From an uncultured delta proteobacterium (lineage in GTDB: Bacteria; Desulfobacterota; Binatia; UBA9968), in NCBI GenBank assembly GCA_963771465.1, contig CAVYTU010000014.1:544001-608000 (forward strand): 64,000 bases of DNA, written 5' to 3'. This document shows, one piece after another, positions 1 to 64,000 of the stretch (its first letter is position 1; every line of letters begins with the position of its first letter). Both the position numbers and the translations under genes were made by a program. Below the pieces are notes generated by a model. That model did no database searches and was not told the origin of the DNA. It saw only the letters and a list, made by a program, of their open reading frames with translations.

Positions 1-817
1 CGCGTTCGAGCGAGCGCGGATCTTGCACCAGAGCATAGAACGGCACGCCATATTCATGCGCCAGCCGCGCCATCGGATAGGTGCCGACCTTGTTGATGAC
101 ATCGCCGTTGCGTGCCGAGCGGTCGGCGCCGACAACCACCGCGTTCACTGCGCCGCGCGCCATCACCTGCGCCACGGCGCAATCGGGGATCAGTGAAACG
201 CTCACCCCCGCTTGCGCTAATTCCCAAGCCGTCAAGCGCGTGCCCTGGAGGTACGGCCGAGTTTCGGTAGCGATGACTGAAAACTCTTTGCCCATCTCCT
301 GACAATACCGCGCTACCGCGACCAGCTCGCCGCTAACGTTGCAATGTGTCAACACGCGCGCCGGATCGGGCAGGACAGCGGCGGCGCGTTTGGCGCGCGC
401 GCTACGCCCACGCATGATCTGCGCGCCGAATTCGCGCGTCTGGCGCGCAATAGTTTCGCCAATCGAATCGTTTGCCGGTAGCTTGTCAAAAAATTCCCCG
501 ACGTAATTGCCTAGACCGCGAAAATCGAAGGTCGGACGAACGTCGCAAAATTGTTGCGTCAGCCGCGCCAGCCGCTCGCGCAGCGGCGCCGGGTCGTTGC
601 CCTCGTACTGCTGCGCCACCATCGCAGCGCTATAGAGAAATGTCAGCACCTGGCCGAAAGCTCGAGTCTTCATCTCGCGCACGGCGTCGAGCGCCTGGAC
701 GACTTCCGTTACCTGGATGTACTCGATCTTTTCGGGAACTTGGATTTCGTCAAGAATCTCGAAGCCTGCGCCGCGCCAGTGCACAGGTTCAAACAGCGGG
801 CTTTCTACTGCGCTCAT
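1..817 (-). CDS. Divergent eIF-2B/MtnA-family sugar-1-phosphate isomerase (runs off left edge; missing from ORF track)
   Basis: Manual translation from ATG 817: MSAVESPLFEPVHWRGAGFEILDEIQVPE...MKTRAFGQ...RPTFDF...VLTHCNVSGEL...TETRPYLQGTRLTAWEL...VVGADRSARNGDVINKVGTY; ETRPxxQG, GAD and NKxGTY are family hallmarks. Confidence 0.85.
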   Translation of the reverse strand, partial: MSAVESPLFEPVHWRGAGFEILDEIQVPEKIEYIQVTEVVQALDAVREMKTRAFGQVLTFLYSAAMVAQQYEGNDPAPLRERLARLTQQFCDVRPTFDFRGLGNYVGEFFDKLPANDSIGETIARQTREFGAQIMRGRSARAKRAAAVLPDPARVLTHCNVSGELVAVARYCQEMGKEFSVIATETRPYLQGTRLTAWELAQAGVSVSLIPDCAVAQVMARGAVNAVVVGADRSARNGDVINKVGTYPMARLAHEYGVPFYALVQDPRSLER

Positions 818-842
818 TTTACCAGCGATCCAATGGAAACGT

Positions 843-1577
843 TTAGAGATATTTAAGCGCTTGGCGCGCCACTTCGATGGTTTTTTGCTCGGCTGCGAAA
901 AACGCCGGATCGCGAAAGCCGAACTTGCCGTACAAGCACTCATCCGACACCGCGAGCACCGCGCCGGCCTTTTTGCCGCGAACTTGGGAAATGGTCAGAA
1001 ACGTCGAGGTCACCATGTCGATGCTTGAGACGTTTTGCTCGTTCAATTGTTGGATCAGCTCGGGCGTCTCTTGGAACAAAGCGTCGGTGGTGAAAATCCA
1101 GCCAAGATGATAACGGACTTTTAGTTCGTCGGCCGCTTGTTTGAGCGCGCTGACGATATCGCCGTGGGCAATAGTGGAAAAACTCTCCGCCACGTAATAG
1201 CGCGACGTGCCGTCGCCGCGCACCGCGCCGGTGACAATGACCAGATCGCCGATCTTGATGTTGTCTTGCAGCGAACCACAGCTGCCAACCCGGATCAGCG
1301 CCTCGACGCCGGCGCCGCAAAGAATCTCCGTGGTAATCGCTGTATCCGGCGCGTAGCGCCCGCCGTTACCGATGCTCACCCGTTTGCCATCGAGCGTACC
1401 GGTATGCATCTCGTAGTCGAGAAAGGTGAAACTCTTTTGCGGACTGTCCAAAAGCTTGAGCAGCAAATCGCTGCGCTCTTTCGGACCCGGGATAAGTGCG
1501 TAGGGACCGAGCGAATTAGGCTTGAGCCCGAGGATGTTGAGCATGCGCTGCGGTGTGAAGTGCGCTTCTTTGACCAT
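843..1577 (-). CDS. Nucleoside phosphorylase (PNP/UDP family 1), divergent
   Basis: LIPG..ER, IRVGSCG, GDLVI, RGDGTS.YY, TTDALF and VSD motifs; the usual EME reads DMV. Confidence 0.85.
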   Translation of the reverse strand: MVKEAHFTPQRMLNILGLKPNSLGPYALIPGPKERSDLLLKLLDSPQKSFTFLDYEMHTGTLDGKRVSIGNGGRYAPDTAITTEILCGAGVEALIRVGSCGSLQDNIKIGDLVIVTGAVRGDGTSRYYVAESFSTIAHGDIVSALKQAADELKVRYHLGWIFTTDALFQETPELIQQLNEQNVSSIDMVTSTFLTISQVRGKKAGAVLAVSDECLYGKFGFRDPAFFAAEQKTIEVARQALKYL

Positions 1578-1580
1578 TGA

Positions 1581-2804
1581 CTAAACAGCCTGAAGAGCGA
1601 ATTCCAGCAAATCTTGCACCGGCAGTCCGGCTGGTTTCAAATCGGCAAACGATCGTTGGCAGAGCGCGCTCGAAGTGAGTACTAATTCCGCGCCGGTTTC
1701 GCGCGCTTCGCGCATGCGATCAGCAGCATTCCACTGCGCCAACTCCGGGTCGGCTTCCGGCACGCCGCCACCGCCACCGCAACACCAAGCCCAGCGCCGA
1801 TTGCGCCCCATTTCGACCAGTTGAATACCCGGGATCGCCCGCAAAATAGTCCGCGGCGCCGCGTAAACGCCGCAGCCGCGGCCAAGGTGGCAGGAGTCGT
1901 GATAGGTAACTTTTTTACCGACCGGCTTGGTGAATTTCAATCGCCCCGCTTGCACCAGCTGTTCGACATACTCGACGCCGTGAATGACCTGGATGTCGGC
2001 GCCCACCTCCTTGGCATACTCGCGCCAGATTCTCTGGCAGCTGCCGCATGCGACGATGACGCGTTCAATGCCGGCATTCTTAAGGGTCGCCAGATTGTCG
2101 TCCTTTAGCCGCTCATACTCGCGGCGAAAGCCGAGATCGAAAGCATAAAGCCCGCAACATTTTTCATCGTCGCCAAGAATTGCAAAATCCTCGCCTGCCC
2201 GTTGCAGCAACTTCGCCAGTGCGATGACGCCGCCACGGCCGCTATCGCGGTCCGCCGAACAGCCGGCAAAGAGCAACGTCGGGGCCTTCGACTCAGCGAC
2301 GTTCTTCACTCCCAAACCATTGGCCCACGCGCCACGCTCAATCTTTGGCTGCGCCCAAGGATTGTCATGCTGCTGAAGTCCAGCGTAGAGCGGTTGATGC
2401 GCTGGAATCGGTCCATCTTTCTCGGTGATCTCCTCGCGCATGGCAACGGTTATATCCCAAGGACCGTAACCGTCGCCGCGCACGCCGCATAACTCCTGAC
2501 ACATGAGACAGCTGGTGCAAGCGTACATTACTTCTTTTAGTTCCGGCGTGATCGCATCGAGACCGTGAAATACTCGCTGTGCCATCAGCCAACGCGACTT
2601 AGGCGTGTGGCGTTGAAATTTATAGAATTCGTAGGGCGGACATTTCTCTTTTGGCCCAGGAACGTCTTCCATCGGATTGGCTGGTCCGTGGCCATAGCAA
2701 GAGCCGCACAAAACGCAACCGCTGCTGCGCTCGTCAAGTCCTTTGGCGTAAAGCCACTGTTTGACTCTTTCGAGCCCGATGGGTTTTTTGCTCTCGTTTT
2801 TCAC
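1581..2804 (-). CDS. Fe-S oxidoreductase, HdrD/GlcF-like (two ferredoxin motifs plus two CCG domains)
   Basis: CxxCxxC...CP, CTSCLMCQELC, CCG, YHDSCHLGR, CCGGGGG; GTG start. Confidence 0.85.
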   Translation of the reverse strand: MKNESKKPIGLERVKQWLYAKGLDERSSGCVLCGSCYGHGPANPMEDVPGPKEKCPPYEFYKFQRHTPKSRWLMAQRVFHGLDAITPELKEVMYACTSCLMCQELCGVRGDGYGPWDITVAMREEITEKDGPIPAHQPLYAGLQQHDNPWAQPKIERGAWANGLGVKNVAESKAPTLLFAGCSADRDSGRGGVIALAKLLQRAGEDFAILGDDEKCCGLYAFDLGFRREYERLKDDNLATLKNAGIERVIVACGSCQRIWREYAKEVGADIQVIHGVEYVEQLVQAGRLKFTKPVGKKVTYHDSCHLGRGCGVYAAPRTILRAIPGIQLVEMGRNRRWAWCCGGGGGVPEADPELAQWNAADRMREARETGAELVLTSSALCQRSFADLKPAGLPVQDLLEFALQAV

Positions 2805-2825
2805 TGGAATACGCCCGCGCTGAAA

Positions 2826-2872
2826 ATAGTTTAAATGTTAACCATTTATAACCCGCCTATATCCGCTGTCAA
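2826..2872 (-). promoter_or_regulatory. sigma70-like promoter with overlapping palindromic operator (probable MarR site)
   Basis: Minus strand TTGACA-N16-TATAAA; imperfect palindrome ATAGTTTAAATGTTAACCAT at 2826-2845 abuts the -10 and covers the start site. Confidence 0.65.
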
Positions 2873-2981
2873 TCAAGTGAGACCTTCGGCTGGAGCAAGT
2901 AGCCGCGAATGCTCGTCAGCAAGCCGCTGCGATCATCTGGAATTGGCAATCTGAAATCGGCGTTATCTTGTGGCCGCGGAG

Positions 2982-3434
2982 CTAATTCGTGGTGGTCGTG
3001 AGATTCAACTTGCGGAGAATTGCCGAGAGCTCTTTCTGTTCGGTTTTGCTCAACCCGGTGAAAATCTGCCCGCAGCTCTTTTCGAATTCGGGAATCGTAC
3101 TCTTATAGAGTTTCGCGCCCCTGTCAGTCAAAACCACGTGCACGACGCGCCGGTCATTGTCGTCGCGCTTGCGCACCACCAGTTTTTTTTCTTCCAGCCG
3201 ATCGACGATGCCGGTTAAGTTGCTCACCGTGACCATCATCTTGGCGCCGATTTCGCCAAACGGCAGGCGGCCGGCATAGCCGATCGTCGCCAACACGTAA
3301 AATTGCGGCGGTGTGAGGGCTAATTTTGCCAGATCGTCTTCGAGTTTTTTATGGGATTGTAAGCTGAAGCGAAGAAAACGAATCCACAGACTGGTTGTAT
3401 AGGTGGTAAAAAAAGGACGTTTGAACCCTGCCAC
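2982..3434 (-). CDS. MarR-family transcriptional regulator
   Basis: LTPPQFYVL...VSNLTGIVDRLEEKKLVVRKRDDNDRRVVHVVLTDRG; GTG 3434 lies 7 nt after TTGCAT-N17-TAGAGT (ORF track starts at 3485). Confidence 0.9.
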   Translation of the reverse strand: MAGFKRPFFTTYTTSLWIRFLRFSLQSHKKLEDDLAKLALTPPQFYVLATIGYAGRLPFGEIGAKMMVTVSNLTGIVDRLEEKKLVVRKRDDNDRRVVHVVLTDRGAKLYKSTIPEFEKSCGQIFTGLSKTEQKELSAILRKLNLTTTTN

Positions 3435-3593
3435 ACGTGTGACTCTAAACGCAGCGAGGTGAAAATGCAACTTCGCGGCGCTCAATCAAAGTCACGGTGA
3501 CGACGATTGAACGGTCGGTTGCATCCTCATGTTCGATCGTCGTATTGAATACGCAGACGAGCCAGTGGATTTCCTTTAAGAACTGGAAATATA

Positions 3594-4328
3594 ATGAAAC
3601 TTCACATTCTCGGCTGTGGTGATGCCTTCGGCAGCGGCGGCCGCAATCAGAGCGGCTATTTAGTGGAAGCCAGCGACCGAATGTTTTTGCTCGATTGTGG
3701 ACCGACGAGCCTCCTCGCCATGAAGCGCGCGAAGATCGATCCGCGCCGACTGGACGCAATAATTCTCAGCCATTTGCACGGCGATCACTTTGGCGGCATT
3801 CCGTTTTTCTTCATCGAATATCTCTATCAGCAGCCGAGAGAAAAACCGTTGACCATCGCCGGCCCGCCCGGCACGGAAGCGAAAGTGCGACAACTTTTCC
3901 AGCTCATGTATGGCAACGCGACCAACGACAGGGAACTCCCGCCGATAGGCTTCGAGACTTTGTATCCCGATCAGCCCGCGCGCATCGAAGGCATTGAAGT
4001 GTTGCCGTTTCGCGTGCCCCATCAGAGCCACGAGATATCGCTGGGCTTGAAAGTTATTCATGATGATAAGCTGCTGCTTTTTTCCGGCGACTCGGCGTGG
4101 ACGGAGAGTTTTATTGAACAAGCGCGCGGCGTCGATTTATTTCTCTGCGAGTGTTCGTTTTACGATGAACAACCGGGCATGCATCTCAATTACCAAGTTT
4201 TGCGGGCGAATTTATCGCGCTTTGAGTGCAAGCAATTATTTCTCACCCATCTTGGCGACCAGATGCTGGATCGTCGCGACCGACTGGCTGTAAAAACGGT
4301 TGACGATGGAATGGTGATCGAATTTTAA
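3594..4328 (+). CDS. MBL-fold metallo-hydrolase (RNase Z/BN-like)
   Basis: LGCGDAFGSGGR, LDCG, SHLHGDHFGG, SGD, THL. Confidence 0.85.
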   Translation: MKLHILGCGDAFGSGGRNQSGYLVEASDRMFLLDCGPTSLLAMKRAKIDPRRLDAIILSHLHGDHFGGIPFFFIEYLYQQPREKPLTIAGPPGTEAKVRQLFQLMYGNATNDRELPPIGFETLYPDQPARIEGIEVLPFRVPHQSHEISLGLKVIHDDKLLLFSGDSAWTESFIEQARGVDLFLCECSFYDEQPGMHLNYQVLRANLSRFECKQLFLTHLGDQMLDRRDRLAVKTVDDGMVIEF

Positions 4329-4344
4329 CTTGCGGCGGCTTGAT

Positions 4345-5562
4345 TTAGCTCGGATTGCCGCGGGTCGATAGCGGCAGGATCAATGCTCGGTGACCGCTTT
4401 TGGTCAAGATTTCCTGCGCGCTTTCCTGGGCCGTGATCAATTCGGTGAAGGGGCCAACCTTCACCCGATAAGCCATTTCACCCCGGCCAAGTGGAGTGGG
4501 TTCGACAAACGTCTCGTAGCCCTTTTCGCCGATCTGCTTGGAAAGATCCTCGGCTCGGTCACGTTCGCGGAACGAGCCGACTTGGAGCACGTAACCGCCA
4601 TCCAAAAGCCGCGGCTTCTGAACGTCGGTTGGGACGATGACCGTCGAGATTCGCGCGCCATGCAAACCAACCTGCTGTTCGCCAGCGGTGGTCCGACCGC
4701 TCGGTGGCGCTGTTTTTAAAGAGTCATAATTCTCGAATCCATATTCCAGCAGCCGTTTGGTGTCGCCCCATTGGTCGCGCGCGCCTAGGATTGAGACGAT
4801 CAACGTGACGCCGTTCCGCTGCACCGCGCCGACAAAGCATTTCTGCGCCGCCACGGTGTAGCCGGTCTTGCCACCGATGGCGCCATCGAAATCCCATAGC
4901 AGGCGATTATGATTTCTCACGGAGATGCGCCGTGGCACGACTTTCTTTTTGACCACGGCCGTGGTGTTGACGGAGCTAAACTTGGTGAGAACAATTTCGC
5001 GGAACAACGTATTGCGCATGGCGTAACGGAAAATCACCGCCAGGTCTCGCGCCGTGGAATAGTGATCCGGCGCCGTAAGGCCATGCGGATTGGTAAAATG
5101 GGAATTGGTCGCGCCGACACTATGCGCCTTCTTGGTCATTTGTTCGGTAAATCGTTCAACCGACCCGCTAATGCCTTCGGCTAAGACCATACTGGCGTCA
5201 TTAGCGGAAGCGAGCATGATGCCATAGAGCAATTCTTCGATGGGAACGTTTTGTCCAGGTCGCAAATAGAGTTTTGATGCCGGCACCCGGGTCGCTTCTT
5301 TGGAAACTGTAATTGAATCCGAAAGCTTGCGCCCACTTTCGAGCGTGAGAATCGCGGTCACGACTTTGGTCGTACTGGCTGGCGGCAGGCGCAGATCCGC
5401 TTCTTTCTGAAACAGGACCTTTCCCGTACTTACATCCATCAGGAGTGCCGCCCGCGCGGTCAAATTCTCCTCAGGATCGAAAGCGTGTGCCGGACAGATA
5501 AACGTGGCTAGGGAAGCAACGGCCAGAACCAGGCTAGCTGCGATGAAATGAGACTTGCGCAG
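4345..5562 (-). CDS. D-alanyl-D-alanine carboxypeptidase (S11) with C-terminal SPOR domain
   Basis: PASTTK (SxxK), SAN, KTG; C-terminal YVLQVGSF...YRVKVGPF; signal peptide encoded in frame upstream of the ORF-track TTG at 5463. Confidence 0.9.
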   Translation of the reverse strand: MRKSHFIAASLVLAVASLATFICPAHAFDPEENLTARAALLMDVSTGKVLFQKEADLRLPPASTTKVVTAILTLESGRKLSDSITVSKEATRVPASKLYLRPGQNVPIEELLYGIMLASANDASMVLAEGISGSVERFTEQMTKKAHSVGATNSHFTNPHGLTAPDHYSTARDLAVIFRYAMRNTLFREIVLTKFSSVNTTAVVKKKVVPRRISVRNHNRLLWDFDGAIGGKTGYTVAAQKCFVGAVQRNGVTLIVSILGARDQWGDTKRLLEYGFENYDSLKTAPPSGRTTAGEQQVGLHGARISTVIVPTDVQKPRLLDGGYVLQVGSFRERDRAEDLSKQIGEKGYETFVEPTPLGRGEMAYRVKVGPFTELITAQESAQEILTKSGHRALILPLSTRGNPS

Positions 5563-5848
5563 AATGTCATCCCTCCGGATTGCTCGCTAGATGATAAAGC
5601 ACTGATGTTTCATCGGCAACTAATAAAACCAATTTATATCATGTTGGAAAAATTGAGCATAGCCCAGAATGGTGAATTCTTAGCCCGCTGCGGTTTTGAA
5701 GCTGCCGGTTGGAGTTTTTGCCCATTTCAGCCCAGCCAAATTGACAGAATGTCGCTCAACCCTGCAACGCAAAACCCTTCGAACTTTGCCGCAAGCATAA
5801 TCTAGATCGCGTAAGGAAACAAAATCAGCGGCAGTGCCGTCTTTCGCA

Positions 5849-6031
5849 CTATTTTTTCGTGGATGGGATACCCTGACGGGTAATTTCGCGTTCGGCGCGG
5901 TCTGCTACCCCGGCTTGTTCGCCCATTGCTTCCCGGCGAATCCGTTCCTGGCAGGGCTGGCAAATCCCGCCTTTGATTACCTCGGCTGGCTTAGCGCAGA
6001 TCATGCATTTTTTGCTCGGTTCGTTCGTCAT
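5849..6031 (-). CDS. Small hypothetical zinc-ribbon protein
   Basis: 60 aa, CxxC-x11-CxxC; co-oriented 37 bp after the upstream gene. Confidence 0.65.
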   Translation of the reverse strand: MTNEPSKKCMICAKPAEVIKGGICQPCQERIRREAMGEQAGVADRAEREITRQGIPSTKK

Positions 6032-6067
6032 GGCAATTTCCTGGCAAAGTTATCGGTTGTGAAACCG

Positions 6068-6604
6068 TTAGTTAATCATCCTTATTTGCTTGGGATTCTC
6101 GATGATAATCTCCAAGCCGTACTGGGGATGGTCTTTGACCTGACCGGTAATCTCGACGTCCTTGTTCTCGTAACTCCTGGGCGCCGTCTTGGCTTTATCG
6201 AATAGTTCGACGGCGGAGGAAAAGATCACGGCGGTCAACGCTTCGCGCGACGGACCAAAGTTTAAGAAATAGGTGTTACTCTTGGCCGAATGACCGACGC
6301 GAAATACCCTGCCGCGCACACGCGCCTGTTTGCCCGTAAGGCTGCGAATTTTCTCCACATCACGGGCGAGAAATTCCGCCAGCTCTGGAGATGGTTCAGC
6401 CTCAGCCGTTGTCGCTAACAACGGTACATAATTCACCAAATAGGATTGCGGTTCACCTGGTATCAACGCCCGCGCCGCAACGGGCGGCGGAGCCTCGGGA
6501 AGTTCCGCCGTGGGCGGATTCCAGCGCTGATACAACAGGTGGGTGCAAATCCCGGCGACGAAAATCGCGCTGACGGCGAATACGTTGGCGACCAGGCGGC
6601 CCAT
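6068..6604 (-). CDS. Membrane-anchored OB-fold nucleic-acid-binding protein
   Basis: N-terminal TM segment, Pro-rich linker, GKQARVRGRV...YFLNFG...TAVIF...VEITGQV...LEIII. Confidence 0.65.
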   Translation of the reverse strand: MGRLVANVFAVSAIFVAGICTHLLYQRWNPPTAELPEAPPPVAARALIPGEPQSYLVNYVPLLATTAEAEPSPELAEFLARDVEKIRSLTGKQARVRGRVFRVGHSAKSNTYFLNFGPSREALTAVIFSSAVELFDKAKTAPRSYENKDVEITGQVKDHPQYGLEIIIENPKQIRMIN

Positions 6605-7143
6605 TACGGCTTACGCTCCCAGAGTTGCAAAAACGCTTTGCGGTATTCCTCCGCTAACGGTCCGGCGTCACGAAAGAGCAAGAGGTTTTCGTCGTTTAGT
6701 TTATCCGCTGCGTGAGTCCAATTATACGAACCGGTCAACACGATGCGCCGGTCGATGACGGCGAACTTTTGATGCATCAGCCCGCTGTCGCGATCCTGGC
6801 TCTTGGTTTTGCCGCCGGATACTCGGCGCAGAGGAATTTTCTCCGCTTCAAGAAATTTGCCTTTGGATTTTTCGTTGCCGACGTCGAACTCACGGTCAAC
6901 CACGATCTGCACAACCAAGCCGCGCTTTTTCGCTTGTACCAGCGCGTTGGCGAGATCGTCGTTAGTGAACGCATAGACTGCCACCAACAACTCCTTCTTG
7001 GCTTGGTCGATCTCGCGAAGAATATGTGTAGAACACTTTCCCTGGGGGCTGAAACAGGCCTGTACCGCCATTTCCGCGGCCGATATTGAGTCCATGGCAA
7101 GAAGCTGAAAAAGCATCGCCGCGGTAAACGCCGTGCGTATCAT
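6604..7143 (-). CDS. Phospholipase D-family (Nuc-like) endonuclease, single HKD motif, signal peptide
   Basis: FSP, AVYAFT, HQKFAVID, TGSYNWT, NDEN. Confidence 0.9.
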   Translation of the reverse strand: MIRTAFTAAMLFQLLAMDSISAAEMAVQACFSPQGKCSTHILREIDQAKKELLVAVYAFTNDDLANALVQAKKRGLVVQIVVDREFDVGNEKSKGKFLEAEKIPLRRVSGGKTKSQDRDSGLMHQKFAVIDRRIVLTGSYNWTHAADKLNDENLLLFRDAGPLAEEYRKAFLQLWERKP

Positions 7144-8507
7144 GGCCTGGCTCTAGTTGACGTCTGCGGTTTGCTTTTCTGCTTACTGAGACACATGCCG
7201 AGAACCAACTTCTCCAGCACCAAACGCTGCTGGCCGGCGCTCGACTTCAGCCGCAAATCGGCGTCGAACAAGCCGTCCATATAGGAACTGAGATCGGCGA
7301 GCGAAAAGCGTTCAGCGCGCTGGAAACACATATAATCACCGTAAGGATTGTGCGTTAGCAGCGCTGTGCCCTGTTTCAAAACGGTCTGCTGAAACTGCTG
7401 ATAACTCATGCCCCGCTTCCAAACGCGCGCCAGATCGGTCTCAAGCAGCTGGCGCGCCGATAACAGACGGCGAATTTCTGACGCCACCGTGCCCAACAGC
7501 CGTAAAGGATGTTCTCCCTGGGCCAGCAAGCGAGATAACTGAGACAGCGCGCCGGCTGCATCGCGCTCGCCGATGGCGCGGGTGAGATCGAAGATCCAAC
7601 CTTCACCATGATCGGCAAATATCGCCTTGACATCCTGCATGCGGATCGCCGCACGTTCGCCGACAAACAGGATCAGTTTGTCCAGCTCTTGCTGTAGGGC
7701 GCGTAGCTCGTCGCCGGCGCGCGCGACAATCATCTCGCGCGCTTGCGCTTCGACCATTTTGCCGCTGCGGCTCAGCCGTTGGTTGACGAACTCGAGCAAA
7801 CTCTCCCGGCTGATCCTGCCGCTGCGGTCCCGTTCAAGATCGAGACAAAGCGCCGCGCCAATTTCCTCGAAGCGCTTGTACAAGCGCGTGCGCCGGTCGA
7901 CTTGCACCGCGGTGAGGAGCAAAAAGTCCCAATCCGGTAAACCCTCATCAAGCAAGTTCGTCAGCCGATGCCCTTCCGAACCTTTGCGCTTGCTCAGATC
8001 AACATCGCGGCTTTTGCCGTAGGCAATCAACGCCTCGACTTCCTCTTGGGCCTCGCCGCCGTCGGCATCCAATAACCCAACCAGCACTCTTGCCGATGCG
8101 GTTTCGAGCCGATCCCATTGCTCCTGGGTCCAACCTTCGAGCACCAGTAAATCGATCAGTAGTTTAACCGCGTCGTCGCGTTTGCCGTCACGCCACAGCG
8201 CGAGAATTTTGTCACCCAGCTCGCCTTTTTGCTCGCGGGAAAAAAAATACGGCGCATTTTCAACCCAGAGAAGCTTTTTGCCGGGAAAAAACGGCGGCGT
8301 CATGAGGGACGCTTCGACTTGATCCCAAGTCGCATTTCGGCCGTCGAATCGTTCGAAGTTAAAACCTCTTTGATCTTCCGGCACGATGAGATCGAGGACT
8401 TTTTTGCCGGCTTCCTGCACTTTGAGATCGTCACCGAAGAGCAGCAAAAGGCGCGCGCCTTTGCTGTTTTTGAGATCGGCCAGGACGGTGAGTAGGTCGC
8501 GTTTCAC
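7140..8507 (-). CDS. holA: DNA polymerase III delta subunit (long form)
   Basis: LLFGDD, FNFERFDG, TPPFF, ELDKLILF, IFDLTRAIG, ADLRLKSS...LEKLVL. Confidence 0.8.
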   Translation of the reverse strand: MKRDLLTVLADLKNSKGARLLLLFGDDLKVQEAGKKVLDLIVPEDQRGFNFERFDGRNATWDQVEASLMTPPFFPGKKLLWVENAPYFFSREQKGELGDKILALWRDGKRDDAVKLLIDLLVLEGWTQEQWDRLETASARVLVGLLDADGGEAQEEVEALIAYGKSRDVDLSKRKGSEGHRLTNLLDEGLPDWDFLLLTAVQVDRRTRLYKRFEEIGAALCLDLERDRSGRISRESLLEFVNQRLSRSGKMVEAQAREMIVARAGDELRALQQELDKLILFVGERAAIRMQDVKAIFADHGEGWIFDLTRAIGERDAAGALSQLSRLLAQGEHPLRLLGTVASEIRRLLSARQLLETDLARVWKRGMSYQQFQQTVLKQGTALLTHNPYGDYMCFQRAERFSLADLSSYMDGLFDADLRLKSSAGQQRLVLEKLVLGMCLSKQKSKPQTSTRARP

Positions 8508-8579
8508 GGTATGCTAGCGGTCAGTTTCATCCTTGGGCGCGAGGTAAAAGTCATTGACGACAGCGAAATTGGATCGAAC

Positions 8580-8816
8580 TTAATGCTTGGCAATCCACAT
8601 CTGGTTCTTATCGTTCCAGGCGTAATCCGAGCGCCAGACCTTGAGACCGATCGTGTATTTGCCGCCCGATTTGGTTACGAAAATTCGCTCCATCGAGTGC
8701 GGAATCTCGGTGCGGGCGATGATCATGACCTTTTTCGAGATCCCTTTATTGATCAGAATCCGGTCGCCCTCGCGCATGGTCACACGATTATCTTTTCTCG
8801 GTCGTCTACCGCTCAT
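8580..8816 (-). CDS. Small hypothetical protein
   Basis: 78-aa beta-rich basic ORF; ATG 6 nt after TTGCCT-N17-TAGCTT. Confidence 0.6.
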   Translation of the reverse strand: MSGRRPRKDNRVTMREGDRILINKGISKKVMIIARTEIPHSMERIFVTKSGGKYTIGLKVWRSDYAWNDKNQMWIAKH

Positions 8817-8900
8817 GGGCTCAAGCTACCACCGCCGATTTCTTCAGGCAATGCTTTCGCCAAAGCAAACGCGGCCACGCGCTAGTCGAACAGTAATTAG

Positions 8901-8929
8901 CTTGACATTCCGCTAGCCCTCCGATAGCT
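8901..8929 (+). promoter_or_regulatory. sigma70-like promoter
   Basis: TTGACA-N17-TAGCTC upstream of the amidohydrolase. Confidence 0.45.
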
Positions 8930-8959
8930 CTCCGGGAAACCGTTGCGACGATAGCCAAA

Positions 8960-9955
8960 ATGAATATCGACGTCCATGCTCATTATGTCCCGCCGGATAG
9001 CTTGAAAGTCGTCAGCGAGATCGGCAAACGCCATAATCTTAAACTGGCGACGAACGAGCGCGGCCGCGAAATCGTCACCCGCGACGGCAAGCAGTTCCTG
9101 ACTCAGCTCAAAGCGGAATTCTCCAAACTCGATTTGCGTCTTTCGATTATGGATCAGCAGGGCGTCGACATGCAGGTGCTGTCACCGGCAGGCAGCTATT
9201 TCTTCTATTGGATGCCCGCCGAAGAATCGTTGGAATTCGCCGGCTGGCTCAACGACCGATTGGCCGAAGCCGTCGCCACGCATCCCAAGCGTTTGGTCGC
9301 GCTCGGCTCAGTACCGATGCAAGACGCCGGCAAAGCCGCGACCGAACTCGAACGGGCGATGACGAAACTCGGTCTGCGCGGCGTCGAAGTCGCCAGCAAT
9401 ATTAACGGCCGCTACTTCGACGACACTGGCTTCGACCCTTTCTGGGAAGCGGCACAGGCGCTCGACGCCTTGATCTTCGTCCATCCCCACCAAGTCGTCG
9501 GTGCCGAGCGCATGAAGGAATTTAACCTATCGAATTTGATCGGTAATCCTACCGATACCTCGTTGGCATTCGCGAAGTTGATCTTTGGCGGCGTGCTCGA
9601 GCGCTTTCCACGGTTAAAATTCTTGCTCGCCCATGCCGGCGGCTTTTTGCCTTACACTTGCGGCAGGCTCGACCGCGGCTATCGAATTCAGGATTCGGCG
9701 ACGGCGAAAATTCCCAGGCCGCCCAGCGAGTACGTCAAGTTGTTGCACTTCGACACGATTACCCATAGTGCCATGGCGCTCGAATATTTGGTTGCGAACT
9801 TCGGCGCTAAGAATGTGCTCTTGGGTAGTGATTACCCTTACGATATGGGCGATCCCCAACCCGTGGAGTCGCTGCAGCAAACCAAGATCGCCGGCACGGC
9901 GCGGGAGCTAATATCCAGCGCCAACGCGTGTAAACTCTTGCGCATCGGTATATAG
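8960..9955 (+). CDS. Amidohydrolase_2 family protein (ACMSD-like decarboxylase/hydrolase)
   Basis: IDVHAH, FVHP, GNPTDT, AHAGG, GSDYPYDM. Confidence 0.9.
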   Translation: MNIDVHAHYVPPDSLKVVSEIGKRHNLKLATNERGREIVTRDGKQFLTQLKAEFSKLDLRLSIMDQQGVDMQVLSPAGSYFFYWMPAEESLEFAGWLNDRLAEAVATHPKRLVALGSVPMQDAGKAATELERAMTKLGLRGVEVASNINGRYFDDTGFDPFWEAAQALDALIFVHPHQVVGAERMKEFNLSNLIGNPTDTSLAFAKLIFGGVLERFPRLKFLLAHAGGFLPYTCGRLDRGYRIQDSATAKIPRPPSEYVKLLHFDTITHSAMALEYLVANFGAKNVLLGSDYPYDMGDPQPVESLQQTKIAGTARELISSANACKLLRIGI

Positions 9956-9984
9956 AAGACGGAATAAGCAAATTCGGAGGAATC

Positions 9985-10929
9985 ATGCGACTCGTCACTT
10001 TTACTCGGAAGAATCAACAGCGCTTGGGTCTCATGGGCCCACTGGAACAGCTCATCGATCTCGCCGAGGTCAACCGGCGTTATCTCAAAGGCGGCAAAGC
10101 GCCGTTCTTGGCCAGCATGCAAGCGTTTATTGAAGCCGGCGGCAAGGCCCTGCAGGTCGCCCGCAAAGCGGAAAAGTACGTAGCGGGAAAAAATCCCGAT
10201 GAACAGAAAAAACTAGTCGCGGTGGGCGCCCTGGTAAAACCCAATCAGGCGAAAATCATTTCACCGATTCCCACGCCGAGAAAAAACTGCGTCATGCTCG
10301 GCATCAATTACCGCGAGCATGTCGACGAAGGCGCACGAGCGCGCCAATTGGAAATCAAATATCCCGACTATCCGGTTTTCTTCACCAAGCCGGCGACTTC
10401 CGTGATCGGTCAGTTCGGCAAAGTCATCAAGCACAAGGTTACCGACAAACTCGACTGGGAAGTCGAGCTTGCCGTGATCATCGGCAAAAAAGGCCGCGAT
10501 ATTCCAAAAGCGAAAGCCTACGACTACGTCTTCGGTTACACCGTCTGCCTCGACATGACCGCCCGCGAGCTTCAACGCATCCACGGCCAATGGTTCAAAG
10601 GCAAAGCGCTCGACACACTGTGCCCGCTCGGGCCGTGGATCGTGCACAAAAGCGCCATGCCCGACCCGCAGCAGGTGCGGCTCATCTGCCGGGTAAACGG
10701 CCAAGTAATGCAAGACGGCAACACCCGAGACATGATCTTCGACATCCCGACGATAATCGAATCGCTCTCAGGCGGCATGACATTGGAGCCGGGAGATGTC
10801 ATCAGCACCGGCACACCGTCCGGAGTCGGTTTCGCGCGCACGCCGCCGGTATTTTTGAATCCCGGCGACAAGGTCGAAGGCGAAGTCGAGGGGATCGGCA
10901 CACTCCAAGTCGACATCGTCGCGTCGTAA
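9985..10929 (+). CDS. Fumarylacetoacetate hydrolase family protein
   Basis: GINYREH, PVFFTK, DWEVELAV, DMTAR, GKALDT, GDVISTGTPSGVG. Confidence 0.92.
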   Translation: MRLVTFTRKNQQRLGLMGPLEQLIDLAEVNRRYLKGGKAPFLASMQAFIEAGGKALQVARKAEKYVAGKNPDEQKKLVAVGALVKPNQAKIISPIPTPRKNCVMLGINYREHVDEGARARQLEIKYPDYPVFFTKPATSVIGQFGKVIKHKVTDKLDWEVELAVIIGKKGRDIPKAKAYDYVFGYTVCLDMTARELQRIHGQWFKGKALDTLCPLGPWIVHKSAMPDPQQVRLICRVNGQVMQDGNTRDMIFDIPTIIESLSGGMTLEPGDVISTGTPSGVGFARTPPVFLNPGDKVEGEVEGIGTLQVDIVAS

Positions 10930-10966
10930 CGATTTCGCTTAAGTCTCCCGCGAGAGTTCCAGCCAA

Positions 10967-11010
10967 CCTGCCGCGGCGGCGGAAACCAGCGAGTGCGCCG
11001 CCGCGGCAGG
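10967..11010 (+). terminator. GC-rich 15-bp perfect hairpin (terminator or REP-like)
   Basis: CCTGCCGCGGCGGCG-N14-CGCCGCCGCGGCAGG after the FAH stop; weak U-tract. Confidence 0.55.
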
Positions 11011-11194
11011 GCTTTAAACGCTTTTCAATCTCGATTTTCACATCAGCTCTCTCGGTCGACGCGGTGATTTTGCGCCGGCTGTTAAACTATTGGCGCCACT
11101 TTGGCACCGTCCTGCCGCTGTGCATAGGCGTCGGCTACGTAAACATGACTCTACCAATTTGACTTGCCACCATCGCTTTGTTAAGCCTTTTTCC

Positions 11195-11288
11195 GTTGCT
11201 AGGGGTGTCTGCCAAGGTCAGACTGAGAGCCTGAGAAACAGGTAACCCTTTGAACCTGATCCGGGTCGCACCGGCGTAGGGAAGCGTG
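11195..11288 (+). ncRNA. TPP riboswitch
   Basis: AGGGGTG...CTGAGA...ACCCTTTGAACCTGATCCGGGTC...CCGGCGTAGGGAAG upstream of thiS. Confidence 0.93.
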
Positions 11289-11330
11289 AAAGTCATACTC
11301 CCGCGAAATCACATGAGCGGGATAAACTTG

Positions 11331-11383
11331 AAACCGTATTCCCTGACCACCAGCGGGTGGTCTGAGCGAATGCGGTTTTTTTT
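11331..11383 (+). terminator. Riboswitch expression-platform terminator
   Basis: AAACCGTATTC...GACCACC-agcg-GGTGGTC...GAATGCGGTTTTTTTT. Confidence 0.75.
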
Positions 11384-11389
11384 GTTGTC

Positions 11390-11590
11390 ATGAAAATCAA
11401 GATTAACGGCGAAGAGAAACAGATTGCCGACGGACTGAGCATCAACGCATTACTCGAATCGCTCCAGATTCGCCCCGGCCGAGTAGTCGTGGAGCGCAAT
11501 CGAGACATCGTGCAACGCGATTCATTCGCCGCCACGATGTTGGTTGAGGGCGACGCTCTGGAGATCGTTCATTTCGTCGGTGGAGGATAA
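11390..11590 (+). CDS. thiS: Sulfur carrier protein ThiS
   Basis: INGE...VERNRDIV...[13 protein letters not shown]. Confidence 0.95.
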
Positions 11591-11593
11591 ATC

Positions 11594-12367
11594 ATGGAAG
11601 ATTTTTTCGAACTCGCGGGGAGCAAATTTCGCTCGCGGCTAATCGTCGGCACCGGCAAGTATAAAGATTTCGTTGAAACCAAGCGGGCCATCGAAGTTTC
11701 CGGCGCCGAGATCGTCACGGTCGCGGTACGCCGGGTTAACATCACCGATCCGAATAAAGAAAATCTACTCGATTATCTCGATCCGAAAAAATACACGATC
11801 CTGCCCAACACTGCGGGCTGTTATAATGCCGACGATGCGGTGCGCACTTGCCGTCTTGCACGCGAAGCGGGCGTGGGCAAACTCGTAAAGCTCGAAGTCA
11901 TCGGCGATGACCGCACGCTCTTTCCCGACGTGCCGGCGACCATCGACGCCGCAAAAATTCTCGTCAAAGAAGGTTTTATCGTGCTGCCCTACATCACCGA
12001 CGATCCAATCACCGCCAAGAAACTCGAAGATATCGGCTGCGCCGCGGTCATGCCGCTAGCCGCGCCCATCGGTTCGGGATTAGGCATAAGAAATCCGTAT
12101 AATATTCGCATCATCTTGGAATACGCCAAAGTTCCGGTCATCGTCGATGCCGGCGTCGGCACGGCATCGGACGCGGCGGTTGCCATGGAAATGGGTTGTG
12201 CCGGTGTCCTTATGAACACGGCGATCGCCAGTGCCAAGGATCCAATTCTGATGGCCGAGGCGATGCGCCAAGGTGTCGAGGCTGGACGAAAAGCATTTCT
12301 AGCCGGCAGGATTCCTAAAAAACTCTACGCCACGGCCTCCAGTCCGTTGGACGGAATGCTGAACTGA
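11594..12367 (+). CDS. thiG: Thiazole synthase
   Basis: [47 protein letters not shown]. Confidence 0.97.
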
Positions 12368-12376
12368 CCCGCTACA

Positions 12377-13003
12377 GTGCCTCCGCCCAATTTCGACCTT
12401 TATTTAATCACCGATCGAACGCTAACCCAGGGACGCGATCTCTGCGCGGTTGTCGAACAATCCTTGAACGCCGGCGCGCGCGCTATTCAGCTCAGGGAAA
12501 AGGATCTCGGCGGTAAAGAGCTCTTCGAGCTCGCCGATAAGATCTCTGTGCTGTGTCAACGTTATAACGCACAACTGTTCATCAACGACCGCATCGATGT
12601 CGCACTCGCCGTCGATGCGGCGGGAGTGCAATTGGGCAAGACTTCGCTTCCGATCGATACCGCCCGCGCTTTGCTTGGCGAGGAGAAATCCATCGGCTAT
12701 TCAGCCCACTCCCTAGAGGAAGCCAAAATAGCCGAGCGGCACGGCGCCGGTTTTGTTCTGTTCGGTCCAGTCCATATGACACCGTCCAAAGCCACCTTCG
12801 GGGCGCCCCAAGGATTGGCTGCTTTGAAAGAAACAGTGGCTAAACTTGGCGTCCCCGTCTATGCTATTGGCGGAATTAACTCTGAAAATTTGACGGAGAC
12901 AATGAGAACTGGCGTGCGTGGCGTGGCGCTTATCTCGGCGGTGATGAGCGCCGAAAACCCGACAGCCGCGACCAGAACAATTCTAACCAAGCTAGCAAGG
13001 TAA
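12377..13003 (+). CDS. thiE: Thiamine-phosphate synthase
   Basis: LYLITDR, QLREKD, INDRIDVA, TPSK, AIGGI. Confidence 0.9.
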   Translation: MPPPNFDLYLITDRTLTQGRDLCAVVEQSLNAGARAIQLREKDLGGKELFELADKISVLCQRYNAQLFINDRIDVALAVDAAGVQLGKTSLPIDTARALLGEEKSIGYSAHSLEEAKIAERHGAGFVLFGPVHMTPSKATFGAPQGLAALKETVAKLGVPVYAIGGINSENLTETMRTGVRGVALISAVMSAENPTAATRTILTKLAR

Positions 13004-13007
13004 CGCG

Positions 13008-13313
13008 ATGAAGGAAGCTGCCCTTGAGGCGTTGATCTATAGCATCGACAATCCGGTTTTAACCCTGGTGATCGCGTTTTTAGCCGGGTTTCTTGCGAGT
13101 AAACTCGTTGCCGCTGACCGCCGGCCGGGAGTTTTTGGCTTTTCGATCATTGGCCTGATCGGTTTCTTCCTTAGCCACGTCGTGTTATCGTACTACCAAC
13201 TGAACGAAACCCTCGATAGTCTCTATGAGCTACGCATTTTCATCGATCTGGTCGCCGCTTTTTTCGGGTCCTTTGTAATCGCGGGCGTCATACATTTCCT
13301 TAAACCCTCGTGA
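13008..13313 (+). CDS. Small 3-TM membrane protein (GlsB/YeaQ-like)
   Basis: Three hydrophobic segments; IAFLAGFLASKLV...AAFFGSFV pattern. Confidence 0.6.
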   Translation: MKEAALEALIYSIDNPVLTLVIAFLAGFLASKLVAADRRPGVFGFSIIGLIGFFLSHVVLSYYQLNETLDSLYELRIFIDLVAAFFGSFVIAGVIHFLKPS

Positions 13314-13389
<76 letters not shown>

Positions 13390-13560
13390 GTCACTACTTG
13401 CGGCCTAGGAATCCGGCTCGATAGCGAAGCGGCGGCTCTGCCGTCATTTCTATTTGACAAGCTATTCCATGACCTGTTAACAAATCGGTAAGTTTTGAAC
13501 GGACGTTTTGGCATTGGCGGTCAGAACCGAAAAATTCCAAATTTTGACAGGGAGGTTTCT

Positions 13561-14520
13561 ATGATTAGTGCCAACGAGTTGAACGGAGTATTGGGGATGA
13601 TGCCTGCGTTTGCGACGCCGGATGCAATCGACATTCACGCGACGCAAACCATCGCGGTGGATAATCTTAAAGAAGGCGTCGATAAGATCATCAAAGACGG
13701 CGTCAACAATATCGCCACCACTGGTACCTACGGCGAGTGCTACAACCTGCTCTTCGATGAATTCAAAACCCTATCTGTAGCAACCGTCGATGCGGTGAAA
13801 AAACGCGTGCCTCTATTTCTCGGTTGCACCAGTCCAAATCCGCGCGAAGTGATTCAGAAAATGAACTTCGTCAAGGAACTCGGTGCGGATGGCGTTCTGC
13901 TCGGCGTGCCCTATTATGAGACGCTGCATGTCCAAGACGCCATCAAGTTTTATCACGACATAGCCGATTTGTTTCCAAGCTTGAATATCGTCATCTACCA
14001 CAATCCTGGCAACCATAAGTTCACGATTCCTGTTGCGGCATTCAAAGAACTCGTCAAGAAATCGAACATTATCGGCATGAAAGATAGCCATCGCACGACG
14101 CAGGCGTTTATGAATCTGCAAAAGATCGTGCGCGGTAAGATCAGCGTGTTCGTTAACCAGTCACAGCTCTATCCTTACTATGCGATGGGCGCGGCGGGCT
14201 GCTGGTCGACGGAAGTTTGGATGGGGCCATGGCCGATTCTCTATCTATTGGAACAGGCGCGCAAAGGCGATGTAGCGAAGATGATCGAAGTGATCGACGA
14301 TCTCGGCGGTGTCGGCGCTGGCAAGCCGGTTCCCGGCGCAGGCAATAAACGCCCACAAGAATATGCCGACTACTGTAAAGTCGGTCCTACACGGGTGCCC
14401 TTTGTAACTTTCCCGGAAGCGGAGCTAGACAAGGCGAGAAAGCGCGCAGCGCATTGGATGGAACTTAACAAGAAATACCGCCCATTGGTGGAAGCCGCAC
14501 GCTCACGATCCGCAGCATAA
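13561..14520 (+). CDS. DapA/NAL-family hydratase-aldolase (NahE-like subgroup)
   Basis: GGAGG RBS; MPAFATPDA, GTYGEC, RVPLFLG, GADGVLLGVP, IYHNP..KF, GMKDS. Confidence 0.8.
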   Translation: MISANELNGVLGMMPAFATPDAIDIHATQTIAVDNLKEGVDKIIKDGVNNIATTGTYGECYNLLFDEFKTLSVATVDAVKKRVPLFLGCTSPNPREVIQKMNFVKELGADGVLLGVPYYETLHVQDAIKFYHDIADLFPSLNIVIYHNPGNHKFTIPVAAFKELVKKSNIIGMKDSHRTTQAFMNLQKIVRGKISVFVNQSQLYPYYAMGAAGCWSTEVWMGPWPILYLLEQARKGDVAKMIEVIDDLGGVGAGKPVPGAGNKRPQEYADYCKVGPTRVPFVTFPEAELDKARKRAAHWMELNKKYRPLVEAARSRSAA

Positions 14521-14552
14521 TCGACATCAAAGCTAATAACCGCAGACAATAT

Positions 14553-14584
14553 AAAGCCCCCGGCACTGTCCGGGGGCTTTTTTT
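14553..14584 (+). terminator. Rho-independent terminator
   Basis: AAAGCCCCCGG-cactgt-CCGGGGGCTTTTTTT. Confidence 0.9.
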
Positions 14585-14732
14585 GCGTAAATTACGCAGC
14601 CAATTTTTGTCGCGCTTGAGCGCCAACTGACAATCCCTTTATCGCCGTTGGCAAAGAATTACTTGTAAAAAAACCACCCGGCCCTTAAACTAACATTTCG
14701 CTGAAAGATGCTAGCAGAGGCAGGAGGTATTA

Positions 14733-15161
14733 ATGGGATTTTACGCGGAGCCATACTTGCGCGAAGCTCGCGATCGCATCAAGTCATCATCAGCTCAAAC
14801 CGGCAGCACAAATACAGAATTAGGCGATTTCAACCAGATTGCCGACGCCGTCGAGAAGGCCATCAAGGCTGCCTTAGTCGAGAACAGCGGCAGCATCCCG
14901 CAAAAATTGGAAAGCCAAAATCTCGTCTCGATTTGCCAAACTACAGGCGTTTGGGACGTGCTCCCGCCGGCTTTGCGTGGCTTAGTGCAGGATGTCGCGA
15001 CATTGCGATCCACGGCCAATCGCTCGCCCGAATCACTCAAAACCAATAACTCTTCAGCCCAGTTGAAACGCTACTTTCAAATCGCCCGCGGTCTGATCGA
15101 CTATATGGAATTTCACGTTATCGGCAACGACTCAGTCCTCAAGCGGCTGAAAATTGCGTGA
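14733..15161 (+). CDS. Hypothetical protein, degenerate HEPN-like helical domain
   Basis: AGGAGG RBS, upstream TTGTAA-N17-TAAACT; AVEKAIKAAL...G.IP.K...NL resembles the HEPN helix motif. Confidence 0.6.
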   Translation: MGFYAEPYLREARDRIKSSSAQTGSTNTELGDFNQIADAVEKAIKAALVENSGSIPQKLESQNLVSICQTTGVWDVLPPALRGLVQDVATLRSTANRSPESLKTNNSSAQLKRYFQIARGLIDYMEFHVIGNDSVLKRLKIA

Positions 15162-15387
15162 CGCAACCATCCAGGGGAGTTCCACCGGCTCTTTCAAGGC
15201 TAACCGAATGCCGTAAACTTAGTACCGAATCGAATTCCAACGCAATCGGAAAAATCCCGCCGGCTCGCTGCAACGGTGCGCAGCTAATGCATTCAGAATG
15301 TTTTAGGGAGAGACACAAGAAGCTAGCCAGTTTGGCCTTTGGATGGCTTAACCGCACTTCGCGCTGAACCTCCACGCGCACCAGCCG

Positions 15388-15555
15388 CTATGCACCTAGG
15401 AAGACAAACAGCACGGCCCCTATCACCACCATAGCGCAAAAAATGCCGATGCCGGCAATTATTAGATCTTGGTCTGGCTCTCGTCGGGTTGGTGGAGAAG
15501 CGTCAGGTATTGGAATGCGATGAAATTTAAATATTCGTATCATGAGGAAATCCAT
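15388..15555 (-). CDS. Possible small single-TM protein (below ORF-track cutoff)
   Basis: MDFLMIRIFKFHRIPIPDASPPTRREPDQDLIIAGIGIFCAMVVIGAVLFVFLGA. Confidence 0.35.
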   Translation of the reverse strand: MDFLMIRIFKFHRIPIPDASPPTRREPDQDLIIAGIGIFCAMVVIGAVLFVFLGA

Positions 15556-15761
15556 GCAGCAGCTTCAATGCCACCTCAATGACCCCCATGAGAGCGCAGT
15601 AATAAGTAGGTTAAAAAGAATCTATAGGAAATTATGACTCAGAGATGGGCAAAAAGATCGGGGCGAAATGGCCTGCAATTGCTCTCCATGCGGCGAGCAG
15701 ACAGATTTGCCTGTGAGATCGAAGCAAAGTTTTACTGCGGAAGATCTCGGCGCGCAGATTA

Positions 15762-16178
15762 TTATTTAAGCTTGGCTTCTCTGACGTCTACAGATTTGAT
15801 CCAACCGACTACGCCCTTTTGAGTCTTAACCATGAACCAATCGTTGCCACCGCTACTCTGAACCATCGGTACCAGCGCCTCACCTTCTTGCAATTGGTCA
15901 AGCTTTTCGGCTTCGTCATCTTGCCGCGGATAGAGTCCAGCCACTTTTGACGCGACCACGAGCCGAGTCGGCATCCCCTTTCCCTTCACTTCGCCAACCG
16001 CACCATTACCCGAACCACCCGGCGCACCACCACCTGAAGTCCGCGGTCCGGTCACGCCTTGGCCTTGCGGCATACCACCGAGCATTCGGCCATACTCGCC
16101 AAAAGCCTGAGCAAAAACGGCTTGTGGCGCGACCAGTCCGATGGCCAGAGTGAACAGTAACGGGGAAAATATTTTCAT
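15762..16178 (-). CDS. Secreted protein with C-terminal SH3b domain
   Basis: Signal peptide, Gly-rich linker, WFMVKTQKGVVGWI. Confidence 0.75.
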   Translation of the reverse strand: MKIFSPLLFTLAIGLVAPQAVFAQAFGEYGRMLGGMPQGQGVTGPRTSGGGAPGGSGNGAVGEVKGKGMPTRLVVASKVAGLYPRQDDEAEKLDQLQEGEALVPMVQSSGGNDWFMVKTQKGVVGWIKSVDVREAKLK

Positions 16179-16425
16179 CGCGTTGTCCTCTTCATCAGCG
16201 GAAATAATTAGATAATGATACGATGTTACGGTTCAGGCGACAAGGACTCGCGCGCCTATGAGAAGTTCCATGGTAATTTTTAAGCTTTATCGTATTTTGT
16301 GATATGATAGCGCGAATGATCCGAGGATTGCTCCAGTTTCACTTTCAGCCCACTGCTTGCCAATTAGTTCACGCGCCATAAGTGGCAACTTCAACGAGGT
16401 CCCAAGCCGCAAGAGCGTTGCAACG

Positions 16426-17391
16426 ATGTCGGATATTAAGCTGATGATCTTAATGCCGGTATTCAACGATTGGCAGGCGCTTTCACTGCTCCTACCGAGC
16501 TTGGAATATGAGCTCAAAACTTCTGGACTTCGTACTGGTCTCTTGCTAGTCGACGACGGCTCGACGGTTAAGCTTCCTGAAAGTTTCTCTCCAAAACTTT
16601 TGCCATCGATCGCGAGCATCGACGTCCTATCGTTGCGTCGCAATCTGGGCCATCAGCGCGCCATCGCCGTCGGATTATCCTATATTGAAGCGAACTATCC
16701 GGATTGCTCAGTGGTTATCATGGACTCCGATGGCGAGGACTCTCCGAAAGATGTGCCGCAGCTGGTGCGCGAGTGTCTTGCCCACAACGGCGAGAAAATC
16801 GTCTTCGCGGCGCGCACCCGCCGCTCTGAGGGATTGGCGTTCACGTTCTTTTACCACCTCTATCGTTTCGCACATTGGTTGCTGACGGGCATCCCAGTCC
16901 GTGTTGGCAACTTTAGTATTGTGCCGCCGGGCGCTCTCAAACGGCTGGTGGTGGTCTCCGAGCTGTGGAACCATTATGCCGCTGCCGTGCATAAAGCGAA
17001 ACTGCCGATGTCGCTTATCCCAACGGAGCGCAGCGAACGTCTAGAAGGCACACCGCGCATGGATCTGGTTTCTCTCGTGGTACACGGACTGAGTGCCATG
17101 GCGGTCTTCGGCGATCGTATCGGCGTGCGTCTTTTGATTCTGGTTTCGCTGGGTATGCTTCTGACGGTTGCCGCGCTGGTCGCCGTCGCTACTATTCGTA
17201 TCACTACCGATCTCGCAATCCCTGGCTGGGCTACCTATGTATCTGGACTCTTGCTCGTGATGTTGATGCAGATGCTCTTGGTAGTCTTGGTTTTTGTCTT
17301 TGCCATCCTAGCCGCCCGCAATGCGGTCAACGTGATTCCAACCCGCGACTATATTCACATCATGGGTGACGTACGACGAATCTATGGTTGA
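16426..17391 (+). CDS. GT2 polyprenol-phosphate glycosyltransferase (GtrB/ArnC-like) with 2 C-terminal TMs
   Basis: MPVFND, VDDGS, RNLGHQRA, MDSDGED, PGW in the TM hairpin. Confidence 0.88.
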   Translation: MSDIKLMILMPVFNDWQALSLLLPSLEYELKTSGLRTGLLLVDDGSTVKLPESFSPKLLPSIASIDVLSLRRNLGHQRAIAVGLSYIEANYPDCSVVIMDSDGEDSPKDVPQLVRECLAHNGEKIVFAARTRRSEGLAFTFFYHLYRFAHWLLTGIPVRVGNFSIVPPGALKRLVVVSELWNHYAAAVHKAKLPMSLIPTERSERLEGTPRMDLVSLVVHGLSAMAVFGDRIGVRLLILVSLGMLLTVAALVAVATIRITTDLAIPGWATYVSGLLLVMLMQMLLVVLVFVFAILAARNAVNVIPTRDYIHIMGDVRRIYG

Positions 17392-18100
17392 CGCCGCCGA
17401 AACACCTTACGTCGGCGGCGAACTCGATCTCTTTGCTCTGGCGGACAATTGGAAAAGCTACGTCAAGGACGAAATCGCGAGTTACATAAGCGGCGATATC
17501 TTAGAAGTTGGCGCCGGCATCGGCGCCACCACGGTAGCGTTGCATGACGGCAGAGCGCGCCGTTGGGTGTGTCTTGAGCCCGACGCGACGCTAGCGTCGC
17601 GTTTACAAGCTCGATTACTCGGCAGCGTAGCCGCGCCAACGACAAAGGTGATAGTTGGATCGCTGCGCAACTTTACCGAGCAGGTGTGTTTCGACTGTAT
17701 CCTCTACATCGATGTGCTTGAACATATTGAAGACGACCACGGGCAGATCGAACTGGCCGCGCAACTCGTTCGACCCGGCGGCCACATCGTCGTCTTGTCG
17801 CCAGCCCATCAATGGCTTTTTAGTGATTTCGACAAAAGCATCGGCCATCTGCGTCGTTACAAAAAAGCGACGTTGAGGCTCTTGATGCCGACGGGATGGC
17901 TTGAAAAAAAGATGCGCTATCTAGACTCAATCGGTGTTTTCTTGTCGCTCGGCAACGTACTTGCTCTACGCCAGCCGATGCCAACGCGATCGCAGATCGT
18001 CATATGGGATCGCCTGTGTATCCCCTTGTCGCGACGGGTCGATCGCTGGTCTTCCGGCATGATTGGCAAATCGATCTTGGCGGTTTGGAGCAAGCGATAA
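17384..18100 (+). CDS. Class I SAM-dependent methyltransferase
   Basis: LEVGAGIG, DVLEHIEDD, DKSIGHLRRY; overlaps the GT2 stop. Confidence 0.88.
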   Translation: MVDAAETPYVGGELDLFALADNWKSYVKDEIASYISGDILEVGAGIGATTVALHDGRARRWVCLEPDATLASRLQARLLGSVAAPTTKVIVGSLRNFTEQVCFDCILYIDVLEHIEDDHGQIELAAQLVRPGGHIVVLSPAHQWLFSDFDKSIGHLRRYKKATLRLLMPTGWLEKKMRYLDSIGVFLSLGNVLALRQPMPTRSQIVIWDRLCIPLSRRVDRWSSGMIGKSILAVWSKR

Positions 18101-18174
18101 TCGAATCGTACGATACTAACCCACACTTGGAATCTCTTTCCATAAACGACCGAGCCGAGCTGCCATCCAGAGCC

Positions 18175-19767
18175 ATGCGCTGGCTTACGCCGATGGCGCT
18201 GTTCTTTAGCGCCTTGATGTTTATTGGCGCGACATCAAAAGACTACGGCGTGACGTGGGACGAACCGTCCTACTTTCACGCGACGGATCTACATCTAAAG
18301 TGGCTCGTGGACGCTGGCGGCAATCTAGCAGGCGGGAATTTACGCAAGAGTCTTGATGACGCGAGCATCAAGGCCGCGTGGCATTGGAATCCCTACAACG
18401 TGCCCCATCCGCCGTTTTCACGCATCGTGTCGGCAATCACCAAGAACCTATCAGCCCACATGCTCGATAAATTTTCCGCTTATCGGCTTGCGCCGGCGCT
18501 TTTCTTCGCGGTTCTCGTCACGGTCATTTATTTATGGCTAAATGAATTGTTCGGGCCGACAGCCGGTTTCTTTTCCGCAATCGCGTTGATTCTGATACCA
18601 AACTTATTTGGCTACGCGCACATCGCCGTGACCGATCTGCCACTGGCGGCAATGTGGTTTCTGACCGTCTACTGTTTCTGGAAAGGTCTCGGTGGGTGGC
18701 AGTGGAGTGTCGCACTCGGAGCGGTTTGGGGCTTGGCACTCTCGACCAAGTTTCCAGCATTGTTGATTCCCGTGCCGTTGATTCTCTGGGCGCATCTGTT
18801 TCATCGCGAAAAATACGCCAACAACATATTCGCGCTACTGTTTCTCGCGCCGGTCGTCATGGTCGTGACTCAGCCCTATCTTTGGCATCAGACGGGCTTG
18901 CGAGTCTTGGAGTTTCTCTACGAAGGCATCAGCCGCGGCTACCGGGCGGACGCAAACTTCGCTGTCTTCTTTCTCAACCAAATACTGTCCTCGCAGCAAC
19001 TACCATGGCACTATCCGTTTTACCTCGTTGCAGTAACCACTCCCGAACCGATACTGCTTCTCGCTCTGGTGGGCGCACTCTCGGCAATCTGGCTGCGAGA
19101 GCAACGCGCGACTCTGCTATTGCTGATCTTCAATATGGTTTTCGTGCTGATTTTAGGTTGGCTACCGGGTGCCGTGCTCCACGATGGGATGCGGCAAATG
19201 CTTTCGGCTTTGCCATTTCTCGCGGCACTAGCGGCCGTGGGCTTCTTCGCCGTCACATCCTGGTTACTCATTATGGCGCGACGCTCTGGGGCCTTCCAGA
19301 AAATTGCCAATCTCAATGCTAAAACCACCGCAGCGGTATTTGTGGTTGCCTGCTTCAACCCGCTCCTGGATCTCTATCTCTCGCACCCTTTCCAGCTGAG
19401 TTACTACAACCACTTAGTTGGCGGAATTCGCGGCGCCTACGAGCGCGGGCTGGAAACAACGTATTTCATGGAAGCGATTACGCCACCTTTCCTCCAGATG
19501 CTCAACGAGAAGCTACCCCAAAGCGCAACGGTGAATGCTTCCTTCACCAGCTTCATGTTCGAATTTTATCAAGAAGAAAAGATACTGCGCCGAGATATTC
19601 GTTTTAGCGGCAAGGGACCTTCCGATTTCTATCTTGTGTTTAACCGACGCAGCGCGCTTTCGCCGCCCGACCGTCAGTTGATGCGTAGCGCAGCACGACC
19701 CGCCGAATCGGTCAGTATCGCCGGTGTCCCGTTGATTGCGCTTTTCGATCTCAGAAAGTCGCAATGA
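18175..19767 (+). CDS. GT-C glycosyltransferase (PMT_2/ArnT family); start uncertain
   Basis: TWDE, HPP, TDLP, STKF, multiple TMs, LSYYN..VGG. Confidence 0.82.
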   Translation: MRWLTPMALFFSALMFIGATSKDYGVTWDEPSYFHATDLHLKWLVDAGGNLAGGNLRKSLDDASIKAAWHWNPYNVPHPPFSRIVSAITKNLSAHMLDKFSAYRLAPALFFAVLVTVIYLWLNELFGPTAGFFSAIALILIPNLFGYAHIAVTDLPLAAMWFLTVYCFWKGLGGWQWSVALGAVWGLALSTKFPALLIPVPLILWAHLFHREKYANNIFALLFLAPVVMVVTQPYLWHQTGLRVLEFLYEGISRGYRADANFAVFFLNQILSSQQLPWHYPFYLVAVTTPEPILLLALVGALSAIWLREQRATLLLLIFNMVFVLILGWLPGAVLHDGMRQMLSALPFLAALAAVGFFAVTSWLLIMARRSGAFQKIANLNAKTTAAVFVVACFNPLLDLYLSHPFQLSYYNHLVGGIRGAYERGLETTYFMEAITPPFLQMLNEKLPQSATVNASFTSFMFEFYQEEKILRRDIRFSGKGPSDFYLVFNRRSALSPPDRQLMRSAARPAESVSIAGVPLIALFDLRKSQ

Positions 19768-19827
19768 CGATTTTCAATTCGGCGTAGGCCTAAGGGCATT
19801 CGGTCACATCAAGCCAGTCCCAATCGC

Positions 19828-22242
19828 CTACTCAGCAACCAAAGTTACCGGCCGTTGGGAAATATCAGCCGCGACATTCGCGACACCGGCGCGCCGACGA
19901 AACCAACCAACAAGCGGTACTCCTAACAATAGTCCGGCAGTGCAGAGAGAGATAATCAAACCTACGGTGAAAGATTTAGGTTCGTAAATGAATTCAACCT
20001 TGTGTTTTCCCGCTGGTAATTCGACACCACGAAACAGATAGTTGGCGCGCAAAATTTTCTGCTCCTTGCCATCTACACGAACCTTCCATCCAGGATAGTA
20101 TGCGTCCGTTAACACTAGGATACCGCGTGCGCTCAGCTGCGCATCTATCTGCACCTGATTGTTGCGGTAGAGTTTGATCGTCGCAGCACTCTGGATGACA
20201 TCCTGAGGCCCCAGTTGAACGGGCGCATCGACAATCACATCTCCCAGCGGATCGAAGCTATCACTCGACATCCGTTCCAATGTACTCTTTGGGTTCAGTT
20301 CATAGACCGCACGCGCCGCAACATAAGCTCGTGGCACGGCATCGGTGACCTCGTATAGTTTGGAGTAATGTTCGGGAAATTCTCGCACAAGGTCCAGGCC
20401 TTTCACCTCCAAGGGATGAAAGGCCACGACGTATTTCACATTAACGGCTCCCAGCAGTTTACCACGTCGATCGGCGGGCAAAGCATTGATGAAGTGCAGA
20501 AAGTTCGTATAGCTGCGCCGGCCAAGCGCATCGATATCCTGGAAATATTCAAAGCCGTAGAGCATCCCGGCATTGGGCAACAAATTGTTAAGCGCTATAA
20601 CCGTCGCTTTGTTATAATCTGGACTACCCGTGACTCTCACATAACTCGGGTGCAAATTCTCTCCGGGCGGGTAGTAAAAAAACCGGCTATGATCCGCTGG
20701 GGGCTTGTCCATAATCCGCGGGATATTTTCAATGAGCGTCGCGTCACGGAGAAAATGGAGCGGTTTGTTGGCGCTGCTCAGATCGAAATATACCGCTAGA
20801 ACCAACAAGCATTGCAACAGCGTCTTACGTATAAGGCCGAACCGTTGAAGGCAGAACAGCGTAGCGAGCACCAACGCTACAGCGACCTGTTTCTCAAAAA
20901 TTACTAAGATCGCCGCAATAGTCGTCGGATTGGTTGACGGCGCAATTTGGTTCGGATTCGGCGGCTGCAGCAAGTCCGCGAGCAATTGAGGTTGTACGCG
21001 AAAAGTAACATACGCGATGAGCCATGCCGCAAGTATCGCTGTGGCGATGAGCCAAGGCGAATGAGGATATTCTTTGTCGTCGATTTGCCGCAGCCCACGA
21101 ACGGCTGTAAATACCAAAAGGGCGAAAGTTAGGTAGTAATATTTTTCCGGGAAACGCATCGCACGGAACGCCGGAACCCAATCATAGAGAAAGGGATAGA
21201 CCGGCGTATAACTGCCGAATGCCAACAAAAGCGAACAGCCAACTAGAACCAAAACGACGACGCGTTCTTTCATCCGCACGGTGCGGAACCAGTAGCACAG
21301 AGCGAAAACCGCGATGACACCCATGTAATGACTAAGCAGGAACGGAACGCCTTGACCAAGCAGTGATCGAACTCCAAGCGATAGGGACGTATCGGCTTCG
21401 AGAGTTGGCAAGAAAAGCCCGAGCAAACTCGACGGTCGCAACGACCAGTCAAGCGCCTCCGACGCTGGAATCGGTAGATCTCGACGAGACTGGAGAATCA
21501 GTTCCGCCGTTGGTAACAGTTGAATCATGCCAAGGCCAATGATGATAACACCCGCCCCAAATAAGATAGTTATGCAACGGAACAAAGCATTGATCTCGCG
21601 TTCGCGGTATAAGCGAAGCGTATCCAGCACAATCAAGCCGAGAGACAGCAGAAATATTTCCGGCGAGCCGGCGAGCAGTTGGCAAAGAGAAACAATTGAG
21701 AATGCGACAAAAGCTGTCCATCGCCCGGTTCGCACCGTTCGCTCCCAAAGGTAGATCATCCAAGGAAGCCAGACGGCACTCTGAAAATGATTGAGTAAAT
21801 TGGTCAGCGAAACCATTGTGCCACTAAACGCAAAGAGGATAGCTCCGATGACGGCAACAAATACCTCACACTTCCACGAACGGAACAAAACATAGGTTCC
21901 CAAAGCGGCGACTGCATAGTGGATGACAAAAATGATCTGAACCGCGGCGAAAAACGGTAAAAGATCAAAAGCGAGGGATGGGGGATAGAAAACCGCCGAC
22001 TGCAAGCCTGCCATAATCGGAAAGCCCGACGCCATGCGCCGCTCCCACAGCGGCAGCTCCCCGGCTTTGAACGCTTCAGCGACGCTAAATTTGATCGGGT
22101 AAAAGTAAGAACCTAAGTCACGGAAGAAAGGAATCTTATCGGCAAATATCATTTCGTCGCAGAACCATAGCAGCATGAGCGCAAGGGCGACGATGGCGAA
22201 GCAGTCTGCCAATTTTTCTCTGGCAATCCGGTGAGAGTGCAC
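19828..22242 (-). CDS. YfhO-family GT-C membrane protein
   Basis: RDLGSYFYP, GELPLW...SGFP...FYP, RFPEK, C-terminal YYPGWKVRVDG...RANYLFRGV.LPAGKHKVEF.YEP. Confidence 0.85.
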   Translation of the reverse strand: MHSHRIAREKLADCFAIVALALMLLWFCDEMIFADKIPFFRDLGSYFYPIKFSVAEAFKAGELPLWERRMASGFPIMAGLQSAVFYPPSLAFDLLPFFAAVQIIFVIHYAVAALGTYVLFRSWKCEVFVAVIGAILFAFSGTMVSLTNLLNHFQSAVWLPWMIYLWERTVRTGRWTAFVAFSIVSLCQLLAGSPEIFLLSLGLIVLDTLRLYREREINALFRCITILFGAGVIIIGLGMIQLLPTAELILQSRRDLPIPASEALDWSLRPSSLLGLFLPTLEADTSLSLGVRSLLGQGVPFLLSHYMGVIAVFALCYWFRTVRMKERVVVLVLVGCSLLLAFGSYTPVYPFLYDWVPAFRAMRFPEKYYYLTFALLVFTAVRGLRQIDDKEYPHSPWLIATAILAAWLIAYVTFRVQPQLLADLLQPPNPNQIAPSTNPTTIAAILVIFEKQVAVALVLATLFCLQRFGLIRKTLLQCLLVLAVYFDLSSANKPLHFLRDATLIENIPRIMDKPPADHSRFFYYPPGENLHPSYVRVTGSPDYNKATVIALNNLLPNAGMLYGFEYFQDIDALGRRSYTNFLHFINALPADRRGKLLGAVNVKYVVAFHPLEVKGLDLVREFPEHYSKLYEVTDAVPRAYVAARAVYELNPKSTLERMSSDSFDPLGDVIVDAPVQLGPQDVIQSAATIKLYRNNQVQIDAQLSARGILVLTDAYYPGWKVRVDGKEQKILRANYLFRGVELPAGKHKVEFIYEPKSFTVGLIISLCTAGLLLGVPLVGWFRRRAGVANVAADISQRPVTLVAE

Positions 22243-22304
22243 AATGGGACCGATCAGCGTGTCGAAAAAGTGCCAGGCATTCTCGATTGTAACTGAAAAG
22301 GTAG

Positions 22305-22336
22305 AAAAAAGGGGGCCACTTCGTGCCCCCCTTTTT
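22305..22336 (-). terminator. Bidirectional terminator after pilA
   Basis: AAAAAAGGGGGC-cacttcgt-GCCCCCCTTTTT. Confidence 0.85.
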
Positions 22337-22374
22337 CCACTCGCAAGTTCGAGTCTCTTTAAATCAACCGCTGC

Positions 22375-22764
22375 TTATGGACAACCACCAGATGTACCGG
22401 CGATCTGGCCAGAAACGCTGTTGAAAGTCCAGGTAGCACTACCACAATTCGTATGCGTAGCTGTCATTAGGAAGGTATTGGTGCCGACCGCGCCAGTCAC
22501 CGTAACGCCAGTGGTTGGATTAAATCCCGGAGGGGTACCGGTCGTCATCGTTCCGCCCTTGTACGTCGAATTCGCCGCGAAGTAAGCTTCTTGAGACACT
22601 GCGGCGTTCCTCAAATCGGACTTAACTTGCGCCTCATGACCGCGCTTACGGTACGCCGCGAACTGCGGAATTGCGATCGCCGCCAAGATGCCGATGATCG
22701 CCACGACAACCAACAGCTCGATTAATGTAAAACCACCTTGATTCTGTAAACGTAACTTATTCAT
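22375..22764 (-). CDS. pilA: Type IVa major pilin
   Basis: Class III signal QGG|FTLIELLVVVAIIGILAAIAIPQF; 118-aa mature protein with C-terminal Cys pair. Confidence 0.95.
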   Translation of the reverse strand: MNKLRLQNQGGFTLIELLVVVAIIGILAAIAIPQFAAYRKRGHEAQVKSDLRNAAVSQEAYFAANSTYKGGTMTTGTPPGFNPTTGVTVTGAVGTNTFLMTATHTNCGSATWTFNSVSGQIAGTSGGCP

Positions 22765-22901
22765 CTATTCTCCCTTCCTGTTTGTTTAAGCTTTGATTCT
22801 ATTCCTCAATAATTCTGCCATTGCCAATAAATCGTTGATCCCTTTGAACTGTCACCTCCTAATCAAAATCTAAATCCTCAGCAACCTTGCATCGGCTCGA
22901 T

Positions 22902-22917
22902 CGCAAACTTGAGGCCA
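22902..22917 (-). promoter_or_regulatory. sigma54 (-24/-12) promoter of pilA
   Basis: Minus strand TGGCCTCAAGTTTGCG, exact GG-N10-GC spacing. Confidence 0.7.
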
Positions 22918-23113
22918 TGTTCAGGAGCCAGCGGCAAACCTTGAAAAAACTCGCCAACAGTTCCAATCCTTGCCGAACGCGAACATGGAATCTTAGACTT
23001 TTTAGGTACTTATCGCGCCCCCGAAATAATGGGGTAATGCTGGTAAGATTTGCTGAGATTGAGTGAAGTCCCGGATTGCGTTAATTGGTATTACTCGAAA
23101 GTGACAAAGTTTG

Positions 23114-25165
23114 TTACTGCTGATCCGAGGGTTGTTCAATTAGAGAGGCTGATTTTGAGTTTAGCATTTCGTACTTTTCGAGCCGATGGCGCAGTGAGCG
23201 GTAATTGATACCGAGGATTTCGGCGGCTTTCTTCTGCACCCCCTTTGCGCGTTTCAACGCACCCAAAAGAATGCATTTCTCGTGTGTTTCGAGTTCGACG
23301 TCTAGCGACAGCCCTTTGCTAAAGAAGTAGTCCGCGCCTCCAGGCGCGGTTTGTTCGAAGGTATCTACGTCTTCCATAATCGGGACGGTTTTCACATGCT
23401 GGGGTAAATCGTCTTCGGTTAGGATATTCTTGTTCGTAACAGCAACGGCATGTTCAAGAACATTCTCCAATTCCCGAACATTTCCCGGATACGCGTAATT
23501 CATCAGGTGCATGAGCGCACCGCTGGAAATTTCTTCGACATTTTTGCCGTGCGAGTCAGCGAATTTTTTTAGAAAAAAGTGAGTGAGTAATGGTATATCC
23601 TCTTTTCTACTGCGGAGCGGCGGCAAGACCATCTGGACAACGTTCAAACGATAAAAGAGATCCTCGCGAAATCGTCCTTCTTCGAGTTCTTTACGCAAAT
23701 CGCGATTGGTTGCCGAGATGACTCGGATGTCCACCTTAATTTGCTTGCTGCCACCCACCGGCGTGAAACTCTTTTCTTGGAGAACTCTCAATAATTTGAC
23801 TTGAAGGTGAAGCGGCAGTTCACCGACTTCATCTAGAAATACTGTTCCCTGGTCGGCTTGTTTGAAAAGTCCGGTGTGATCCGAAACCGCGCCGGTAAAG
23901 GCACCTCGAACATGGCCAAAAAGTTCGCTCTCGATCAGCGTCTCGGGAATCGCACCGCAGTTAACAGCGACAAAAGGTTTATCTTGGCGTGGGCCGTTAA
24001 GATGAATTGCGCGCGCCACCAGCTCTTTCCCTGTACCGCTTTCGCCGGAGATGAGAACGTTGGTGCTACTCGCCGCGACTTTCTGGATTAATTGATAAAT
24101 CTTCTCGATACCACCATTCTTGCCAATGACTCCTTCAAAGCGAAATGCGGAGTTATCACCGTTCATGGAAAGCGTCGGCAATGGCACTTCTCTGGCTCGG
24201 CGTAGTTCTTCCTCAAGCCGGACCTTCTCTTCGATTTGTTTCTGTTTGGTAATGTCTTCAAGAATTGCGACGAAGCCGATGGTTTCCTCTTGGGCGTTAC
24301 TGAGGGGTGCGAGGGTTAGACGTATCTGCTTCTGAACTCCCTGGGGTGCGGAAAACGGCAACTCGTCGGTTATAACGGTCCCGACTCTACGGTTGCGTTG
24401 AAAGTCATAGCTCAAACCCGGAAAAATTTGATCTATACGCTTGCCTTTAACGTTTGCTTCGTCAAGTCCGGTTAGGGTCTGTGCATGTGGGTTGAAAAAA
24501 TTTATTTGTCCTTCCGCGGTCGTGATAGCTACACCGCTGCCGATTCCCTGCAACAACGCATCTTTGAAGGCGTCCAACTCTAAATAGTCAATTTGTTTTT
24601 CTTTTAGCAGCTTTTCAGTTGCGCTTAGTTTGTCTGCGAGAAAGCCGCTCAACCACGCGATGACGAAAAAACTGCCGACATTGAGCACCACGGTAACGAT
24701 CGGCGACCAATAAAGCGGTGCGCCGTCGCCAGCGTGATACCAATAACGCGACCACAAAAGTAAGGCGGTGTAACAAACACTCGAGCTCGCCGCAGCGATA
24801 AACGCGCCTCGGTAGAAGAGCAAGATCGCAGCGTTCATCACCGCGAGGTTATAGAGGAATGAAAACGGACTGGCGATATCGCCGGTGATCCAGATAATCC
24901 CCGTGATTAGCAATACATCAAAACTCACTTGAACATGAGCTAAGAGCCGGAGATTGTGAAACCTAGCTAAGAACAATACCGAGGCAACCGAGATGACGTA
25001 GGCGAGAATCAGCGGCACCGAAAGATTTAGAAGATAATTCAGATCCCACTCGGCTTGGAAGAAATGAAAAAGCGCCGATGCGCCCAAAAAGAATGACAAG
25101 ATGACTACGCGCAGAAGCAGCAGCCAACGAATCTTCTCGGTCAAATTTATGCGTTCGTCGCTCAA
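23114..25165 (-). CDS. Membrane-bound sigma54 activator: PilS-like TM + PAS fused to PilR-like AAA+ and Fis HTH
   Basis: WLLLLRVV...[12 protein letters not shown] (PilS N-term), PAS ([11 protein letters not shown]...EDIT), [57 protein letters not shown]; start uncertain (TTG 25165). Confidence 0.88.
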
Positions 25166-25217
25166 AGTGAGTAGTTTGTTTAACGTCGGTTCGCAATTCG
25201 GTGAATCGGTATCAGCA

Positions 25218-26444
25218 TCAGTTGCCAACGAGCGATCCCATTTGGAAAATTGGCAGATACATGGCGACGACCAAGCCACCAAGAACGACGCCTAAAACAA
25301 CCATGATCGCCGGCTCCATCATGGCGGTCAAATTGTTGACCGCGTCGTCGACCTCTTCTTCGTAAAGCTCGGCGACTTTCTTAAGCATCCCGTCGAGCCC
25401 GCCGGTGCTTTCTCCGACAGCGACCATCTGGCAGACCAGCGGCGGAAAAATTTTACTTTCCCTCAGCGGATCGGCCACCGTATTCCCTTTACTAATGCTT
25501 ACTCGGCTCTCCATGATCGCTTTCTCGACAACTTTGTTGCCGGCCGTTCTACCGGTGATCGCCAACCCGTCCAGGATAGGCACGCCGGAACTCAGCAATA
25601 GCGACATGTTTTGGGAAAAACGTGCCACCGCCACTTTCCTCAACAAATCGCCGATGATCGGCATCCGTAAGAGCAGGCCGTCAATCTGCATGCGCCCCGG
25701 GGGCGTTTTATAATAGGCGGAGATCCCCATCGTCACGCCAACCCCAGCCGCGATCAATAGATACCAATAGGCGACAAACCAGTTACTAATATTGATGCAT
25801 ATCTGGGTCGGCGCCGGCAGCGCCTGACCCATGCTGCCGTAGAGTTCGGCAAAAACGGGAATGACAAAAATCATCAGAACCGCGACGACTATCACCGCCA
25901 CACCGACGATGGCGCAAGGATAGATCATCGCGCCTTTGACTTTCTTTTTCAGCCGATTGGATTTTTCGATGAACAAAGCGACCCGGTTGAGAATGGTATT
26001 CAGGATACCGCCGGCTTCGCCGGCCTCAACCATGTTGACGTAAAGATCGTCAAAAATTTTAGGATGTTTGCGCAAGGCATCCGCCAGTGTGCAACCTCCC
26101 TCGACATCCTTGCGGACAGTCGTCAGCGTGTTACGCAGCAACTTGTTTTCTGACTGTTGTCCTAAGATATCCAAGCATTGCACGATCGGCAGACCGGCGT
26201 CGATCATCGTGGCCAATTGGCGGGTCGCTAAGGAGAGATCTTTGGTCGTAACCTTGGCGCCGAAACCGGGAATCGTTATCTCTTTATCAAATCCTTTGCC
26301 TTTTTCCCGAACCCGATTTGCGATCGGGCGTATCCTTTGTTCCCGCAAGCGCGTGAGCGCCGCTTCTACACTTGGTGCCTCGAGGTTATCGCCTTTGATC
26401 AGTCGCCCTTGTGCGGTCCTGCCTTCCCAAACAAATATAGCCAT
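25218..26444 (-). CDS. pilC: Type IV pilus platform protein PilC
   Basis: TRQLATMIDAGLP, AGEAGG, KVKGAMIYP, VGESTG, MEP, MYLPIF. Confidence 0.95.
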   Translation of the reverse strand: MAIFVWEGRTAQGRLIKGDNLEAPSVEAALTRLREQRIRPIANRVREKGKGFDKEITIPGFGAKVTTKDLSLATRQLATMIDAGLPIVQCLDILGQQSENKLLRNTLTTVRKDVEGGCTLADALRKHPKIFDDLYVNMVEAGEAGGILNTILNRVALFIEKSNRLKKKVKGAMIYPCAIVGVAVIVVAVLMIFVIPVFAELYGSMGQALPAPTQICINISNWFVAYWYLLIAAGVGVTMGISAYYKTPPGRMQIDGLLLRMPIIGDLLRKVAVARFSQNMSLLLSSGVPILDGLAITGRTAGNKVVEKAIMESRVSISKGNTVADPLRESKIFPPLVCQMVAVGESTGGLDGMLKKVAELYEEEVDDAVNNLTAMMEPAIMVVLGVVLGGLVVAMYLPIFQMGSLVGN

Positions 26445-26523
26445 GGTCGTCTCTGGCCGAATGTTATCTAAGTTCAAAAGCTTTGAGCATTATGAGGTTA
26501 GGATCCAACGAATGTCCACAATA

Positions 26524-28257
26524 TTAGAATCCCAACGAAAACACCGAACCAAATCCTTTATCCGTATCGGTAACTCGGATCGTTTCATCGACGGTCGTCA
26601 TGCCATCGCGCACTTTTTGTAAGGCGCTCATCCGTAGCGTGCTCATGCCAAGCTTGACCGCTTCGCGTTTGAGCTCCATCGCCGAGGCGCCTTTGAGAAT
26701 CAGTTCCTTAATAGCTTCGTGCATGACCATAACTTCGTATATTGCCAATCGGCCGCGGTAACCGGTGCCACCACAATTATTACAGCCGCGGCCGTGAAAT
26801 GTCGCAAATCCAGCACCTATATCTGCCGTATCCACGCCAAGGTTGATCAATACTTCAGGCTTAATATCGATGGGCTCTTTGCACTTGTCGCAGATTTTTC
26901 TGACCAATCGCTGGGCGAGGATTAAATTTATCGAGGACGTCAGGAGAAACGTCTCCACGCCCATGTTGATGAGACGATCGACAGTCGCCGGGCAGTCATT
27001 CGTATGCAAGGTGCTGAGCACCAGATGACCCGTTAGCGCCGCCTTAATCGCGATCTGCGCGGTCTCTAAATCGCGAACTTCGCCGACCATGATGATGTCT
27101 GGATCTTGGCGCAAGAAAGATCGCAACGCTGCAGCAAAGTTAAGCCCTATTTGTTCTCGCACCTGAACCTGATTGATACCCATCAGATTGTATTCGACCG
27201 GATCCTCCGCCGTAGAAATATTCACATCAGGCTTGTTGAGATCGGATAGGGCAGAATAGAGAGTGGTCGACTTACCGCTACCTGTGGGCCCAGTAATAAG
27301 TATCATGCCGTAAGGCTTATGAATCGCGTCCTGAAAATCTTTCAGATTTTGCGGATCGAAGCCAAGTTTCGACATATCCAGTTGAAGATTGGACTTGTCC
27401 AACAATCGCATCACGACTTTTTCGCCGAAAAGTGTGGGCAAGACCGAAACGCGAACGTCCAATTCGCCGCCGGTGCCCATCTTAAGCTTGATGCGACCAT
27501 CTTGGGTAAGTCGTCGCTCGGCAATATCAAGACTGGCCATGACCTTTAACCGGGACACTAACGCGTTCTTTAAACGCAATGGCGGGCTCATGATCTCTTG
27601 GAGCACGCCATCAATGCGGAATCGCACGCGGAATACTTTCTCGTAAGGTTCTATATGAATATCGCTACAGCGGCGCTTGGCGGCGTCCGCCAAGATAGCG
27701 TTGACCAAAGTCACAACGGGTGCGTCCATGGTGGCCCGCTGCAGCTCTTGGAGGTCGACGTCGTCGTTTCCTTGGACGACCTCCATCTCTCCATCGCCAA
27801 ATTTCTTTAGAACGTCATCGTAACTAACTCCACCGAAACGATGTTCAAGCGTCTTTTTGATACCAGCCGGCGTGCTAAGAACGATACGCACGCCGTAACC
27901 CGTGACGAACTTAACTTCATTGACCGCCACCAAATCAGTTGGATCGGCCATCGCAACGGTCAAAGTTGAGCCGAGGAGTTTGTAAGGAATGACTTGGTGC
28001 TTTTGAACAATTTGCGGCGGGACTAAGCTAAAAACTGCCTCCTCAATATCGCCAGGAACAAGCTCGATAGTTTCTATACCGAACTGTCTAGCTAGGAAGT
28101 TGGTTAATGTCTCTTCATTGGTGAAACCTAAGCGAACAATCTCTTTCGGGACGCTTGAGCCATTTTCACGTTCACTTTTTTGCGCTTCTATAAGTTGCTC
28201 GCGGGTGACGATACCCCCGCGAACTAAGAGTTCAGCAAATCTCGGTTCCATAGGCAA
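26524..28257 (-). CDS. pilB: Type IV-A pilus assembly ATPase PilB
   Basis: MshEN-like N-terminus, SDIHIEP, GPTGSGKSTT, LRQDPD, TGHLVLSTLH, tetracysteine motif. Confidence 0.95.
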   Translation of the reverse strand: MPMEPRFAELLVRGGIVTREQLIEAQKSERENGSSVPKEIVRLGFTNEETLTNFLARQFGIETIELVPGDIEEAVFSLVPPQIVQKHQVIPYKLLGSTLTVAMADPTDLVAVNEVKFVTGYGVRIVLSTPAGIKKTLEHRFGGVSYDDVLKKFGDGEMEVVQGNDDVDLQELQRATMDAPVVTLVNAILADAAKRRCSDIHIEPYEKVFRVRFRIDGVLQEIMSPPLRLKNALVSRLKVMASLDIAERRLTQDGRIKLKMGTGGELDVRVSVLPTLFGEKVVMRLLDKSNLQLDMSKLGFDPQNLKDFQDAIHKPYGMILITGPTGSGKSTTLYSALSDLNKPDVNISTAEDPVEYNLMGINQVQVREQIGLNFAAALRSFLRQDPDIIMVGEVRDLETAQIAIKAALTGHLVLSTLHTNDCPATVDRLINMGVETFLLTSSINLILAQRLVRKICDKCKEPIDIKPEVLINLGVDTADIGAGFATFHGRGCNNCGGTGYRGRLAIYEVMVMHEAIKELILKGASAMELKREAVKLGMSTLRMSALQKVRDGMTTVDETIRVTDTDKGFGSVFSLGF

Positions 28258-28274
28258 ATAACAAAAGGTAACAA

Positions 28275-28303
28275 ATTATCGTCGATCACCTAGTGACTGT
28301 CAA
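28275..28303 (-). promoter_or_regulatory. sigma70 promoter of pilB
   Basis: Minus strand TTGACA-N17-GATAAT. Confidence 0.6.
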
Positions 28304-28376
28304 CAAAATGTCCACAAACTGACAGCTACAACGATTAGTTGCGACGGTATGATGGTTGCTGAAATTGATCGTTTTT

Positions 28377-31097
28377 TCAGAGGTTTTTCGCTAAAGCGGC
28401 TCGGGCTGCAGCGAGCTTAGCGATGGGAACTCGATAGGGCGAGCAGCTTACATAATCGAGTCCGATTTTATGGCAAAAAGCGACGGATTGTGGGTCGCCG
28501 CCATGCTCACCGCAAATACCCATTTCGAGCTGTTTGCGTTTCTTACGACCCTTGGCAACCGCGATTCGCATGAGCGCCCCGACACCATCCTCATCGATGC
28601 TGACGAAGGGATCCGCAGGAATTAACCCTTGAACAACGTAGCTGGGGAGAAACTTGCCTGCGTCGTCGCGGGACAAACCAAGGCAAGTTTGTGTCAAGTC
28701 GTTGGTACCGAAGGAAAAGAACTCTGCTTCCTCGGCGATTTCATCGGCCACCATACACGCCCGCGGCAGCTCGATCATCGTGCCGATCGAATAACGCACT
28801 TTGACACCAAAGGATTTTTGAGTTTCGCGAGCAATTCGTTCGACGATCGCCTTTTGCTCGCGCAATTCTAGGCGCGAACCGACAAGCGGAATCATCACTT
28901 CGGGAAATGGATTTTTCCCCTCGCGCCGCAATTCGCACGAGGCTTCGAAGATCGCTTGTGCCTGCATCTCGGTAATTTCCGGATAAGAGATACCCAAGCG
29001 GCACCCACGATGACCCAGCATAGGGTTAAATTCTTGCAGGACGTTGACTTTGTTCCGCAAGATTTCGAGCGGTACACCCATGACTTGCGCGAGTTCGATC
29101 ACTTCCTGATCACTTTTTGGGAGAAACTCATGCAAGGGCGGATCAAGGGTACGAATGGTCACAGGTAAGCCGCCCATAATCGCGAGAATGGCCTTGAAAT
29201 CTTCCTTCTGCATCGGTAACAGCTTGGCCAACGCACGCCGGCGGCCGGCTTCATCCTCGGCGAGAATCATTTCACGCACAGCTTGAATTCGATCCCCTTG
29301 AAAAAACATATGTTCAGTGCGACATAGACCAATACCCTCGCTGCCGAAGGCCTTGGCGATCCGTGCTTGGTCGGGTTGGTCGGCATTAGTGCGCACCCCG
29401 AGCACACGTACTTCATCAGCCCAGCGCATCAGCTTGGCAAATTGTCGGTAAACCCGCGATTGGTTGTGATCCATGGTTTGGGATACCAACACCTGTAAAA
29501 CTTCCGAGGGCAAGGTCGGAATCTCGCCCTTGATCACCTCGCCGGTGCTACCGTCAAGCGAAATCCACTCGCCCTCTTTGAGTTCGGCATGATCGACGCG
29601 CAGCGTGCGCGCCGCATAATCAATGTGGAGGGTCTCGCAGCCGGCGACGCAAACTTTGCCCATTTGACGCGCAACCAGTGCGGCATGAGAGGTCATGCCG
29701 CCTCGAGCGGTTAAAATGCCTTGGGCGGCGTCCATACCACGGATGTCGTCAGGACTAGTTTCAATGCGGCATAGCACTACACGCTCGCCCCGTTTGTTCC
29801 ACTCAACGGCGTCTTCGGCATGAAAGACAACGCGACCTGTGGCCGCCCCTGGACCCGCCGGTAGTCCTTTCGCGAGTAGACGTCCTTCTTTGTGCGCCAA
29901 TTCTTTTTGTTGCTGGTCGAAAATGGGCCGGAGCAGTTGGTTCAGTTGATCCGGCTCAATACGTTTTAATGCTTCGCACTTATCGATGATCTTCTCGCCA
30001 ACCATATCTACGGCGATTCGCACGGCCGCAAAGCCAGTGCGTTTACCAGTGCGAGTCTGGAGCAGCCAGAGTTTACCTTCCTCAATGGTAAACTCGATGT
30101 CTTGCATTTCACGGTAGTGCCGTTCGAGCAGCTTGGAGACGCGCCTGAGCCCCGCTGCGGCATTGGGCAATGCTTGACTGAGTTCGGCAATCGGCTTTGG
30201 CGTGCGAATACCGGCGACGACATCCTCGCCTTGGGCGTTGATCAAGAACTCACCATAGAAACGTTTCTCGCCGCTGGCGGGGTCGCGCGTAAAAGCGACG
30301 CCAGTCGCGCAGTTCTCGCCCAAATTTCCAAATACCATCGCTTGAACGTTTACGGCCGTTCCCCACTCATGGGGAATTTTATAGAGTTCCCGATACGCGA
30401 TCGCGCGATCATTGTTCCACGAACCGAACACCGCGCCAATTGCGCCCCATAACTGCTCGACGGGATCTTCGGGAAAATTTTTTCCAAGTCGCGTTTTAAT
30501 TTCGCTCTTATACTCCGAGACGAGCTCGGCGAGATCCTTGGCACTGAGTTCCGTATCGATATGCGTCCCGACCGCTTGCTTCTTCCGCTCGAGAATCGAT
30601 TCCAAGGGATCGCTGCCATTCTTGTCCTTGGGCTTAATTCCGAGCACTACGTCGGCGTACATCTGGACGAAGCGACGGTAACTATCGTAAGCGAATCGCG
30701 GATTGTTCGTGCGCCGAATCAATCCTTGAACCGTTTGGTCGTTGAGACCAAGATTTAAGACCGTATCCATCATTCCCGGCATTGACTCGCGGGCTCCCGA
30801 TCGAACTGAAACCAATAGGGGATTATCGGCATTGCCGAAGCTACGGCCGAGAATTTTTTCCACGTCCTCCAACGCCCTGATTACTTGGGCTTTTAACTGT
30901 CGCGGATACTGCCGCTGATGCAAGTAATAATAACTGCAGATCTCGGTGCTGATGGTAAAGCCGGGCGGAACCGGAACACCGATCCGCGTCATTTCATGAA
31001 GACCGGCTCCCTTGCCGCCGAGCAGCTCGCGCATTTTTGCGTTGCCTTGGGCCTTGCCGTTTCCAAAAAAGAAAACGTGTTTATTCTTATTCGGCAT
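28377..31097 (-). CDS. ppdK: Pyruvate, phosphate dikinase
   Basis: LLGGKG, SVRSGA..SMPGMMDT, GGMTSHAA, GLCRTEHMF, SFGTNDLTQ, GICGEHGG. Confidence 0.97.
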   Translation of the reverse strand: MPNKNKHVFFFGNGKAQGNAKMRELLGGKGAGLHEMTRIGVPVPPGFTISTEICSYYYLHQRQYPRQLKAQVIRALEDVEKILGRSFGNADNPLLVSVRSGARESMPGMMDTVLNLGLNDQTVQGLIRRTNNPRFAYDSYRRFVQMYADVVLGIKPKDKNGSDPLESILERKKQAVGTHIDTELSAKDLAELVSEYKSEIKTRLGKNFPEDPVEQLWGAIGAVFGSWNNDRAIAYRELYKIPHEWGTAVNVQAMVFGNLGENCATGVAFTRDPASGEKRFYGEFLINAQGEDVVAGIRTPKPIAELSQALPNAAAGLRRVSKLLERHYREMQDIEFTIEEGKLWLLQTRTGKRTGFAAVRIAVDMVGEKIIDKCEALKRIEPDQLNQLLRPIFDQQQKELAHKEGRLLAKGLPAGPGAATGRVVFHAEDAVEWNKRGERVVLCRIETSPDDIRGMDAAQGILTARGGMTSHAALVARQMGKVCVAGCETLHIDYAARTLRVDHAELKEGEWISLDGSTGEVIKGEIPTLPSEVLQVLVSQTMDHNQSRVYRQFAKLMRWADEVRVLGVRTNADQPDQARIAKAFGSEGIGLCRTEHMFFQGDRIQAVREMILAEDEAGRRRALAKLLPMQKEDFKAILAIMGGLPVTIRTLDPPLHEFLPKSDQEVIELAQVMGVPLEILRNKVNVLQEFNPMLGHRGCRLGISYPEITEMQAQAIFEASCELRREGKNPFPEVMIPLVGSRLELREQKAIVERIARETQKSFGVKVRYSIGTMIELPRACMVADEIAEEAEFFSFGTNDLTQTCLGLSRDDAGKFLPSYVVQGLIPADPFVSIDEDGVGALMRIAVAKGRKKRKQLEMGICGEHGGDPQSVAFCHKIGLDYVSCSPYRVPIAKLAAARAALAKNL

Positions 31098-31160
31098 GCC
31101 GTCTACTCCAAATCATGTTTCAGGCTCGCTCGGCATGAACTCCGTGCGGAATGAACGCAC

Positions 31161-31943
31161 TTAGTTCGTGCCCAAATCTGCAGACGAGAATTGATCCAGG
31201 AAAGCCAACGATTTAATTTCGCGATCCATATGAAACTGGACGAAGCGCTGGGTTACAGCGCGCATCTCTTTAATAACTGAAAACGGCAGTGACAATGATT
31301 CGGGCAGCGCATCGGATTCCGACTGCAGTGCAGCTAATACTTCAACTGCTCTGGTACCGAGCGGCAGAGTTTCGCGCCGGGAACCGGCACAGGAGTCGCA
31401 TAAAATGCCGCCGTCGATAAAGCTAAAGTGCCACTGGCGGGAAATCTTATTGGGACAGTCTGTGCGGCAGCGTTTACAGTTGTCCAACACCGGCTGATAA
31501 CCCACCAAGCGCAACAGTTTTAGCTCAAATGACGTCAGAAATCTTAGCGATGTACCGCGCTCTTCCAAGTAGCGTAAGCTATCCCGTAGAAGACGATAGA
31601 CGGCGAGATTCTCCTGCCGTTCACTGATCAAGCCGTCGGTGATTTCAACCAGATACGCCGCATGGCACATGCGTTCCAAGCTGGTCGATAATTGACGGTA
31701 GCCAAGAAGCAACTCAGCGGCTAAAATGAATGCTAAACTGTTCTGAGGTCGGTCTTGGAAGCGCAGGCTCACTAAAGCAAAGGGTTCCAGGGAGTTCACA
31801 AACCGTCTGCGCGAGCGCATCGCGCCCTTCGCGATACCGGTGACTTTGCCGAAGTCCTCAGTTATGAAAGAGACAATTTTATCGGCTTCACCATAAGGAC
31901 GGGTGCGTAAAACTATCGCCGAGGTCACGGAGTTGGGACGCAT
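31161..31943 (-). CDS. recO: DNA repair protein RecO
   Basis: AIVLRTRPYGEADKIV, GIAKGA.RS.RRF, Zn motif CxxC...CxxC. Confidence 0.93.
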   Translation of the reverse strand: MRPNSVTSAIVLRTRPYGEADKIVSFITEDFGKVTGIAKGAMRSRRRFVNSLEPFALVSLRFQDRPQNSLAFILAAELLLGYRQLSTSLERMCHAAYLVEITDGLISERQENLAVYRLLRDSLRYLEERGTSLRFLTSFELKLLRLVGYQPVLDNCKRCRTDCPNKISRQWHFSFIDGGILCDSCAGSRRETLPLGTRAVEVLAALQSESDALPESLSLPFSVIKEMRAVTQRFVQFHMDREIKSLAFLDQFSSADLGTN

Positions 31944-32040
31944 ATTGGGTTGAGTGGCGGACGTTATTTACGGCACCCTACCATTTTTTATGAACTCAGA
32001 CAACTATTTAAAATATCAGGGGTTTTTTAATTAGAAAAAC

Positions 32041-32069
32041 TTGACACGTAATTCTATCGTGATTACGTT
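32041..32069 (+). promoter_or_regulatory. grpE-dnaK promoter
   Basis: TTGACA-N12-GTGATTACGTT; same architecture upstream of lon. Confidence 0.6.
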
Positions 32070-32102
32070 ACGACGACTACGGAGTGGAGTGACAAGCATA
32101 AC

Positions 32103-32726
32103 ATGACTGATGAAACGAAAATAATTGGCTCGGAATTCGACGCGGAGCAGCCAGCCACGGAATCAGCGCCGCTCGAAAACCAAGCTCCCGGGGAAGGTGA
32201 GCTCGCCAGCCTGCGCGAGCAACTGGAAGCGAAAGAGCAAGAAGCCAAGAATAACTATGATCGATATGTTCGACAAGTAGCCGAAGCGGAGAATTTCAAG
32301 AAGCGAAACGCGCGCGAGCGCGACGATGCCATTCGCTTTGCTAACGAAGCCTTGCTCAAAGATCTGCTACCGATCATCGATAACTTGGAGCGGGCGATCG
32401 CCCACGCCGCTGGGAGTAACGACGGCAACTCTCTGGTCGCAGGCGTGGAAATGATTTTAAAAGGATTCCTCGATGTCTTGAACAAATTTGGCGTCTGTCA
32501 AATTTCCGCCGTCGGCCAACCCTTCGATCCCGCCAAACATGAAGCGATGGCGCAGGTGGAATCCGTCGAGCACCCGCCCAATGTGGTTATGAATGAGCTT
32601 CACAGAGGCTACATGTTTCGCGACCGGCTGCTTCGCCCAACCCTGGTAAGTGTATCTAAAGCGCCAGAAACAAAAGAGAAAAAAAACGACGGCGATCAGG
32701 TTGAAAACGGCTCAAGCGATGATTAA
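32103..32726 (+). CDS. grpE: Nucleotide exchange factor GrpE
   Basis: AEAENFKKR, DLLPIIDNLERA, FDPAKHEA, GY...RLLRP..V.V. Confidence 0.96.
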   Translation: MTDETKIIGSEFDAEQPATESAPLENQAPGEGELASLREQLEAKEQEAKNNYDRYVRQVAEAENFKKRNARERDDAIRFANEALLKDLLPIIDNLERAIAHAAGSNDGNSLVAGVEMILKGFLDVLNKFGVCQISAVGQPFDPAKHEAMAQVESVEHPPNVVMNELHRGYMFRDRLLRPTLVSVSKAPETKEKKNDGDQVENGSSDD

Positions 32727-32775
32727 ATAACTTTCGTTCGTACCTAGTGTGCAATAGTATCGAGGAGTAAATAAG

Positions 32776-34698
32776 ATGGCAAAAGTTATCGGGATCGACC
32801 TCGGGACAACCAATTCCTGCGTTGCAATCATGGATACTGGCGACCCCAATGTCCTCGCCAACTCCGAAGGCAGTCGCACGACTCCGTCGGTGGTCGCCTT
32901 CACGGACAGCGGCGAGCGCTTGGTCGGCCAAATCGCCCGTCGGCAGGCGATCACCAACCCGGAGAATACCGTCTCCGCGGTTAAACGTTTGATAGGCCGA
33001 CGTAGCGATGACGCCATGGTGCAGAAGGCCAGCAACCTGCTTCCGTATAAGATTATCCGTAATGATAATGGTGACGCCTGGGTCGAGATTCGCGGCAAAG
33101 GTTATAGTCCGGCGGAGATTTCCGCCTTTATCTTGCAAAAAATGAAGCAGACGGCGGAAGATTATCTCGGCGAGAAAGTGACCGAGGCCGTCATCACAGT
33201 GCCCGCCTATTTTAACGACAGCCAAAGACAGGCGACTAAGGATGCGGGGCGTATTGCAGGATTGAACGTTCTCCGAATCATTAATGAACCCACGGCAGCG
33301 TCCCTGGCCTACGGGTTAGACAAAAAGAAAGATGAAAAGATCGCTGTTTTCGATCTCGGCGGCGGCACCTTCGATATTTCTATTCTTGAATTAGGCGAAG
33401 GCGTTTTTGAAGTTAAAGCGACCAACGGCGATACGTTTCTTGGCGGCGAAGATTTCGACCAAAGAGTCATCGATTATCTCGCCGACGAGTTCAAGAAAGA
33501 CCAAGGCATCGATCTGCGCAAAGATCGCATGGCGCTGCAGCGGCTCAAAGAGGCGGCCGAGAAAGCGAAGTGCGAGCTTTCCTCGTCGATGGAAACCGAC
33601 ATCAATTTGCCCTTCGTCACGGCAGACCAGTCGGGTCCGAAGCATCTCAACATGAAGCTTACCCGGTCCAAGCTCGAAGCGCTGTGCGCCGACTTGATCG
33701 ATCGCACCGAAGGTCCGTGCCGCCAAGCGTTAAAAGACGCCGGCTTGAGTGCGAGTGACATTCACGAAGTCATTCTTGTCGGCGGTATGATCCGTATGCC
33801 CGCGGTGCAGGAGCGAGTTAAGAAGATTTTCGGTAAGGAGCCGCACAAAGGTGTAAACCCCGATGAGGTCGTTGCCGTCGGCGCGGCGATTCAAGGCGCG
33901 GTGCTTAAGGGCGACGTCAAAGATGTCTTGCTCTTGGACGTAACCCCGCTCTCCCTCGGAATTGAAACTCTGGGTGGCGTATTCACGAAGTTGATCGAAC
34001 GCAACACCACGATCCCGACCAAAAAGAGCCAAGTATTTTCCACGGCGCAGGACAATCAGTCAGCCGTATCGATTCGGGTTTTCCAAGGCGAACGAGAAAT
34101 GGCCGTCGATAATAAACTTCTCGGCCAGTTTGATCTCGTCGGCATTCCAGTGGCCCAGCGGGGCGTGCCGCAGATTGAAGTTACATTCGATATCGATGCC
34201 AACGGCATCGTTCACGTCGCGGCGAAGGATCTCGGCACCGGCAAAGAACAGTCGATCAAGATCACGGCGTCGAGCGGCTTGAGCGAAGAAGAAATTAAGA
34301 AAATGGTCGGCGAGGCTGAGGTGCACGCGGCTGAGGATAAGAAACGTAAAGACACGGTCGAAGCTCGTAACCAGCTCGACTCGTTGGTGTACTCCACCGA
34401 GAAATCGCTCAATGAATACGGCGGCGATCTCGATGCCGGGGTTAAGGAAAATATTGAGGCGGCGCTCAAGAAGGCTAAGGAAGTTTTAGAAGGCCAAGAC
34501 GCTGACGCGATGCGCAAAGCGGCGGCGGACCTTAGCGAGTCTTCGCACAAGCTCGCCGAAGCGATGTACGCTAAGGCTTCACAACAACAGGCGCCGCAGC
34601 AACAAGCGGAAGAAAAACCGGAAGAAAAGAATTCTAGCGCCGGCGGCAAAAAGAAAGACGACGTGGTCGACGCCGATTTCACTGAGGTTAAGGAATAG
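32776..34698 (+). CDS. dnaK: Chaperone DnaK
   Basis: [23 protein letters not shown]. Confidence 0.99.
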
Positions 34699-34725
34699 TC
34701 AGCGCCGGAACGCGAAAAACTTGAT

Positions 34726-34770
34726 CGGCAAAGCCCCTACTCCTGATTCTTGGGGAGAGGGGCTTTGTCG
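34726..34770 (+). terminator. Hairpin between dnaK and dnaJ
   Basis: CGGCAAAGCCCCT...AGGGGCTTTGTCG. Confidence 0.7.
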
Positions 34771-34805
34771 CTTATACCGCTAGAGATAAATTCAGGGGTT
34801 GGCAC

Positions 34806-35918
34806 TTGAGCAGCAAGAAAGACTACTACGAGCTACTCGGCGTCGGGCGAACGGTTGGCGAAGAGGAGATGAAGAAAGCCTACCGGAAAATGGCGCTCCA
34901 ATACCATCCCGATCGTAATCCTGGAGACAAACAAGCCGAAGAAAAATTCAAAGAAGTTTCTGAAGCCTACTCGGTTCTGTCCGACCCTCAGAAGCGCTCG
35001 CAGTACGATCAGTTTGGTCATGCCGCGTTCGGCGAGCATGGACCGTTTGCCGGCGGCTTCGAATTTTCCGGTGGTTTTGAGGATATTTTCGGCGATATCT
35101 TCGGTGAGTTTTTCGGTGGCGGCCAAGGACGTCGCCGTGGCCGCGGTCGCGGCGAAGACCTGCGCTACAACCTAACGCTCAAATTCGAAGAAGCAGTTGC
35201 CGGCACAGAAAAGAAAATCAAAATTCCCCGCCACGGCACCTGCGAGACCTGCCGCGGCAACGGTGCGAAGCCGGGAACGGCGCCGCAAACTTGTCCAACT
35301 TGTCGTGGCCGCGGTCAAGTGAATTTTCAGCAGGGCTTCTTCAGTGTGTCGCGAACCTGCAACCAGTGCCAAGGTCAGGGATCGATTATCAAGGACGCTT
35401 GCGCGACTTGCGGCGGCGCCGGCCGCGTGCGCACGATGCATACGCTCAGCGTGAAGATTCCCGCCGGGGTCGACAACGGCTCCCGGCTAAAACTTCGTGG
35501 TGAAGGTGAATCGGCGCCGGTGGGCGGCGCTGCCGGTGATCTCTATGTTGTGACTCAGGTAGAGCCCCATCCGATTTTTCTGCGCGACAACTTGGACATC
35601 ATTTGCGACGTGCCGATCAGCTTTGTCCAAGCAGCGTTGGGCGCTGAAATTGACGTACCTACATTAGACGGCAAAGTAAAGATGAAGATTCCGGCTGCGA
35701 CACAGTCGGGCAAAATCTTTCGCATGAAAGGCAAGGGTGTCAAAGACGTGCAGGGATTTCAGCAGGGCGATCAACATGTCCGGGTGACAGTTGAAACGCC
35801 GACCCATCTCACGGCCAAGCAGAAAGAGCTGTTGAAGGAATTCGCCGCCCTCGGCGGCGAAGAGGTCAATCCGCTCGCCAAAGGCTTCTTTGATAAGATG
35901 AAGGAATTGTTCGGTTAG
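34806..35918 (+). CDS. dnaJ: Chaperone DnaJ
   Basis: HPD J-domain, G/F region, four CxxCxGxG. Confidence 0.98.
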
Positions 35919-36014
35919 TACTTTACCTCGCCGGGTGATCCATTCTCCCTCGATTCAAAATTCTACCGCTCGGCTCCTTAATTGTAAGAATCTGCTCTGC
36001 CGGCCAGTTTCTTG

Positions 36015-36043
36015 TTGACCTATCGTATCGCTGTGATTAAGTT
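36015..36043 (+). promoter_or_regulatory. lon promoter
   Basis: TTGACC-N12-GTGATTAAGTT. Confidence 0.55.
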
Positions 36044-36063
36044 GACCCAGCATTGGAGCCAAA

Positions 36064-38565
36064 ATGAGCGAAACCGAATGGAAAGTTGAAAGTCCGGACA
36101 ATAAGGGCACACAGGTCGATATTCCCGAGATCCTGCCGCTCTTGCCGATCCGCGATATCGTCATTTATCCATACATGATGCTGCCGCTCTTCGTTGGCCG
36201 CGACGTGTCGATTCGCGCCGTTGAAGAAGCGTTGTCGCGCGACCGTTTGATCTTTCTCGTGTCGCAGAAAAATTCCGCCGAGGAGAATCCCACTCCCAAC
36301 GACATCCATAAAGTCGGCACCATCGCCTCAATCATGCGCATGCTCAAGCTCGCCGACGGCCGGGTGAAAATTCTTGTCCAAGGGTTGGCCAAAGGGGAAG
36401 TGGACAGCTATCTGCGTGAGCGGCCGTTCTTCGAAATCAAAATTCGCAAAGTGATCGAGCCGACGCTCGCCGAGGTACCGATCGAAGTTGAAGCGCTCAT
36501 GCGGACGGCGAAAGAAAAGATCGAACAAATCCTCAATCTCAAGAACCTACCGCCGGAAATCGTCATGGTGACCGACAACATCAGCGATCCCGGCGTGTTG
36601 GCGGATTTGGTCGCGTCCAACCTACGGCTGAAGATCGAAGAGAGCCAGGCGATCCTTGAAGTCTTCGATCCCATCGAACGGTTGAAGAAAGTCAACGAAC
36701 TGCTCACGCGCGAGCTCGAACTCTCGACGATGCAGGCGCGCATCCAAAATCAGGCCAAAGAAGAGATGAGCAAAACTCAGCGCGATTACTTCCTGCGCGA
36801 GCAGCTCAAACAGATTCAGCAAGAACTTGGCGAAGGCGATGAGCGCGCTGAAGAACTCGGCGAGCTCAAAAAGCAGATCGACAAGGCGAAGATGCCGACC
36901 GAGGTCAAGCGCGAAGCGGACAAGCAGCTACGCCGGCTCGAACAGATGCATCCAGAATCCTCCGAGGCATCGCTCGTGCGTACCTATCTCGACTGGCTGG
37001 TGGACTTGCCATGGAGCAAGAAGACCAAAGATAATTTGAACATCAAGAAAGCCAAACAGGTGCTCGACGAAGATCATTACAATCTGGAAAAGATCAAAGA
37101 ACGCATTCTGGAATATCTCGCCGTCAATAAGCTCCGCCGCAAGATCAAAGGACCGATCTTATGTTTCGTTGGCCCGCCGGGCGTCGGCAAAACCTCGCTG
37201 GGGCGCTCCATCGCCCGCGCCCTCGGACGCAATTTCGTGCGCGTTTCCCTCGGCGGGGTGCGCGACGAGGCGGAGATTCGCGGCCACCGGCGCACCTACG
37301 TCGGCGCGCTTCCCGGTCGCGTGATTCAAGGCATCAAACAAGCTGGATCGAATAATCCAGTTTTTATGCTCGACGAGATCGACAAAGTCGGCGCCGATTT
37401 TCGCGGCGATCCGTCCGCGGCATTGCTGGAAGTATTGGATCCCGAGCAGAACCACGCCTTCAGCGATCACTATTTGAATTTGCCCTTCGATCTGTCCAAT
37501 GTTCTGTTTATCTGCACCGCCAACCTGCTCGATCCCGTACCGGCAGCGTTGGCCGATCGTATGGAAGTCATTCAACTTTCCGGCTACACCAACGAAGAAA
37601 AACTGGAGATCGCGCGGAAATTCTTGATTCCGCGCCAGTTTGACGACAACGGCATCACGCCAAAATACTTGGAAATCTCCAACGACGCCTTACTGCGCGT
37701 CATCGCCGAATACACGAAAGAAGCTGGTTTGAGAAATCTCGAACGGGAACTCGCGTCGATCTGCCGCAAAATCGCGCGCAAGGTCGCCGAGGGAAAAACC
37801 GATCTCACCCGGCTGACCCGCGGCAATCTGCACATGTTCCTCGGCGCACCGAGGTTCTTACCGGAGGCGGAGCAAGAGCATAATGAAATCGGCGTGGCCA
37901 CCGGGCTCGCCTGGACTAGCACCGGCGGCGAGATTCTCTACGTGGAAGCATCGCTGTCGCGCGGGCGCGGCAATCTAACCCTTACCGGGCAGCTTGGCGA
38001 CGTTATGAAAGAGTCGGCGCAAGCGGCCGTGAGTTATGCCCGCGCGCACGCTAAGAAACTTGGTATCGAGGAAGATTTTTATCAGAAACTCGACATTCAT
38101 ATCCATGTGCCGGCCGGCGCGATTCCCAAGGACGGACCGTCGGCAGGCATCACCATGGCGACGGCGCTGATTTCAGCGTTAACCCGCCGACCTGTGCGCC
38201 GCGATGTGGCGATGACGGGCGAAATCACGCTCCGTGGACGAGTGCTGCCGATCGGCGGACTCAAGGAAAAATCCTTGGCGGCGTTCCGGGCCGGAATGAA
38301 AACGATCGTGATTCCCGATCGCAATGAAAAAGATTTGGATGAGATTCCCAAACCGTTACGGCGAAAACTCAAGTGGGTGATCGCCGAGCATATGTCCGAT
38401 GTATTGAAGAACGCGCTGCTGGATCGAGAACGAGTAGCGAGCCGCGTCACGCGTACGCTTGCCGGTAAAAAGAAGACGGTCGCGGCGAAACGAAAGCTCG
38501 CCGCGAAAAGCCACCGCCCGCTGCGTAAACCACACAAAGAGCGGCGGATTCCGATTCAGCCTTAA
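36064..38565 (+). CDS. lon: Lon protease
   Basis: [31 protein letters not shown]. Confidence 0.98.
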
Positions 38566-38632
38566 CAACAACCAAGGCTATTCTGCTATCGCTCAGAATT
38601 TTAATCGCCGTCGCACCTCTTAACCCACAGCG

Positions 38633-39622
38633 ATGAAGCTCAGCCGGCTCGGAGAATTCGGTCTGATCGAGCGAATCCGCCGCAGCGCGCCGACTCGGCG
38701 CGGCGTGCGCATCGGCATCGGCGATGACGCCGCTTGGGTCAGCCATGGGTCTGGATCGTCGCTGATCACCGCCGATCTGTTAATCGAAGGCATTCACTTC
38801 GATCTCAACTGGACTTCGCTCTTCGCCCTTGGCCACAAATCCCTCGCGGTTAACTTAAGCGACATCGCCGCCATGGGTGGAACGCCGGCTTATGCGGTTC
38901 TCTCCCTTGGTATTCCGCGCCATTTTGATAGCAAGCAGATCGACGAGTTTTATCGCGGCTTCAACGCGCTGGCAAAAAAATCGGACGTAGCGCTGATTGG
39001 CGGCGATACGAATATGGCCAAATCGCTAATCATCTCGGTTTGCGTTATCGGTCATCCGCCGCTTCGCCCGGTTCGCCGCAGCGGCGCCAAAGTTGGTGAT
39101 GATGTTTATGTCACCGGCACCTTAGGCGATTCCGCGCTTGGCTTAAAACTCGTACGCCAGAAACCAAGCCGGGCAAAGCGGATTTCAATTGCGCAATTGC
39201 TCGCGCGGCACCATCAACCGGCACCTCGACTTGCCGCCGGCGCACTACTGGCACGGCGCCATCTGGCCACGGCGATGATCGATATCAGCGATGGATTGCT
39301 CCAAGACTTAGGGCATATTTGCAAAGCCAGCAACACTGGAGCGGCGATTTGGCATGAACAATTGCCGCTTTCTCGTGCCTATCGTAAGTTTGCCGCTAAA
39401 GATGGCACTGTTTGGGCGCTCTGCGGCGGTGAGGACTATGAACTGCTGTTCTGCGCTCGGCGGCGCGCTCGCGCGCAGATTGAGAAGTTGCAAGCACTTG
39501 CCCGAGTCAAATTCACGAGAATCGGCAGCTGCGTTCCGGCCAATCAGCGAATCACGATACTCGATCACGGTGGCAACCCTTTGCCACTGCCGATTAAAGG
39601 TCACGATCATTTCAAAAAATAG
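38633..39622 (+). CDS. thiL: Thiamine-monophosphate kinase
   Basis: GEFGLI, GIGDDAA, NLSDIAAMG, DISDG, GGEDYEL. Confidence 0.95.
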   Translation: MKLSRLGEFGLIERIRRSAPTRRGVRIGIGDDAAWVSHGSGSSLITADLLIEGIHFDLNWTSLFALGHKSLAVNLSDIAAMGGTPAYAVLSLGIPRHFDSKQIDEFYRGFNALAKKSDVALIGGDTNMAKSLIISVCVIGHPPLRPVRRSGAKVGDDVYVTGTLGDSALGLKLVRQKPSRAKRISIAQLLARHHQPAPRLAAGALLARRHLATAMIDISDGLLQDLGHICKASNTGAAIWHEQLPLSRAYRKFAAKDGTVWALCGGEDYELLFCARRRARAQIEKLQALARVKFTRIGSCVPANQRITILDHGGNPLPLPIKGHDHFKK

Positions 39623-39699
39623 TAGCCCACCGATGGAATAACGTTTAGACTATTTTCCGAGCAGCTCTATATCGATTCCATCGCCAAACCCGTAATTAA

Positions 39700-40449
39700 A
39701 TGGATGCCGAGCGTCTGGTAGAATTACTCGAGCAAGTGCGCTCGGGAAAAATCGCGGTTTCAGCCGCGGTGAGCCGCTTGCGCCACATGCCTTTCGAGGA
39801 TCTTGGCTTTGCCAAGATCGACCATCACCGCGCCCTGCGCCAAGGCTTTCCCGAAGTGATCATGGGACAAGGTAAGCAAGTAAAGGATATCGCAGCGATC
39901 GTGCGGGCGATGCGTCGCGGTAAGTCAAATATTTTGCTTACCCGGCTCGACGCCGATAAAATCGCTAGGCTTAAGCGGCTTCGCACCGGGCTTACGTTTC
40001 ATCCGACGGCGCGCGCCGCGACCTGGGTGGGCAGGCCCATTCGAATCACGGGAAAAGGCGTCGTTTTAGTTGTCTGTGCCGGTACTTCCGACATTCCCGT
40101 CGCCGAAGAAGCGGCGCTGACGGCGACGATAATGGGCAATCGAGTTGAAAAAATTTTCGACGTTGGCGTGGCCGGCATACATCGCTTGTTGGAAAGTCGT
40201 CCGCGCTTGGACGCCGCGGCGGTGTTGATCGTCATCGCCGGTATGGAAGGCGCGCTACCGAGCGTGGTGGCCGGGTTGATCGATAAGCCGGTGATAGCCG
40301 TGCCAACCAGCGTAGGCTACGGCGCGAGTTTCCACGGGCTATCGGCCTTGTTAGGCATGCTCAACTCTTGCGCCGCTGGCGTAACGGTCGTCAACATCGA
40401 TAATGGCTTCGGTGCCGGGTTTGCGGCGAGCCTCATAAACCGGGTATAA
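39700..40449 (+). CDS. larB: Nickel-pincer cofactor biosynthesis protein LarB
   Basis: DHHR..RQGFPE, AGTSDIPVAEEA, DVGVAG.HRL, AGMEGALPSVV, NIDNGFGA. Confidence 0.92.
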   Translation: MDAERLVELLEQVRSGKIAVSAAVSRLRHMPFEDLGFAKIDHHRALRQGFPEVIMGQGKQVKDIAAIVRAMRRGKSNILLTRLDADKIARLKRLRTGLTFHPTARAATWVGRPIRITGKGVVLVVCAGTSDIPVAEEAALTATIMGNRVEKIFDVGVAGIHRLLESRPRLDAAAVLIVIAGMEGALPSVVAGLIDKPVIAVPTSVGYGASFHGLSALLGMLNSCAAGVTVVNIDNGFGAGFAASLINRV

Positions 40450-40462
40450 AAGGAGGCATGCA

Positions 40463-40765
40463 GTGCTCTTTCACTGCGGCAGAGAGCTTTTAGAGACGCG
40501 CCACAAGCCGAGGAGCTTCCAGGTTGATGACCATCGACTCCATACCGACCACATAGAATTGGATTTTCTAGTTAACCCAAAACCAGACGCTCTGCCGCTG
40601 CGTTACTTAAGGCTGATCCACCCTGTCCATATTCTCACTTGCGTTGATTGCTATGCACGCGCGGAAATCCGCCAACGATTGGATGACGACATTAACGGCC
40701 GGCGCGCGCTAGTGGATGCGCGCGTCCATGGAGAAAATCTAGCTCAGATCAGTCCCAAGGGCTAA
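40463..40765 (+). CDS. Hypothetical Cys/His-containing protein
   Basis: AGGAGG RBS then GTG; HCG...CVDC; fills the gap in the operon. Confidence 0.6.
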   Translation: MLFHCGRELLETRHKPRSFQVDDHRLHTDHIELDFLVNPKPDALPLRYLRLIHPVHILTCVDCYARAEIRQRLDDDINGRRALVDARVHGENLAQISPKG

Positions 40766-40771
40766 ACGATC

Positions 40772-41197
40772 ATGGAGACCCAGAAAAATTACCGGATCAC
40801 CACACATCAAAACGAATTGGCCGTGCGTATCGTCGGCAACTCGCAAGCGGACCTTTTCGCCAATTCCGGCTTCGCATTGTTCGATGTTATGTCGGATATT
40901 GATAAAATCGAAGCCGCCGAGCGGCTTTCGCTGGAGGTCGAGGGCAGCGACCGCGATGACGTGATGGTCAATTGGATTCGCGAGCTGCTTTATCTCTATC
41001 AGGGCGGCGGCTATCTGCTCAAGGAATTCAAAATTAACGAGGTCAATGATACTTCGGTGAAGGCGGAAGTGGCCGGCGAGAAAATCGATCCCGATCGCCA
41101 CGAGATCAAACAAGAAATCGCCGCCGTGGCTTTTCATAAAAGCCGCATGCAAAAAACTGGCAACCGCTGGATCGCCCAGGTGATCTTCGAAATATAG
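40772..41197 (+). CDS. Archease-family protein (degenerate motifs)
   Basis: 141 aa; LF.N...ALFD.M, W..ELLY, GEKIDPDRH, EIAAVAFH, VIFEI. Confidence 0.8.
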   Translation: METQKNYRITTHQNELAVRIVGNSQADLFANSGFALFDVMSDIDKIEAAERLSLEVEGSDRDDVMVNWIRELLYLYQGGGYLLKEFKINEVNDTSVKAEVAGEKIDPDRHEIKQEIAAVAFHKSRMQKTGNRWIAQVIFEI

Positions 41198-41266
41198 GTG
41201 AAGTCAAAACCCAGTCACGGTTCCGACTGTGAAATTTGTAGTTTGAAATTCTGAGCCAATCGAAGA

Positions 41267-42668
41267 ATGACGCAGTCAATCGACAACGAGTATGGCGGTA
41301 CGGCGCTGATCGCCGATCCGATCCATAAATACATCCAGTTCACCGTGCCGGAGAAAAAAGGCGAGGTGACGGAAAAAGCGCTGATCGACTCGCCCTGGGT
41401 GCAGCGCCTGCGTTACATCTATCAGCTGCAGAGCGCGCGCTGGGTTTACCCGTCAGCGGAACATAGCCGTTTTCAGCACTCGCTCGGTGCCATGCACATG
41501 GCCGGCGAGTTCGGCAAGCATCTCTATCCCTCGCTGCGCAAAGTGCTGGGCGACGAGTGTCCATCGGCGCCGTTCATCGAGCAGTACATGCGCGTGGTGG
41601 GCCTCCTGCACGACATCGGCCACGGCCCCTTCGGCCATTTTTTTGACGACAATTTTCTCCATCATTATGAATTGACCCACGAGGATATCGGCCAGACGAT
41701 TATCCAAAAACATTTGGGCGACATTATTCGGCAACTGCGACGTAGTCCGAGCGGCCCGTTTGCGCCGGGCGAGGAGTTGCGCCCTGAAGACGTCGCCTTC
41801 CCGATCAAGAAAAACGGCAAAGAAGACAACCGCAAACCCAAGTGGGTGCGCTTTCTCCAGCCGCTCACCGGCGGTATTTTTACTTTTGATAATCTCGACT
41901 ATGTGTCGCGCGACTCCTACATGTGCGGCGTTCATCCCGGTCCCATCGACCGCGAGCGATTGATGCACTACACGTTTTTTACGCCCAAAGGCTTAACCGT
42001 GCACAAGGCGGGAAACAACGCGTTGACGACCTTTCTCAACGCCCGGCTCTATCTTTATACCAACGTTTACTACCACCGCACCACGCGCGCCATCGACTTA
42101 CACCTGCGCGACATATTTCCCGAGACCATGAAAGTTCTGTTTCCCGGCAATCCGCTCGAACATATGGAGGACTATCTTTACCTCACCGACTGGTCGCTGC
42201 TCGAAGAAGTTTCGCGCTGGCGGCGCGGCAAAGGCGAGCGTGAAGCGCTGGGTAAAGAATGGGAATCCGTGCTGCACCGCGAGGTCAAGTGGAAAATGGC
42301 CTACGACCGCACGCTGTCCTTGAACGAGCTGCAATACGGCGTCGACCTGATCCAGGACACCGATTGGGAGAAGCGCATTCGTTCGCGATTGCCCGCTGCA
42401 ATTGCGCGATCTCGTTTTCCGCGTCGATATGGCCACTCAAGATCCGCGCCCGGAAAATCCCTTCGCGATGGGCAAGAAGCAGATTCACATATTCGACCCA
42501 TCGAGCGGCGAGATCGCCAAGGAATCTTTGGCCGAGCTGTTCGAATTCATCCCGTCAAAGATCGTCCAATTTCGCGTCTTCGCTCTCGATCACGAGCAGG
42601 ATCAGCTTCTTTCCGAAGTTGCGGAAAGCGCATTAAAAGGGCGATCGGCGATCAAAACCAGTGTCTAG
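41267..42668 (+). CDS. HD-domain dNTP triphosphohydrolase-like protein; +1 frameshift near 42392
   Basis: QRLRYIYQL, HSRFQHSLG, LHDIGHGPFGH, DNLDY.SRD; C-terminus continues in the 42402..42668 frame, overlapping the next start. Confidence 0.85.
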
Positions 42669-43860
42669 CCGCAGTCCAATTAAAATTCCCATCGTCGACC
42701 TGCGCGCGCAGTACGCCAGAATTCGCGCCGAGGTGCGCAGTGCCATCGATGAAGTGGCGGAGAGTCAGCAGTTCATCCTCGGTCCAGCCGTCGCCCAGTT
42801 CGAAGCGCAGATGGCGAATTATCTAAATTGCCATCAAACCATTGGAGTTGCGTCTGGCAGCGATGCCTTGTTGCTCGCGCTGATGGCACTCGACATCGGC
42901 CCCGGCGATGCTGTCATCACCACGCCGTTCACTTTTTTTTCGACGGTTTCAGCGATCACGCGCTTGGGCGCTACGCCGTTGTTCGTCGACATCGAGAGCG
43001 ACGGCTATCTGCTTTCCGCCCAAGGCGTCGAGCAGTTCCTCAGCCAACGTGGAAAAATTAACCAAGGCGTGACCACAGAGGTAAAATCCGGATTGCGCAT
43101 CAAGGCGCTTTTGCCGGTGCATCTCTTCGGCCAGTGTTGCGCCATGAATGAATTGGCGGCGCTGGCGCGGAAATTTCAACTGCGCATTGTCGAAGACGTC
43201 GCCCAAGCGTGCGGCGCGCGCGTGACGATCGCCGGCGCAGAGAAATTCGCCGGCGCCATCGGCGATCTCGGCTGTTTCTCGTTTTTCCCGAGCAAGAATT
43301 TAGGCGGCTTCGGCGACGGCGGTTTGGTTTCGGCGAATTCCTCTGAGCCGGCGGCGCGTCTGCGCATGCTGCGCATGCACGGTGAAAGCGCTAAGTATCA
43401 CCACGCGGTGACCGGTATCAATTCCCGCCTCGACGCGCTCCAGGCCGCTGTGCTGACGGTCAAGCAGAAATATCTAGAGGCTTGGTGCGAAGAGCGAATT
43501 GAGCGGGCCGGAACTTATCAGCGGCTTTTCAGCGCAAGCGGTATGGTCGGAAACGGCATCCTAGCGATTCCGCCACCGAGCGTTGGCAAGTCCCACGTTT
43601 ATAACAATTACGTCGTTGGCGCCGAGCGCCGTGACGCCTTGAAACAGTTTCTCGCCGAGAGCGGCATTCAGAGCGAGATCTACTACCCGCTGCCGCTCCA
43701 TTTACAAAAGTGCTTTGCCGATTTAGCGTACGTGCAAGGTGACTTTTCCAACGCTGAGGCGGCGGCGCAGCAGGTTTTAGCCTTACCGCTTTATCCGGAA
43801 TTGACTTTGGCGCAGCAGGAAGCTGTGGTCGAACGGGTTGGCGCCTTTTACCGGCGCTGA
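42661..43860 (+). CDS. DegT/DnrJ/EryC1/StrS PLP aminotransferase
   Basis: SGSDAL, PVHLFGQ, EDVAQ, SFFPSKNLGGFGDGG, NSRLD. Confidence 0.95.
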   Translation: MSSRSPIKIPIVDLRAQYARIRAEVRSAIDEVAESQQFILGPAVAQFEAQMANYLNCHQTIGVASGSDALLLALMALDIGPGDAVITTPFTFFSTVSAITRLGATPLFVDIESDGYLLSAQGVEQFLSQRGKINQGVTTEVKSGLRIKALLPVHLFGQCCAMNELAALARKFQLRIVEDVAQACGARVTIAGAEKFAGAIGDLGCFSFFPSKNLGGFGDGGLVSANSSEPAARLRMLRMHGESAKYHHAVTGINSRLDALQAAVLTVKQKYLEAWCEERIERAGTYQRLFSASGMVGNGILAIPPPSVGKSHVYNNYVVGAERRDALKQFLAESGIQSEIYYPLPLHLQKCFADLAYVQGDFSNAEAAAQQVLALPLYPELTLAQQEAVVERVGAFYRR

Positions 43861-43925
43861 GGAGCGCGCTTTCTTCTCTGTCGACCCTATGGTAAAAATT
43901 TTCACCCTTTAGGTTTGGAGAGTTT

Positions 43926-45044
43926 ATGGCAAAACCGCAGTTACAACAGCCCGAGGAAATCGCTGAAGGCGCCAAGTCGAGCTACGACCGCTGGGTGGAG
44001 CGCGAAGGCATCCCGGTCGTCAAGAGCTTTTTTGTCGAAGACATTCGCAAGGTCCCCTTGGAACCTTGGGATCGCAAAGGCGGCAACGGCTCGTTCATGC
44101 AAATGGAAGGCGCCGGGCAGGTGAACAATTGCTACATCTGTGAAATTCCGCCGGGCAAAAGTTTAAAACCGCAGCGCCAGCTATTCGAAGAGACGATTTA
44201 CGTCATAAGCGGTCAGGGTGCGACCACGGTGTGGCATAACGAAAACCAAAAACAAACTTTCGAATGGCACGCGGGGTCGCTCTTCTCCCCGCTCAATACT
44301 TGGCATCAATTATACAATGGCAGCGGCAGCGAGCCGGCGCGCTATCTCGCCGTAACCACTGCGCCAACGATGATCAATTTATTGCATAATCTCGATTTTA
44401 TCTTTCACAACGATTTCGTCTTTAACGACCGCTTCGACGCGCGCCAAGGCTACTTCAACGGCGAGGGAAACCTGCTCGCCGGCGACTATAAAGGCTTCAA
44501 GTTCGCCGGTAATGTTTGGGAAACCAATTTCGTTGCCGATGCGCGTAACTTCAAGTTAATGGAATACGACGTGCGCGGTGCCGGCGGGAGTAACATCAAA
44601 TTCGAGCTGTCGGAAAATACCACCGCCTGTCATATCTCGGAATTTCCCGTCGGAACCTACAAGAAAGCTCATCGCCATAATGCCGGGGCGCATGTGATCA
44701 TCCTTGGCGGCGAAGGTTATTCGCTGATCTGGCCTGATGGCGCGCCGATCAGGAAATACGACTGGCATGAAGGCAGCATGGTGGTGCCGCCGGAAAATTG
44801 GTGGCATCAACACTTTAACGCCGGCGACAAACCGGCGCGCTACTTGGCGCTGCGCGCCTTTGGCAGCAAGAAATTCAAAGGTGTAGGTAACAGCAAATAT
44901 CAACCCTCGCTGGACCGCAAAAAAGGCGGCTCGCAAATTGAATACGCCGATGAGGAGCTGCTCGTGCGCCAGTGGTTTCAAGAGGCTTTGGCAGCGCGCG
45001 GCGTCGAAAGCCAAATGGCCAAACATTACCAAAAGAGCGCATGA
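43926..45044 (+). CDS. Bicupin protein (gentisate dioxygenase-like fold)
   Basis: EETIYVISGQG..WHQ and KKAHRHNAGA...WWHQHFN cupin motifs. Confidence 0.8.
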   Translation: MAKPQLQQPEEIAEGAKSSYDRWVEREGIPVVKSFFVEDIRKVPLEPWDRKGGNGSFMQMEGAGQVNNCYICEIPPGKSLKPQRQLFEETIYVISGQGATTVWHNENQKQTFEWHAGSLFSPLNTWHQLYNGSGSEPARYLAVTTAPTMINLLHNLDFIFHNDFVFNDRFDARQGYFNGEGNLLAGDYKGFKFAGNVWETNFVADARNFKLMEYDVRGAGGSNIKFELSENTTACHISEFPVGTYKKAHRHNAGAHVIILGGEGYSLIWPDGAPIRKYDWHEGSMVVPPENWWHQHFNAGDKPARYLALRAFGSKKFKGVGNSKYQPSLDRKKGGSQIEYADEELLVRQWFQEALAARGVESQMAKHYQKSA

Positions 45045-45618
45045 AAGAAGCGATCGTCAAAGCCTTCGAGGAAAGCGTCCGGGTCAAGCAAGCTTTTCTG
45101 CGTGATAATCTAGAAACGCTGATGCTGGCGATCGACGCCATTGTGGCGGCGTTTAAGACACGGCAACAAACTGCTGCTCTTCGGCAACGGCGGCAGCGCC
45201 GCCGACGCGCAGCATATTGCCGCCGAATTCACCAACCGTTTCTTAATCGAACGGCCGCCGCTGCCGGCGCTGGCGTTGACCACCGACACCTCGGCGCTCA
45301 CCGCGATCAGCCAACGATTACGATTACTCGCAAATTTTCGTGAAACAAATTAAAGCTTTGGGCAAGGCGGGCGACATCGCGCTGGCGATTTCCACCAGCG
45401 GTAATTCCGCCAACGTGCTAGAGGCGATTGAAACATGCCGGGAGCTGAAGATCGCAACCATTGGCCTCACGGGGGGAAACGGCGGGAAAATGGTCGGTAA
45501 AGTCGATTACCTGCTGCGCGCCAGCGAGGGCAAGAACAGTCCGCGCATTCAGGAAACGCATATTCTCGTCGGCCATGTGATCTGTGAAATCGTTGACCTA
45601 AAGCTCTTTCCCGCCTGA
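45041..45618 (+). CDS. gmhA: Sedoheptulose-7-phosphate isomerase; two +1 frameshifts (about 45159 and 45312)
   Basis: Reassembled MKEAIV...[18 protein letters not shown]...[14 protein letters not shown]...ISTSGNS...RIQETH. Confidence 0.88.
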
Positions 45619-45670
45619 ACGAAATAAAAATGATGAGTGTATTCAACTTGCCCCCTGAGCCAGTTTGCGC

Positions 45671-46840
45671 ATGCGCTTAGATGTACTCGTGTTCGGCGGC
45701 GGCGCCGCCGGACTATGGTGTCTCGACCGTTTACGCCGGGCCGGTTACCACGCGATTCTCTTGGAATCGAAAGCCCTCGGTAGAGGCCAAACCATCCAGT
45801 CCCAGGGAATTATTCATGGCGGCGGTAAATACGCCTTGCGCGGCGTGCGCGATTTCGACGCCGTGCGGGCGACCAGCTCGATGCCCGAGCGCTGGCGCCA
45901 AAGTCTCGTCGGAGAGATTGCACCTGACCTTGCAGGCACGCAGTTAGTATCCACCAAGTGTCATCTTTGGTTGCCGCGTGGTTCAGTCATCGCTCGGCTT
46001 CAATCTTTAGGTTTCATGAGTTTTGTCGCCAACGCCGGTCTGCTCGCAACTCGTCCGGTAAAGGTTGCCAAAGCGGCGTGGCCCGAGGCGCTCTGCGATT
46101 CCGCGTTGGCGGTCTATGCTCTCGCCGAGCCGGTCATTACCACCGGTTCGTTGCTCAAAGCCTTGGCCGCGCGCCATAGCGGATTCATCTTTCTCTATGA
46201 CGGCGCGGCGATCGAATTCGCCGCGGATGGAGTGAGCGTCGGCGATGTTTTGCTGCAACCGCGTGCCATGGTGCTGGCGGCCGGTGCGGGTAACGGCGAG
46301 CTCTTGAGCAGAGCCGGCATGAACGCTGATCTGATGCAGCGCCGCCCGCTCGGCATGGTCCTGCTGCGCGGCGAACTGCCGCGACTCTTTGGTCACTGCA
46401 TCGTCGGCGGCAAGACCGGCCTGACGATCACCACGCCGGTTCGGGGCACTTGGCAAATCGGCGGCGAAATCGCCGAACAACTCGCAAGTGAAAACGATGC
46501 CGCCGTAGCCCGCGCTTCGGCGCTCGCCGAAATTCGCCGCCGGCTGCCGGGCTTCGATTTAGCGAGTAGCGAAATCGCCATCTATCGCGCCGTGCGAGCC
46601 GAAGCTCGTACAGCTGCAAGCCGCCGGCCAAGCGGAGTTCACGTCAATCGTGTGGCACCGGGCATGGTGGTCGCCTGGCCGACGAAATTATCATTGGTGC
46701 CGGTCTTAGCCGACGAGGTCTTCGAAATTCTTCAGCTCGATCTCAAGGCGCCGGGCGGATATGATGAAACCCCGCCATGGCCGACACCAAGCGTGGCACG
46801 TTATCCCTGGGAGGACGCCGAATGGTTCGCCGTCAACTAG
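45671..46840 (+). CDS. FAD-dependent oxidoreductase
   Basis: GGGAAGLW, GQTIQSQGIIHGGGKYAL, QRRPL, RAE, WPTKL. Confidence 0.85.
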   Translation: MRLDVLVFGGGAAGLWCLDRLRRAGYHAILLESKALGRGQTIQSQGIIHGGGKYALRGVRDFDAVRATSSMPERWRQSLVGEIAPDLAGTQLVSTKCHLWLPRGSVIARLQSLGFMSFVANAGLLATRPVKVAKAAWPEALCDSALAVYALAEPVITTGSLLKALAARHSGFIFLYDGAAIEFAADGVSVGDVLLQPRAMVLAAGAGNGELLSRAGMNADLMQRRPLGMVLLRGELPRLFGHCIVGGKTGLTITTPVRGTWQIGGEIAEQLASENDAAVARASALAEIRRRLPGFDLASSEIAIYRAVRAEARTAASRRPSGVHVNRVAPGMVVAWPTKLSLVPVLADEVFEILQLDLKAPGGYDETPPWPTPSVARYPWEDAEWFAVN

Positions 46841-47592
46841 GGCGCACCGGTTTTGCCGTTGCCCCAATCGCCCTCGGCACGACCAAATTCGGCCGGAACA
46901 CGGATGTTAGATATCCCGCAAGTTTCGCCTTACCGTCGGCGCAAGAGATCGCCGAATTATTCGAATCCGCTCTAAAGTTCGGCGTCCATCTTATCGACAC
47001 TGCGCCCGCCTACGGCGAGAGCGAACAGCGGCTTGGCGCGCTGGTTGACATGCATCGCGATGAGATCCTGCTGTGCAGCAAGTGCGGCGAGAGCTACGCG
47101 AACGGCCGCTCTTTTCATGATTTTTCCGCGGCCGCTATCATCGCCAGCGTCGAGGCTAGCCTCGGCCGATTAAAAACAGACCATATTGATATCCTACTGC
47201 TTCACTCCGACGGGCGCGATGTTGAGATTTTGACTCAAACCGACGCCCTGGAAGGACTTGGTCAGCTCAAGCGAAGCGGCAAGATCGGCGCCATGGGTAT
47301 TTCAGCAAAAACTCCGACCGGCATTCGCGAGGCCGCGCGCAGCTGCGATATCGTCATGGCACCCTTCAGTCAAGTGGAACCCGCGCTAGCCAACGCTCTC
47401 ACAGAGGCGCATGATCAAGGCTTGGGAGTGCTAGCGATCAAAGGGCTTTTCAGCGGCCACCTGGAAGCGCGTCCGGCTATCGAGTTCGTGCTCAACCAAC
47501 CATTTATCGATGCTTTGGTCATCGGCACGCTCAATCCGGCTCACCTCGAATTAGCGGTAGAGATCGCGGAAAACATGCCTAACAGGGGCTGA
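46822..47592 (+). CDS. Aldo/keto reductase
   Basis: GGAGG RBS; LGTTKFGRN, DTAPAYGESE, SKCGE, LLHSDG. Confidence 0.9.
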   Translation: MVRRQLGRTGFAVAPIALGTTKFGRNTDVRYPASFALPSAQEIAELFESALKFGVHLIDTAPAYGESEQRLGALVDMHRDEILLCSKCGESYANGRSFHDFSAAAIIASVEASLGRLKTDHIDILLLHSDGRDVEILTQTDALEGLGQLKRSGKIGAMGISAKTPTGIREAARSCDIVMAPFSQVEPALANALTEAHDQGLGVLAIKGLFSGHLEARPAIEFVLNQPFIDALVIGTLNPAHLELAVEIAENMPNRG

Positions 47593-47765
47593 ATTCGGTT
47601 TGCTTCGCGGCCGTTGTGCGACTCGCAAAATTTTAGCGCGCCGATCGTCGCGGTATCGATAATAAGCCGAAAGCGTTACCGCTCTCTGGTAAAAAGCTGG
47701 GGTGTTATGAGCTTTGCCGTGTTGGGGTATTTTAGCTACAATGCCTATTCGGTGGAAGGACAACC

Positions 47766-48548
47766 ATGCAAATCACCCTCACCACTGACTTCGGCCAGCA
47801 AGATCCCTATGTTGGTCTGATGAAAGGTGTGATCGCCGCGATTAATCCCGAGGCGCAGGTAATCGACTTGAGCCATGGTGTGCCGCCGCAAAACATCATG
47901 GCTGCTGGATTAATCCTGCAGCATTCGATCCGTTATTTTCCCGCCGGCACGATCCATGTTGTGGTCGTAGACCCTGGTGTAGGCAGCAGCCGGCGGCCGA
48001 TTTTGATCGAGTTTGACGAAAGTTACTTTATCGGCCCCGATAACGGCGCGCTGAGCGTCGCGTTCGAGCGCAAACAACCGAGCCAAATCATTCATCTGTC
48101 CAACCCGACATTTCACCTACAGACGATTAGCACGACGTTTCACGGCCGCGATATTTTCGCTCCGGTAGCGGCTCATTTGTCGCTCGGCGTTCCGGTCGAA
48201 GAATTTGGCGAAAAGCTCGAGTCATTCGTCGAGTTGGTGGTACCAAAAATCATCCGGCAAGAGCAGCAGATCAATGGGGAGATTGTCTACGTCGACAGCT
48301 TTGGCAATCTGTTTACAAACATTCGCCAGCGTGATTTGACAGGGTTGGCGAAAGATCAGTTGCGAATTATCCTCGAGTCGACCGAAATTGGCGGTTTGGC
48401 AGCCAATTACGCTTCGGTGGTCGCCGGCGAGTTCGCATGTCTATTCAACAGCTGGGGGTATCTCGAGATCGCCGTAAACAAAGGCAATGCGCACCAGCGT
48501 ACCGGCGCCAAGGTCGGCGATAAAGTCGCGGTTGCGAGTAAAAATTAG
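47766..48548 (+). CDS. SAM hydroxide adenosyltransferase (DUF62/halogenase superfamily)
   Basis: TTDFG, VVDPGVGS.RR, GPDNG, TFHGRDIFAP, DSFGN. Confidence 0.92.
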   Translation: MQITLTTDFGQQDPYVGLMKGVIAAINPEAQVIDLSHGVPPQNIMAAGLILQHSIRYFPAGTIHVVVVDPGVGSSRRPILIEFDESYFIGPDNGALSVAFERKQPSQIIHLSNPTFHLQTISTTFHGRDIFAPVAAHLSLGVPVEEFGEKLESFVELVVPKIIRQEQQINGEIVYVDSFGNLFTNIRQRDLTGLAKDQLRIILESTEIGGLAANYASVVAGEFACLFNSWGYLEIAVNKGNAHQRTGAKVGDKVAVASKN

Positions 48549-48565
48549 CTTACCAAAGGTTGATT

Positions 48566-49027
48566 ATGAGCGAGCGGCTAAGTTGGGATCAATACTTCAT
48601 GACGATCACCTTGCAGGTGGCCGAGCGCTCTACCTGCACTCGTGCAAAAGTCGGCGCGGTAATCGTGCGCGACAAAAACATCCTTGCCACCGGCTATAAC
48701 GGCGCACCGGCGGGCATGCCCCATTGCACTGATGTCGGCTGTTTGGTTTACGAATCGAAAACCCCGAACGGCGAAACCGAGCAGAATTGCTTTCGCACCA
48801 TCCATGCCGAGATGAATGCGATCGCCCAAGCAGCGAAAAATGGCTCTACCATCAAAGACGGCGCTATCTATATAACCCATACGCCGTGTATTCATTGTCT
48901 AAAAGTGCTCGTCAATACCGGAATCAAAGAAATATTCTATTTAAAGCCCTATAAACTCCACACCCTGGAAGAATTGCTACGCTATACACAAGTCCATCTC
49001 TACCCGGTTCAGTTGCCCTGCGAATAA
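48566..49027 (+). CDS. dCMP deaminase family protein (ComEB-like)
   Basis: RSTC.R..VGA, TGYNG, HAEMNA, PCIHC. Confidence 0.92.
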   Translation: MSERLSWDQYFMTITLQVAERSTCTRAKVGAVIVRDKNILATGYNGAPAGMPHCTDVGCLVYESKTPNGETEQNCFRTIHAEMNAIAQAAKNGSTIKDGAIYITHTPCIHCLKVLVNTGIKEIFYLKPYKLHTLEELLRYTQVHLYPVQLPCE

Positions 49028-49060
49028 AAAAAGGGTGAGGAGAATTCTCCCCACCCCTTC
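49026..49060 (-). terminator. Terminator between convergent genes
   Basis: AAAAAAAGGGTGAGGAGAATTCTCCCCACCCCTT. Confidence 0.75.
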
Positions 49061-49081
49061 TCGATTTGAGCGATTCAGTCA

Positions 49082-49408
49082 TTAAATCTTGCCCTGCAAG
49101 AGAATCGCGATAACGAAACCATACAGCGCCAACGCTTCGAGCAACGCCAGTGTTAAAACTAGCGGCAAGAAGAGCTTGTCGGCGGCGTTTGGGTTGCGTC
49201 CAATGCTTTCCATGGCGGCGGCGCCAACCCGGCCCTGGCCCAACGCGGCGCCGAAGGCGGCCAGCGCGACGGCAACACCAGCGGCGATGGCGACCGCAGC
49301 TTTAACTTGCGCATCGCCGCCAGCTACGGCGACCTCGACGGCCATTGCTACACTGGTTGATAGCAAACTCAAAAACAGCATAGCGAATAAAGCGAACAGC
49401 TTTTTCAT
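49082..49408 (-). CDS. atpE: ATP synthase F0 subunit c with signal-like N-terminal extension
   Basis: GAALGQG, GRNP, LLEALALY. Confidence 0.95.
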   Translation of the reverse strand: MKKLFALFAMLFLSLLSTSVAMAVEVAVAGGDAQVKAAVAIAAGVAVALAAFGAALGQGRVGAAAMESIGRNPNAADKLFLPLVLTLALLEALALYGFVIAILLQGKI

Positions 49409-49477
49409 CCTCCCCCCTTTCCAGCGTCTTCGGCCTGCCACTCCTCTATCCTCATCCTCGCCACAGCGGCCCTTCGC

Positions 49478-50278
49478 TTAATGATGTCCCTGATGTGATT
49501 GTTGTGCTTCGTGCCCATGTTCTTCGTCATGACCATGACTGATGGCTAGCGCGACATAAATCATACTCAACAATGTAAAGACAAAGGCTTGTATCAGACT
49601 AACCAGCGTTCCCATGGCATAAAAAGCCACAGGTATCACCAGTTTGGTTAAACTAATAAACGCGCCGATCACTTCGTGGTCACCCATCATGTTGCCGAAC
49701 AGACGCAAAGATAACGAAACCGGCCGAAAACCATGGGAAAACAACTCCAGGATAAAGAAAAACATCACGGAAATGAGTAGCACTGGCAAGAACGCGAGCT
49801 TTGAAATGATACTGCCACCGGGCAGACCCGTCATCGGGCCGACGAAATGCTTGAAGTAGCTCAACCCTTGCTCGCGCACGCCGATCACGTTGTAGCCGAT
49901 GAAGGAACATAGAGCTAACCCGATCGTGGTATTGAGGTTAGCGGTCGGCGCGCCAAAACCGGGCAAGAGTCCCATTAAATTGCTGATCAATATAAAAATG
50001 AAAAATGTCCCATAAAACGGCACGTATTTGCGCCCAGCTTTGCCGATGATGGCGTCACTCTGGCTAACAATCAATTGGACCAACAGCTCGGCGAGGTTGC
50101 GCGAACCTAGCTCGGCCGCGGGTACGGCCGGATCTTGGGCTTTCGCGAGCGCGCCACGTGCTGACAACGCGAAGAGAATTAATAGAAAAACTGCAATCAG
50201 GGCGAAGAACGTGTGGTCGCCAAAAGCATGCTGCCAACCTTCAGGTAGCAAGTTATACCAAGTAAACGGATGTTCCAT
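49478..50278 (-). CDS. atpB: ATP synthase F0 subunit a
   Basis: SNLMGLLPG, RPVSLSLRLFGNM, IQAFVFTLLS; His-rich tail. Confidence 0.96.
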   Translation of the reverse strand: MEHPFTWYNLLPEGWQHAFGDHTFFALIAVFLLILFALSARGALAKAQDPAVPAAELGSRNLAELLVQLIVSQSDAIIGKAGRKYVPFYGTFFIFILISNLMGLLPGFGAPTANLNTTIGLALCSFIGYNVIGVREQGLSYFKHFVGPMTGLPGGSIISKLAFLPVLLISVMFFFILELFSHGFRPVSLSLRLFGNMMGDHEVIGAFISLTKLVIPVAFYAMGTLVSLIQAFVFTLLSMIYVALAISHGHDEEHGHEAQQSHQGHH

Positions 50279-50290
50279 CTTACAATCTTC

Positions 50291-50668
50291 CTATGTCGGC
50301 GAAGTCACGCTGCGGCGCACCGCCTCGATAACGATCGCGATAAGCAAAGTCGAAAAGCCGAGAGCAAAAGAGATCGCATCGAACTCAAAGTGAAAAAAAA
50401 CCGCGCTTAGCAGCCCCAAAAAAATCAATATCTTAAGAACGAGCAACCCGACTCCGGCTTTGACCCGCCCTTTACCCGCCAACGGCGTCAGAACCAAGGC
50501 GACACCGAAACTCAAGAGGAGGAAGTTCACGCCCATGAAAACGCCGCCAATCACTAAAGCGGTGGGCTCGACAATTTGGGTTCCACCGAGCGTCGCGACT
50601 AAGCCTAGCAACAATATTACATGCCAGAGCTCAATGCGCAGTATCGTTTTTTTCGCTGCGGGTTCCAT
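50291..50668 (-). CDS. atpI: ATP synthase protein I
   Basis: 4-TM protein directly upstream of atpB. Confidence 0.75.
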   Translation of the reverse strand: MEPAAKKTILRIELWHVILLLGLVATLGGTQIVEPTALVIGGVFMGVNFLLLSFGVALVLTPLAGKGRVKAGVGLLVLKILIFLGLLSAVFFHFEFDAISFALGFSTLLIAIVIEAVRRSVTSPT

Positions 50669-50915
50669 CGCGTTCACGGGCAAAGAACTTAACCCAACGC
50701 ACCAATCTCATAAAGGCTCCAGCGAAAGCTATCGCGGTGAGCGCGATCAGGAACCAAGGTGATGAACCGAGGTATAGGTCAAGGAAGTAACCCACTGCGA
50801 GGCCACCTATGATTGTGCCAGGCAGCTCAAAGGCCACTCCTAGATACAAACCCGCTCGGCGCACTAAGGGAGTTTGGTCGTCTTGGTTATTGGGGCGATC
50901 CCCAATTTTCTCCAC
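50631..50915 (-). CDS. AtpZ/AtpI-family protein
   Basis: G...GYFLD.YLGSSPW motif; first gene of the atp F0 operon. Confidence 0.8.
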   Translation of the reverse strand: MEKIGDRPNNQDDQTPLVRRAGLYLGVAFELPGTIIGGLAVGYFLDLYLGSSPWFLIALTAIAFAGAFMRLVRWVKFFARERDGTRSEKNDTAH

Positions 50916-50949
50916 TGGGCAAGTTTTCTACCATGAAGGTGGCAGCCGT

Positions 50950-52236
50950 TCAACCGCGTTTGGACGCGCTTACCCAGCGGTCGAACGCCAAAATAGTCTT
51001 GTCCAAATCGGCATTTGAATGCGCCAGGGAAACAAACATCGCTTCAAACGGCGCCGGTGGTAAATAGACGCCCTGAGCCAACATGAAGTGAAAATAATCA
51101 GCGAACATTTGCCGGTCGCATTTCCTGGCGTCATCGGCGTTTTGAACTTTGTCGATGCCGAAGAAAAGTGTCAGCATGGAACCGGCGCGATTAATCGTCG
51201 CTCTGATTCGGTTTTTCTTAATAACCTTTCTAAAGCCATCTTCTAAGCGCTTTCCTTTGGCGGCTAAACCTTGATAGGTACCATGCTGGCAAAGTAGTTT
51301 GAGTGTAGTCAATCCGGCTGCAACAGCTAAGGGGTTGCCTGATAAAGTTCCCGCCTGATACACCGGCCCAAGAGGGGCAAGCAAATCCATAACCTCCCGC
51401 CGCCCGCCAAAGGCTGCGAGTGGTAAGCCGCCGCCGAGAACTTTTCCCAGACACGTAAGATCGGGCTTGAGTTTGAAAACCTCTTGAGCGCCACCGAGAG
51501 CGACTCTAAACCCGGTGATCACCTCGTCAAAAATCAGGAGCGCGCCGTGATGTACGGTAATTTTGCGCAGGGCCGCAAGAAAACCAGGCTCCGGTAAGAT
51601 CACGCCCATGTTGCCGCAGATGGGTTCAACGATCACTGCAGCGATACTTTTCCCGAATTGATTGAACAATCTTTGCACCGACTTGATATCATTGTACCTA
51701 GCTGTCAGCGTTTCGTGGGCGAAGCTACGCGGTACACCCGGGCTATCCGGAAGTCCCAGTGTCGCCACAGCCGAACCCGCTTTCACCAGCAAACCATCGG
51801 AGTGACCGTGATAGCAACCGTCGAATTTGACCAATTTCGTGCGCTGGGTAAACGCGCGGGCTAAACGAATCGCGCTCATGGTCGCTTCGGTGCCTGAACT
51901 GACAAGCCGCAACTTCTCGACGGATGGCACGATTCGCGAAACTAGCTCAGCTAAATCAACTTCTCCTCCAGTTGGCGCACCAAACGTCGTACCTTTGGCC
52001 GCTTTTTGCTTTAGCGCCTGAACAATCCGTGGATGGGCATGCCCGAGAATCAGCGGTCCCCAGGAGCCGATGAAATCGATATAACGTTTGCCATCGGCGT
52101 CGTAGATGTAACTCCCTTTGCCACGTGTAATAAATCGCGGCACGCCGCCGACGGATTGCCAAGCGCGCACGGGACTGTTGACGCCGCCGGGAATTTTTCG
52201 TAGCGCGCGGGCAAATATTTTTTCGGATTCAGCCAT
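50950..52236 (-). CDS. hemL: Glutamate-1-semialdehyde 2,1-aminomutase
   Basis: PGGVNSPVRA, SGTEATM, GCYHGH, FDEVITGFR, GKVLGGG, QAGTLSGNP. Confidence 0.97.
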   Translation of the reverse strand: MAESEKIFARALRKIPGGVNSPVRAWQSVGGVPRFITRGKGSYIYDADGKRYIDFIGSWGPLILGHAHPRIVQALKQKAAKGTTFGAPTGGEVDLAELVSRIVPSVEKLRLVSSGTEATMSAIRLARAFTQRTKLVKFDGCYHGHSDGLLVKAGSAVATLGLPDSPGVPRSFAHETLTARYNDIKSVQRLFNQFGKSIAAVIVEPICGNMGVILPEPGFLAALRKITVHHGALLIFDEVITGFRVALGGAQEVFKLKPDLTCLGKVLGGGLPLAAFGGRREVMDLLAPLGPVYQAGTLSGNPLAVAAGLTTLKLLCQHGTYQGLAAKGKRLEDGFRKVIKKNRIRATINRAGSMLTLFFGIDKVQNADDARKCDRQMFADYFHFMLAQGVYLPPAPFEAMFVSLAHSNADLDKTILAFDRWVSASKRG

Positions 52237-52289
52237 GATTCTGAGTGAAGTTTGCTAACACCGGCTTACCGAGCTGTCAAGAAAATCGC

Positions 52290-52600
52290 AGCGTGAAAGA
52301 AAAAAAATTTCTTGTGGACTTTTTTCTTGCAATGAATTTTGAAAAGGACTATGACAGTCCCTTCCGACGCACAAACAAAAATTTTTTCACTATTATTTTT
52401 GCATCAGGGCGCGAATGTTTGATCTTACCAGTCATCGATTTATCGGTTCTTGTAAATGAATTATCCTGCGCTGATTTTCGCCGCCTGCCGCGAGTTTCTC
52501 GCAGATCATCTAATAACTAAGTTATCCACAGCTGTGGATAACTATGTTTGTAACTATTTTTTAACTTCCCTCGTTATTTCAATCGTTTAGCGACACGACT
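52290..52600. other. oriC part 1 / dnaA promoter region
   Basis: AT-rich; inverted perfect DnaA boxes TTATCCACA (52522-52530) and TGTGGATAA (52533-52541). Confidence 0.8.
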
Positions 52601-53944
52601 ATGCCTGACATTTGGAATGAAGCCCTTGGGCAAATAAAAGAGCGGATTGGTAAGCAAAACTTTGACACGTGGATCAAGCCTACTTGTTTTGCCCTTCGAA
52701 GCAAGAACGAGATCGTTCTCGAAGTCCCCAATAAATTTTTTCGTGATTGGCTGACCGAACATTATCTCGCAGATATTGAAACTGTGCTGACGTCGATCAG
52801 CAAGAATGATCTGGTTGTGACTTTTGAGATCAATCCCAAGCTCGAACAACAATCACCGACGGCGAAAATGGCAAAAAAACCGGACAAAGAGCCTGATCGT
52901 CCGGCGCAAACCAGCCATAGCCTTATCACGAAGTATACCTTCGAAAACTTCGTTATAGGTGCTAGCAACCAATTTGCCCATGCGGCTTGCATGGCGGTCG
53001 CAAATCAACCGGGTGAACATTACAATCCACTATTTATTTACGGCGGCGTCGGTCTCGGCAAGACCCATTTGGTCAACGCCATCGGTCATCGCGCGGTGGC
53101 GCAACGATCAAATCTGAAAATCGTTTATCTTAGTTCCGAATCGTTCATGAACGAGCTCATCGCGTCGCTTCGGCGCGATAAAATGGACGAATTCAAGAAA
53201 AAGTTTCGTAACGTCGACGTGCTCCTCGTCGACGATGTGCAATTCATCGCCGGCAAGGAAAGAACCCAAGAAGAGTTTTTTCATACATTTAACTCACTTT
53301 ACGAATCACATAAGCAAATCGTCATCACCTCGGATAAATTTCCCAAGGAGATTCCCGGTCTCGAGGATCGCTTGCGCAACCGATTCGAATGGGGCTTGAT
53401 CGCCGATATCCAGAGCCCTGATATGGAAACTCGGGTAGCAATCCTGCAGAAAAAGGCTGAAATTGAAGGCGTGCAGCTACCCCATGACGTGGCGATTTTC
53501 CTAGCCTCGAACATCGACTCCAACGTGCGCGAGCTGGAAGGATCGCTTACTCGCCTCGGCGCTTTTTCTTCCTTGACCAAGACTGCGATCACGGTCGAAT
53601 TCGCCAAAGAAGTTTTGCGTCAGAACCTAAAGAGCGCGGAAAGAGACGTCACCGTCGAAGGTATTCAGAAAACGATTTGCGAATATTTCAATATCAAGAT
53701 GGGCGATCTTAAAGCAAAAAGACGAACTCAGAACATCGCATTGCCACGCCAAGTCGCCATGTATCTCTGCCGAAAACACACCGAAACATCTTTTCCTGGC
53801 ATCGGTGATAAGTTTGGCGGCCGCGATCACTCCACCGTTATCCACGCCTCGAAGACAATTGAACGCAAAATAAAGGAAGATCCGCACATGCTCACCACAA
53901 TCGAAAAACTCGAAAGAAACTTAAACCTCAGGAAAAAGCTGTGA
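52601..53944 (+). CDS. dnaA: Chromosomal replication initiator DnaA
   Basis: YTFENFV, GGVGLGKTHL, DDVQF, NVRELEG, RDHSTV. Confidence 0.99.
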   Translation: MPDIWNEALGQIKERIGKQNFDTWIKPTCFALRSKNEIVLEVPNKFFRDWLTEHYLADIETVLTSISKNDLVVTFEINPKLEQQSPTAKMAKKPDKEPDRPAQTSHSLITKYTFENFVIGASNQFAHAACMAVANQPGEHYNPLFIYGGVGLGKTHLVNAIGHRAVAQRSNLKIVYLSSESFMNELIASLRRDKMDEFKKKFRNVDVLLVDDVQFIAGKERTQEEFFHTFNSLYESHKQIVITSDKFPKEIPGLEDRLRNRFEWGLIADIQSPDMETRVAILQKKAEIEGVQLPHDVAIFLASNIDSNVRELEGSLTRLGAFSSLTKTAITVEFAKEVLRQNLKSAERDVTVEGIQKTICEYFNIKMGDLKAKRRTQNIALPRQVAMYLCRKHTETSFPGIGDKFGGRDHSTVIHASKTIERKIKEDPHMLTTIEKLERNLNLRKKL

Positions 53945-54140
53945 ATAAGCTGTGGCTAACCGGCAAGTTTATTGTTGAGGTCTGTGGGCTAAACGTGTTG
54001 TCCGGTATCGCTCAGTGAACAGCAGAAGTAGCGATTGAAATAAACCACAAGCTACCCCGCCGATAATTATAGACAAACGCGTTTGTCTACCTTGTGCACA
54101 GCCCCTACTATTACTCCTAATTTTTATATATATAGAAAGA
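53940..54140. other. oriC part 2 with basal unwinding system (DnaA boxes, GC-rich motif, DnaA-trios, AT-rich tract)
   Basis: TGTGAATAA, TGTGGCTAA, TTATAGACA, then TTGTGCACA-GCCCC-TACTATTACTCCTAA-TTTTTATATATATA. Confidence 0.85.
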
Positions 54141-54163
54141 AACAGAAGAGGTAGGGAGGAAGT

Positions 54164-55270
54164 ATGGAAATTAAAGCTAAGCGGGGAGATCTTCTCGCAA
54201 CGCTTTATTGGACACAAAGTATCGTGGAACGGCGCAATACTATGCCGATTCTTGCCAACGTCCTAATCGAAGCGCAAAGAGGCGATATTCGCCTCACAGC
54301 CACCGACTTAGAGGTGGGAGTAAGAGGACAAGTCGAGGGTGAGGTTGTTAAAGAGGGAACGATTACGGTCAGCGCCAAGAAGCTTTACGAGATCGTTCGT
54401 GAGGTACCCAACGATCAGGTTCAAATAAAACGGTTGGAAAATGATTGGGTGGAAATTCGTAGTGGCAAGTCGGTTTTTAAGATCGTCGGTATGGACGCCA
54501 AAGAGTTTCCCCAATTTCCGAAGTTCGATAGCAAGGGTTTGTCGAGTATGCCAGCTTCGACAATCCGGGAAATGATCGAGCGCACGATTTTCTCAGTTTC
54601 AACCGACGAGACTCGTTATAGCTTAAACGGGGTATATATCGAACAAAACGAAGGCGGAAAAGTAAGAATGGTGGCCACGGACGGTCATCGGCTGGCTTTT
54701 GAAGAGAAAGATGTTGGCGCGTTAGGCTTGACCAAGGGCGTGATCCTGCCACGTAAAGGTTTGTCTGAGCTCAAGAAATTATTGGAGAACGGCGAGGATG
54801 GCGTTGTCTCGCTGGGCTTCAAGGAGACCATGGGGCTGGTCATCAAGGATAAAGTTGAACTGTTCATGCGTTTGATTGACGGCGACTTTCCGGACTATAC
54901 AAAGGTAATTCCCAAAGGGAACCCCAATATCGCCAAACTTGATCATGACGAGTTGCTCCAGGCGTTGCGTCGCGTGTCGATTCTTTCCAGCGAACGTTAC
55001 AAGGGCGTGCGGATGGAATTTTCCGACAGCAAGGTTTCGATTTCGGCGAATAATCCGGATTTAGGCGAGGCGGTCGAAGATATTGAAGCCGAGTATAAGG
55101 GAAAAGCGATATCGATCGGTTTCAACGCCCGTTACATGATCGATGTTTTGGGCGTTCTCACGGGTGACGGCGAGATTGATATCGAGCTGAAGGATGAACT
55201 AAGCCCCAGCGTGATTCGTAAAAACGGCGTTGACGATTATCTTTATGTGCTGATGCCGATGAGATTGTAA
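54164..55270 (+). CDS. dnaN: DNA polymerase III beta clamp
   Basis: PILANVL, ATDLE, ATDGHRLA, FNARY, VLMPMRL. Confidence 0.98.
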   Translation: MEIKAKRGDLLATLYWTQSIVERRNTMPILANVLIEAQRGDIRLTATDLEVGVRGQVEGEVVKEGTITVSAKKLYEIVREVPNDQVQIKRLENDWVEIRSGKSVFKIVGMDAKEFPQFPKFDSKGLSSMPASTIREMIERTIFSVSTDETRYSLNGVYIEQNEGGKVRMVATDGHRLAFEEKDVGALGLTKGVILPRKGLSELKKLLENGEDGVVSLGFKETMGLVIKDKVELFMRLIDGDFPDYTKVIPKGNPNIAKLDHDELLQALRRVSILSSERYKGVRMEFSDSKVSISANNPDLGEAVEDIEAEYKGKAISIGFNARYMIDVLGVLTGDGEIDIELKDELSPSVIRKNGVDDYLYVLMPMRL

Positions 55271-55310
55271 CGGTTGACGAGAAAACAGCCAGAGCTATTT
55301 CGGAAAAACA

Positions 55311-56174
55311 CTAATTCTTGTATTTTGCATCGAGAGCGTATTTTTCGTTTAGACCGACGATAGCGTTAAAATCATCGAAGGCCATCAGCTGGTCGAGAAT
55401 ACCCAAAGTCGAGCCATCGCGGCGCAGCGTCGTGTATACATCGGTTAGCGACTTGGCAACCGAGTAAAGGGGCGCCAGTGGCCAAACGATTAGATCGAAG
55501 CCGAGTTCTTTCAATTCTTTCGGTGCCATCAGGGGCGTAACGCCGCGTTCGAGCATATTCGCAACCAGCGGCCCTGGTACCTGTTTGGAAATCTCCCTCA
55601 TTTCTTCCTTGGATTCAGGGGCTTCGATAAACACCGCGTCGGCCCCAGCCGCTTTGAATGCGAGCCCACGTTTGATCGCTTCGCTCAGTCCCAAAGCCTG
55701 CCGTGAGTCAGTGCGCGCGACGATGAAAAAATCATTATTACCTTTGGCTTCTACGGCGGCGCCAATTTTTTTTAACTGCTCGTCCAGGGGAATGACTTGT
55801 TTTCCCTTCATATGGCCACAGCGTTTGGGCCACACTTGATCTTCGAGGAACATCCCGCCGGCACCAGCGCGGATCAAATCTTGCACGGTGCGCATGACGT
55901 TAATCGCGTTGCCGTAACCCGTGTCGGCATCGACGATCACTGGTGGGTCAACCACTGAGCAGATTCGCTGCGCGGCACTCACGACTTCGGTTTGTGTTAG
56001 CAAACCAAAATCAGGTTCGCCCAATAAGGTTGCCGACAGGCTATAGCCGGTAATAAAGATAACTTCAAAGCCGGCGCGAGCGGCGATTTTTGCGCTGAGC
56101 GCATCATAAACGCCGGGCATGATCAGCTGACCATGTTGAGCTAATGCTTGACGGATTAGTTGCGCTTTTACCAT
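55311..56174 (-). CDS. Isocitrate lyase/PEP mutase family (PrpB/dimethylmalate lyase-like)
   Basis: DALSA, DADTGYG, EDQVWPKRCGH, ARTD. Confidence 0.92.
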   Translation of the reverse strand: MVKAQLIRQALAQHGQLIMPGVYDALSAKIAARAGFEVIFITGYSLSATLLGEPDFGLLTQTEVVSAAQRICSVVDPPVIVDADTGYGNAINVMRTVQDLIRAGAGGMFLEDQVWPKRCGHMKGKQVIPLDEQLKKIGAAVEAKGNNDFFIVARTDSRQALGLSEAIKRGLAFKAAGADAVFIEAPESKEEMREISKQVPGPLVANMLERGVTPLMAPKELKELGFDLIVWPLAPLYSVAKSLTDVYTTLRRDGSTLGILDQLMAFDDFNAIVGLNEKYALDAKYKN

Positions 56175-56234
56175 AACGGCAATGACAATCTCATGTCAAA
56201 ACTTGCCAGATTGACTAACTACCTAATCAGAAAC

Positions 56235-56600
56235 TCACCGCCGCGGCCCGCCGCGACCGAAACCGCGCGGTGCCATGGGCTCCAGTTTTGGCGATAAGCG
56301 CAAAAGCTTTGCTGACTTCAATCCGAGCACATCGGCGCCATAACGCGACTTGTCTAGATGCTCGCTACGGGCTTTGATTTTTTGACGAATTTGATGGCGC
56401 TTAATCATGTCGGCCTTAGCCGCTTTGAGATCTTGGAGGTCGAGCATGACGTCGCCTTCGTGGTTACGGAGTTTTACATGAACGGTAAACCTTGTCCCTT
56501 CGCCCTCTTTTGCCGAAAAGTCGATTCTCTTGTCTACGCTACGAATGATATCGCGCAACAAGTTTTCTTCCTCTTGAAAAACGCCTTTGCCAAACATCAT
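56235..56600 (-). CDS. Hypothetical basic protein with RGG-like tail
   Basis: AAGGAGG RBS before ATGATG; ends PRGFGRGGPRR. Confidence 0.65.
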   Translation of the reverse strand: MMFGKGVFQEEENLLRDIIRSVDKRIDFSAKEGEGTRFTVHVKLRNHEGDVMLDLQDLKAAKADMIKRHQIRQKIKARSEHLDKSRYGADVLGLKSAKLLRLSPKLEPMAPRGFGRGGPRR

Positions 56601-56760
56601 CCCTCCTTGCCGTGAGCTGCGGCACATTCTTTAGGTATCGGAAATTTACGCCATTCAATAATGAAGATCAATCTGGAAAAACTCGAAGACGAGCCATCCA
56701 GACGTGACCGCGCCGCGCTGGTTCCGAGACTGACGCTAGCAAGCATCGCGGTTTTCATAA

Positions 56761-57726
56761 CTACGAGTGCGCCTCCGTATTAATGAATAGTTCGTCGAGA
56801 GCGATTTTCCGCCCAATCAGCCCCTGTTCCTGGGAATACTGCATCAAGGTATTGAGCGCCTGCCGATTGACCTCGCCGAGTCCGTAAACCCAAGGATCGG
56901 AGCCGAGCACTTCTTCCTGTTCTTCTAAGAATGAGCGGAACCAGGCGAGCGGCACGATGCGCGGGTTTTCCATGCGCTTGTACGCCGCTATTTTCGACGC
57001 TTCCAGGGCTTGATACAAATTGATCGGCACCCAGGGATACTTGTCGACGATCTCCTGCTTGATCGCGGTCGTGTGCATGATCGGGAAAATACCGGTGCGT
57101 TTGAAGTAATCCATTTCCAAGTCGCGATAATTGGGAAACAGCCGGGCGACGCGGGTATCCTTTTTAAGAATCGGCTCAATGATTTCCGGGTGAATCAGCG
57201 CGTCGATCTCGCCATCGACCAGCATTTTTTCAATGCTATTACCAGCTGGGATGCGCTGGATTTTCAAATCCGCGGGCGGCGTCCAGTCGACTTCTTCATC
57301 GTCTTGCTTGAGCCAATGCAAGCTTCGATGGGGCACGCCGTGCTCGTGTTCCAAGATGCCGCGAATCCATAGATTCGCCGTCGCTTGAAAATTACGCAGG
57401 CCGACTTTGCGGCCGATTAGGTCCGACGGTTTGGTAATGCCTTTGCTGGTGTTTAAAAAAACAAAACCGTGACGAAAACGGCGGTGCAGAAAAACCGGAA
57501 TCGCCACGAAGGGCAAGCCGGTGTATTTCGCCATCAGATAATTCGACATCGACAGTTCGGCGCAGTCGAACTCGCGATTGCGCAGCATGCGCCAGTGGCG
57601 AGTGTCAGACGTCATGTCGGTGATCACGGTGAGCTCGATGCCGTCCGCTTTCACCGTGCCTTCTTTCAATGCACGAATGCTTTCATAATCGCCGACCGCC
57701 AAGGTGAGATGAATTTTTTTGCTCAT
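56761..57726 (-). CDS. 4,5-dihydroxyphthalate decarboxylase-like (binding-protein fold, no signal peptide)
   Basis: LTLAVGDY, ELSMS, IPVF..R.FRH, W.RGIL, TGIFPIMH, DPWVYG...N. Confidence 0.8.
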   Translation of the reverse strand: MSKKIHLTLAVGDYESIRALKEGTVKADGIELTVITDMTSDTRHWRMLRNREFDCAELSMSNYLMAKYTGLPFVAIPVFLHRRFRHGFVFLNTSKGITKPSDLIGRKVGLRNFQATANLWIRGILEHEHGVPHRSLHWLKQDDEEVDWTPPADLKIQRIPAGNSIEKMLVDGEIDALIHPEIIEPILKKDTRVARLFPNYRDLEMDYFKRTGIFPIMHTTAIKQEIVDKYPWVPINLYQALEASKIAAYKRMENPRIVPLAWFRSFLEEQEEVLGSDPWVYGLGEVNRQALNTLMQYSQEQGLIGRKIALDELFINTEAHS

Positions 57727-57823
57727 GGGGCCGTATCTAGCATGCTTGCCACGTCATGCCAAACGGTTGAATTCGCAGCGCGAATTGTTACCTTTGAACG
57801 ACTTTCAAGCCGGAGGATAGACC

Positions 57824-58807
57824 ATGCAATGGACCTTTGCGAAAATCGCCGTGACCCTCGTTACGCTTCTACTGTCAGCGCAGACATGGGCGCAGGCGCC
57901 AGTGCGAATCAATTGGACCGCCGTCACTGGCGCGCAAAGCGGCATGTTCATGGCGCAGCAAGAAGGATTGTTCAAGAAAAACGGCTTGGACGTCGAGTTG
58001 CTGCATATCTCTTCGAGCTCGCGCGGCATCCAGGCGATTCTCGCTGGCGAGCTCGCATTCTCGTATATGGACGGATCAAACCTAACCCAAGCGAATCTGA
58101 AGGGCGCTAACATCGCTTTAGTCGCTGGCGCCACCAACCGGCAGGTTTTTTCCCTGATGTCGAAACCAGAAATCAAACGAGTCGCCGATTTGAGAGGGAA
58201 AAAGATCGGCATTACCCGTATCGGCTCTTCAACGCACACCTCGGCGCTCTACGCGCTAAACTCTGCCGGGCTGAAGCAAAATGACTATCAAATACTGCCG
58301 CTGGTAGAAGTGCCGAATATCTTGACCGCGTTGATCGCCGGTCAGGTGGATGCCGGCGTGGTTTCGCCGCCGACGAATAGCCGCGCGCGCAAAGCCGGCT
58401 TAAATGAACTGATGAATCTCGCTAAAGAGGGACCGGAGTTCGTCTCCGTGGCGATCGGCGCGAGCCGCAGCTATATCAAAGCCAATGAAGACATCGTCCG
58501 GCGAGTCGTGCGCGCCTATGCCGAAGGCGTACAGATTTTTAAGAACAACAAGCCGGCGGCGCAGCGGATGATGCAGAAATATCTGCGAGTGAAGGAGCAA
58601 GATATTTTGGACGACGCCTACAATCAGTTCCGCGAGTATCTGGAATACCCGCCCTATGTCACGCGGAAGGCGATCGAAAATGTCATCGCCGACGTCGCCA
58701 CCACTGACCCAACAGCGAAGAATGCTAAGCCGGAAGATTTTATGGACATGCGTTTCGTCGCGGAGTTGGAGAAGCAGGGATTTTTTAAAGCCACAAGCGG
58801 GAAATGA
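57824..58807 (+). CDS. ABC substrate-binding protein, NitT/TauT/SsuA family
   Basis: Signal peptide, GLFKKNGLDVEL, DLRGKKIGI...GS, G.VDA. Confidence 0.88.
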   Translation: MQWTFAKIAVTLVTLLLSAQTWAQAPVRINWTAVTGAQSGMFMAQQEGLFKKNGLDVELLHISSSSRGIQAILAGELAFSYMDGSNLTQANLKGANIALVAGATNRQVFSLMSKPEIKRVADLRGKKIGITRIGSSTHTSALYALNSAGLKQNDYQILPLVEVPNILTALIAGQVDAGVVSPPTNSRARKAGLNELMNLAKEGPEFVSVAIGASRSYIKANEDIVRRVVRAYAEGVQIFKNNKPAAQRMMQKYLRVKEQDILDDAYNQFREYLEYPPYVTRKAIENVIADVATTDPTAKNAKPEDFMDMRFVAELEKQGFFKATSGK

Positions 58808-58868
58808 GTCAGCGGGTGGTATTAGCCCTTACGTAAATACTTTGCGCTCCGCGAAATTGCCGCCGCTA

Positions 58869-59579
58869 TCAATTCGACTTGCGAAACTTTTTCGCGCGGC
58901 GGACGAAATACTCCCACATCGATTCCAACCGGTGCGGCGTGTAGATCTGCTCGTACTTGATGGCGGCTTCGGCATCGCTGGTCCAGGAGGGATCGCCCGA
59001 TGCGGTGGCCATGAGCTGAATGCGCGCCGCTTTTTCTAAGAAAATTGCATACAGGGTGGCGACTTCGATGGATTCACCCACCACCGTCGAACCGTGATTT
59101 TTCATCAGCACGCCGCGGTATTTGCCCAGGCTTTTGGCGACTTCGACACCCAATTCCTGGGTGCGAATGAGCGCTGTCGTGTAGTCGAAAGTCGGCAGCC
59201 CTTCGTAGAAAATATTCCCTTCGTGGCTGATCGGGCGCAGTTTTTGACCTAAAGCGCCAAAAGCCGTCGCATAGGGAGGATGCGAGTGCACTACGCAGTT
59301 CACATCCTTGCGAGCTTTCATAATCTCGGTGTGTATGAAGACTTCGGAATGGCGTTCGTATTTACCGTCTGTCTTTTTACCCGTCGCGATATCGACCACG
59401 ATGATATGCTGCGGGCGGATTTCTTCGAAACCGAAGCTATGCGGCTTCATGAGGATCTTGTTCTGCCCCGGAACTCGCACCGAAACATGGCCGAGGATGT
59501 TGTCCCAGTGACCTTCGTGAGCGAGTATGTTGCACGAATAAGCGAGATTTTCTTTGAGCTCTTTGATGCTGGCGGCCAT
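58869..59579 (-). CDS. Class II aldolase/adducin family protein
   Basis: GHVSVR, SEVFIHTEI..AR.DV..VVHSHP, MKNHG. Confidence 0.9.
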   Translation of the reverse strand: MAASIKELKENLAYSCNILAHEGHWDNILGHVSVRVPGQNKILMKPHSFGFEEIRPQHIIVVDIATGKKTDGKYERHSEVFIHTEIMKARKDVNCVVHSHPPYATAFGALGQKLRPISHEGNIFYEGLPTFDYTTALIRTQELGVEVAKSLGKYRGVLMKNHGSTVVGESIEVATLYAIFLEKAARIQLMATASGDPSWTSDAEAAIKYEQIYTPHRLESMWEYFVRRAKKFRKSN

Positions 59580-59601
59580 TTTAACTCCGGTTCTTTGATC
59601 C

Positions 59602-61146
59602 TCAGTTATTGTTAGCTCGCAGTCGGAATCTTTGGATCTTGCCCGTTACCGTTTTCGGCAGGTCATCGACGAATTCGACCCAGCGGGGATATTTGTACGG
59701 TTGCAGTTTACTCTTGACGTGACTTTGTAACTCGACTTTGAGCTCATCACTGGCTTTGTATTCGCTCTTGAGCAGAATATAGGCTTTCGGCTTGAGCAAA
59801 CCGTCGGCGTCTTCCTCAGCCACCACGCCGGATTCCAGCACTGCCGGGTGTTCCATTAAAGTGTTTTCAATTTCAATAGGGGAAACCCACAGGCCGCCGA
59901 CTTTCATCATGTCGTCGGAGCGACCGCAGTACCAGTAGTAGCCTTCGGCGTCGCGATAATAAGTGTCACCGGTCTTAAGCCACTCGCCTTGCATCATTCT
60001 TTTGGTTTGCTCGTGCTTGTTCCAATAATACGGCGCGGTGGCGTCGCCTTTGACCATCAAACTGCCGACTTCACCGATGGGCAATTCGCGGCCGTCGTCG
60101 TCGACGACCTTGGCTTCGAACGCCGGGGTCACTTCACCGCTGCTGCCGGCTTTCGCCCGGCCCGGGCGATTGGCGAGAAAGTCATGGGTCGCTTCGGTGG
60201 AGCCGACGACGTCGAGGAGTTCCAAACCGGTGCGCTCTTTCCATTGGTGAAACAGCGCCGGCGGCAACGGTTCGCCGGAAGAAAGGCAAATGCGCAGTGA
60301 ACTTAAGTCGTATTTCTTCTCGATCCGCAGGAAGCGGGCGAAGAGAGTCGGGACGGAGAAAAAGAAAGTCGGTTTGTACTTGTCGATGACCTGGAGAATC
60401 TTTTCCGGGTCGGGTTTTTCCGGCCACAGCACGGTCGACGCGCCGAAACGAAATGGGAAGTAGAGCGAATTACCCAAGCCGTAGGAAAAAAACATTTTCG
60501 ACGCCGAGAAGCAGAGATCGTTCTCGTTCATGTGCAACACCGGCTCGACGAACAGATCACTGATGGTGATCATGTCGTGCTGCAAATGCACGGCGCCCTT
60601 GGGATTCCCCGTGCTTCCTGAAGTGTAACCCCAGAAGCAGACATCGTCTTTCAGTGTTTTCGCCGCTTCCAGCTTATCCGAGGCTTTGGCGATTAAGTTT
60701 CCATACGATAACGCTTTGCCCTTCGGCGTGCCGACGACGATGACGTGTGTCAAAAATGGCGTCTTGTCCCAGATCTTTTCGATCTCGGGCAAGGCTGTTT
60801 CGTGGACGATGATGGCGCGGGCGCGGCTGTCGTTGATTAAGTATTCGTAATCCTTAGCGAACATCCAAGGATTGGTCGGCACGGCGACGGCGCCAATCTT
60901 GATCGCGCCGAAGAAGCTATAAGCGAATTCCGGTGAGTCGGGCAGAATTACCAGCACGCGCTGCTCGATCTCGATGCCGAGATCTTTCAGTGCATTGCCG
61001 GTTCGATTGACCTTCTCGAAAACTTCTTGGTAGGTGATCTTTTGATCTTGGTAGTAGATCGCGATCTTGCCGCCACGACCCTGTTTGATGTTTTCATCAA
61101 CGAAGGTCGTGGCGGCGTTGTAGATGTCTGGAAGGTCTACTTTCAT
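59602..61146 (-). CDS. Benzoate-CoA ligase family protein
   Basis: YNAA, YTSGSTGNPKG, K.FF.YGLGN, GSTE, TGD, GRSDDMMKVGG.WVSP, PKTVTGKIQRF. Confidence 0.9.
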   Translation of the reverse strand: MKVDLPDIYNAATTFVDENIKQGRGGKIAIYYQDQKITYQEVFEKVNRTGNALKDLGIEIEQRVLVILPDSPEFAYSFFGAIKIGAVAVPTNPWMFAKDYEYLINDSRARAIIVHETALPEIEKIWDKTPFLTHVIVVGTPKGKALSYGNLIAKASDKLEAAKTLKDDVCFWGYTSGSTGNPKGAVHLQHDMITISDLFVEPVLHMNENDLCFSASKMFFSYGLGNSLYFPFRFGASTVLWPEKPDPEKILQVIDKYKPTFFFSVPTLFARFLRIEKKYDLSSLRICLSSGEPLPPALFHQWKERTGLELLDVVGSTEATHDFLANRPGRAKAGSSGEVTPAFEAKVVDDDGRELPIGEVGSLMVKGDATAPYYWNKHEQTKRMMQGEWLKTGDTYYRDAEGYYWYCGRSDDMMKVGGLWVSPIEIENTLMEHPAVLESGVVAEEDADGLLKPKAYILLKSEYKASDELKVELQSHVKSKLQPYKYPRWVEFVDDLPKTVTGKIQRFRLRANNN

Positions 61147-61176
61147 CCGCACATGTAATCTGGAATAGCCGAAGGC

Positions 61177-62646
61177 TTATTCCCCGCCGATAATTTCTCC
61201 CCCGACATCCGTGGCGATGACGACGGATTTCGAATCGGTGTAGTGCTCGATCGCTTCGTCGCCATGTTCTTTGCCCAGACCGCTCTGCTTGACGCCGCCG
61301 AAGGGTAGCTCGTCGTAAATAATCTGCGCCGAGTTGACCCAAGTATAACCAGCTTCGATGTTCTCCGCGCCGTACATGGCGCGGTTGATATCGCGCGTCC
61401 AGATCGACGAGCCGAGACCGAAGATTGAGCTATTGGCGTGCTCGATGGCTTGGTCCAGGGTCTTTACGCGGACGATTGGCAGCGCCGGACCGAACACTTC
61501 TTCCTGGATCATGCGCGAAGCGGGGTCGACGTCAGCGACTATGGTCGGTTGCAAGTAGTACCCTTTGTCGTACTCATCGCCTTTGGGCCGTTGGCCGCCG
61601 AAGACGAGTTTGCCACCACGTTTGACCGCGTCTTCGACCTGCTCTTCGACTTCCTGGCGCTGTTCCTTAGTATGCAATGGACCCATCAGCACACCGGCCT
61701 TGAGGCCGTTGCCGATGCTGATCTTCTTGGCTTTCTCGGCGAGCTTGACGATAAAGTCATCGGCGATGCTGTCGAACAGATAGAGCCGCTTGACCGCCAA
61801 GCAAGCTTGGCCGCAATTGAAAAAGCGGCCCACTGAGGCGGCGCTGACGGCGCGATCGATATCGGCGTCGTCGCAGACAATCATCGGATCGCTACCACCG
61901 AGTTCCAACGTCACATGCTTGAAATCCTTCGCCGCGGACTGCATGACTCGCCGGCCAGTGTCGGTGGCGCCGGTGAAGCCGATTTTTCTCACGGTTGGAT
62001 TGACGAGTAATTCCTCGCCGACCACGCTGCCGGGACCGGAGACGACATTTAATACGCCTTTCGGTCCTCCAGCGTCTTGGATCGCTTTATCGATGATCTC
62101 ACAGGTGCGCAGATCGGTAAGCGGTGTCGTGCCCGCGGGTTTAACCACCACGCAATTTCCCGCCAGCAGCGCTGGACCGAGCTTGTTGCCCATCAGTGAA
62201 ACCGGAAAATTCCACGGCACGATGGAGCCGCAAACCCCGAGCGGTTTACGCAGGACGAGACCGTGTCTCCCTGTGTCGAGCATGACCGCGCTGGTGCGCA
62301 TGGTTTTGGCCATGCCCCCGTAGTGATCGAGCGTGTGCACGAAGCGGCGGATTTCCAAAATCGACTCGCGCATTGGCTTGCCCTGTTCTTTGGTCAGCAA
62401 GGTGGCGAGCTCTTTTTCCTGTTGCAGAATCGTGTGGCCGGCGGCCAACAAAACCGCGCCGCGCTTCGATGGCGCCATGGTGGACCATTTTTTTAACGCG
62501 CCTTGGGCGGCGTCGATGGCGCGGCGGATGTCATTGATGGTGCCTTTGGGGACGCTGTCGACCAGTTCTCCGGTGGCCGGATTGCGGACTTCGGTGGTTT
62601 GGCCGCTTTCGGAATCGACCTGCTCACCGGCAATTAACATCTTCAT
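61177..62646 (-). CDS. NAD(P)-dependent aldehyde dehydrogenase
   Basis: GAGGAGG RBS; PWNFP, FTGAT, LELGG, GQAC, EEVFGP, PFGGVKQSG. Confidence 0.95.
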   Translation of the reverse strand: MKMLIAGEQVDSESGQTTEVRNPATGELVDSVPKGTINDIRRAIDAAQGALKKWSTMAPSKRGAVLLAAGHTILQQEKELATLLTKEQGKPMRESILEIRRFVHTLDHYGGMAKTMRTSAVMLDTGRHGLVLRKPLGVCGSIVPWNFPVSLMGNKLGPALLAGNCVVVKPAGTTPLTDLRTCEIIDKAIQDAGGPKGVLNVVSGPGSVVGEELLVNPTVRKIGFTGATDTGRRVMQSAAKDFKHVTLELGGSDPMIVCDDADIDRAVSAASVGRFFNCGQACLAVKRLYLFDSIADDFIVKLAEKAKKISIGNGLKAGVLMGPLHTKEQRQEVEEQVEDAVKRGGKLVFGGQRPKGDEYDKGYYLQPTIVADVDPASRMIQEEVFGPALPIVRVKTLDQAIEHANSSIFGLGSSIWTRDINRAMYGAENIEAGYTWVNSAQIIYDELPFGGVKQSGLGKEHGDEAIEHYTDSKSVVIATDVGGEIIGGE

Positions 62647-62806
62647 AAGGGTCCTCCTCAAATCTTCTGTGAGACCTAAGAGAAAAATCATGTTCATAGA
62701 TCGAAGTCAACAATTCGCGCCGTTGAATGAGACTGATAGATAGCAACCTTGCTGCTAGCGTTCGTCATGACGGCTGTGATAATGGAAACACAACAAGGGA
62801 GATAAG

Positions 62807-63955
62807 ATGGCACGCAATGGTTTTAAAATCTTCGATGCTGACACTCATGTCAGGCCGGATGCCGACTTATTAATGCCGTACATGGCGGCGGCGGCGCGGG
62901 AAAAGTTGGCGCAGTTTGAAAAATACCAAGCGCGCAACAAGGACGGCGCGGTAACCTATTTAATGGGGGAGCGCAGTTACAAGCGCCGGTTAGGACTCGC
63001 CGGCGACGGCGCGCCCGAGAGCACGGAATATATGAGCGGTTACAAGCGCCACCAGCATGGCAAGCCTAACCCACTCTGCGAGCGCGACGCCGCGGTGCGC
63101 ATCTCGGACATGGAGATTGAAGGCATCGATGTGAACTTGATGCTGCCCTCCGGTTGGTTCGGCTGCTGGACGACGATCGATGATATTGAGCTGGAAACCG
63201 CTGTGTATGAAGCCTATCACCGCTGGATGGCGGATTACTGCGCGGCTTTTCCGAGCCGGCTGAAAGGCGTAATCGCCATCGGCGCGCGAAACGTCGCGGC
63301 TTCACTGGAAGAGTTGCACCGTTGTGCCCAAGAAAATTGGCCGCTCGCCGTTTTCGTCTATGCGCCTTATCAGTTTCCACTGGATCATCCAGACTTGGAG
63401 CCGATCTGGCAAGCAGCGGCAGACTACGATCTGTCGATTGCGCTGCACACATTTACCGTCATGCCGCCCTACGCTCCCGGCGGTTTGGATTCCTGGGACA
63501 ATCTTTGGCTGCAAAGATCGGCGGCCCATCCCTGGTGCGGCCAGCGCAACATGGCATCGATCATCGGCGCCGGCATTATGGACCGCTATCCGAATATTCG
63601 CGTCGGTACTTTGGAAGCGGGCCATGGCTGGTTGCCGGCATGGGTCAATCGGCTCGAAGAACACACCAAGCTTTGTCCGGAGGCGCTGCCGGCGCTCAAA
63701 GAAACCATTCGCGGCTACGTCACCGGCGGACGCTACTTTCAGAGCATCGAAGTCTCCGAAGGCGAAGCGATTACCCAGAGCGTTATCGATCTGCTCGGCC
63801 CGGACATTCTCATGTTTGGCTCCGATTATCCGCACGGCGAAAGTTGGTTTCCAGTCGCCGTCGAAACCGTGCTCGGCTGGAAGCTCAAGGAAGACGACAA
63901 GCGAAAAATCTTTTGGGACAACCCCGTGAAATACTACCGGCGCTATTCGGCATGA
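62807..63955 (+). CDS. Amidohydrolase_2 family protein
   Basis: DADTH, D.EGID, RYP..R...LEAGHGW, GSDYPH.ES. Confidence 0.88.
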   Translation: MARNGFKIFDADTHVRPDADLLMPYMAAAAREKLAQFEKYQARNKDGAVTYLMGERSYKRRLGLAGDGAPESTEYMSGYKRHQHGKPNPLCERDAAVRISDMEIEGIDVNLMLPSGWFGCWTTIDDIELETAVYEAYHRWMADYCAAFPSRLKGVIAIGARNVAASLEELHRCAQENWPLAVFVYAPYQFPLDHPDLEPIWQAAADYDLSIALHTFTVMPPYAPGGLDSWDNLWLQRSAAHPWCGQRNMASIIGAGIMDRYPNIRVGTLEAGHGWLPAWVNRLEEHTKLCPEALPALKETIRGYVTGGRYFQSIEVSEGEAITQSVIDLLGPDILMFGSDYPHGESWFPVAVETVLGWKLKEDDKRKIFWDNPVKYYRRYSA

Positions 63956-64000
63956 AGCCTTCAACCAAACTACGGCAACTACTTCGCCGCAAGAACAAAG
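63952..64000 (+). CDS. 5' fragment of next gene (possibly ICL/PEP-mutase family)
   Basis: ATGA overlap with the amidohydrolase stop; MKPSTKLRQLLRRKNK. Confidence 0.4.
   Translation, partial: MKPSTKLRQLLRRKNK

Follow-up and report, generated by a model that had tools for sequence, protein, structure and literature searches.

A conserved operon in uncultured soil bacteria, predicted to trim a modified nucleoside with diverged copies of salvage-pathway enzymes

Why would a bacterium place an Fe-S protein of the HdrD/GlcF type ahead of a nucleoside phosphorylase and an MtnA-like isomerase, and on what would such a gene row act? The question is raised by the first part of the window, the stretch of 64,000 nucleotides that was analysed here. 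ORF calls combined with Pfam and NCBIfam profiles of the window place the genes for a MarR-family regulator, a protein with CCG domains (CCG protein), the phosphorylase and the isomerase on the minus strand (Table 1). Direct reading of the sequence confirms what an earlier note on this DNA had described: a tightly packed trio, in which the phosphorylase ATG follows the CCG stop after 3 bp and the isomerase ATG follows the phosphorylase stop after 25 bp, behind a MarR gene. The distance from the MarR gene to the CCG gene is 177 bp. As that note had also stated, the operon extends past the left edge of the window. The flanking sequence completes the isomerase gene (505 aa, G000:C14:543300-544817, G000 being the genome of the window) and adds further genes, so that the order reads CCG protein, phosphorylase, isomerase, an aldolase with a probable SCP2 lipid-binding domain as fusion partner, a ligase of the fatty-acyl AMP/CoA type, a small ORF and an Sfp-type PPTase. 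Neither a transporter or nucleoside-binding protein nor an aldehyde dehydrogenase (ALDH) is found among the operon genes. The operon is real, conserved and from uncultured soil bacteria, and our literature search found no published description of such an operon. Judged from its sequences, it should trim a modified adenosine-type nucleoside to a glycolytic sugar phosphate and an activated acid, by means of diverged salvage-pathway copies and a family-specific Fe-S protein.

Table 1. Features at the head of the operon, with their positions in the window.
Feature	Position	Strand	Remark
MarR-family regulator, 150 aa from GTG 3434	2982..3434	-	open frame reaches 3485; Pfam MarR
Intergenic control region, putative MarR operator	2805..2981	-	sequence read
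HdrD/GlcF/GlpC-type Fe-S protein, 407 aa: Fer4_8 + 2xCCG	1581..2804	-	Pfam
PNP_UDP_1 nucleoside phosphorylase, hexameric type, 244 aa	843..1577	-	Pfam 115 bits
MtnA-like isomerase, first 272 codons, ATG 817, runs off left edge	2..817	-	Pfam IF-2B

By their profile scores and alignments, the phosphorylase and the isomerase are paralogues and not the housekeeping enzymes MtnP and MtnA. The best NCBIfam match of the phosphorylase is uridine phosphorylase, with 135 bits versus a cut-off of 280, and its scores against the models of MTAP/MtnP (TIGR01694, 16.8 bits, cut-off 274.85), futalosine hydrolase (TIGR03664, 21.2 bits, cut-off 124.7) and HpnG (23.8 bits, cut-off 187) are lower still. The phosphorylase retains the aligned Arg and Ser of the phosphate site and has Val where the ribose motif (E/D)-M-E has its Glu. 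All 13 family members carry the motif DM(V/I)(T/S)S, which aligns with FEMES/ADMET of solved uridine phosphorylases. The subfamily is small, with 35 representatives at E≤1e-30 among 1.84 billion proteins. The isomerase matches Pfam IF-2B in two stretches (193.8 bits) and passes the broad eIF-2B_rel model only (196.2 versus 185.85), since its 229.1 bits against the MtnA equivalog TIGR00512 stay below the cut-off of 279. Aligned with the MtnA motifs, it keeps the HCN Cys and the GADR Asp, lacks the 7-residue loop after CN and has TRAFGQV in place of RGAPAIG. The protein also carries a fused second IF-2B-like domain, itself partial, which in other families is a separate ORF of ~155 aa. The ribose-site Glu and the active-site loop are altered in all members of the subfamilies, and the changed sugar-binding motifs to which the earlier note had pointed in both enzymes are, according to the alignments, real subfamily hallmarks. 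Grouping with canonical MtnP and MtnA, which the note had named as evidence against its own view, is seen for neither enzyme. The canonical copies are encoded separately in the same genome, MtnP at G000:C17:988910-989629 (322.5 bits versus a cut-off of 274.85) and MtnA at C10:85286-86317 (446.8 bits versus 279).

The gene that adjoins the isomerase to the left of the window encodes a class II aldolase (Pfam Aldolase_II, 134.2 bits), the very enzyme that had been suggested as worth searching for there. Its H91, H93, H152 and E73, which are zinc and catalytic positions, are invariant in 9/9 aligned sequences. The C-terminal ~125 residues score 17.7 bits against SCP2, below the Pfam cut-off of 21.3; in the aldolase orthologue of L028 the SCP2 domain reaches 33.7 bits (Pfam). 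Searching the PDB with a profile of this domain returns 11 sequences at E≤1, mostly SCP2 proteins or SCP2-like domains, with best E-values of 4.2e-5 and 4.5e-5 and SCP2 structures ranging from 4.2e-5 to 1.3e-3, and its Atlas look-alikes are SCP2 clusters (score 0.90). The aldolase of G342, a sister-family genome with a complete module, consists of 197 aa and is without SCP2. With the order of the steps taken from the enzyme families, the phosphorylase would cut the base off a 5'-substituted 5'-deoxyadenosine-type nucleoside to leave a sugar-1-phosphate, the isomerase would turn this into a ketose-1-phosphate, and the aldolase would split the latter into DHAP and an aldehyde, R-CH2-CHO, which would be oxidised to an acid and then activated as a thioester by the ligase. 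The conversion of a nucleoside to a sugar-1-phosphate and on to a ketose-1-phosphate had been proposed before and is the natural reading of these families. The probable SCP2 fusion suggests that the substituent R is hydrophobic.

This scheme resembles the DHAP shunt, or 5-deoxyribose disposal, in which MtnP, or MtnN and MtnK/DrdK, is followed by MtnA/DrdI and Ald2/DrdA. Base removal to a sugar-1-phosphate, isomerisation by an enzyme of the IF-2B/MtnA fold and cleavage by a class II aldolase to DHAP and an aldehyde occur there in the same order, and the genes lie side by side (PMC6079011, PMC12632272); the operon likewise has its class II (zinc) aldolase beside the isomerase. The shared reaction types and gene order speak for an alternative in which the operon would extend the DHAP shunt and deal with ordinary by-products of SAM. 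It would convert 5'-deoxyadenosine and/or MTA to DHAP and acetaldehyde or 2-(methylthio)acetaldehyde. With oxidation and CoA activation of these aldehydes, radical SAM enzymes would be kept free of inhibition, or the nucleosides would serve as a carbon source, or both. In its favour are also the lack of any detected MtnN-type nucleosidase in G000, which is 99.4% complete, the position of the module directly beside a gene for a radical SAM enzyme, a producer of 5'-deoxyadenosine, in other families, and the repressor control that PMC12632272 describes for the E. coli shunt. However, the phosphorylase of the operon is of the hexameric UP/DeoD type without the ribose-site Glu, and not MtnP, while the isomerase stays below the MtnA cut-off, lacks the loop and carries an extra half-domain, and the first and the loop change hold for every member. 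A further difference is the probable SCP2 fusion of the aldolase, which is conserved. The operon moreover adds a fatty-acyl-type ligase, a PPTase, the CCG protein and MarR, and the nearest relatives of this ligase are long-chain fatty-acid ligases (PRK06187, 413 bits) and not acetyl-CoA synthetase. Canonical MtnP and MtnA are already at hand in the genome that has the operon. Finally, the module follows one of the 22 radical SAM genes that G000 encodes, which makes general waste disposal unlikely as its purpose. In the balance, we regard a shunt for ordinary by-products as unlikely.

The gene neighbourhoods bear on the substrate. The entire gene row is kept in 10/10 close genome loci, and among 80 metagenome loci, of which only those with enough flank were counted, the isomerase is present in 48/48, the aldolase in 36/36 and the ligase (ACS) in 27/27. 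In the 11 loci from other families, the isomerase is found in all, the phosphorylase in 10 and the aldolase in 7, the missing genes including two short contigs. Synteny of phosphorylase and isomerase, for which a neighbourhood analysis had been proposed in the earlier note, thus reaches well beyond close relatives, with the CCG gene as an exception (see below). The same 11 loci contain a gene for a radical SAM enzyme with a B12 domain (8/11), an ALDH gene (5/11) and MMPL genes (6/11); none of the three occurs in the 80 metagenome loci of the operon of the source family, where the radical SAM gene is unlinked, at a distance of 200 kb or on separate contigs. Ten genomes in a sample of 151 from the class have a complete phosphorylase-isomerase module (G000, 8 other genomes of family f1, and G342), and the radical SAM orthologue was detected in 8 of them. 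None of the other 141 has it, among them G408 with a truncated isomerase and f99 genomes with phosphorylase remnants only; the co-occurrence comes largely from one clade, whose genomes are not independent. No such orthologue turned up in G309, a genome of 96% completeness, and that of G342 carries an in-frame TAG.

Because the radical SAM gene adjoins the module in other families and co-occurs here with the complete module, we infer that the substrate would be the product of this one BchE-like B12 radical SAM enzyme, free MTA or 5'-deoxyadenosine being less likely. Likewise, the recurrent partners of the core, which are the probable SCP2 fusion, the fatty-acyl-type ligase, the PPTase, the B12 radical SAM enzyme, ALDH and MMPL/LolA-like export genes, point to an endogenous, radical-SAM-derived and probably hydrophobic nucleoside and not to a foreign free one. 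Our best reading, to which we give a probability of roughly 0.45, is that of a DHAP-shunt-like module that trims such a nucleoside, is repressed by MarR and has the CCG protein as the subunit of a flavoprotein. We know of no BchE-type B12 radical SAM enzyme that transfers the 5'-deoxyadenosyl group, and the known adenosyl-adding enzymes, HpnH and MqnE, are without a B12 domain.

A precedent for a lipid-nucleoside substrate is provided by hopanoid synthesis, in which, according to PMC13459092, the radical SAM enzyme HpnH (adenosylhopane synthase) joins 5'-deoxyadenosyl to a lipid and the PNP-family protein HpnG then removes adenine. In contrast, the radical SAM partner of the operon is BchE-like with a B12 domain, and the ribose would be shortened beyond base removal, until a stub of two carbons is left. 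G000, at 99.4% completeness, has no match to squalene-hopene cyclase (TIGR01507), and HpnH (TIGR03470) was not found in it, the best match reaching 48.4 bits versus a cut-off of 225. The futalosine route to menaquinone follows the same logic of using the adenosyl group of SAM as a carbon donor and then removing the base, but its later steps are a second radical SAM cyclisation instead of an isomerase and an aldolase. The base is removed there by a PNP_UDP_1-family enzyme, MqnB. The enzyme of the preceding step, MqnE, is described in PMC13459092.

What does the Fe-S protein contribute? Two 4Fe-4S motifs (Fer4_8, 28.2 bits) followed by two CCG domains (Pfam CCG, 98.7 bits in two stretches) assign it to the HdrD/GlcF/GlpC type. 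All 12 of its NCBIfam matches, among them the named equivalogs GlcF, GlpC, DsrK, TfrB, LdhH and HdrB, fall below cut-off, the best being TfrB (138.2 versus 385). Its gene is directly upstream of the phosphorylase gene in 53/53 metagenome loci with room and in 9/9 genomes of the source family (G000 and 8/8 others). It is absent, however, from 11/11 cassettes of other families and from G342, which has the row MarR-phosphorylase-isomerase-aldolase-ligase. The CCG protein is an addition of one bacterial family and not part of the conserved core.

No flavoprotein or cytochrome b partner is encoded beside the CCG gene in the operon. A GlcD-like FAD subunit, which had been expected at the left edge, is not found there, but such a partner probably exists in the genome, 200 kb away, where a VAO/GlcD-type flavoprotein gene adjoins the radical SAM gene (locus B). 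The two genes share an identical phyletic pattern (G000 and 8/8 family genomes, 0/142 others). Complex prediction gives the pair 0.87, versus 0.00 for the best of three controls (the mark applied is reached by 116/157 solved complexes and by 2/215 mismatched pairs, and cousins of a true partner can also pass). At least 76% of contacts are common to the runs, the pLDDT of the partner is at least 88, and the predicted interface puts the ferredoxin-like N-terminal part of the CCG protein on the FAD domain. The CCG protein has the Fer4 plus 2xCCG make-up of GlcF, GlpC and HdrD, as known from GlcD/GlcF and fused YdiJ-type dehydrogenases; the differences are the distance between the two genes and the flavoprotein itself, whose closest matches in a PDB search are p-cresol methylhydroxylase and VAO and which has no FAD-oxidase_C Pfam match. 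We predict that the CCG protein is the Fe-S electron-transfer subunit of this flavoprotein and that the two would supply a redox step, possibly the one taken by ALDH in other families; to our knowledge, VAO/GlcD-type flavoproteins are not known as aldehyde oxidisers.

The partner of the CCG protein could instead be a different flavoprotein or a cytochrome of the membrane, or the protein could be an HdrD-like disulfide reductase acting on a thiol product and merely be co-transcribed. Distant homologues adjoin or are fused with FAD_binding_4 proteins in 4/8 cases, and in 3/8 they are fused to a NarI-like cytochrome b, which is not a flavoprotein pairing and favours this alternative. So do the 8 other FAD_binding_4 genes of G000, which also holds 4 other CCG proteins, and the possibility that a single gain in a common ancestor produced the shared phyletic pattern. 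Yet the 3-bp gap to the phosphorylase gene and the fixed position before it speak against this alternative, as do the phyletic pattern shared with the locus-B flavoprotein and the complex prediction. We therefore hold a different role or partner to be possible but doubtful.

These results also bear on the proposal of the earlier note, an undescribed nucleoside pathway with a redox step. It is taken here to mean that MarR would induce the catabolism of a non-standard nucleoside of outside origin, such as a deoxy, arabino or 2'-O-methyl one, and that a C2/C3 product would undergo GlcDF-like oxidation. Its chemistry, aldolase, synteny and non-canonical enzymes have stood; the place of the CCG protein in the core and the foreign nucleoside have not. 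It agrees with the conserved MarR control, the replaced ribose-binding Glu, the complex prediction in support of a GlcD-like partner and the separation of the operon from any biosynthetic cluster in the source family. On the other hand, the operon lacks a transporter or nucleoside-binding protein, the CCG protein is encoded neither in the G342 operon, which is complete in other respects, nor in the other-family cassettes, and plain catabolism leaves no task for SCP2, the ligase and the PPTase. Furthermore, 2'- or 3'-deoxy and 2'-O-methyl sugars would be excluded, because isomerisation and FucA-type cleavage should need free 2'-, 3'- and 4'-hydroxyls. Catabolism of an exogenous nucleoside is in our estimate quite improbable.

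Contigs of four metatranscriptome studies match the operon, and one of 499 nt spans the CCG/phosphorylase junction, although contigs of RNA libraries may derive from DNA carried over into the library. With regard to control, the regulator has a winged-helix MarR domain (PF01047, 60.4 bits versus a cut-off of 24.6), and its gene is upstream of the operon in 40/41 metagenome loci with room; the sister family f100, which is without the CCG gene, has the MarR gene as well. On the minus strand, the sequence reads TTGACA (-35, 2867-2872), a 16-nt spacer and a -10-like TATAAA (2845-2850), followed by two palindromes of 6 bp each, GTTAAC (2837-2842) and TTTAAA (2830-2835); taken as a single 14-mer, 10/14 positions of the pair are self-complementary. 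A strict scan of positions 1-3800 for sigma-70-like sites returned none, as did an inverted-repeat search at seed 6. Nevertheless, the single promoter with an operator palindrome that the note had described is borne out by conservation of the -35 block, the -10 block and a TTAAC/GTTAA dyad when the window is aligned with 9 relatives. We consider the palindromes a putative MarR operator that overlaps the likely transcription start, and MarR most likely acts at the dyad as a repressor whose effect is lifted by ligand binding. The same promoter blocks and dyad precede the phosphorylase gene of G342, the sister-family genome that has no CCG gene.

The window lies at G000:C14:544001-608000 on a contig of the Binatia source genome (G000), and all genes of the MarR-led operon are on its minus strand (see table). 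The earlier note had described three tightly packed genes, coding for an HdrD/GlcF-type Fe-S protein (termed CCG protein), a phosphorylase and an MtnA-like isomerase. The gaps of 3 bp and 25 bp between them are exact. The note also expected the operon to extend beyond the left window edge and suggested looking there for an aldolase. Reading further left in the contig bears out both points: the completed isomerase gene is followed by a class II aldolase gene and by a ligase gene that shares a 25-nt overlap with it. The small ORF downstream (124 aa; ~101 aa if translation begins at the second Met) matches no Pfam or NCBIfam family.

Coordinates of the operon, the radical SAM gene and other features. 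Positions with the prefix G000:C14 refer to the contig that holds the window; other prefixes denote further contigs or genomes (G) or loci cut from genomes (L).
Feature	Position	Strand	Remarks
MarR regulator	window 2982-3434	minus	GTG start; 150 aa; Pfam MarR 60 bits
Fer4_8 + 2xCCG protein	window 1581-2804	minus	407 aa; Pfam CCG 98.7 bits
PNP_UDP_1 phosphorylase	window 843-1577	minus	244 aa; Pfam 115 bits
IF-2B/MtnA-like isomerase	window, ATG 817 to past left edge	minus	Pfam IF-2B 193.8 bits
Isomerase, complete	G000:C14:543300-544817		505 aa; MtnA-like part and second, partial IF-2B-like stretch
Class II aldolase	G000:C14:542302-543297		331 aa; SCP2-like domain at C-terminus
AMP/CoA ligase	G000:C14:540797-542326		closest to long-chain fatty-acid ligases, 413 bits, below cut-off
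Small ORF	G000:C14:540400-540774		no family
HetI/Sfp-type PPTase	G000:C14:539588-540307
PaoABC-like oxidoreductase set	G000:C14:534647-538495		molybdo-flavo-iron-sulfur; L002 5647-9495
MBL-fold gene	window 3594-4328		RNase Z / cyclic-nucleotide phosphodiesterase-like; divergent from MarR
Radical SAM orthologue	G000:C14:748865-750379		200 kb from operon, outside window
Radical SAM orthologue of G342	G342:C1:13930-15396		one in-frame TAG, a sign of decay
DDE_3 transposase, f99 genome	L133 8549-9646		between phosphorylase and short aldolase genes, a sign of decay
Canonical MtnP	G000:C17:988910-989629		radical SAM gene directly upstream, same strand (Pfam match 988136-988639)
Canonical MtnA region	G000:C10:84440-87647		L034 6440-9647; flanked by AcpS-type PPTase and GCS2 glutamate-cysteine ligase-family genes
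(R)-SAM hydrolase-like gene and deaminase-family gene	window 47766-49027		first gene: SAM hydroxide adenosyltransferase-like, 198 bits vs cut-off 350
dnaA and dnaN	window 52601-55270		adjacent
Class II aldolase-family protein	window 58869-59579	minus	236 aa; part of second set (58869-63955)
AMP-binding ligase	window 59602-61152	minus	part of second set
Aldehyde dehydrogenase	window 61177-62697	minus	part of second set
Amidohydro_2 gene	window 62807-63955	plus	adjoins second set

Neither sugar enzyme is a canonical MtnP or MtnA. The top NCBIfam match of the phosphorylase is uridine phosphorylase (135 bits vs a cut-off of 280; MTAP model, 16.8 bits), and the isomerase scores 229 bits vs a cut-off of 279 on the MtnA equivalog. 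Canonical MtnP (322.5 bits) and MtnA (446.8 bits) are encoded elsewhere in G000; MtnN was not found in the genome. The altered sugar-site motifs, which the earlier note had pointed out in both enzymes, proved in alignments to be subfamily hallmarks. In solved uridine phosphorylases an (E/D)-M-E motif is found, whose second Glu binds the ribose 2'/3'-hydroxyls; all 13 aligned members have D-M-V/I at this place. A hydrophobic residue is found in the best full-length phosphorylase matches and the canonical Glu in matches lower on the list. The subfamily is small, with 35 representatives at E<=1e-30 among 1.84 billion proteins. In the isomerase, the 7-residue loop after CN is absent and TRAFGQV stands in place of RGAPAIG. 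The residues aligned with the phosphate-site Arg and Ser of the phosphorylase are retained, as are the Cys of HCN and the Asp of GADR in the isomerase. Judged from these alignments, both enzymes retain their catalytic equipment yet bear the hallmarks of their subfamilies. Three conserved His and one Glu of the aldolase are likewise invariant in 9/9 aligned sequences. Its C-domain scores 17.7 bits on Pfam SCP2 in G000 (below the cut-off) and 33.7 bits in an orthologue (above it). A nine-sequence profile of this domain matches solved SCP2 proteins (4.2e-5 to 1.3e-3), and its Atlas look-alikes are SCP2 clusters (score 0.90). The SCP2-like domain is a hint that the substrate may be hydrophobic.

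The trio is syntenic in relatives: the whole gene row is present in 10/10 close genome loci (CCG identity 75-85%). In 80 metagenome loci (phosphorylase identity 77-99%), each gene was counted only if the flank was long enough. The CCG gene lies immediately upstream in 53/53 loci, and MarR (40/41), isomerase (48/48), aldolase (36/36), ligase (27/27) and PPTase (21/23) genes accompany it; the small ORF is present in 17/23 and absent from 6. Radical SAM, ALDH, MMPL, LolA-like or DUF1302 genes were found in 0/80. At least 554 metagenome-contig relatives were confirmed, and the scan with the phosphorylase alignment recovered close relatives only (77-99% identity) and no new distant contexts. Fourteen DNA runs with soil, rhizosphere or groundwater labels contain half or more of the sampled words.

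Across a class sample of 151 genomes, the phosphorylase occurs in the family of G000 (f1, 8/8 besides G000) and in two sister families (f100, 2/2; f99, 4/8), with no occurrence among the other 132. The CCG-phosphorylase-isomerase trio is present in each of the eight f1 genomes. The f100 genome G342 encodes MarR, phosphorylase, isomerase (502 aa), a 197-aa aldolase without SCP2 and ligase, and has no CCG gene; this sister-family operon is new here. In the second f100 genome, G408, the isomerase is truncated, and f99 genomes hold remnants only, one of them with an inserted transposase. In a phylum sample of 301 genomes, isomerases of the subfamily (E<=1e-55) occur in 12 further genomes, namely one of f1 (G291) and 11 from other families. 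At the latter 11 loci, which include two short contigs, phosphorylase and isomerase are 38-47% identical, the extra isomerase domain is an ORF of its own (~155 aa) and the aldolase is fused to SCP2. A B12-binding, BchE-like radical SAM gene is present at eight of them, ALDH at five, and MMPL, LolA-like and ligase genes at six each, while CCG and MarR genes are found at 0/11. A PPTase is also part of the cassette of locus L026.

The 177-bp spacer between the MarR and CCG genes contains TTGACA, a 16-nt spacer and TATAAA, followed by the 6-bp palindromes GTTAAC and TTTAAA. The promoter and operator palindrome proposed in the earlier note thus can be read in the sequence, and the TTGACA, TATAAA and palindrome blocks are kept in an alignment of the window and nine relatives; however, a strict promoter scan called 0 sites, and an inverted-repeat search at seed 6 called 0 in the control region. 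The assignment of these elements therefore comes from sequence reading and conservation, not from scan calls. In the sister-family genome without a CCG gene, TTGACA ... TTAAC-N2-GTTAA precedes the phosphorylase gene. The predicted MarR control is older than the arrival of the CCG gene, which was inserted between operator and phosphorylase gene. Terminator-like sites (5 seen vs 5.4 expected, every one within genes) carry no information. RNA-library contigs from four studies map to the operon at >=99% identity, and one of 499 nt (1333-1831) bridges the CCG/phosphorylase junction; cover is zero at 2881-3000 and at 3481-3600. These contigs are a hint of expression, and DNA carry-over may account for them.

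The radical SAM gene of the other families has a full-length orthologue in G000 (41.5% identity; next best match, 25%). It is surrounded by genes for an SDR, a FAD_binding_4 flavoprotein, a Haem_oxygenase_2/CADD-like protein and an O-methyltransferase. In the class sample, G000, G342 and 7/8 other f1 genomes have the orthologue; none was found in f99 (0/8), in G408 or in the remaining 132 genomes. This unlinked orthologue, which co-occurs with the complete module, is also new here. The module tracks one of the 22 radical SAM genes of G000, and the genome has MtnP and MtnA as well, from which we infer that the module handles a specific product of that enzyme. Such a product explains the module better than general disposal of 5'-deoxyadenosine. 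One rival account is an ordinary extended DHAP shunt. A second rival, catabolism of a foreign nucleoside, is close to what the earlier note had proposed for the operon. Most likely, the operon trims a 5'-substituted nucleoside, derived from a radical SAM enzyme and probably hydrophobic, by DHAP-shunt-like steps into DHAP and a ligase-activated acid.

The CCG protein has HdrD/GlcF/GlpC architecture and passed no named equivalog; its only PDB matches are a 1042-aa Fe-S reductase and HdrB. Among eight distant homologues (28-36% identity), four have a FAD_binding_4 protein adjacent or fused, three carry a fused NarI-like cytochrome b and one is on a contig too short to judge. The flavoprotein beside the radical SAM gene, whose nearest PDB entries are p-cresol methylhydroxylase, VAO and GlcD, has the same phyletic pattern as the CCG gene: G000 and 8/8 f1 genomes, and 0/142 others including G342. 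The flavoprotein, SDR, CADD-like and methyltransferase genes stay together as one block, also when the radical SAM gene has another location. The predicted complex of flavoprotein (alignment A5) and CCG protein (alignment A6) scored 0.87 (best of three controls, 0.00) in a test that relatives of a true partner may pass as well; G000 has eight further FAD_binding_4 genes and four further CCG proteins. The score mark is reached by 116/157 solved complexes and 2/215 mismatched pairs. At least 76% of contacts are shared between the runs, the partner pLDDT is at least 88, and CCG residues 17-110 (the ferredoxin-like part) are placed against the FAD domain. This prediction supports binding between the two proteins, and the CCG protein probably serves this flavoprotein. 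The matched phyletic pattern together with the predicted binding is the third new element.

Taken as a whole, operon and radical SAM/flavoprotein locus might form a single pathway of adenosyl addition, trimming, C2 extension, thioester formation and a redox step encoded by split genes, a tentative reading to which we assign a probability of roughly 30%. The B12 radical SAM enzyme would add the 5'-deoxyadenosyl group of SAM to a hydrophobic, perhaps phenolic, acceptor. Phosphorylase, isomerase and aldolase would then trim the nucleoside and leave C5' and C4' as a two-carbon extension, which would be oxidised and passed on as an acyl thioester. In f1, the redox step would fall to a flavoprotein/Fe-S dehydrogenase, its two genes being divided between the two loci.

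Several known routes were considered and rejected. Adenosylhopane is not a plausible substrate, squalene-hopene cyclase and HpnH both not being found in G000, and for membership in the futalosine pathway the MqnB model scores far under its cut-off. Weak family matches of the flavoprotein, SDR or radical SAM enzyme raised DprE1/DprE2-like 2'-epimerisation and AprD4/AprD3-like ribose deoxygenation. Both were dropped, because the isomerase and aldolase steps would need the 2'-, 3'- and 4'-hydroxyls, and because the Val motif is also found in cassettes without these genes.

The DHAP shunt is already described (PMC6079011, PMC12632272), and PMC13459092 provides the HpnH/HpnG and MqnE precedents. 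The word 'aldolase' has 0 occurrences in the latter, a 2026 review of lipid-modifying radical SAM enzymes, and a full-text literature search, which covers journals other than subscription journals, found no paper describing the module. If the single pathway exists, hopanoids and futalosine would be joined by a third biological case in which the adenosyl group donates carbon, and this case would be the first to end in a C2-extended acid. If the most likely reading of the operon holds, SAM-derived nucleosides would be building blocks besides waste, dedicated DHAP-shunt paralogues would convert a radical-SAM adduct to a C2-extended acyl unit, and abundant uncultured soil bacteria could make unusual lipids or polyketide starters this way. 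Should the ordinary extended shunt apply instead, it would still be an undescribed, regulated and CoA-yielding extension. Testable handles are the Val for the ribose-site Glu, the loop-deleted isomerase, the putative MarR operator and the predicted flavoprotein/Fe-S pair.

Further genes were seen in the surroundings. The MBL-fold gene adjoins MarR in 8/10 close loci, and one of the remaining two is too short to include it; in G291 the gene is ~2 kb away from MarR, and in f99 it is still within ~7 kb of the phosphorylase remnant. The PaoABC-like set comprises a Tat-signal 2Fe-2S subunit, covered by the Pfam scan, and a further and a large subunit, identified from translations; the large subunit is split into three overlapping ORFs and thus frameshifted or mis-assembled. 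The second set at the right end of the window resembles a catabolic unit for aromatic acids more than a part of the operon system; its aldolase-family protein is closest to unnamed aldolase-II subfamilies and 3,4-dihydroxyphthalate decarboxylase. The (R)-SAM hydrolase-like gene, another SAM-to-adenosine enzyme <45 kb from the operon, is followed by a cytidine/deoxycytidylate deaminase-family gene. Finally, since dnaA and dnaN are adjacent, the region of the chromosomal replication origin probably lies within the window.
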